Part shown: in pieces, positions 1-64,000 of the stretch | Position numbering within the stretch: the first letter of the stretch is position 1 | Layout: the number at the start of each line of letters is the position of its first letter | Origin: Eledone cirrhosa | Taxonomy: Eukaryota | Reading direction: 5' to 3' | Assembly (NCBI GenBank): GCA_964016885.1 | Contig: OZ024753.1 | Coordinates: 41,106,001-41,170,000, forward strand | Length of the DNA: 64,000 nucleotides | Program-made: the position numbers and the translations under genes | Notes under the pieces: model-generated | What the model was told of the DNA's origin: nothing | The model's database searches: none | The model's input: only the letters and a program-made list of their open reading frames with translations

Positions 1-212
1 GCCTTGTGCCTAACGTTGGTTTTCGTCCTTACGGAGCAGAGAAAATATAGTACCAGTTAAGAACTGGGGTCGATATAATCGAATTTACCCTTCCACTAAA
101 TGACTGGCCTTGTGCTAATGTTAGTTGTGGTTTCAAGATCTTTTACTCTCCAAACATATGGAAATGTACTGCCATCGAAGACATCAAGATGTTCCACTCT
201 ACACCACCGCCA

Positions 213-213
213 T

Positions 214-265
<52 letters not shown>

Positions 266-307
266 GCTGCTACTACTACTACTATTACTACTACTACCAC
301 CACCACC

Positions 308-338
<31 letters not shown>

Positions 339-471
339 CTACTACTACTACTACTACCGCTACTACTACTACTACTACTACTACTGCTGCTGCTACTACT
401 ACTATTACTATTACTACCACCACCACCACTACTACTACTACTATTACCACCACCACCACCAACAACAACAA

Positions 472-523
<52 letters not shown>

Positions 524-568
524 GCTGCTACTACTACTATTACTACTACTACCACCACCACCACCACC

Positions 569-603
<35 letters not shown>

Positions 604-636
604 CACAACCACCACCAACAACAACAACAACAACAA

Positions 637-681
<45 letters not shown>
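213..681. repeat. Compound (CTA)n/(CCA)n/(CAA)n trinucleotide array
   Basis: Seen directly; explains the poly-Y/T/L/S/V ORFs at 100-710. Confidence 0.95.
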
Positions 682-684
<3 letters not shown>

Positions 685-979
685 AGAGATCAATAAATGA
701 AGACAGATGACAGATTATACAAGGGAATCACATTAATTATTTAATGATAACATTGAAAGATTTAATCCTATCTGGATTCATTGTGATTCCAATTCTGTTC
801 TTTCTGACATCGTCTTTGGAAAGTGACTCAGCTAAATCGTGGCGTCTTTGACATAAGAATTACTATTGCAGACTTTATACTTCTCACAAGGAATTAGTCA
901 CATACATCCAGAGAGAGAGAGAGAGAGAGGGAAAGAGGGGGAGAGGGGGGGGGGAGAAAGGCAGAAAGATTGAAATAAC

Positions 980-1026
<47 letters not shown>

Positions 1027-1106
1027 TGAGAGAAAGAGCAACAGAAATATATATATTTATATATACGATATTAAACAAATGGAAACTATATTTATAAAAC
1101 CATATT

Positions 1107-1172
1107 TATTTCATTATACATATTTCGGGGATACCATATTAAAAATATGGCATGCCTTCTTCAGATAAAATA
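1107..1172 (-). ncRNA. Type-I minimal hammerhead ribozyme motif (family B)
   Basis: Minus strand: tattttat-CTGAAGA-stem II (atgccatatt/aatatggtat)-GAAA-tatgta-TA-atgaaata; homologous to 7959-8024 and 14730-14794. Confidence 0.7.
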
Positions 1173-1432
1173 CAATATATAAACAGTTTTATAAATAATT
1201 TTGACGTACCATAAATATTGAGCAACCGTTATGTAGGAAGCCGGTTTGGTAGTGAGATGCTTATAAATATTTAGTGTTAAGCACAGTTAAAAAGAAAGAC
1301 GGAGAAAAAGAAGAAATGTATGTAAAGAAAAACAGAGAGAAATAGAGAGAGATAGGGGAGAGAGAAATAGTGAGGAGGTGAAAAAGGAGAGGCAGCTGAA
1401 GGCAACAGATGAATAATAATAATAATTCATAT

Positions 1433-1531
<99 letters not shown>

Positions 1532-1570
1532 ATATATATATATATAATATATATATATAATATATATATA

Positions 1571-1616
<46 letters not shown>

Positions 1617-1678
1617 AGATAAATGGAAAATATGGTTTTATAAAGATATTTTTCCATTTATTAATATTATTAATATAC

Positions 1679-1865
<187 letters not shown>

Positions 1866-1981
1866 CATATATAGGAAAAGAGTCAGGACCCCGACAGCTG
1901 AGCTCCGGCCGTTTCTACTACCCTAAGTATTAGAACTCTGGTGCGTTATGGTCCACCTGGTATCTTACCACACCTTTGTTT

Positions 1982-2077
<96 letters not shown>

Positions 2078-2343
2078 GGTGTGTGTTACACAACTACACC
2101 ATAATTACCCAAAACAATTTACAGTCATCTTGTATCCTAGCTGCACCTTATAATACATTAAACCCTACCAACATACTGCCCCTCTCTCTCTCTCTCTCTC
2201 ACTCTCTATCTATCTATCTCTCTCTCTAGTAAGAGAGAGAGAGTTGTAAAATCCCTTATATATATATATACATATATATATATATCCCATATATATATAT
2301 CCTATATATATATATAACCCATATATATATATATATATATAAC

Positions 2344-2416
<73 letters not shown>

Positions 2417-2439
2417 ATATATATATATATATATATCCC

Positions 2440-2470
<31 letters not shown>

Positions 2471-3711
2471 TACATATATATATACATAAACAGAGAGAGA
2501 GAGAGAGCTGTAAAATGCTATATATCGTAACTAAGAAATAACGAGTGATATTTTTGCCAATCAGCCATTACTGTACGACAGACTTTGAAAACGAAAACAA
2601 TTTAAAACAAGACACACACACACACAGATACACACATACACACTCACACACACACACACATACACGCACACACAAACACACACACACAGAAAGAGAAAAG
2701 CCAAGCCAAATATAATGACCACATGTGCCTCTTAATTCCTAAGTGTAAAGACAGAGCTGTTTAGATAATGAGATGTACACTCATTAATTCTCTTTAATAA
2801 GGGATTTACTATCCATAGGACAGGGATATAGAGAAAAATAACCAAAAAATAAACAGTTATATAAAACAGCATGTAATATATAAATAAAAGTAAAAAAAAA
2901 ATTATTCTACTACATTGATAATCGATAATTATGAATATTTATTAATCTAATCATTTTTTTTTTTTTCCTAAGTATTATCACATTCCAGTTAACTGCAGTC
3001 ACTATCAGAATATCAGGATAAATTGAACTGTCTATTGTTGTTGCTGTTGTTGTTGCTGTTGTTGTTGTTGTTGTTGCTGTTGTTGTTGTGTTTCTGGTTA
3101 CATCAGTCGGAATTTAGGAGAATGGAGAAGGAAAAGAATGAGAGAGAGGTTGTGGAATTAAACGTAATTATTGTTGTGGGTGGGGGAAACATTTTCCTTT
3201 TTTTTGTTATGATTTTTTGGCTGCAGAGGAGAGGAGAGAGGGAGGGGGAGGGGGAAGAGAGTCTGTCTGTCTGTCTTACTTCTAGTATATTTCGGCAGAT
3301 GGGTGACCTTTCTTCCATGTATGATCTTTTGACACCCATTGAGCGCAAACAACGATTGAATTGACTAATTTTAATTGGTCTGGAAATTGTTAGATATATC
3401 TTTCATGCCAGCAAGCATGGCTGCGTAGTTAAGAGTTTCGTTTCGTAACCATGTGATTGCGGGTTCGATCTAACCACGTGGCACCCGTCTTGGGGAAATG
3501 TTTTTAACACAGCTTTGAATTGACCAAGGCTACCAATGAAAAGGAATTCTGTGCGGAAGTTTGTCGTACACACACACTCACACACACGCACATCTGTACT
3601 ACATATATATGTATACATATATATATACACACATATATATATATATATATCTATATATATATATATACACACACATATATATCTCTCTCTATATATATAT
3701 CTCTATATACA

Positions 3712-3745
<34 letters not shown>

Positions 3746-3816
3746 TCTCTATATATATCTATATATATCTATATACACTCTATATATATATATCTATATC
3801 TATATACACACACATA

Positions 3817-3872
<56 letters not shown>

Positions 3873-3902
3873 TGAGTATGCTTTAATAGCTTTTATATAT
3901 AT

Positions 3903-3948
<46 letters not shown>

Positions 3949-4581
3949 TGAATTATGTGTGTATTTTTTCTGTGTGATTGCATCAAGAACATGTTTAGCA
4001 GCGTGACAAAAAGGTCTATAGAAAGATATGGAGGTAGATAATAATTACAGAATAAATATATTTGGATATAAAAAAAAAGTCTATTTCACGTGTTTCGATA
4101 AAAAATAATTGTACAGTAATGATTTTTTTTCTCCTATTTCTAGGTTTAGATCCATCAAGCCACACTTTAGCTATTTCCAAATAGTTCCTTTTTAATGTAT
4201 CATATCAAATAGTTCCTTTTTAATGTGATGAGATCAAATAGTTACTTTTTTAATGTGATCACATCATAGGTATATAAGTACGTGTCTGTCATTTTTATAT
4301 TTTGTTGTTAGTGTTGTTGTTGTTGTTGTTGTTGTCATTGCTTTCGATGATATCTTTTTTTTAAATTGACAATATAATGGTTTCTTATATAGGCACAAGG
4401 CCAGAAATTTGGGGGGAGGGGAAAGTCGATTAAATCGGCCCTAGTACATGACTAGTACTTTATTTTATCGACCCCATAGGGATGAAAGGCAAAGTTAACC
4501 TTGGCGGGATTTGAACTCATAAATTAACAATTGACATCTTATAGCATTAAGACGAATTTATGTATATATATATATATATAT

Positions 4582-4960
4582 AGTTTCAATAGAGATGAGA
4601 TTCTACAGGACTAGAACTGTTTCATTCTTTAGAAATCATCAGGAATCTGGGTATCAAAAATAAATATGGCATTTATAGGTCTCTTCGGGTGGTAGGAGAG
4701 GAGATTTAAAGAATAGGCTTTTAATGAATTCACTTTTCTATCAACCAATGACCTCTACCCATTCCACTCCCCACCCTCTCCTACCACCTGAAGAGACCTA
4801 TAAATACCATATTTATTTTTTGATACCCAGATTCCTGATGATTTCTAAAGAATAAAACAGTTCTAGTCCTGTAGAATCTCATCTATATTAAAACTGTTAT
4901 ACTCTGCTATGTATTGAGTACCTTACTTACTGTGGTTACCTCCGATTTAACCCGGAATAA
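4582..4960. mobile_element. Fold-back cassette (Penelope-like pLTR remnant, family A) in (TA)n
   Basis: ~120-bp inverted arms (4582-4701 / 4775-4895) plus ~65-nt unpaired tail, TA repeats on both sides; second copy at 37272-37482. Confidence 0.75.
4598..4648 (-). ncRNA. Type-I hammerhead ribozyme (family A)
   Basis: agattc-CTGATGA-tttctaaagaat-GAAA-cag(ttctagtc)ctg-TA-gaatct; GUA cleavage triplet; the + arm copy (4829-4879) has GAAA changed to AAAA. Confidence 0.8.
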
Positions 4961-4981
4961 CGTATATATATATATATATAT

Positions 4982-5337
<356 letters not shown>

Positions 5338-5483
5338 CACCCATATTTGTTCTTTCTATTTTTTTATCTTCTACATATGACAAAAATCTAATGGAAGACA
5401 AATATAAGTAGCAAGTTTGTTGGTTTACAATATAAACTTTACATTAAACTGGAATCTTCAAGGGAGGTGATTCATTCAGAGTA

Positions 5484-5537
<54 letters not shown>

Positions 5538-5655
5538 GCATTATATATGTGCACACCCACATACATGCAAGGTTTTTAACAGCAAATGTACAAGAGCTGT
5601 TTTTGCTTATAACCACATCCACACACACAACCATATATATATACATACACACACA

Positions 5656-5720
<65 letters not shown>

Positions 5721-6016
5721 TGTACATACATATATAATATAATTTTTTTATAGAAAGCATAAATATGATATATGTCTATCTAGCAGCTAAAAGCAACCAC
5801 AACAACAACACCAACAACAACAAGAGGCACTACATCATTATTATAAAACATCACTCGTATAAACGCTGTCCCTTGTTTAATCTTGTCACGGCCTGTTATG
5901 TGACTTGCTTCTCAAAAAAGAGCGAGGAAATGTGTTTCCATTAGCCACCTGCTTCCGTCTTTACATGTTCTAGCTAAAAAGCACTCAATATATATATATA
6001 TATATATATATGTGCC

Positions 6017-6092
<76 letters not shown>

Positions 6093-6322
6093 TATCTTTG
6101 TTTATTTTTATTTTTATTTGTACCCCTTCCACCTTGTACCTCCTTTTTTTTCTAAATGTCTCTCCACCACTCCCCCACACACCCTCGGAACTCTCTTCCC
6201 ACCCACTTTTCTCCTGAAGACGGGATTATGCCCGAAACGTCTCCCTCCCCATACTCTCAAGAGCGTGAAACTAATAAACCTTTGTTTGTACTGCCTCTCT
6301 GTTTTTGTGCCCGTTCTAGCTT

Positions 6323-6500
<178 letters not shown>

Positions 6501-6608
6501 TATGTATGTATGTATGTGGTTTGAGAATTTTTTGTTGGTGGAAGGAGTGATATTTTTTTTGTCCTCTCTCCTTGGTTTGAACAAATGGAGATGATACATT
6601 CTGTATAC

Positions 6609-6639
<31 letters not shown>

Positions 6640-7511
6640 CATGTGTGTTTATGTATGTGTGTGTGAGAGTATATATATGTGTGCGTATGTTTACGTGTGA
6701 AAGCGTGTTTGTATTTGTGTTTGTGTGTGAGACGCTTTGTGTGAGTGAGACTCTTTGTCTGTGTGTGTGGAGCACCTTTCCGTCTCTTTCACTCTCTCTC
6801 GCTCTTTCACTCTCTCTCGCTATTTCACTCTCTCTCGCTCTTTCACTCTCTCATTCTGTGTAGCTGGAACATATTGTCAAATATATATTTGAATGCGGTT
6901 AATGCACGAGAGAAAAGAGTACTCAATACCGCAGTAGACATTAAAGATTCTGTACTTATGTGTGGAAAAATAATATGGGCATATGGATTTGTTTATATAT
7001 ATATACGTATATAATGTATGGAGTACCTGAGCATTACCAGGTACTTCTACTAGTATATTTATTTGTATTTTTTAGTAAATATTTTCGCATATTGATTTAT
7101 AGGGAAAAGGCTTTTTGTTGACAATTTACTTTATTGATATCTACTGCATAAACTGAGTGTTTACCCTCCACACGTGCCCGATGCAAGCACGCATGTACAT
7201 GTTTGCATAAGCATGTATGTGTTTGTATCTGTCCGTTTGGGTATGCATATGTGTGTATGCGTATGTGCGCGCGTGTGTGTGTGTGCGTGCGTGTATGTGC
7301 CTGTGCCCGTCTGTATGTGCATGTGTGGCTGTATCTCTGGTGTATATATGTATATGGATGCAAAGAAATATGTGCATTTGCAGACACGTGCGCAGCAAGT
7401 CACACGCTGTTCACTACCACAATCTGATAAGTTAAACATAACATTCATTGTTGATTTGTATAATTACAAACATACAATATTGATAACCACTTTAAAGCCA
7501 GCCATGGCTGC

Positions 7512-7582
<71 letters not shown>

Positions 7583-7638
7583 GGCTCCAGCTCCGATACC
7601 CTTCAGTACACCCATAAAATCAAACTGCTCACACATAT

Positions 7639-7723
<85 letters not shown>

Positions 7724-7958
7724 ACTGCCCCCTCGTTATCGAGTATGACCAAATCTCTCTCTCTATATATATATGTATACAATATATTAATTGTTTCTAC
7801 TTTTGGCACAAGGCCAGCAATTATCCCAGTGCATTACTGGTACTTTATTTTATCGACCCCGTAAGGATGAAAGGCAAAGTCAACCTCGGCGGGATTTGAA
7901 CTCAGATCGTATATATACAATATATAATAAATGGAAACTATATTTATAAAACCATATT

Positions 7959-8024
7959 TATTTTATTATATATATTTCAAGGGCCACCAAGGCAAATTAT
8001 GGTGCGCTTTCATCAGATAAAATA
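7959..8024 (-). ncRNA. Type-I minimal hammerhead ribozyme (family B)
   Basis: Perfect 8-bp stem I tattttat/ataaaata, CTGATGA, stem II gcacca/tggtg, GAAA, palindromic atatatat stem III, AUA site. Confidence 0.75.
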
Positions 8025-8248
8025 TAGATTTGTTTTATAAATAAATATTGACATACCCGGAAAAAAGACAACCTTAACGGTTGGAGCTTCCTGGATAGTT
8101 ATATCAGTTATAACATTTTTAAGCTTGTTGAATCCCAACAAATTAAATATAACCTCTGCATATATATATATATATATATGTATGAATGAAGTAATTCCGT
8201 CGGAAAGGTCCAGGAAAAAAGAGTGCTCTATGTAGGTAACAGAGCTTA

Positions 8249-8478
8249 ATAGTTATGTAATAAACAACATAAGGCAATTATTTCATTTACCAGTGGTTTC
8301 TTAAAATGGGTTTTTAAATGGGTTTTTAAAATCAATGTTTTTAAAATCAATGTTTTAAAATCAATGTCAATAAATACGTCAGAATTTTTTCATTCTGATG
8401 ATTGAAAGCAAAATTTTTGCTTTAAGAAACCACTGGTAAATGAAATAATTGCCTTATGTTGTTTATGACATAACTATA
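8249..8478. mobile_element. Fold-back cassette (family D)
   Basis: ~57-bp inverted arms 8249-8305 / 8421-8478 adjoining TA repeats; degenerate relative at ~50895-50950. Confidence 0.7.
8388..8445 (+). ncRNA. Type-I hammerhead ribozyme (family D)
   Basis: tttcatt-CTGATGA-ttgaaagcaaaa t ttttgctttaa-GAAA-cca c tgg-TA-aatgaaa. Confidence 0.8.
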
Positions 8479-8585
8479 TATATATATATAAATACTTAGG
8501 TTAATAGGAGTTAGGTATTGTATACCCGTGTCCCATTAAGGTATTGGCAGCATAATAATTAGCTCTATGCTTTGGAGCAGAGCCG

Positions 8586-8926
8586 TATATATGATAAAGA
8601 ACACAAGAGCGTCTACAACATCAAAAGATTTTTATTGGCTTACAATGTTTCTTCCTTACGTAACCGTAGGATTCGTCAGAGCTATAAAAGGGGTTTGATT
8701 GGTGTTATGGACTCTACCAACGAACATTCAAGAACAAATGTTCTTGAATGTTCAAATTGTTCAAATTGTTCAAATTGTTCTTGAATGTTCGGTTGGTAGA
8801 GTCCGTAACACCAATCAAACCCCTTTTATAGCTCTGACGAATCCTACGGTTACGTAAGGAAGAAACATTGTAAGCCAATAAAAATCTTTTGATGTTGTAG
8901 ACGCTCTTGTGTTCTTTATCATATAT
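8586..8926. mobile_element. Fold-back cassette (family C)
   Basis: ~150-bp near-perfect inverted arms with a central gttcaaatt tandem spacer; TA flank. Confidence 0.8.
8829..8879 (+). ncRNA. Type-I minimal hammerhead ribozyme (family C); mirror copy on - at ~8633-8685
   Basis: gct-CTGACGA-atcctacg gtta cgtaaggaa-GAAA-ca t tg-TA-agc. Confidence 0.7.
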
Positions 8927-9174
8927 ATATATATATATTTACGTCCCTTGTGATTTGAACGTATATATGTATATATATATATATATATGTGTTTGTCTCT
9001 CTTTATTATATTTAAACATTTTTCTTGAGCTACTTGATTATAAGGGACTAATGTGAGTTTTTAATTCAATATATACTTTTGATATTTATATATTTAACTT
9101 CGCATCTTTTATTTTGGTACAATACAAGGTGAGTCATAATTAACCGGGCAGTCCAACATTTATATTCTAAATAA

Positions 9175-9350
9175 TTGTTTCTACTTTTGGCACAAGGCCA
9201 GCAATTACTCCAGTGCATTACTGGTACTTTATTTTATCGACCCCGTAAGGATGAAAGGCAAAGTTAACCTTGGAGGGATTTCAACTCAGATCGTAAAAGG
9301 GCCGTAACTCTATGCTTGCAAAGCATGGCGTCCGACCCTCTACCGATACT
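9175..9350 (-). mobile_element. tRNA-derived SINE copy (main family)
   Basis: Reverse complement of the 23743-23930 element. Confidence 0.8.
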
Positions 9351-9600
9351 ACTTTTTCTTCTGTATGTCTCAGGAAAGAGAAGAGTTGCTGGACAGATTT
9401 TATTGGGCAAAACCAACCGGCAGAAGGACCCAGGGGTTGACCCCCGAATAAGATGGTTGGATAAGATCCTTGAGCTTGGCTGGTCACGCTTGGGGACCCA
9501 GCCGGATCAGTTGGAGACAGTGGCTGCTGATAGGTCCCAAATAACAATATTTACTAAAGTTCTGTCATACATTACAACATTATAAATACAGGAGGGTGTG

Positions 9601-9707
9601 GATGGTGATGTCGATGACGGCGATGATGACGATGTCGATGACGGCGACGATGACGATGACGATGTCGATGACGGCGATGATGAGGATGACCATGAGGATG
9701 ACGATGT

Positions 9708-9748
<41 letters not shown>

Positions 9749-9749
9749 T

Positions 9750-9792
<43 letters not shown>

Positions 9793-9923
9793 AACGATGA
9801 TGACGATGACGATGATGATGTCGACGACGATGACGATGTCGATGACGATGACGATGACGATGTCGATGACGATGACAACGATGATGACGATGACGATGTC
9901 GATGTCGATGTCGATGACGATGT

Positions 9924-9957
<34 letters not shown>

Positions 9958-10061
9958 AACGATGACGATGACAACGATGATGACCATGACGATGACGATG
10001 TCGACGACGATGACGATGTCGATGACGATGACGATGTCGATGACGATGTCGATGTCGATGT

Positions 10062-10102
<41 letters not shown>

Positions 10103-10103
10103 T

Positions 10104-10174
<71 letters not shown>

Positions 10175-10205
10175 TCGACGACGACGACGATGACGATGAC
10201 GATGT

Positions 10206-10248
<43 letters not shown>

Positions 10249-10295
10249 AACGATGATGACGATGACGATGATGATGTCGACGACGATGACGATGT

Positions 10296-10336
<41 letters not shown>

Positions 10337-10397
10337 TCGATGACGATGACGATGACGATGACGATGTCGATGACGATGTCGACGACGATGACGATGT

Positions 10398-10432
<35 letters not shown>

Positions 10433-10451
10433 TCGACGACGACGACGATGT

Positions 10452-10492
<41 letters not shown>

Positions 10493-10505
10493 TCGATGAC
10501 GATGT

Positions 10506-10540
<35 letters not shown>

Positions 10541-10883
10541 TCGATGACGATGACGATGACGACGACGATGACGATGTCGATGACGATGACGATGTCGATG
10601 ACGATGACGATGACGATGACGATAACGATGACGATGACGATGTCGATGACGATGACGATGTCGATGACGATGACGATGACGATAACGATGACGATGACGA
10701 TGTCGATGACGATGACGATGTCGATGACGATGACGATGTCGATGACGATGACGATGACGATGTCGATGACGATGACGATAACGATGACGATGACAACGAT
10801 GATGACGATGACGATGACGATGTCGACGACGATGACGATGACGATAACGATGACGATGACGATGTCGATGACGATGACGATGT

Positions 10884-10918
<35 letters not shown>

Positions 10919-11027
10919 TCGACGACGACGACGATGTCGATGACGATGTCGATGACGATGACGATGACGATGACGATGTCGATGACGATGACGATGACAA
11001 CGATGATGACGATGACGATGACGATGT

Positions 11028-11068
<41 letters not shown>

Positions 11069-11340
11069 TCGATGACAACGATGATGACGATGACGATGAT
11101 GATGTCGACGACGATGACGATGTCGATGACGACGACGATGACGATGTCGATGACGATGACGATGTCGATGACGATGACGATGACGATAACGATGACGATG
11201 ACGATGTCGATGACGATGACGATGACGATGTCGATGACAACGATGATGACGATGACGATGATGATGTCGATGTCGATGACGATGTCGATGACGATGTCGA
11301 TGACGATGACGATGACGATGTCGATGACAACGATGATGAA
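9601..11340. repeat. ~1.7-kb (GATGAC)n array with GTC/AAC variants
   Basis: Seen directly; source of the poly-D/poly-S/HR/MT ORFs. Confidence 0.95.
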
Positions 11341-11456
11341 GATAGATTACTAGCTTCCTACGTGTCAAATATCCATCCCTGTTGTTCCAAATTATTTATT
11401 TATCCGTTGTTACCATGACAACTGCTTGGTTTCTTAACTTCTCCCTCTTTATTTGG

Positions 11457-11532
<76 letters not shown>

Positions 11533-11612
11533 CCTATCTATCTCCCTCTATCTATATATCTCCCTCTATCTATCTCTCTATTTATCTATCTCCCATATAG
11601 GTATATATATGT

Positions 11613-11684
<72 letters not shown>

Positions 11685-12314
11685 GTGCCTGTGTATCTGT
11701 ATGTGACTGTCTTTGTATGTGTGTGAGTATATGTGTGTGTATGTGTGGCTGTGTCTGTGGGTGCGCGTGTGTGTCTCTGTGTGTGTATGTGTGTGTCTCT
11801 GTGTGTGTGTATGTGTGTGTGCGTCTGTGGATATGTCTGTGTGTGTGCGTAAATCTGTGTGTGTGTGTGTGTGTCTGTCTGTCTGTGTATGTGTGTGTAT
11901 GTGTGTGTGTGTGTCTGTCTGTATGTGTATGTATGTGTGTGTGTGTGTGTGCCACATGAAGCAATCAAACTAAAAACTTCGAGGTCACTGTCCTTTTCTA
12001 CTTAGCAAATAAACATCTATGTTGCTATCTATGGTGTATAGGTTCTCAGCAGGGCCCAGAGTCAATTGGGTCTCCATCAGGAGTTCCACTGAAGCAGATG
12101 GAAAAGCTGAAGCATTTTGGGATGTGTTTCCGAGTGGTTGAAAGAAGGGGGCTGAATTAAGTCCAAGAATTGCAGGATCTTTGGAGAGACCCTTGGCTTT
12201 TGTACCTAAATCTTTCCCTTCCGAGGCAAAATCATGCCAAGTTGTTTTTGTGGAAGACCAGCAGTCTTTTATGGATAACAGTCTCTTTCATCTCTCTCCT
12301 CTCTCTCGCCACCG

Positions 12315-13018
12315 ATGTTGGTGGTGGCGGTGGGGGGGCTGATGGTGGTGACGATGGTGATGGTAGTGGTGGCGGTGGTGGTGGCGGTGGTGGTGGTGGT
12401 GGTGGTGGTGGTGGTGCTGATGGTGGTGGTAATGGTGGCGGTGGTGGTGGTAGTGGTGGTGGTGGTGCTGATGGTGGTGACGATGGTGGTGGTAGTGGTG
12501 GTGGTGGTGGTGCTGATGGTGGTGGTAATGGTGGCGGTGGTGGTGGTAGTGGTGGTGGTGGTGCTGATGGTGGTGACGATGGTGGTGGCGATGGTGGTGG
12601 TAGCGATGGTGGCGGTGGTGGTGGTGCTGATGGTGGTGGTAATGGTGGCGGTGGTGGTGGTAGTGGTGGTGGTGGTGCTGATGGTGGTGACGGTGGTGGT
12701 GGTAGTGGTGGTGGTGGTGCTGATGGTGGTGACGGTGGTGGTGGTAGTGGTGGCGGTGGTGGTGACGATGGTGGTGGTAGTGGCGGCGGGGGGTGGGGGT
12801 GGGGGTGATGGTGGTGATAGTGGAGATGGCGCTGACGGTGGTGAAGGTGGTGATGGTGCTACGGTGCTGACGGTGCTGATGGTGGTAAAGGTGGTGAAGG
12901 TCGTGGTAGTGGTGGTGATGGTGCTGATGGTGGTGAGGGTTGTGGTGGTGAAGGTGGTGATGGTAGTGATGGTGGTGACGGTGGTGGTGGTGGTAGTGAT
13001 GGTGGTGGTGACGATGGT
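12315..13018. repeat. Degenerate (GGT)n array
   Basis: Seen directly. Confidence 0.9.
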
Positions 13019-13134
13019 ATATTTATTATACGGTAAGAAGTTGCCGCAGACAATTTGAAACGCTCTAACCCTTCTCACCTCATTCTCACCTTTCTTTCTC
13101 TTACTCTAACCCAACCCTTTACCCCTTTTCTCTA

Positions 13135-13635
13135 TCACCACCACCACCATCACCATCTACACCACCACCACTATCACCACCACCATCACCACCACCAGCA
13201 CCACCAGCACCATCACCACCACCACCACCACCACCACCAGCACCATCACCACCACCACCACCATCACCACCAGCACCATCACCACTACACCCTACACCAC
13301 CACCACCACTATCACCACTATCACCACCACCACCACCACCACCACCTAAACCACCACCTAAACCACCACCACCTAAACCACCACCACCATACCATCACCA
13401 TCAGCATCCCCATCACCACCACCTACATCACCACCACCATCACCACCACCACCAGCACCACCAGCACCACCACCACTACACCCTAAACCACCACCACTAT
13501 CACCACTAGCACCATCACCACCACCACCACCACCACCAGCACAATCACCACCACCACCATCACCACCACCACCATCACCACTACACCCTACACCACCACC
13601 ACCACTATCACCACCACCACCACCACCACCACCAC
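13135..13635. repeat. Degenerate (CCA)n array
   Basis: Seen directly; complementary to the adjacent (GGT)n array. Confidence 0.9.
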
Positions 13636-13963
13636 TTTACCCTTTACCCTTTCTCTCTGTTCCTTCCTAGTTTCCCTTCCTTTCACCCCCTCTCCTCTCA
13701 ACCTTATATCCACCTCCTTGTATCTTTTCTACTCATCTCCATTCAATTCACTCGACAACAACTCCTCCACTCCACTCAAGTACTCACCGCCACTCCACTC
13801 AACCACCCACTCAACTCTCTTTCCCTCACTCACTCAATCTCACCCTCCGGCTAACTGAGATGAAGACGTATTAATATGTAATCAAAGATTCATCACATCA
13901 CTTCACAAATCCCTTCCTCACACAGTCATAATTCTTTTGTTTCCATTTCATTTTATTCCTCTC

Positions 13964-14012
<49 letters not shown>

Positions 14013-14061
14013 CTCTCCCTTTCTCTCACTGTGCCTCTCTTCCTCTCTTTCTCACTATATA

Positions 14062-14365
14062 TTTCAACCAGGTTTGATGGTCTTTATTCTCTCGTTCACG
14101 ATTTCACCGAGTTTATATTCATAGAAATCTGGGACTTGTCTCTTTCTTCTCACTTTCTGTTGCTTAAACCATTTTGTTTGTTCACCCCAGCGTCCCCTTT
14201 ATTTACGTGTCCCAACGACTTTTTTTAGCCGTTGTTCGCACCAACCTGAGGTATATGGCCTTTAAAGTGATGAAATGCCTAGGACGGTTGGAAGACCACT
14301 GATGAAGGACTTACTTTTTCATATGTAACCCATTTGCAACGCCGCAGCTCCATTATTATCATATT
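14062..14365. repeat. ~300-bp dispersed repeat of unknown class (second copy ~34397-34701)
   Basis: Near-identical sequence atttcaaccaggtttgatgg...gcagctccattattatcata at both loci, each ending at (TA)n. Confidence 0.85.
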
Positions 14366-14423
<58 letters not shown>

Positions 14424-14507
14424 AAAGTTCTATTTAAAATTGTTGGGATACAACAAGTAAATATTTTTATAACTGATATAAAGCACTCGACAAGTATTTG
14501 GAGTAGA

Positions 14508-14838
14508 TATACGATATTAATAAATGGAAACTATATTTATAAAACCATATTTATTTCATTGTACATATTTCAGGGATACCAAATTAAATTATGGTATGCC
14601 GTCATCAGACAAAATACAATATATAACAGTTTTACAAATAAGCTTTGACGTACCCAGATGGCTTCCAAAAATAATGGTTGCATTTTAAAAGGGTACGTCA
14701 AAGCTTATTTGTAAAACTGTTATATATTGTATTTTGTCTGATGAAGGCATACCATAATTTAATTTGGTATCCCTGAAATATGTATAATGAAATAAATATG
14801 GTTTTATAAATAGAGTTTCCATTTATTAATATCGTATA
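14508..14838. mobile_element. Fold-back cassette (family B)
   Basis: ~148-bp inverted arms 14508-14655 / 14691-14838, ~35-nt spacer. Confidence 0.8.
14730..14794 (+). ncRNA. Type-I minimal hammerhead ribozyme (family B)
   Basis: tattttgt-CTGATGA-agg c atacca..tggtat c cct-GAAA-tatgta-TA-atgaaata. Confidence 0.75.
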
Positions 14839-14994
14839 TATATATATATATGTGTGTGTGTCTTGACTTTTTTTGTATTGAGATTGAATTATTTTCCCAT
14901 ATCTTACGTTAAATATTTTCCATCTTGACGTAATAGTCACTTATATATTATGAATTACTGTTGGCTTCTTGCTCACATTAATTTCTCTATTTTC

Positions 14995-15038
<44 letters not shown>

Positions 15039-15113
15039 CATGAGAAGAAAGAAGAATACTGCGTGGTTGCACATAGGTTACATAGGATAAAAATAGTATA
15101 TATATATATATAT

Positions 15114-15253
<140 letters not shown>

Positions 15254-15269
15254 GTATACATATATATAC

Positions 15270-15301
<32 letters not shown>

Positions 15302-15514
15302 ATTATGTATGTATATATATCATATAGTTGCATCCATTTACGTTCTGAGTTCAATTCCTGCCGAAGCTAGCTTTGCATTTCATTCTTACGGGGTTGATAA
15401 ATAAAGAACCAGTAACACACCTTACACCACTATGTAATATCCCTTTACTTCCCAATACTTCTCAACTCTTATTACATGGAAATATAAACAAAATACACAA
15501 TATAAAATATAAAA

Positions 15515-15594
<80 letters not shown>

Positions 15595-15742
15595 GGGGGG
15601 GGGGGGGTAAGTTATAAGAAGGGGGAGATAAAGTAGGGGGCGTGTGTGTAGTCATTGATGCGTGGTTCTGGTGATAACAAGAGGACATGTTCACACGTGC
15701 CTCATTAAGACCCGAACCTAATGTGTGTGTGTATGTTTATGC

Positions 15743-15843
<101 letters not shown>

Positions 15844-15927
15844 TGTATGTATATATATCTATATATATATATATATATATATATATGCATATATATAATA
15901 TAATATACACATATATATATACATGCA

Positions 15928-15964
<37 letters not shown>

Positions 15965-16306
15965 ATATATATGTATATACATATATATACACATATATCC
16001 TTATCCGAACTTTACTGAAGAAGGACTCTTCTGTCCGAAATATTGAGACCTCCTCTTGGAAAGCTAAAATAGTATCTGTGAAAATGAACAGAAACTCCAT
16101 CGCCTCCATCACCTTAACTTTTATTTTTGATTAATGCCCACAATCAAAACCCGATATATTAACATTCTAACGACACAAAACATATTGTTTGATGCGGAAC
16201 ATTTATTTAGATGTCTTCTTAATCACAATGAATGCATGTTTGTGTGTTGTGTACGACTGTATATATGTGGTGTGTACTACTCTATATATATATGTGGTTT
16301 GTATGG

Positions 16307-16373
<67 letters not shown>

Positions 16374-16477
16374 TATGTAATTATGTATACTTCTTAGTAT
16401 GAGAGTAAATTTTCTCGTGTGTACTTACACACACGCGCGTGCATATATATTAATATATGTGTGTGTGTGTGTATGTA

Positions 16478-16539
<62 letters not shown>

Positions 16540-17109
16540 TATATTGTTGTAATAACCCTTGTGTTGTCGGTGTCGCTGTTGGAGTCATAATTTTAGGGGG
16601 TGATATTCTAAAAAAAAGGGGAAGTTTTCTTTCTCCTCACACTAAGCCTTACCCCTTTATTTATTCATCTAATCATCCATTCAACGTTAGCTATTTTATA
16701 TCTTTCATTGGGGCTTCCTTTGTGTCCCCTTTTGTCTCAGTTCAGAAGCGAACACCATGACGTCACCAAAGCAATGAACCTGAATTCAGATCGTTTCCAT
16801 TGCTGAGAACTTCCTGAAACCGAGGCGAATTATCTCCCCATTAGACACCTGCTTCCGGTTTGTGTGCAGTGCAGCACGCAGAAAAATAGAGACACACATC
16901 CATTAAGTTTGCGGAAAAGAAAAAGAAAAAGGAAAAAAGGAAATAAAGGAATGGAATGGAAGAATAAAGAGAAGGGGAGAGGGAGGGGGGGGAAGATGCA
17001 GAGAGAGTTGTTGAGAGGAGGAAGGGGAGAAGTGGTAGTAAGGATGATGAGAGGGGGAGTGGGAGAGAAGAGGGGGGAGAGGAGGGAGAGAGGAGTAAGA
17101 GTGTGGGGT

Positions 17110-17697
17110 GCGATGATGGTGGTGGTGGTGGTGGTGGTGGTGATGGTGATAGTGGTGGCGGTGGTGGTGGTGTAAGGTGTGGTGGTGGTGTAGGGTGTGA
17201 ATATGATGGTGGTGTAGGGTGGTGATGGTGATGGTGGTGGTGATGTTAGTGGTGTAGGTGTAGTGTTGGTGGTGGTGGTGATAGTGGTGTTGGTGGTGGT
17301 GGTGATAGTGTTGGTGATGGTGGTGGGGTAGGGTGTGGTGATAGTGGTGGTGGTGATAGTGTTGGTGATGGTGGTGGGGTAGGGTGTGGTGATGGTGGTG
17401 GTGGTGGTGGTGGTTGTGGTGGTTGTGGTGGTTGTGGTGGTGGTGGTGTTGGTGGTGGTGGTGTTGGTGGTGGTGTAAGGTACGGTAATGATAGTGTTGG
17501 TGGTGGTGGTGGTGATGGTAGTGGTGAAGGGTGTAGTGGTGGTGGTGGTGGTGGTGGTGATAGCGTTGGTGGTGGTGGTGGGGTAGGGTGTGGTGATGGT
17601 GATGGTGGTGGTGGTGATGGTGGTGGTGGTGAAAGTGTCGGTGATGGTGGTGGTGGTGGTGGGGTAGCGTGTGGTGATGGTGGTAGTGGTGGTGATG
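17110..17697. repeat. Degenerate (GGT)n array
   Basis: Seen directly. Confidence 0.9.
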
Positions 17698-17905
17698 CAG
17701 ATGAAACAATTGTAATCACCGTAACAGTAACAACAACAACAAAATGATATTGCAGAATCATTATGGTAATAATATAAGAGATACAAAATAATGAATATAG
17801 TGTGTAGAATCGACGTATATATATACACATATATTACATATATATACATACACACATACATACATGTATACTCACATACATACATATATATACATAAATA
17901 AATAA

Positions 17906-18004
<99 letters not shown>

Positions 18005-18078
18005 CATACTTATATATATAATACATACATATATATATATATTTATATATATATATATACATATGTATATATATATAT

Positions 18079-18169
<91 letters not shown>

Positions 18170-18235
18170 TATATATGTATATATATATATATACATATAT
18201 GCACATATATATACCTACATACATATATATACATA

Positions 18236-18297
<62 letters not shown>

Positions 18298-18630
18298 CAA
18301 AGATGCATACATACACGCATACATAAATACATACATACATATATTCATACATATATACATTCATACTTACACACATACATGCATACATACATACACACAT
18401 ACACACATACATACACACATACATACATACATACATACATACATACATACATACATACATACATACATACATACATACATAGTGAGAAACACATGCACTC
18501 ACACCGGAAGCTAAAGTAGAGCGGGTCACGGCCATTATGCGCAGCACACAATGCACTTCCGGTTCCGTGCTGTCAATGCAGTCTTAACATAAGAGACAAA
18601 GACAAAGGCCTTTTAATGTGGAATAGCTGA

Positions 18631-19372
18631 GTGGTTGGGTGGTTGGGTGGGTGGTTGGGTGGTTGGGTGGTTGGGTGGTTGGGTGGTTGGGTGGTTGGTT
18701 GGTTGGATGGTTGGGTGGTTGGTTGGTTGGTTGGTTGGTTGGTTGGTTGGTTGGTTGGTTGGTTGGTTGGTTGGTTGGTTGGTTGGTTGGTTGGTTGGTT
18801 GGGTGGTTGGGTGGTTGGATGGTTGGGTGGTTGGTTGGTTGGTTGGTTGGTTGGTTGGTTGGTTGGTTGGTTGGTTGGTTGGTTGGTTGGTTGGGTGGTT
18901 GGTTGGTTGGTTGGGTGGTTGGGTGGTTGGGTGGTTGGTTGGTTGGATGGCTGGTTGGTTGGCTGGGGGGGTTGGATGGTTGGGTGGTTGGTTGGGTGGT
19001 TGGTTGGATGGTTGGTTGGTTGGCTGGAGGGGTTGGGGGGGGGGTTGGATGGTTGGTTGGTTGGCTGGGGGGGTTGGATGGTTGGGTGGTTGGTTGGGTG
19101 GTTGGTTGGTTGGTTGGTTGGGGGGTTGGATGGTTGGTTGGTTGGCTGGGGGGGGGGGGGGTTGATTGGGTGGTTGGTTGGTTGGATGGTTGATTGGCTG
19201 GGGGGGATGGTTGGGTGGTTGGTTGGGTGGTTGGTTGGCTGGGTGGTTGGACGTTTGAATGGTTGGTTGGTTGGCTGTGTGGTTGCTTGGTTGGTTGGGT
19301 TGTTGGTTGGGTGATTGGTTGGTTGGTTGGGGTGGGGTGTCGGGGCGTGGATGGTTGGGTGGTAGGGTGGTT
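18631..19372. repeat. (GGTT)n/(GGGTGGTT)n array
   Basis: Seen directly. Confidence 0.9.
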
Positions 19373-19404
19373 GAAAAATAAACCTCATTTGGTCATTCAA
19401 TTAA

Positions 19405-19549
19405 CCTTTTAGCCTATATCATTTCAGCCTATAAACTTTTTAGCCTATATCTCTTCAGCCTATGAACTTTTTAGCCTATATCTCTTCAGCCTATGAACTT
19501 TTTAGCCTATATCTCTTCAGCCTATGAACTTTTCAGCCGACCCTCGTAT
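19405..19549. repeat. 31-bp tandem repeat (~4 units) ending in a mariner-like terminal sequence
   Basis: Unit ttttagcctatatctcttcagcctatgaact, ending tttcagccgaccctcgta; matches the end of the element at 62302-62506. Confidence 0.7.
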
Positions 19550-20157
19550 ATTAAAATGCACACCAAACACGTGACCCTCTGTATGTACCAGGGTACGACA
19601 CACAAAACACGGCTCAACCAATTTCTCAAAAAAAACTAAAGAAATAAAGAAGAACCTATCAGAACTTATTTAAATTGCTTAAATCAATCTAAGTGGTTGA
19701 AAGGGTCGATATATAAATCCAATATTGATGAACTATTAAACGCAGAAGCTGGGAGTTTAACCCTACGATGGACTGGTGTCTTGTCCAGGAAGGGGGAAAT
19801 CTACTCTCAGTCGCTTAACGCCAAATAAACTGGGATAAACACCAGCCTGGTGGGTGACCAGGCTCGAGACAGACAACAGATTGTTAGACTAAATATAGAT
19901 CTGTGTGAAACACAAGCACATTATTGCTAGGGGAAATAACTCTTCACAAGACAAGGGACAGAAATGCCGTTTTATAATGTATGTAGTTATTTCCCTTGAA
20001 AATAATGTATTATATGAGAAGCTAGCTTTGCCTGTTATCATTACGGGGTCGGTAAATAAAGTACCAGTCACGCGCACTGAGATCGATTTCATCGACTTTA
20101 CCCTCCTCCCAAATTGCTGGCTTTGTGCCTATATAAGAAACCATTATTACGGGTACA

Positions 20158-23100
20158 ATAAATAAAGCACCAGCCACACACTGTATAAATAAAGCACCAG
20201 TCACACACTGTATAAATAAAGTATCAGTCACACACTGTATAAATAAAGCACCAGCCACACACTGTATAAATAAAGCACCAGTCACACACTGTATAAATAA
20301 AATACCAGTCACACACTGTATAAATAAAGTACCAGTCACACACTGTATAAATAAAGCACCAGTCACACACTGTATAAATAAAGTACTAGTCACACACTGT
20401 ATAAATAAAGCACCAGCCACACACTGTATAAATAAAGCACCAGTCACACACTGTATAAATAAAGTACTAGTCACACACTGTATAAATAAAGTACTAGTCA
20501 CACACTGTATAAATAAAGCACCAGCCACACACTGTATAAATAAAGTACTAGTCACACACTGTATAAATAAAGTACCAGTCACACACTGTATAAATAAAGC
20601 ACCAGTCACACACTGTATAAATAAAGTATCAGTCACACACTGTATAAATAAAGTACCAGTCACACACTGTATAAATAAAATACCAGTCACACACTGTATA
20701 AATAAAGCACCAGTCACACTGTATAAATAAAGCACCGGTCACACACTGTATAAATAAAGTACCAGTCACACACTGTATAAATAAAGCACCAGCCACACAC
20801 TGTATAAATAAAGCACCAGTCACACACTGTATAAATAAAGTACTAGTCACACACTGTATAAATAAAGCACCAGCCACACACTGTATAAATAAAGTACTAG
20901 TCACACACTGTATAAATAAAGTACCAGTCACACACTGTATAAATAAAGTACTAGTCACACACTGTATAAATAAAGCACCAGCCACACACTGTATAAATAA
21001 AGTACTAGTCACACACTGTATAAATAAAATACCAGTCACACACTGTATAAATAAAGTATCAGTCACACACTGTATAAATAAAGCACCAGCCACACACTGT
21101 ATAAATAAAGCACCAGTCACACACTGTATAAATAAAGTACTAGTCACACACTGTATAAATAAAGCACCAGCCACACACTGTATAAATAAAGTACTAGTCA
21201 CACACTGTATAAATAAAGTACCAGTCACACACTGTATAAATAAAGTACTAGTCACACACTGTATAAATAAAATACCAGTCACACACTGTATAAATAAAAT
21301 ACCAGTCACACACTGTATAAATAAAGTACCAGTCACACACTGTATAAATAAAGTACTAGTCACACACTGTATAAATAAAGCACCAGCCACACACTGTATC
21401 AATAAAGTACTAGTCACACACTGTATAAATAAAATACCAGTCACACACTGTATAAATAAAGTACCAGTCACACACTGTATAAATAAAGTACTAGTCACAC
21501 ACTGTATAAATAAAGCACCAGCCACACACTGTATAAATAAAGCACCAGTCACACACTGTATAAATAAAGTACTAGTCACACACTGTATAAATAAAGCACC
21601 AGCCACACACTGTATAAATAAAGCACCAGTCACACACTGTATAAATAAAGTATCAGTCACACACTGTATAAATAAAGTACCAGTCACACACTGTATAAAT
21701 AAAGCACCAGTCACACACTGTATAAATAAAGCACCAGCCACACACTGTATAAATAAAGTACTAGTCACACACTGTATAAATAAAGTACCAGTCACACACT
21801 GTATAAATAAAGCACCAGTCACACACTGTATAAATAAAGCACGTCACACACTGTATAAATAAAGTACTAGTCACACACTGTATAAATAAAGTACCAGTCA
21901 CACACTGTATAAATAAAGCACCAGTCACACACTGTATAAATAAAGCACCAGTCACACACTGTATAAATAAAGCACCAGTCACACTGTATAAATAAAGTAC
22001 CAGTCACACACTGTATAAATAAAGCACCAGTCACACACTGTATAAATAAAATACCAGTCACACACTGTATAAATAAAGCACCAGTCACACACTGTATAAA
22101 TAAAATACCAGTCACACACTGTATAAATAAAGCACCAGTCACACACTGTATAAATAAAACACCAGTCACACACTGTATAAATAAAGCACCAGTCACACAC
22201 TGTATAAATAAAACACCAGTCACACACTGTATAAATAAAGCACCAGTCACACACTGTATAAATAAAGCACCAGTCACACACTGTATAAATAAAGCACCAG
22301 TCACACACTGTATAAATAAAGCACCAGTCACACACTGTATAAATAAAACACCAGTCACACACTGTATAAATAAAACACCAGTCACACACTGTATAAATAA
22401 AGTACCAGTCACACACTGTATAAATAAAGCACCAGTCACACACTGTATAAATAAAGCACCAGTCACACACTGTATAAATAAAGTACCAGTCACACACTGT
22501 ATAAATAAAGTACCAGTCACACACTGTATAAATAAAGCACCAGCCATACACTGTATAAATAAAGCACCAGTCACACACTGTATAAATAAAGCACCAGTCA
22601 CACTCTATAAATAAAGCCCCAATCGCACTGTATAAGTAAAGTACCAGTCACACACTGTATAAATAAAGCACCAGTCACACACTGTATAAATAAAGCACCA
22701 GTCACACTGTATAAATAAAGTACCAGTCACACACTGTATAAATAAAGCACCAGTCACACACTGTATAAATAAAGCACCAGTCACACACTGTATAAATAAA
22801 GCACCAGTCACACACTGCATAAATAAAGCACCAGTCACACTGTATAAATAAAGCACCAGTCACACACTGTATAAATAAAGTACCAGTCACACACTGTATA
22901 AATAAAGCACCAGTCACACACTGTATAAATAAAGCACCAGTCACACTGTATAAATAAAGCACCAGTCACACACTGTATAAATAAAGCACCAGTCACACTG
23001 TATAAATAAAGCACCAGTCACACACTGTATAAATAAAGCACCAGTCACACACTGTATAAATAAAGCACCAGTCACACTGTATAAATAAAGCACCAGTCAC

Positions 23101-23230
23101 ACACTGTATAAATAAAGCACCAGTCACACACTGTATAAATAAAGTACCAGTCACACACTGTATAAATAAAGCACCAGTCACACACTGTATAAATAAAGCA
23201 CCAGTCACACACTGTATAAATAAAGCCCAG
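20158..23230. repeat. 27-bp minisatellite, ~3.07 kb (~110-115 units)
   Basis: Unit ataaataaagYaccagtcacacactgt; source of the GALFIQCVT ORFs. Confidence 0.97.
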
Positions 23231-23539
23231 TATGCACTGGGATCGATTTAATCGACTTTACCCTTTTCCCAAATTGCTGGCTTTGTGCCTATATAAGAAA
23301 CAATTGTTTACATAATCCTGAGTTCAAATCCCTCCAAGGTTAGCTTTGCCTTTCATTTTTACGGGGTCGATAAAATAAGTTACAGTAATGTACTGAGGTC
23401 GATTTAATCGACATTCCCCGACCTTTAAATTGTTGGCCCTGTGCCTATAGTAGAAACAATTATGTTTGATAACGAATGAAAGATGTTTTTACTTCAAGTC
23501 TTTTATTATTCATTCTTAAATAATACCAAATGCTGTTTA

Positions 23540-23668
23540 TTATGAATACTTCATTAATTTTTCGGGTGCTAGTTCTGGTATTTTAGGTAATAAAGTAATC
23601 ACACGTGGACCATATTTGTCGTTTTCAAACATAAATATATATCCCTGAGTTTCCTCTGCATTTCGTCT
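23540..23668 (-). CDS. Candidate terminal exon of an unidentified gene (RRNAEETQGYIFMFENDKYGPRVITLLPKIPELAPEKLMKYS*)
   Basis: Strong acceptor tttatttcag, phase 0, stop overlapping AATAAA. Confidence 0.5.
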   Translation of the reverse strand, partial: RRNAEETQGYIFMFENDKYGPRVITLLPKIPELAPEKLMKYS

Positions 23669-23742
23669 CTGAAATAAAACCAAGTGAAAACAGTTGTTTC
23701 TTGTGTGTTGTTTGGGTACAGTTGTTGTTATTGCTGTTGTCA

Positions 23743-23930
23743 GGGCGGTGGATTGGCAGTATCGGTAGAGGGTCGGACGCCATGCTTTGCAGCATGGAGT
23801 TACGGGCCTTTACGATCTGAGTTCAAATCCCGCCGAGGTTAACTTTGTTTTTCATCCTTACAGGGTCAATAAAATAAAGTACCAGTAATGTACTGGGGTA
23901 ATTGCTGGCCTTGTGCCAAAAGTAGAAACA
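23743..23930 (+). mobile_element. Full-length tRNA-derived SINE (main family; >12 copies or fragments in the window)
   Basis: A-box-like tggcagtatcgg, B-box gagttcaaatcc, central ..tttcatccttac.gggtc.ataaaataaagtaccag, tail gccttgtgccaaaagtagaaac. Other copies at ~4377, 7790, 9175, 20020, 23320, 33855, 38640, 42048, 43140, 49062, 49440, 50255, 61830. Confidence 0.85.
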
Positions 23931-24194
23931 TTTATTGTTGTTGCCAGTATCGGAGAGTAGAATATTGTGCAACATGCTTGCGGCATATGGTTATGGCCCT
24001 TTACGTTCTAAGTTCAAATCCCGCCCAAATTAGCTATGACTTTCACTCTCAAGGGATCGATAAAATAAATCACCAGTAACCGATTTACTCAACTTTCCCC
24101 ACTCACTTTCAATTCATGGTGACATTCCTTGGAATTGAGATGCAACCATCACGTATATATATATATGTGTGTGCGCGCGCATGTGTGTGTGTGT

Positions 24195-24276
<82 letters not shown>

Positions 24277-25350
24277 GTGTATGTGTATGTATATATATAT
24301 ATGTTTCTCTTTCTCTTAATTTCGATTACATTTTTTGACCGGCCACCTTCCTGGTGGCAATGTTGTAAAAGAAAAGAAATTGTCATCTCTTGAATTGCAA
24401 GAATATTTTGCATATTTTGAAGGTGCCAGCTATGTATGTATCTATGTATTATGTATGTATTATGTATGTACGTGTATATATGTGTATATATGTGTATGTA
24501 TGTATATATGTATGTATGTATGTATGTTGGTGCTACTGGTAACATGTATCCCAGCACAACCTGTCTCATTGTCGGGTCTTTGGCGACTAAACTGGCAACC
24601 CCACCAAGGTTTCTTTGTGAGGAGGGTGACTTTGGACATCCTGCAAGACTAAAAACAAAACCTCTCAAAGGGCAAAGGAGCTCTTAAGAGTCAATGGCCA
24701 TCCAAAATCACCGGGAGAGATGACCTCTTAGCCTTTGTCAAGGCAGAATTCTAGGAGAAGGAAAACTCTGATATAACACCTGCAACTCTGATGGTATCCA
24801 ATGATGTTGACTTGTTCTTCTTTTTGGTAAATATCATCTTGGTTAAGAGAGTGGGACTGGCTTTGCGCAGTGCCTTTGCTCACCATAAAAGCTTCACGGC
24901 ACAGGCATTGCTTTATATCTGGAGATCTCTCTGCACTTGTCATCACATGGTACCATGGGCCCAGCACTATGTGTCAATAATTGTCACAAGTGTAGTGTTT
25001 GTACTAGAGTTTTCAAGTCGCTGGCTCAACTAAAAAGTCACACTCGTTCAGCGCATCGGTAGGGGTTCTCCTACATGGATATAAAGTGGTGGCCGTACTC
25101 GTAAACGAGTTGGCAGCCACCATATATGTATCTGTATGTATATATATATATGTTTCTCTTACTCTTAATTTAGATTACATTTTTGACCAGCCACCTTCCT
25201 GGTGGCAAGTTTGTAAAAGAAAAGAAATTGTCATCTCTTGAATTGCAAGACTGTTTTGCATATTTTCAAGGTGCCAGCTATGTATGTATGTATGTATGTA
25301 TGTATCTATGTATTATGTATGTATTATGTATGTGTATGTATTTATATATG

Positions 25351-25381
<31 letters not shown>

Positions 25382-25796
25382 GTATGTATGTATGTATATA
25401 TGTGTGTATGTATGTATATATGTATGTATGTGTATGTATTTATATATGTATGTATATATGTATGTATCTATGTATTATGTATGTATTATGTATGTATGTG
25501 TATATATGTGTATGTATATATATATGTATGTGTGTATATATGTATATATGTATGTATGTGTATGTATTTATATATGTATGTATATATGGATGTATGTGTG
25601 TATGTATGTATATATGTATGTATGTATATGTATTTATATATGTATGTATATATGTATGTATGTATGTGTATGTATTTATATATATATGTATATATGTATG
25701 TATGTATGTGTATGTATTTATATATGTATATATGTATGTGTATGTATTTATATATGTATGTATATATGTATGTATGTATGTATGTATGTGTGTATG

Positions 25797-25830
<34 letters not shown>

Positions 25831-26270
25831 TGTATGTATGTGTATGTATGTATGCATGTATGTATGTATATATGTATGTATTTCTGTATTGCTTCCAATC
25901 TCGTCCAATCCTAATGATTACTCTAGGGTCTCGAATAATCATCCCACCGACCCCCACTCTACCTTAATTTTTCAGATTTGTTCCACCCCCACCCCCCACT
26001 CATATCCACCCCACCCCCATCCCACCGCTTTTCAAATTTTGCTAATCTACTTCCGGCGACAATTAATTTTCTTTATATATTTTTTAAAAAAAGCATTATA
26101 CATGACAAACAAGTATATTACAAGAAATACCATAGGTTATAAAATAGATAGGATGGATTAAGGTTTCAATATGTAAATTAAGACTAATTCTGTTTTGTTT
26201 TGTTTGTTAAATCAAGGGAGATAACCAAGAAACATTACCGAAAGTACATAACATTCTACACGTAACTTAC

Positions 26271-26395
26271 GTTCATTGACTTCCTTCTTCTATCACTTAG
26301 TGTGTAAGGTTCTACAAAGAGAATTTCTTCGTTATGGACTTCCTGAACAAACTGCTTTAAGAATTCGGCATCCGATAGAACGAAGATAGGATCGT
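26271..26395 (-). CDS. Candidate internal exon of the unidentified gene (DPIFVLSDAEFLKQFVQEVHNEEILFVEPYTLSDRRRKSMN)
   Basis: ctaacag acceptor, gtaagt donor, phase 1 to 0, open frame. Confidence 0.55.
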
Positions 26396-26482
26396 CTGTT
26401 AGTGACATGAAGAACATGAATAAAGTGACCATAAATGACCATAAAACATAAATGGATATAGGAAAGACATGGGTAAATAAAC

Positions 26483-26547
<65 letters not shown>

Positions 26548-26672
26548 TGTTTCTTTATTAGCCACAAGGGCGCAACAAGAAAAGGGTACAATACAAAGAC
26601 ATGCCGGGGATTTTACATACAGTCGTGTAAAAAATATAAAAACAAACAATTTCAACAATCGAAATCCCCATT

Positions 26673-26732
<60 letters not shown>

Positions 26733-26790
26733 TGTTTCTTTATTAGTCACAGGGGCACAAAAGAAGGGGACAAATACAAAGGGGGAAGTT

Positions 26791-26840
<50 letters not shown>

Positions 26841-26868
26841 TAAATATAGATATAGATAGAGATATAGG

Positions 26869-27033
26869 TATATGCTATTTTCTAAAATGTACAGTGACTG
26901 ATCGGCCTGATTTGCATATTAGCAGACTGGCTGATCAGTCAGATCTGCATATGAGCAAATCCACTGATCAGCCAGTCTGCTAATATGCAGATCAGGCCGA
27001 TCACTCACTGTATATTTTAGAAAATAGCATATA
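26869..27033. repeat. ~70-bp-arm hairpin immediately upstream of a hammerhead
   Basis: tatatgctattttctaaaat...gctgatcagt / actgatcagc...attttagaaaatagcatata. Confidence 0.85.
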
Positions 27034-27051
27034 TTTTCACTAGCTCTGGCA

Positions 27052-27133
27052 GTTGGCAGGTGAACAGTGAGCTGTACTGATGAAGGGTAATACCCAGAAA
27101 CATTAGTGTCTACAGTTCTGTTTACATGCCAAC
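27052..27133 (+). ncRNA. Canonical type-I hammerhead ribozyme with long stem I
   Basis: gttggca.gtgaacag.tg.agctgta-CTGATGA-a gggt aat accc a-GAAA-ca ttag tg-TC-tacagtt.ctgtttac.a.tgccaac; predicted cut after C27110. Confidence 0.88.
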
Positions 27134-27310
27134 ACAAGAGCAACAATGAAGAGTTCATTCTACTGACATGGCTATAAAAATGAGGCTTGTTTGCATAATG
27201 GCAAACGAATCGAACGAAAAACTCAGATTACATTTATATACACATATATATATATATATATGTACACACACACACATATATATATATATGTATCTATATA
27301 TATATATGTC

Positions 27311-27345
<35 letters not shown>

Positions 27346-27367
27346 ATATGTACACACACGCACACAC

Positions 27368-27459
<92 letters not shown>

Positions 27460-27510
27460 CATACATACATGTATATATATATACATATATGTGTGTGTGT
27501 GTGTGTGTTA

Positions 27511-27591
<81 letters not shown>

Positions 27592-27618
27592 TATATATAT
27601 ATATATATATATATGTAC

Positions 27619-27654
<36 letters not shown>

Positions 27655-27691
27655 GTATATAAATATAACCAAACATTCAGTATACACTTAC

Positions 27692-27763
27692 ATGGTACTG
27701 CTTCCTTTTCAACAATCTTCTCTCCCTTTCCACGTTTCCCTTGAATAGAGTAACCAGAGCGAC
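27692..27763 (-). CDS. Candidate internal exon of the unidentified gene (RSGYSIQGKRGKGEKIVEKEAVP)
   Basis: ag acceptor, gtaagt donor, phase 1 to 1, joins 26395 in frame. Confidence 0.55.
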
Positions 27764-28202
27764 CTTAAATTATATCAGATTATGTTAATTGGTTGTCAAA
27801 AATCAACTATATTTCCTCCATGTTGAACATATTCGTGGTTCAATTAATTTTGATTTCAGAGTTGTTTCCCTTGTTATTTTTGACAAAATTTAACATTACA
27901 GCATTACAGCTATTTTATATATATACTAGCAGAATGGCCCAGCGTTGCTCGGGATTTGCTCTAGGGTTCTTATATATTTGATATATATTTATCCTTATCG
28001 AGCCTCGTGAAATAAATATGTTTGTTTATATTTTGTTATTGTGTATTACCGTGATACCTGTTGACGAGACGTGAGTATACGACACAAGAATCACCCTGTC
28101 TCTAAAATTCATCCATCACAGTGGAGACATTCAACATTGCCAAGGTTAAAAAATACGTAAGGTGCGTTGCAAAATCAAGGTTACGCTCACTATTGTCTAA
28201 TT

Positions 28203-28476
28203 AAGGGTTTCCCAAACCTTTTTCAAAAGTGGAACCCTTTTGGGTTCAGAAACTTTTAGGGGAACCCCAAAGTCTAATACTGTTACAGGGTCGTAACATA
28301 AATATACTCCTCTAACTTTTTTCACAGAATCCCAACAACTTTTACGGGAATGCCAAAGTTAAATACTGTTATATGGTCGCAATATAAATATACTCCACTA
28401 CCTTTTTTTCACGGAAACCCAGGCAACACTTAGCAGAACCTTTGTGCTCCGTGGAACCCAAATTGGGAAACCACTC
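28203..28476. mobile_element. hAT/Charlie-like MITE
   Basis: Termini aagggtttcccaa / ttgggaaaccactc, imperfect 8-bp flanks gtctaatt/ctctaata. Confidence 0.5.
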
Positions 28477-28477
28477 C

Positions 28478-28513
<36 letters not shown>

Positions 28514-28687
28514 GTATGTATATTAGATTTGATAGTTTGTATAATTTTGTATAATTTTGTACATAGATCTGTTGAATATGCATGCCAATTCTAACACATA
28601 TATGTCCTAGAAACGATCGTTAAATAATGAACTTTTTTTGTTTAATATAAGGAACTGTTTCATTGTTTTATTCATTATTTTTTTAAT

Positions 28688-28759
<72 letters not shown>

Positions 28760-28929
28760 TTTCTGTTATAAGATGTAGTATCGGTCCTTCTCCATCTCTA
28801 CAGCTTCAAACGAATTGACTATAAAATTACTCACTTATCTTTTAAAGACACTTGTAAGAGAATGCCTTCCCCCACTACATCAGTATTGGGTTATTGATTA
28901 TTGATACCTACTTCGATTATCCTGCTCAC

Positions 28930-28959
28930 CTGTTTTCGTCGGATCATTTTCTTTAATTC
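28930..28959 (-). CDS. Candidate 30-nt exon of the unidentified gene (IKENDPTKT)
   Basis: ttttattcggcag acceptor, gtgagc donor, phase 1 to 1. Confidence 0.45.
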
Positions 28960-29619
28960 CTGCCGAATAAAATATTGACATGTATATACGTATGTATGTT
29001 CTTCTGGTTTTATAATTTCATAAATGTTTGCCAATAGAGAGAGAGTCTGTTTCTAACATTGACACAAGACTCTCTCATTGGAATTTACACAACATCAACT
29101 AGGTAGATATGTATGTATGTGTGTATCTATGTATGTATGTTCTTCTGGTTTTATAATTTCATAAATGTTTGCCAATAGAGAGAGAGTCTGTTTCTAACAT
29201 AGACACAAGACTCTCTCATTGGAATTTACACAACATCAACTAGGTAGATATGTCTGCATGTCTGCATGCATGCATGTGTAGATATGGATGTTATTGTATG
29301 TGTGGATGTGTATGTTTTGAGTTCTATGTGTGCATGTATATATGCTTGAGGAAATCTGGTCTCAGGAGCCACGGTCACAGCTATGTTCAAAGAGAACCAG
29401 TGAACTATGATCTCCATGGTATTGTGAAGGTTCACAGGCAACCTGATGCAAGACCTGATGCCAGGGATATCCATAGTTTCGTCAATGTGCGAAGGAGTGC
29501 AAGTCTCTAGCAGGCTTTAAAAGCCATACCCGAGCGTCGCACATCTGAATCTGACAAGCTATTGCAATACTCTTGGCAGAGTTTGCAGTCATCATGTATG
29601 TATGTATCAAGTAAATGAA

Positions 29620-29830
29620 GAAATTATCTAAAGATCTTCAGATAAAAATAACCTAGATGATGAAAACAGAAACAATACCTATAATAATAGCTGTTCTGGG
29701 AATAATAAAAAAAAAGATACAGGCTGATACATAACCAAAACCCCAGGACTTACAAATACAAACAGCATTCAGAAAATAGCACTTCTAGCTACTGCACACA
29801 TATTACAAAGAGTACCCTCAATACAATAGA
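29620..29830 (+). pseudogene. Degenerate R4/Dong-like endonuclease 3' fragment
   Basis: Fragments TETIPIIIAVLGII and IQKIALLATAHILQRV resemble the C-terminus of the 31320-31841 ORF. Confidence 0.5.
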
Positions 29831-30239
29831 AACAACAAAACTGCACAAGTCCAAGTCCCTCAGGACTGTAACTCTATGCTGTCATAAAGGGCCGTAACTA
29901 TATACTGCTAAGCATGGTGTCCGAAGCTCTACTGATACTCCTAAACCACCCTACAAGGGTTTACATAAAGCATAACATTAAGGACAGCACAGGAAGATAC
30001 AAATAGACGTTACAAAACCAAAAAAAAATGGAAACAAAGGAAAATTCCCCAATAGGGGAATGTTACTCGTGTTACTCGTGGATAAAGCCCACAAAAGCCA
30101 CGGTTACCCTGACCGCTATGGCAAGCGCCCTCTAACAGTTGTCCTTACAATACCAGAGGCACATGCTCAGAGTTAACCCAGTCACACGGGCCATTCTTGC
30201 CTTCCTCAACGACCTTTCAAAAATAATTATAATAATGAT

Positions 30240-30420
30240 AAAAAGTTTCCCGGGATGGTTAAAGAAAATTGGCCCCGCTCGCTTTTTGGAACACTTCAAA
30301 AGGCTGGGAACAGCAAGAACCCTCCGATACGTCCTGAATATCTGAGGCTGCAGGTAGTGGCTTGATATTCATTTCAACAAACTTTCCAGTTAACTAACAT
30401 CAATGACTGAGACTCAAAGA
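30240..30420 (+). mobile_element. Short 5'-truncated copy of the 30470 R4/Dong element
   Basis: Near-identical to 30788-30975 (GWLKKIGP...GTARTLRYVLNI* plus 3' UTR). Confidence 0.85.
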
Positions 30421-30422
30421 AC

Positions 30423-30469
<47 letters not shown>

Positions 30470-30472
<3 letters not shown>

Positions 30473-30975
30473 CACATTCTGAGAAATGGTATGAGCATAG
30501 GCCAGAGGCGGTGATGGAGAACAATCAGGTGAAGGTGCTGTGGGATTTTAGGATACAGACGGACAAAAAACTGGAACACAATAGACCTGACCTGGTGGTT
30601 TTGGACAAAGAAAAAATATCGTGTCTGATTGTGGATGTGGCCTGCCCGTTCGACACGAGAGTGCAAGAGAAGGAGAGGGAGAAAATTAACCGATACCAGG
30701 ACCTAAAGTGGGAGGTGAAAAGGATTTGGAACTGCCATGAAGTCAAAGTGATCCCGATTGTCATAGGCGCACTGGGGACTATCTCCAAAAGTTTCCAGGG
30801 ATGGTTAAAGAAAATCGGCCCCTTCACGCTTTTTGGAACGCTTCAAAAGGCATGCTTGCTTGGAACAGCAAGAACCCTCCGATACGTCCTGAATATCTGA
30901 GGCTGCAGGTAGTGGCTTGATATTCAATCCAACGGACTTTCCAGTTAACCAACATCAATGACTGAGATTCAAGGA
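30470..30975 (+). mobile_element. 5'-truncated R4/Dong-clade non-LTR retrotransposon (restriction-like endonuclease domain)
   Basis: ORF ending 30900: WYEHRP..VLWDFRIQTD..NRPDLVV..IVDVACPFD..EKINRYQDL..IPIVIGALG; flanked by (TAA)n. Confidence 0.88.
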
Positions 30976-30983
30976 ATAACAAC

Positions 30984-31017
<34 letters not shown>

Positions 31018-31278
31018 TTTTCTTTATTAACCACAAGGGTTTACATAAAGTAGACATTAAGGACAGTACAGGACAATACAGGACGGTACAAATGGGCATT
31101 TCTGCGTGTAAAAAAACAGAGGATGTAATAAAATAACAAAGAAAAATTCCCCAATAGGGGGGAGACTTCCGAGGGACATTTGTGGAGAAAGCCCATTAAA
31201 AGACCACAGTGACCCTGACCACCAGGGCAAGTGCCCTCTCCCAGTTTTCCACCTTTAATTTACAGACACATACTCAGA

Positions 31279-31312
<34 letters not shown>

Positions 31313-31319
31313 TTTAATT

Positions 31320-31985
31320 TCAATGTGCAGTCCTATAGCTCCAACCGAATACCTAAACAGGCATGACAGAGCTGCACAATACATACATTGGATAATGTCT
31401 AAGCATTTTGACCTGCCCCATCAAAAGAATTGGTGGGAGCATCAGCCACCTCCCATACTTGAAAAAGATCACATCTCAATCTTGTGGAACTTTAGCATCG
31501 AAACAGACCGAAAAATAGATGCAAATAGACCTGATATAATATTGAAGGACTTTAAAAAGAGGGTATGCCTGCTAATTGATATGCTCGTTCCAATAGACAA
31601 GAATGTATCGATAAAAACATTTGAAAAATTGAGCAAGTATAAGGACCTGGAGATAGAAATTGGAAAAATGTGGAAATTGAGAACTAAAACAATACCAGTG
31701 GTTGTAGGCGCTCTGGGAATGATACCTAAGGGGTCTAATGATTACTTATCGCAAATCCCAGGAAACCCGCGTATAGGAGAAATACAAAAGATAGTACTAA
31801 TGGGAACTGCCCATATACTAAGGAAGATTCTGTCAATATAAGTACATCACAAGTCTAAACACTAAAGATGCATGTGTGAGTATGTATGTTCTTTCTTGAA
31901 CATGGCGGACCTTGTTGTCTCTTGAGGTCACTGGTTGTGACTTGGTGGTAACTCGTATGAACATAAAGCAAGATAAATGCAACTA
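31320..31985 (+). mobile_element. Second, divergent R4/Dong-clade 3' fragment
   Basis: ORF ending 31841: YLNRHD..WWEHQP..ILWNFSIETD..NRPDIILKD..KLSKYKDLEIE..IPVVVGALG; (TAA)n on both sides. Confidence 0.88.
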
Positions 31986-32270
31986 TAATAATAATAATAA
32001 TATAATGCACTTTACTTTGTGTTCTGTACATTTTCCCCCTCCTTTGGCTTCGTAATGTTTGTTGTCTATTTAGTTTTGTTTTATTTCATCCATATTTCCA
32101 TTTTTCCGAGAGAAAAATGTTTTCTGTGAATAAAAAGAAACTTCAACAACACATGACTGTATTGTAGAATAGGCGGTAATATAAGGTACAATGGAACAGG
32201 AAGAGAGACGGAGATGGTAATAGAGAGATAGAGAGATGGATAGATGGGGAGATAGATAGATGGGGAGGTG

Positions 32271-32344
<74 letters not shown>

Positions 32345-32394
32345 AGGATGTATACATAGAGAGAGAGGGGGGAGAGGATAGATTGATAGATAGT

Positions 32395-32464
<70 letters not shown>

Positions 32465-32919
32465 TTTAAAAAGAGCGAGAAACAGGGAGAGACAGAGATG
32501 GAGAAATAAAGAAAGATAGAGAGAGATAGAGAGAGACAGACAGAGAGGGAGAAATAAAGAAGGATAGAAATAGAGGAGGGAGAGAGAGGGAGGGAGGGAA
32601 GGAGAGAGGTGAAAACTAGAGAATATGAAAAAGAAAGAAATAAACTAAACGAATAAAATGGAATGAATTATTAATAAAGTATTATTGATGTAATAAACAG
32701 AACGGCCATGAATAAAATATATTTATGACGTCACTGAAGAGTGAACAACGTTATAACACTGTCACCATCACTTCCACCACCATTTACACCACCAGCGCCA
32801 TCACTACTAACATAACCAACACCGCCACAACCAACAGCACTATCATCAGCAGAATCATTATCTTCATCATTATCATAATCGTTAACAAACAACACAAGCA
32901 TCACTATCACATTTTGCTG

Positions 32920-33020
32920 TTTTGATACGTCCAGTGATGACGTTTGGTGTTGTTTTCTCAAAACACTGGTCACATCCTTTGCGAAAACAACACCAAACTT
33001 CAGCACTGGACATATCAAAA
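32920..33020. repeat. ~42-bp-arm imperfect hairpin with 15-nt loop
   Basis: tttgatacgtccagtgatgacgtttggtgttgttttctcaaa / tttgcgaaaacaacaccaaacttcagcactggacatatcaaa. Confidence 0.85.
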
Positions 33021-33078
33021 ATTCGAAATAACAGAAGTAAGATTTATTCCATCATTATGTTTTTCTGTTCAAATTCTA

Positions 33079-33137
33079 GCTGTCTAATGAGGTCATAACT
33101 GTTGTATAATGGTTATCACCGAAATATATATAACAGC
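33079..33137 (+). ncRNA. Hammerhead motif with G5A core change
   Basis: gctgt-CTAATGA-ggt c ataac..gttat c acc-GAAA-tatata-TA-acagc. Confidence 0.65.
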
Positions 33138-33188
33138 GAATATGAATAAACGAAGTTAAACTTAACCTGTTGACTTACGCCTCTTGTT

Positions 33189-33324
<136 letters not shown>

Positions 33325-33519
33325 CAAATCGTACGGTACAAGATTCGCTAGGGTGAAAAAAATACTAACTATGAACAAGAGGGTTTGCCAGACTCAATTT
33401 TATATTCAATTATATTACACGGCCTGGAAACATTTCTTTCCTTGAGCTATTTAATTGTAAGAGACTATTTTGAGTTTCTAACTCAAAATATACCTTTGAT
33501 ATATATATATATATATATA

Positions 33520-33787
33520 TATATTGGTAAACGGAATAGAAAATGGTGACAAATTGTTCACAGTTGAAAAATGGTTTAATTAGGAATAAAAGAGTATTAG
33601 TAATTGTATGGGTTAGTATTCAGTTGTGGTTTTTAGTTTTTAAAAACCACAACTGAATACTAACCCATACAATTACTAATACTCTTTTATTCCTAATTAA
33701 ACCATTTTTCAACTGTGAACAATTTGTCACCATTTTCTATTCCGTTTACCAATATATAATAACTTGTGTGTTATACCTCTATTCTTT

Positions 33788-33793
<6 letters not shown>
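33520..33793. mobile_element. Fold-back cassette, ~115-bp arms plus ~35-nt tail, in (TA)n
   Basis: Perfect inverted repeat centred near 33638. Confidence 0.8.
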
Positions 33794-33854
<61 letters not shown>

Positions 33855-34861
33855 GTTTCTGCTTTTGGCACAAGGCCAGAAATTATTCCAGTGCATTACT
33901 GGTACTTTATTTTATCGACCCCCGTAAGGATGAAAAGCAAAGGTAACCTCGTCGTTTGAACTCAGAACGTAAAAGGTCATAACTCTGTGCTGCAAAGCAT
34001 GGTGTCTGACGCTCTACCGATACTACCAAACCACTGCCCTAATAATAATAATAATAATAATAGTAAAAAGGACGATATATTATGTCTTCATTACGTAGTG
34101 ACACGCGTTTCGGTATTAATCAGCTCATGGTTCGAGCTGTATCGATATGAACATTCGGTGCGTAGTTTCCAGTAAGTATAGACGTGTAGAACTAAGCAGA
34201 GTGTAATAGTAATAAAAAATATGATCGATACATATCGAGACAGCTCGAACGATGAGCTGATTAATAGCGAAACGAGCGTGAACTTAATATTTAACACATT
34301 CGTCTGCGACTTCACAGAACTTATGTTTACCGAATTCGCAGACCAGACCCCTTCTTCCTCCCGTTAGACCTGTGCGAAATTCCTTCCTTGCTCACATTTC
34401 AACCAGGTTTGATGGTCTTTATTCTCTCGTTCACGATTCCACCGAATTTATATTCATAGAAATCTGGGACTTGTTTCTTTCTTCTTCATCACTTTCTGTT
34501 GCTTAAACCATTTTGTTTGTTTACCCTAGCGTCCCCTTTATTTACGTGTCCCAACGACTTTTTTTAGTCGTTGCTCGCACCAACCTGAGGTATATGGCCT
34601 TTAAAGCGATGAAATGCCTACGACGGTTGGAAGGCCACTGATGAAGGACAAACTTTTTCATATGTAACCCATTTGCAACGCCGCAGCTCCATTATTATCA
34701 TATATATATATATAAATTAATATTTGATGAACATTTACATGTTTTAGTTGCAATTGACTAATAAGATCGCTAGAGTTCATCAAATATTAATTTATACTGC
34801 TCAGAAGCGATTCCTAGAGCTGAAATGATTGTAAATGACCTCTTTGAGTCTAAACTCTAAG

Positions 34862-34899
<38 letters not shown>

Positions 34900-35178
34900 G
34901 ATAACAAGTTATCGTTATAGGTAATCCAGTTAGTGTACTCCGCGCCGTGGATAGTTGTAACGTACGGCTTTGTTTGACTCAACAAGATGTCTTCATAGTT
35001 ATGCAGCGAGATCGCGGTAATTCCTCAGCAGGTTATACTTGGAGTAATAATAGTTAAAGAAAGAAGAGTAACATGGTTGACTGTACACTAAGGGGCTTTA
35101 TTTAAAGTACTGACAATTGTTACGTTGATAGAATTGTACAGCCAACCATGTTACTCTTCTTTCTTTAACTATATATAC

Positions 35179-35265
<87 letters not shown>

Positions 35266-35267
35266 TA

Positions 35268-35334
35268 CTATCTGATGAGAACGCAAATATCATCCCATGA
35301 TGATATTTGTTTTTGAAATTCGCATAATAAAATA
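35268..35334 (+). ncRNA. Hammerhead motif with long stem II
   Basis: tat-CTGATGA-gaacgcaaatatcatc ccat gatgatatttgttttt-GAAA-ttcgca-TA-ata; between TA tracts. Confidence 0.6.
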
Positions 35335-35364
35335 CATGGAACTCTTTTAACCATCTTTTGATTT

Positions 35365-35409
<45 letters not shown>

Positions 35410-35495
35410 GGAAAAATTTGAACAGGGACAAAACAGAGAGGCAGTACAACGAATGTTTATTAATTTCACGCTCTGGAGAGTGGGGTGTTGGTGGG

Positions 35496-35522
<27 letters not shown>

Positions 35523-35526
<4 letters not shown>

Positions 35527-35872
35527 AAGAAAAAGAGATGAAATCGAAAATGCAACTGAAGTCTTATTTTTTTTTAAAATATATATATTTATTTGGTTCC
35601 TTTACCGGTTTCGCAGTTCTTCTGCTTTTCAAAAGGTGAGTTGAGATGGAGGGTCTGTGGTTTTTCTCTGTGAGAAAAACCACAGACCCTCCATCTCAAC
35701 TCACCTTTTGAAAAGCAGAAGAACTGCGAAACCGGTAAAGGAACCAAATAAATATATATATTTAAAAAAAAAATAAGACTTCAGTTGCATTTTCGATTTC
35801 ATCTCTTTTTCTTTATACTTCCACTCGTGTAGGACACCTCGGTTATTTTTCATTTTGTAAAAAAAACCTCAC

Positions 35873-35878
<6 letters not shown>
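35523..35878. mobile_element. Fold-back cassette, ~146-bp arms, 3-nt loop, ~60-nt tail, in (TA)n
   Basis: 35523-35668 is the reverse complement of 35672-35817. Confidence 0.85.
35704..35741 (+). ncRNA. Minimal hammerhead with U3-A8 variant core
   Basis: cctt-TTGAAAA-gcag aagaa ctgc-GAAA-ccgg-TA-aagg. Confidence 0.65.
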
Positions 35879-35956
<78 letters not shown>

Positions 35957-36708
35957 AATGGGAATAACGAGCCAGTAACAAACTTTTGCTAAACATCTTG
36001 GTGGGCTATGGAAAAGATTTTCCCCGAGAAAGTCGACGTCGACGCAAAAAATCTTTTGGAGCCGTTAGAATCTAACAGTGGTGTCAATTCGCTGCCTAAG
36101 ATTTAAAACTTTTTGCTTTTTAAACAAGGGAAGTAACTTTTAAATAAACCTCTCTGAGTTACGTCCTCTTGGTTTGCATACGGGTAAAAACAAAATGGAC
36201 GTTACGGTGAAATGGAATATTTAGCTGTGAAGCAATTTACTCTATTCTCTTCTCTAACTCACGTTGACCGTCGATATTAATTCATCAGCCGACAGTAAAT
36301 AACAATTTTTTAAATATATATTTTATCTCTTCCACAACCTGTTAAATCTCTCTATTAACTTATACACTACATTTTTACTTAGAATAGAGCCTGTGAAATG
36401 TTATTCTTCGTTTTCTTATAGGAAACACAATAATAGAGGAAGGTAAATCACAGGACTTCAGTCTCTTTCTGTCTCTCCCTTCCTCTTACTATCGCTCTCT
36501 CTCGCTTTCGCAATTATTCAACAACCTGTATTTATTTTACTTGACACGTTTTGCGGGGAATTTTCTTATCCAAACAGCGCATGTGTGTGTCTATTGCTCA
36601 TTATATGTTTGTATATGTGTGTTTTTATACATATACACACCACACGTAACCAAAAGATTGGAGCTTCTTCACTCGGTACTCAACTCTAAGAATATTTAGC
36701 CTCTTATA

Positions 36709-36739
<31 letters not shown>

Positions 36740-36910
36740 TACACACACATATACATATGTGGTTGACGATTGAGAGAAAAGAGTTCTCAATACCGAAGTA
36801 GAGTTTTAATATTCGTCTGTATACATATATATATGTACGTATACATAGACACTTACATTTAAGTAAGTGTCGTACTAAGAGTGAGAAATGAAATTTCGTT
36901 TCATTCTATT

Positions 36911-36974
<64 letters not shown>

Positions 36975-37287
36975 TCTGTAAAATTATAACACTACGGTGA
37001 TTGGAATTTTACAAATAAATAACATTACAAATTGTTTATAATTCTTTACAGAATGAAAATATAAATAAATACAATTAATACACAAACCATATAAATAAAT
37101 TTACAGTAGAATAACAAATATGTTTTAAATATATACATGAATAACACTATTTTACAAATTGAATTAAACTTTGGACAGTTACTATATATCTTATTGAGGA
37201 CTATATCATATCATATTGAACATTACATTTTCTTAGCCCTTATACCGTTATGTTGTGCTATATATATATATATATTTAATATAGAAA

Positions 37288-37338
37288 GGCTTCTACAGGA
37301 CTAGAACTGTTTCATTCGGGAGAAATCATCAGGAAGCC
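37288..37338 (-). ncRNA. Type-I hammerhead ribozyme (family A, second copy) in fold-back cassette 37272-37482
   Basis: ggcttc-CTGATGA-tttctcccgaat-GAAA-cag(ttctagtc)ctg-TA-gaagcc. Confidence 0.82.
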
Positions 37339-37483
37339 CCCCCCCCCCCCCCCCCTCTCATGATTTCTCCCGAATGAAACAGTTCTAGTCCTGTAGAAGT
37401 CTTTCTATATTAAATATTTATACTCTGCTATGTATTGAGTACCTTATTTACTGTGGTTACCCCCGATTGAACCCGGGATAAAC

Positions 37484-37540
<57 letters not shown>

Positions 37541-37563
37541 TAATAAAAACAAAGAACAAGTTC

Positions 37564-37620
<57 letters not shown>

Positions 37621-37746
37621 GTATGTAGTATGTATGATGTGGAAACGGTGAACATATTCCTGGAACTCGTTCACTTATCGAGCGAGGTGGAATTCGTCAA
37701 ATCGGATCAAGGACCAAGTAAACAATGTTTTCATTGGTCTTTCCGT

Positions 37747-37833
<87 letters not shown>

Positions 37834-38018
37834 TTATTATTAGTACAAATTAAAGTACACTTTAATTTGTACTAATAATAAATATTTGCTCTACGGGTTT
37901 ATACACACGCACACGTATGTGTGTGTGTGTGTGTTTATATATATATATATATACACACACATACAACCCTTATCGAGCCCTCTTCGGATTTTGGTCTTTG
38001 TATTTATCTCTTTATTAT

Positions 38019-38062
<44 letters not shown>

Positions 38063-39535
38063 TCTCTTTCTCTTAATGTATGTATGTATGTATGTATATA
38101 TATAAATATATGTATGTATATATATAAATATAATATGTATGTATGTATAAATATAATATGTATGTATGTATAAATATGTATGTATGTATGTATATATATA
38201 ATATGTATGTATGTATAAATATAATATGTATGTATATATATAATATGTATGTATGTATAAATATAATATGTATGTATGATGTGTATTTATTCGCCCACAT
38301 AGACAGAAATTGACTCATATTTACGTGTAGTCTCTCACACTGTCTTAGCCAGCGTGTAATAATATGTGGGCTCTATCATTATACATTCCACTTTAACCAT
38401 TCACTTCACACATTACCACACTAAAACACATCCTTATACCAGCATTAAGCACGTATTTCGGCGAACTGAAAGTGCCCCTTGTACGTGTTGGTGCGACCTG
38501 CTAAAAATAGCAGCCATTGTCATTTATTAATAAAAACAAAAAAAAAACAAAAACGGGTGGATACGTTAAACAATAGAACCATACCCTTTCTTCTCGACCA
38601 GGTCTGGCCCAAGGCTAAATACAACACGGTGTGTTATATCCCGCCGAGGTTGACTTTGCCTTTCATCCTTACGGGGTCGATAAAATAAAGTACCAGTAAT
38701 GCACTGGATAATTGCTGGCCTTGTGCCAAAAGTAGAAACAGTTATTTATTTAGTGCTAAGTTATTGTACTATAATCAGTTATAGTGTTAAGTTATTTTAC
38801 TATTTTTTAAGATAACATTAAACATATCTCCTCGCTCCATATATGACAATAATGATGATGATGATGATGATAAAGATGATCATCCTTGTCATCATCATTT
38901 TAGTCTCCTTATGTTTGGAGAATATTACACTGAGAGACCGTGCACCTTGTTTTATCTATTCAGTTAATCTGAAATATAAAGTACAGCTGACTGCGGTTTT
39001 TCTTAGTTCAAGTTACACTTTTATTCACTGTTTCTGTGTGTGTGTGGGGGGGGGGGGGGGGTCTGTGTGTAAACAACTGGTTGACTTCAGAAGCATTAGG
39101 AAATGTTTTAAATGTAGTCGTTCCAATGCAGGTGACCATAATAATAGTTGATCATTAATATTTACTACCCTCATGGCATCAACTATTATTATGGTTATTT
39201 GCGTTGGGACGACTACATTTCATGGGGACACACAGACCTTACGTAAATATATATATATCATCATCATACGTCCGCTTTTCCCTGTTTGCAAGGGTGGGAC
39301 GGGTCCTATTCAGCACAGCATCTTTCCACTTGTCACGGTCCTTCGTCATCTCCTCCGTGAGCTTCTGCGATCTCAGGTCAGCTCTCACCACCTGCGCCCA
39401 TGTTTTTCATGGGCTTCCTTCTTCTGGGATTTCTTGATATCACACTGTAAACTGGTTGTTGTTAGGAAGGGTTATTATTCGAGACCCAAGAGTAACTTAT
39501 TCTATAGTTGTGTTTTGTTTGATCTTTTTTTTTAG

Positions 39536-40927
39536 ATGTACACACTTCTCTCTGGTTTTTGGAAATACCTATTCCAAAAAGAGGAATACTTTGTCTTGAT
39601 TCTTGGCTTAGACAATGCTGGAAAAACGGTAAGAATGTAGAGGCTGAAATTTCCTTTTTATATATAAATTGTGTTTGTGTTGTTGTTTAGCTCCAGATCA
39701 GTCTCATCCAACAGACATGATCAAATATGTTCCAACTGTCACCATCCTGTCATCATTTGTGTTCTAGGGACTAACTTTACTTTCCAATGTATTCTTCTTT
39801 ATTTAAGAAGATAAACTGTGATTTAACCCTTTATCACCGTATCCGGCCAGAATTCTCTCACTTTTTTTCTGTTCAAACCAGACGTAACTGGCCACTCATA
39901 CTTATATTAAGGTATTTTTCTCAAAATAAATAATATCAAAATATCATAGATTCGATATTATGTGAAGTAAAGTCTTTACCATGAAAATATAGTGGTATAT
40001 ATAGAGTAATGTAAATGCTAACGGGTTAAGGGTGCTTTGACTGCTATTTCTAATAGTTTGAGTGGCCATATAGAGGTTCCTTAGGCTAGTAAAAGATTTT
40101 CACCGAAGAATCAATCAATATTTTATATATTTTTTAAAAACTTATTTTGTTAATTTTATTTTGATCTTGCAATATGTTCAATATGAAAGGAAGCTGTACC
40201 TAACTGGTCCAACCATGACTCTCTATTACAGACATACCTTGAACAAACAAAGACCAAATTCAACCGCAGATATAAAGGGATGAACCAAAGTAAAATAACA
40301 ACAACTGTAGGCCTGAACAGTGAGTAGCAATTCCAACATATCCAGGACTGCTGTGTGTATATATATTTATATATAGGAGATGTCAATATGAATGGACCTG
40401 TTATTTTTATCTAAACACACTTTTTCCAATTCCACCCCACCCGTCCCCTCAATCTATCTTATTTCTCATTCTTTCATCTGATGAAGGACTAGCATCCGAA
40501 ACGTTAAGACCCTCTTCCTGCTATATCAAGCATTAACCTAATATATCCCTTTCATATACTGTACCGATTGTGTTGTTATTTCTGTTTACCTTTTACATAC
40601 ATACATGTTGGAGACGCAGGACATGGCAGCGATAATGAGGGACAGAGACCGCTGTAGAGAACTCTTCCATGGATCTCGGGAATTTTACTCGCCTTAGATA
40701 GATAGATATATATATACACACATTTTATAAGTCTAAATTGGTTATTCACTCTTAATTTATTAAATCTTGAGCTCTGCAGTTTGTGCCATAACAGTGGATA
40801 TCGTAATCTACAAGGGTTGAAAACTCCTTCAGCCTTTTTGGGTTACTGTTAGACCAAGGATACTGATAAGCACTGAGCTTCTATAATCTTTACCAGGATA
40901 TATTGGTAAACTCCAATATAACCAGAC

Positions 40928-41004
<77 letters not shown>

Positions 41005-44000
41005 CACACACACAGCAATTCTGGATATGTTTGTTGGCAACTTCTTTTTCCAACTTTTAAGTGTCTTCACGCTATTTTATAAGCTATCTTTATAGCATTA
41101 CTGCACTTGAACATATCCCTTATACTTATATATATACATATATATATTCTCAGCACTTAAAAGCCGAAAATTCAGCTTCATACATTGTTTGTATATATAA
41201 TAAATTTTTTTTATTGTTCTCCTTTATTCAGTTGGAAAAATTGACATTGGAAGTGTGCGGCTAAATTTCTGGGATCTCGGTGGTCAAGAAGAACTACAGT
41301 CATTGTGGGACAAAGTAAGTTAAGTTTTCCCATACAAAATGTTGAGAGAGAAATACAGTGAGAGAGAGAGAGAGACTGTGTGTGAAAGACATAAATATCA
41401 CCATAGTAACTAACTACACAGTAAGTGATGCTTTTCTGCCAATTATCCAAGCTTATTGCAAACCATTGTTGCTGGCTTGTGGGTTCGTTATTTGAGACAC
41501 CGTTCATAAACTAGTTTGTCCATGATGAGAGGTGTTTGTAATGAGGCATTCGTGAACTGTGAAGGCGCATGGCTTCGTGGTTAGAGCATTGGGCTTGCAA
41601 TCGAAAGGTTGTGAGTTCAATTCTCGAACCGGGTGATGTGTTGTTTCCTTGAGCATTTTATTTCACGTTGCTCCAGTTTACTCAGCTGTAGAAATGAGAT
41701 GATAGGACTGCGGTCCCTCTCTTTAAATCACCCAAGACACCTCCAACGAGATATACCTTGGAGGAGGCCAGCTAAACCTGCAGAGGTGTGAGCTGTAGCA
41801 ACAACAATTCATGAATTGATTTGTCCATGATGAGAGATGTTCATCAACCGAGATTCCACTGTATCTTTCCTTTTTATTTCAGTACTATGCTGAATCACAT
41901 GCTATCATTTACATTGTGGATTCTTCAGATGGAGAAAGATTAGATGAATCTAAAGAAGCTTTTGGTATGTTCTCTCTTGAGTTTTCACTGTTTTGCATTT
42001 ATTATTATTATTAGTTTTAGTTATGTTTTTATTATTTAGTCTCTGAAGGGCGGTGGATTGGCATTATCGGTAGAGCATTGGTCACCATGCTTTGTGACAT
42101 ATAGTTATGTTCTAAGTTCAAATCCTGCTGAGGTTAGCTTTGCTTTTCATCCTTTCAGGGTCTATAGAATAAAGTACCAGTAATGCACTGGGGGGTCGAT
42201 ATAATCGACTTTTCCCTCCCCCAAAATTGTTGGCATTGTGGTTAAATAAGAAACTCTTATTATTATTAATTTCCTAATTTAGGCAGTTTTGTGAGGAGGA
42301 TTTAGTCAATTAAATTGACCCCAGTACATGACTGGTTCTGTCGTTTCTCAATCTTGAAAAGATGAAATGTAAAGTTGATCTGAGCGGGATTTGAACTCAA
42401 AATATAACAGACTGTAACTAAATTCCTTTCTTTCATTTTGTTCAGTGTCCAAAATGCTCCAATTTTATTTGAATCTTTCTGTTCTCTCTTTATTTATCTT
42501 CTCAGATAAAATGATTTCCAATGAGGCCCTTGCGACAGTGCCACTTCTGCTCCTGGCCAACAAGCAAGATCTACAAGTAAGTAAAAAAAAATCATTGTTA
42601 TTATTATTACTTCTGAGAGTGTTGTGGGGGAAGAGGCCTCAGACATGCCTTCCAAAGGGCCCTATCAGTAGCAGGCACCTCCAACTGATCCTGCTAGATT
42701 TCCAGCACGACAAACTAAACTTATGGATGTTATCCCACCATATTACTCATGGTTTACTTCTGAGTCTCCTGCTGGCTGGCTTTACCCATAAAATCTGTCC
42801 AGCAATTCTTTCCTGGGACACTACAAGTTTATAGTGCCAGTTGTGATCTCTTGATTCTGTGAATTGGTGGCTCTACCTAGAGCAAAACCCTGATCGCTGA
42901 GCTGCACACCCTATTTTTTCAGCCAATACCCAAGATTCATGGCCATAACTAAGGGCAGGCGCTCTTTATTTTTCATAAGTCTTGAAGGTGTTGTAGGCGT
43001 GCTGTATTGACGCCATTTGTAGGGCATTTTTTTAAAACCTGGCCAAGCCCATCACCTCTCTAGGTTTGAATACAGCACCTTCTTTCCAGAGAAAGATAGA
43101 GAGTGAGAGAAAGGAAGTGAGATAGAAATATAGAGGAAGAATCAACCCCAGTAATAAACTGGTACTTTTTTTATTGACCTCGAATGGATGAAAGGCAAAG
43201 TTGATCTCGGCAGGATTTGAACTCAGAGAGCAGAAACAAATATCTCTTTGATGTTCTAACAACTCTACCTAAGGGTTGGCACAAACACTTATAACAAAGT
43301 AACCAAGGTTAAATATGGATTTTATTTTACTTTCTTTTTCTTCTTTTTCCAGGGATGTCTTCCATTAAATGAAGTAAAAAAAATATTTAGTTCCAACCCG
43401 TCATTAATTGGTCCAAGAGAGTGTAAAGCTGATGCTGTATCTGCACTAAGAGGGTAAGAATGGTGTTTTGTTGTTCTTTTAATGGTTTGAAGTTCAAATG
43501 CAGTTTGCAGTAAAATTAGGATAATTGAACCAAATAATTACTTCTATCTCTGATATAACAGCTCCATCCAGCATATTTCAGTTACATAGACCTGTTAAAG
43601 AAGAACACATTGGTTGTTCATATTTTTTTTTTATCGTTTTCGTTTCACATTTGAAAAGGGGGTTATAACCCTGAAATATCATGTTGAAATATACTGGGTT
43701 AAACATTAGTTTGTTTTATTTGTTATCTTTTGTCCTTTATATATTTCTACCACATTGTACCAGCTTTTAGAAAGGGATCTGTATCTTGCTTATGTACGGT
43801 CTTATGTTCAAACGAGTGTACAGGTGAGGTTATCATGTCTTTGACACTACTGAAGGATTATCCCAACCCTTTGGTAGGCTTTCTATGGCTGGATGCCGTT
43901 ACTATCACCAACTACTTTACAGAGTGTACTGGGTACATTTATCATTTAGATCACCAGCACTAGGGAGGCCGTCATGTCTTTGACATGACTGAAGGCTCTT

Positions 44001-44241
44001 CCCAACCCTTTTGTTTGGCAAGCGTTCTACAGCTGGATGCCCTTACTATCATCAGCCACTTTACAATATATACTGAGTGCATTTATCATGGTGGTCACTA
44101 ACACTAGAGAAGCTGTCATGTCTTTACATGACTGAAAGTGTTCTGTATCTAGAGATGATTGTCTAGGCTGGATTTGCAGAATGGAGATAACACAAGACAA
44201 GACAAGCCAGCAAGAGTGTTGGAATGGAATGAAACTAGGGA

Positions 44242-44294
<53 letters not shown>

Positions 44295-44435
44295 ATATTC
44301 CTTATTTATGTGTTTCTATTTCCTATTTCTTGTTGTTGTTGTAGAGATGGTGTCCATGAAGGAATTGACTGGGTTGTAAAAGCTGTTCAACAGAACAATG
44401 TGCGTCGACCTCCAACACAAAAGGATATCACCTGA
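39536..44435 (+). CDS. ARFRP1: ADP-ribosylation factor-related protein 1 (Arf-family small GTPase), 202 aa; exons 39536-39628, 40232-40319, 41232-41314, 41883-41964, 42506-42576, 43353-43453, 44345-44435
   Basis: All GT-AG and phase-compatible; MYTLLSGFWKYLFQKEEYFVLILGLDNAGKT (P-loop), ITTTVGLNIG, FWDLGGQEELQSLWDKYY, LANKQD, C-terminal RRPPTQKDIT. Confidence 0.97.
39822..40029. mobile_element. piggyBac-like MITE
   Basis: TTAACCC...GGGTTAA ends; homologous (reversed) to 46015-46246. Confidence 0.6.
40470..40512 (+). ncRNA. Hammerhead-like core in an ARFRP1 intron (family F)
   Basis: CTGATGA-a gga ctagca tcc-GAAA-cg-TT-aaga; stem I weak; relatives at ~16011-16050 (+) and 45329-45366 (-). Confidence 0.45.
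41561..41700 (+). mobile_element. Second tRNA-derived SINE family
   Basis: tggcttcgtgg A-box, gagttcaattc B-box, ttgctccagt..cagctgtagaaatgag core; minus copies near 47960-48125 and 59540-59690. Confidence 0.7.
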
Positions 44436-46014
44436 ATGGAGAGAGGAGGCACTAAAATGAAACAAACTATATATATATAAAAAAATAAAATATAGACTGT
44501 TCTAAATAAACGCCATGACAAAACAGCTACTCAGAATTACTTTGGCCACTGGCCCCATTGACCAGCAAATATCTATTTTGTATAGGAATTCCATACATCT
44601 ATCTGTAATGGATGGACATTAAAAAAAAAGATGTAATACAAAAATATATTAAAAAAAAATGTTATGGAATTTGTATGTATATTTATATACGTATGCACAC
44701 ACAAAGATATATATATATATATATAATGTTGTCCCCCAAAATTGTATACACATTAGAATGTTGTTGAAGTGTGTATACATTTTTTGCAGACACCCTGTAT
44801 ATATGTATATTTATGTACAAATATATATATATATATACACACACATATATATTTATATATATATACACATATATATATATATACATATATTTATATATAT
44901 ATATATATATACATGTATATATATGCACATATATATTATATATATATGTATATATTATATATATATATGTATATACACACACACACATATAAATATACAT
45001 GCATACACCACTGATCATTATGAACTGTGAAGCACCGCGACATTTGTGGGTGGAATTTAAACTTTATTTAAATTTTGTTGGGTTTTTTTTTTCAATTTTA
45101 ATTTTTGGTTGTTATAGTTTATAATAAATGTAGTTCTGGACACACAGACACGTGTGTGTTTTATGAAGCTAAAGTGAGATAGAAGTAAATAACAGCAAAT
45201 AGTATGTTAGAGTTTAAACACATTTCAGTAGTTCCCGAAAGGACTGTATATCTATGTTGTCAATCAAGTATGCAAAAAATAAGTGAAGAAATATATTAGT
45301 TTAATGCTTGATATAGTAGAAAAATAGAATCTTAAAGTTTCGGACACTAGTCCTTCATTAGAAGATAGAAAAAGAAGAGTAATAAAAGGTGGAATAAAAA
45401 GAAAGACAATAAGAAGAGGAAGGAACGAAAACAAAATTTTTTTTGAGAAAATACAGGTGTGTATTTAGTCAATCATTTTAGAGAAAATCTATCAAATAGC
45501 CAGGTAATATATCTATTAACGAGGTTTGATAATACTAGTCATTTTTGATGATTTTTTTCTTTAAAGTATTCCTCTATCTGATATCTTTATTTTTCTTGTG
45601 TGTCCATATCTACATTTAATGTAAACCTAAATGGATTCTTTGGAAAATCATTGGTGAATTTCGTTTTGGGGCGTTTTATTTTTGAGGGAACATAATTTAG
45701 AAGTAAATTTTTGGTGGGTTTTCTCTTCCCCTTCTTCCTTCAACTATCATCTACCTTCTCGTCCTTCTTATAATTTATCATGTCATAGTTTTTTTAAATC
45801 ATTTTTTGGAGAACTTCAAAATTATACACTTTGTCAGTGGAAGAAGACCATTACGAGTTTTTTTTCTCTCAGTCACCCCACCCATCACATCTCATAATTA
45901 TTCTCCATTTCATCAAAAGAAAGCAAAAAAAAACAAAAATAGCCAACTTATAAGAAACATCCATCAAAGCAAAACTCCATAAGATAGAAATAATTTATTT
46001 ACAATCATCTTTTC

Positions 46015-46246
46015 TTAACCCTTTAGCATTCACATTACTTTATATATACTATTGTATTTTTGTAGTAAACACTTTATCTTACATAATTATCTCACATAAT
46101 ATCGAATCTATGAGATTTTGATATTAATTATTTTGAGAACAATACCTTAACATCAGTAGTATAAGCGGCCAGTTTCAACTGGTTTGAACAGAAAGAGGTG
46201 AGATATTTCTGGCTGGATACGGCCGGATTGAATGCTAAAGGGTTAA
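46015..46246. mobile_element. piggyBac-like MITE
   Basis: ttaaccctttagcattca ... tgaatgctaaagggttaa terminal inverted repeats with TTAA. Confidence 0.75.
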
Positions 46247-47294
46247 ATGCTTTATATATTAGTTTATTTTGTTGTTTTTTTGTTCTTTTCCTTTTCTGCG
46301 TTGTATTTTATTTGCAAATTGTTTGGTTTTGAAATCATTTGTTGAAACTGATTCAATAATTACATCATGGCAGAGTCATTTTAAACCTTTCAAAGACACA
46401 GAAACTCTTATATATAGTTTGCTTTGCATTAATTTTCTTTCTTATGTCAACATTTTCATCACTGTTCTTGGTTGCCTAGCCACTGCCTGGTATAGTTATG
46501 TATCCCACCACAAACTCCTTGTCCAAAACCATCCTTCAGGATACTGTCGAGGGAAAGGCAGACAAAGAAAATCCTGGACTGGTCACAACACAGAGACTCT
46601 TTTATACCTGACGGAGAAGAAAGATCAGTGGCAACGATTGACTGCAAAAGGTGTCATTCTCAACGATTGATTGCACATCTATTGTGGTACTGCGACTGGC
46701 TGCACCAGTCGCCCCCCAACAACTGGCTGCGCCAATGGCACATCTAGTGTGGTAACCCAATGACTAGCTGCACCAATGGTACATCTACTGTGGTATCCCA
46801 ACTGGCTGCACCAGTTACACCTAGGGTGTCACCTCCCAACAATTGGCTGCATCAGTTGCAGGGAACATAAAAAAAACGAAGTCACTGACAGAATTCCTCT
46901 GTGATTAGGCTGTAAAGAGTTAACACAACAACGTAAATAACAACATGAATATGCTTTTGTTTGTCCCTTGTATAGCTAAAATGACTCTACCACAATGTAA
47001 TTGTTTGCCTTTTGGGGTTTTTCTTCTATATTGTCTTTAATTCCCTTCCAATCAATATTGCAATGAAGTGGGGGTGCTTCTATTCAACCAAAAAAACTAA
47101 CATGTCAAATATCAACAATAATTAAATAAAAATAAAAAAAGAGGGTGGTAAAAATTTTTTAAATGGATATTTCTTTTTTAATTATCTGTAAATAAATATG
47201 TGTAAGCCGACATTTATCATAATGTTGTTGTTGTTCTTGTTGCTGGTGTAGGCATATCTGATGTTCTAACGACTCCACCAATTTGCTGCATTCT

Positions 47295-47504
47295 TTAACC
47301 CTTTAGCATTTACATTACTGTATATACTACTTGTATTTTCACATTAAAGGCTTTATCTCACATAATATCGAATCTATGAGATTGATATTTATTTTGAGAA
47401 CAATACCCTCACATCGGTATGAGTGGCTGAATACAGCCGGTTTAAAAAGAAAGAGATGAGAGAATTCTGGCCAGATACAGCGGGTTTAAATGTTAAAGGG
47501 TTAA
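47295..47504. mobile_element. piggyBac-like MITE (same family)
   Basis: ttaaccctttagcattta ... taaatgttaaagggttaa. Confidence 0.75.
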
Positions 47505-48588
47505 AGACAGTATTAATGGTCATGAGAAACAAATGAGGACTGCTAAACCTTAAACTTTTCAGACAAGTTACTCATCTACTAAACATTTAGGACACTGTAA
47601 AGAGTAAAGACCTCCTTCAGTCACGAATGACCATGGGATTTGCATCTAGAAAGTTCCCCTCCAAAGTACAAGTCCGATCAAGGTGCGTTTGTGGAAGACC
47701 AGCAGTTACCCATACATACCAGTCTCCCCTCTCTCCACACCACCGATGTTGTCCAAAGAAAAAGGCAATGGCTGATACAGCTTGACACCAGAGACGTGAC
47801 AACATATATATATATTATATACATTTGATATACACTATATATGATGTTGTCCAAAGGAAAAGGCAATGGCTGATACAGCTTGACACCAGAGACGTGACAA
47901 CATATATATATATTATATACATTTGATATACACTATATATGATGTTGTCCAAAGGAAAAGGCAATGGCTGATACAGCTTGACACCAGAGACGTGACAACT
48001 CATTTCTACAGCTGAATGAACTGGAGCAATGTGAAATAAAATGTCTTGGTCAAGGATACAACACACAGCCCAGTCTGGGAATCAAACTCACAACCTCAGG
48101 ATTGTAAGCCCAATGCTCTAACCACTCAAACAATAATACCAAGTTCCAAGTTTACAAACAAAACAATAAATCAAGACAAAAGCTAAATCCAGTTTGTTTC
48201 AGAATTTAATGAATAAATAATTCAAATTAAAAAGTGGGGAGGGGGAGACCAAAGTCATTTAGCATGTTTGAAGGAGGAACTGAAGAATTCTACAAGGCAT
48301 TCCTGTTTGCACAATCTGTTCTGCAGAATAGTTAAACCCAAGAATTCAGAAGCATCAATTCAGTACTGACTGAAAAGGTCTCTGTATGGTTCATGTGCCA
48401 TTTCACCCTCTCACCAAAAAGTGGGCCATCAACAACAACACTTTTAACAGTAACCCCACTTTCGGGGCAGCTGGGTTGACCAGATGTTCAGTTACTGTAA
48501 ATAGCAGGTGAAGTGAACAGTTTCAGGTAAGTATTATTAAAAATCTATCATGGTCAGCAGTTTAACCCATAGACATTCACTGAACTTT

Positions 48589-63438
<14,850 letters not shown>

Positions 63439-64000
63439 CTGAAAAAAATAATCAAAACAAATAATGTTTATTTTTCATTTATGATTAGTAAAGTAAAGTA
63501 AAGTTAATGAAGATTATCCTGATATGGATATGATGCAAATAGATGATGATTGTTGGGTGAAGGAATGCCAAGTAATCACAGTGGAAGGAAGCTGCAGAAG
63601 AGGAAGACCTGGATGGAAGTGGTGAGAGCTGATCGCAGATTGCTAAAGCTCACGAAGGAGATGACAAAGGGATGTGAACAGATGACGATTAGTTAAGTAA
63701 AACAGAGCAAGATTTCCCTGATAAAGACGAGAAGCATATGGCTGATGATGGTTGGGTGAAGAAACGCTAAGAAATGACTCTTCAACAGTTCCAAACATAT
63801 TAATCCTCCTTTGGTGATCTACATAATAAATACACCCAGTACATTCTGTAAAGTGGTTGGTGATAGGAAGGGCATTTAGGTGAAGAGAACCTGCCAAACA
63901 AAACTATTGGGAAGACTCTACAGTTGTGACAAAGTCACAACAACTTTTGTAATATTGGTGGCACAATAAAATGCACTCAGTAGAGTGCTGGTTCTTGTAG

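Follow-up and report, generated by a model that had tools for sequence, protein, structure and literature searches.

A Type I Hammerhead-like Motif and Its 165-nt Hairpin in Eledone cirrhosa as Parts of a Truncated, Probably Retrozyme-Derived Insertion

Introduction

The window analyzed here, a 64,000-nucleotide stretch of Eledone cirrhosa contig OZ024753.1, harbors a hammerhead-like motif directly preceded by a long hairpin, raising the question of whether the two form a ribozyme unit that functions at this locus or are the remains of a mobile element. The evidence makes it very probable that the locus is a truncated, neutrally decaying retrozyme copy, likely written into a (TA)n microsatellite by a Penelope-like reverse transcriptase (RT)-endonuclease, with the hairpin likely being a scar of that insertion. 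The motif of the original prediction is real, and the interpretation given to it is partly supported and partly wrong.

Table 1. Features of the window copy, in window positions; m-numbers are unit coordinates (see text).
Feature	Positions	Strand	Basis or remark
Type I hammerhead-like motif, 22-bp stem I	27052..27133	+	sequence, fold
Core C3-A9 (CUGAUGA)	27077..27083	+	sequence; pairing with 27101-27106 predicted in the lone motif
Stem II GGGU/ACCC, with A27084.A27096 at its base instead of G-C	27084..27096	+	
Stem III, 3 bp + UUAG loop; all 10 nt self-complementary, dimer-type	27100..27109	+	
GUC triplet	27108..27111	+	predicted cut between 27110 and 27111
Inverted arm, m257-363	26869..26975	-	95% identity to the L016 unit; 3 private changes in 107 nt
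Arm junction, the unit's own 49-nt hairpin	26927..26975	.	13-bp arms m257-269 and m293-305
Forward arm, m293-440 then m1-143	26963..27237	+	stops at the family's short 3' end
165-nt near-perfect hairpin	26869..27033	.	inverted arm paired with forward arm
(TA)n microsatellite	27235..27614	.	abuts the 3' end; likely insertion target

The Hammerhead-like Motif and Its Predicted Fold

The motif presents CUGANGA, GAAA (27097-27100) and NUH (GUC, 27108-27110) in this order around three helices and is open at stem I, as is typical for type I hammerheads, and its fold is better than that of 200/200 shuffles (z = −4.19). Stem II (GGGT/ACCC) spans 27085-27095 with a loop of 3 nt, in which the window copy carries the minor letter A27089 and most copies have a G. 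Stem I consists of 7 + 8 + 7 = 22 bp, 27052-27076 being paired with 27111-27133, with a UG bulge at 27068-27069 after the first 7 bp and one G.A mismatch. The sequence thus supports the type I hammerhead-like motif with a predicted cut after C27110, and the GUC site, the gggt/accc stem II and the ~22-bp stem I with a 2-nt bulge 7 bp from the core are all found as originally described. The claim of an intact core holds for the CTGATGA and GAAA letters, but not for the conserved 10.1-11.1 pair at the base of stem II. This pair is G-C in canonical and Penelope hammerheads, according to the available part of PMC4209133; as A27084 and A27096 flank stem II in the window copy, the position is A.A instead (alternatively, each strand of the stem is flanked by an additional A). 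In Rfam, no family reached its gathering score for the window motif, and at E up to 10 there was no hammerhead family among 79 matches, only miRNA-like and microsatellite chance matches.

Stem III alone is unstable, with a predicted +1.7 kcal/mol as a hairpin and −8.8 kcal/mol as a homoduplex of 27100-27109. In the lone motif, core residues 27077-27082 are predicted to pair with 27101-27106, rendering the active fold (−26.9 kcal/mol) 6.2 kcal/mol worse than the locked one (−33.1 kcal/mol). The locking helix has a probability of 0.998 and the active 15.1-16.1 pair one of 0.0001, with or without the 165-nt hairpin. U27117 and a loop 2 A are present in the sequence as letters that could make a loop 1-loop 2 contact.

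A Dispersed Family of Hammerhead-Bearing Repeats

By sequence comparison, positions 26869-27237 hold a single insertion, truncated at its 5' end, of a hammerhead-bearing repeat 435-440 nt long, for which coordinates were taken from a real unit at locus L016 (m1 is the first base after the predicted cut and m440 is C17). The copy-number search proposed as a check on the original prediction returned 1,305 exact matches (656 + 649) to the 34-nt hammerhead core in the 3.0-Gb genome, and 0 to a reversed control, whereas a genome search with 26865-27230 gave 2,331 candidates, the 40 that were scored being mostly 85-95% identical. To sample the family, the first 75 core-match places on contig C1 were taken, minus 15 already taken, leaving 60 loci; as the 15 removed include seven loci with two exact cores, two-armed and tandem cases are undercounted in this sample. 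At least two same-strand hammerheads are present in 7 of these 60 loci, and the cut-to-cut spacing in three tandem loci is 435, 436 and 440 nt. The family's tandem units thus lie within 150-450 bp and each carry a single type I hammerhead, the window locus having one hammerhead only. The unit has a GC content of about 37%, i.e., below 50%, its longest ATG frame is 93 aa within a 679-nt tandem stretch, and the architecture of the tandem loci and the 60 loci shows no terminal direct repeats around an internal region.

The A.A at 10.1/11.1 is found in 151 of 158 copies (129 loci) and is therefore a family trait, and the stem II version that lacks both As and would restore a canonical pair has 0 exact matches in the genome. 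Similarly, the stem III palindrome is fully self-complementary in 70/72 copies, and the lock is predicted in 71/72, with P(15.1-16.1) at most 0.006. The invariant core letters are retained across family copies, and the three most common stem I variants (64, 28 and 13 of the 158 copies) retain pairing; the next (10 copies) breaks it, two-sided compensatory changes are common in no stem, and among rare stem I variants pair-breaking exceeds pair-keeping (237 vs. 175 cells). A lower variability of the core in BLAST-picked loci (0.9% vs. 4.4%) was set aside, as these loci were chosen by matching that very region. Family variants were confirmed in sequencing reads (four runs, one study); no run listed as RNA was found, an outcome that speaks neither for nor against expression. 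The core pattern was found 0 times in metagenome and 0 times in viral contigs. A>G and T>C changes are balanced between strands (80 vs. 80), leaving no editing trace of an RNA stage.

Many family copies (L007:1828-2007, L101, L114, L118, L121, L124 and others) contain a 180-220-nt SINE-like stretch at about m70-125 of the unit. The start of 15/243 sequence blocks lies at m109, and a 16-nt deletion in the forward arm of the window copy (after 27214) falls within the same AT-rich hairpin. A local tandem array at L024:1710-2236 has grown out of 33 nt from the palindromic region of the unit.

Inverted Arms, Paired 3' Ends and (TA)n Targets

The window copy is not alone in having an inverted 5'-truncated copy beside the main copy, as an inverted arm is present in 36 of the 60 loci, which were picked without regard to the hairpin. 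The family has two fixed zones of 3' ends 30-40 nt apart, a short one at m135-152 and a long one at m165-186. Outward-facing arms are found in 35 loci, with both outer ends in the fixed zones in 24 and one or both elsewhere in 11. Each of these 24 loci has a short end on one arm and a long end on the other. Counting L106 and L107 once, since they appear to be duplicates of each other, leaves 23/23 mixed pairs (p about 1e-7), and BLAST-picked sets gave mixed pairs in 16/18 and 12/13. TATATA abuts fixed 3' ends in 53/70 cases but truncated 5' ends in 3/22. The family thus has a 30-40 bp tail on one side, and the window copy has the short end, with no tail.

These marks match those published for Penelope-like elements, in which a 5'-truncated copy lies in inverted orientation and a tail of 30-40 bp is present at one end only (10.1101/2021.04.23.441226). 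The Penelope-like protein of the anole cuts and extends both DNA strands in vitro, and the tail is set by the two internal positions on the RNA at which its RT begins (PMC11167929). Opposed arms of one locus have minor letters in common at 49/280 variant sites (17.5%), compared to 2,331/53,964 sites (4.3%) between loci, as expected if both arms derive from one template, and gene conversion could have contributed to this sharing.

Origin of the Window Copy and Its Hairpin

The 165-nt hairpin was found directly before the motif, as originally noted, with 18 nt between it and stem I. As both arms of the insertion are pieces of the same unit, the hairpin is one arm pairing with the other. Of its outer 71 pairs, 3 are non-Watson-Crick; its center, 23 nt long, runs in the orientation of the inverted arm, and the hairpin folds better than 200/200 shuffles (z = −20.09). 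The arms have no private change in common, the paired part containing one in the left arm and two in the right arm. The read assemblies (four runs, one study) contain no contig that spans the hairpin, which is known from the genome assembly alone. A reading of the hairpin as a miRNA precursor or MITE was rejected, given its retrozyme sequence and ends that vary between loci. Fold-back of a single cDNA was also rejected, since it predicts a sense-oriented center, the opposite of what the window copy has.

The origin that best accommodates these observations begins with a source locus that would give multimeric RNA. Given the lock predicted for a single motif, cleavage after C17 would require hammerhead dimers or the help of a protein, and the cut units may then be ligated into circles; the data are compatible with either a circular or a linear multimeric template. 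The enzyme would cut both DNA strands and prime one cDNA per end, normally at m135-152 and m165-186, yielding two cDNAs of the same polarity that could anneal only at the unit's inverted repeats. For the window copy, one cDNA would have extended from m143 to about m293-305, while the other would have begun internally at the AT-rich m363 (priming at m345-370 being presumed) and run to m257, both then being joined through the 13-bp arms. Having one hammerhead and no full unit, the resulting copy is most likely inert.

The outer end of the window's inverted arm at m363 is neither a tail site nor abutted by (TA)n. Similar ends (m345-397) are present in seven other BLAST-picked loci, six of which were found with the hairpin as query; among the 60 other loci, 1/60 has such an end (L146, m364), and the rarity of this internal end and its lack of an adjoining (TA)n count against the proposed origin. 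An arm without (TA)n at its outer end would be consistent with the notion, which concerns the hairpin step only, that a DNA template switch at the imperfect palindrome within the unit produced the hairpin once the copy was already in place. A switch between strands would yield an identical structure, down to the inverted orientation of the 23-nt center. The arms, however, have no private change in common, and 3/71 pairs differ, which corresponds to about the age of the whole copy; such divergence argues against a late switch but not against one soon after insertion. Moreover, the short arms of L005, L007, L011, L032 and L146 reach further 5' than the beginning of the long arm, indicating that a second template was needed. 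A template switch thus appears improbable, and priming of a cDNA from each DNA end is preferred for the hairpin as well.

Does the Motif Cleave?

The original prediction held that the motif may be active as a monomer. With its A.A mismatch at the base of stem II, palindromic 3-bp stem III and predicted core lock, monomer cleavage of the lone motif is unlikely as modeled. It is very unlikely, in particular, that a monomer-active, tertiary-stabilized hammerhead and the hairpin form a functional unit at the locus. The length of stem I (22 bp) would suit such a unit, and if the A.A is taken as the first pair, the motif has a 6-bp helix I, a 4-position helix II, a U at 1.7 and a loop 2 ending in A, a geometry that resembles canonical type I motifs as they appear in the available part of PMC4209133. 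Tertiary contacts are ignored by the nearest-neighbor energies used here, and an axolotl motif with U.U at this place still cleaved by 22% in 1 h as a monomer (PMC7229834). Against this stand the lock, predicted throughout nearly the entire family, and the palindrome in stem III, whereas the hairpin is not conserved, differing from copy to copy, and does not affect the predicted folding of the motif.

As a dimer, the motif has an active double hammerhead of −66.0 kcal/mol that is about equal to two locked monomers (−66.2), the best dimer fold being 8.6 lower (−74.6), energies that count against activity. The axolotl HHR_Amex2, which has U.U at the base of stem II, cleaves weakly alone and well as a dimer (PMC7229834, in the part available), and the hammerhead of the anole element cleaves only with the protein present (PMC11167929, likewise in part). 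It is conceivable, although rather unlikely, that the hammerhead is catalytically dead owing to the A.A and the lock, and hitch-hikes in a family whose spread does not require cleavage, a possibility that concerns the activity step only. Hammerhead mutants left insertion of the anole element in vitro unaffected (available part of PMC11167929), 8/9 Xenopus dimers did not cleave (available part of 10.64898/2026.07.22.740005), and the version with a canonical pair is absent as an exact match. A dead hammerhead is harder to reconcile with the retained core letters, stem III palindrome and stem I pairing of common variants, and with a slight excess of 5' ends at the predicted cut (5/243 blocks from 141 loci vs. 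about 1.5 expected, p about 0.02), which is itself weak, its interval having been set post hoc and 1-4 nt of microhomology blurring several of the five ends.

The preferred reading, in which cleavage occurs in dimers or with protein assistance, can be extended to a tentative model, which on the predicted folds we consider doubtful, of a self-locking hammerhead. Loop 3 would serve as both dimer palindrome and core complement, so that an RNA or circle on its own would stay inactive, and only a tandem dimer or binding of the Penelope protein would release the lock. If true, self-locking together with the strict pairing of short and long ends would suggest an enzyme that acts as a dimer and uses a single RNA to prime from both DNA ends, with priming at two set sites and cleavage tied to reverse transcription.

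Helper Elements and Genomic Context

There is no RT or GIY-YIG frame near the element in the window, and none within the unit; the window element is not an autonomous Penelope-like element. GIY-YIG domains are abundant in the genome (150 scored of 10,596 candidates), and one of them lies in an RT-GIY-YIG frame. An autonomous helper that shares sequence with the unit was found at 0 of 30 GIY-YIG loci examined, out of thousands, the sole neighbor among the 30 (L071/L091) being a separate insertion at the 3' (TA)n of a GIY-YIG element. Here a two-armed family copy (L091:2212-2579) sits in (TA)n at the 3' end of an RT-GIY-YIG element (L091:3822-6166), which is frameshifted, has a cysteine-rich linker, and has a common target but no common sequence with the family. 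By analogy with the description in the accessible part of 10.1101/2021.04.23.441226, this element appears Neptune-like.

With 30 loci examined among thousands, the unit might be a solo pseudo-LTR whose autonomous Penelope-like parent escaped the search, as retrozymes are reported to be pLTR-derived in the available part of 10.64898/2026.07.22.740005. When upstream flanks were compared all against all at the nucleotide level, however, copies continued 5' into the previous unit and not into an ORF, and the full unit is read through in many loci. A pseudo-LTR therefore seems most improbable, and a non-autonomous family served by a Penelope-like enzyme is retained as the better account.

The motif had also been described as antisense to the intron of a candidate gene. 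An exon-like stretch at 26395-26271 (−), about 470 nt to the left of the element, does have an open frame of 41 codons between good splice acceptor and donor sites, and an intron position is plausible. Searches for an exon upstream of it gave nothing, however, and it had no Pfam, homologue or Atlas hit. To the right, exons of an Arf-family GTPase, presumably ARFRP1-like, begin about 12 kb from the element (39.5-44.4 kb, +), and exons of an Smg4/UPF3 gene lie at 61.8-62.9 kb (−). Directly left of the element are two short related stretches (about 26483-26670 and 26673-26790, −), which have an AATAAA and a (TATC)n tail, like the 3' ends of retroposons.

A loose hammerhead core pattern has 18 matches in the window, compared to 2.2 expected. 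Two pairs of hammerhead-like motifs of other sequence are arranged back-to-back, 8648-8679 (−) with 8834-8865 (+) and 14568-14608 (−) with 14738-14778 (+), and are probably inverted insertions of other families. Minimal hammerhead-like motifs are found at 5079-5102 (−), 6214-6237 (+), 16015-16040 (+), 40478-40501 (+) and 55812-55838 (+), four of the five having one extra base after A9.

Comparison with Known Systems

Judged by those features that sequence can test, the family appears to belong to the non-LTR retrozymes, as these are described in the available parts of PMC7229834 and 10.64898/2026.07.22.740005. Like metazoan non-LTR retrozymes in these accounts, it has tandem units that are short and AT-rich, each carrying one type I hammerhead with a weak stem III, and occurs mostly as dispersed monomers that co-exist with Penelope-like elements. 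It also has in common with the axolotl HHR_Amex2 a mismatch at the base of stem II, which is U.U there and A.A here. It differs in its 22-bp stem I, and the window locus is less than one unit; the core is predicted to be self-paired, whereas it is predicted to be free in most metazoan retrozyme circles, and circular RNA, which is part of the definition of retrozymes, is a possibility for the present family. The literature search found no paper on the family or on A.A at 10.1/11.1, although the supplementary lists of PMC4209133 and PMC7229834 may contain such variants.

The window locus is most likely an inert transposon scar rather than a ribozyme with a regulatory role in the host, and the element belongs, as an ordinary member, to a known class. 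The family offers a test case for whether cleavage is at all compatible with A.A at 10.1/11.1 and a lock built into the hammerhead, and for how Penelope enzymes produce inverted arms and one-sided tails; as both points have been raised before, the gain would be incremental.

Hammerheads of Penelope-like elements, in the available parts of PMC4209133 and PMC6765202, are similarly of type I, have a palindromic stem III/loop 3 and an A after A9, and occur as opposite-strand pairs a few hundred bases apart with a predicted action as dimers. The family departs from them by lacking G10.1-C11.1 at the base of stem II and having a second extra A before G12, by a short stem II and a long stem I, and by having no attached RT-endonuclease frame. 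The insertions are alike as well: as far as the available descriptions of Penelope-like insertions extend, both display 5' truncation, partial tandems, an inverted 5' copy and, at one end, a tail of 30-40 bp, both use AT-rich or (TA)n targets, and in both, the RT starts would lie downstream of the hammerhead cut. The family differs in being non-autonomous, and the window copy in an inverted arm that starts internally and not at a tail site.
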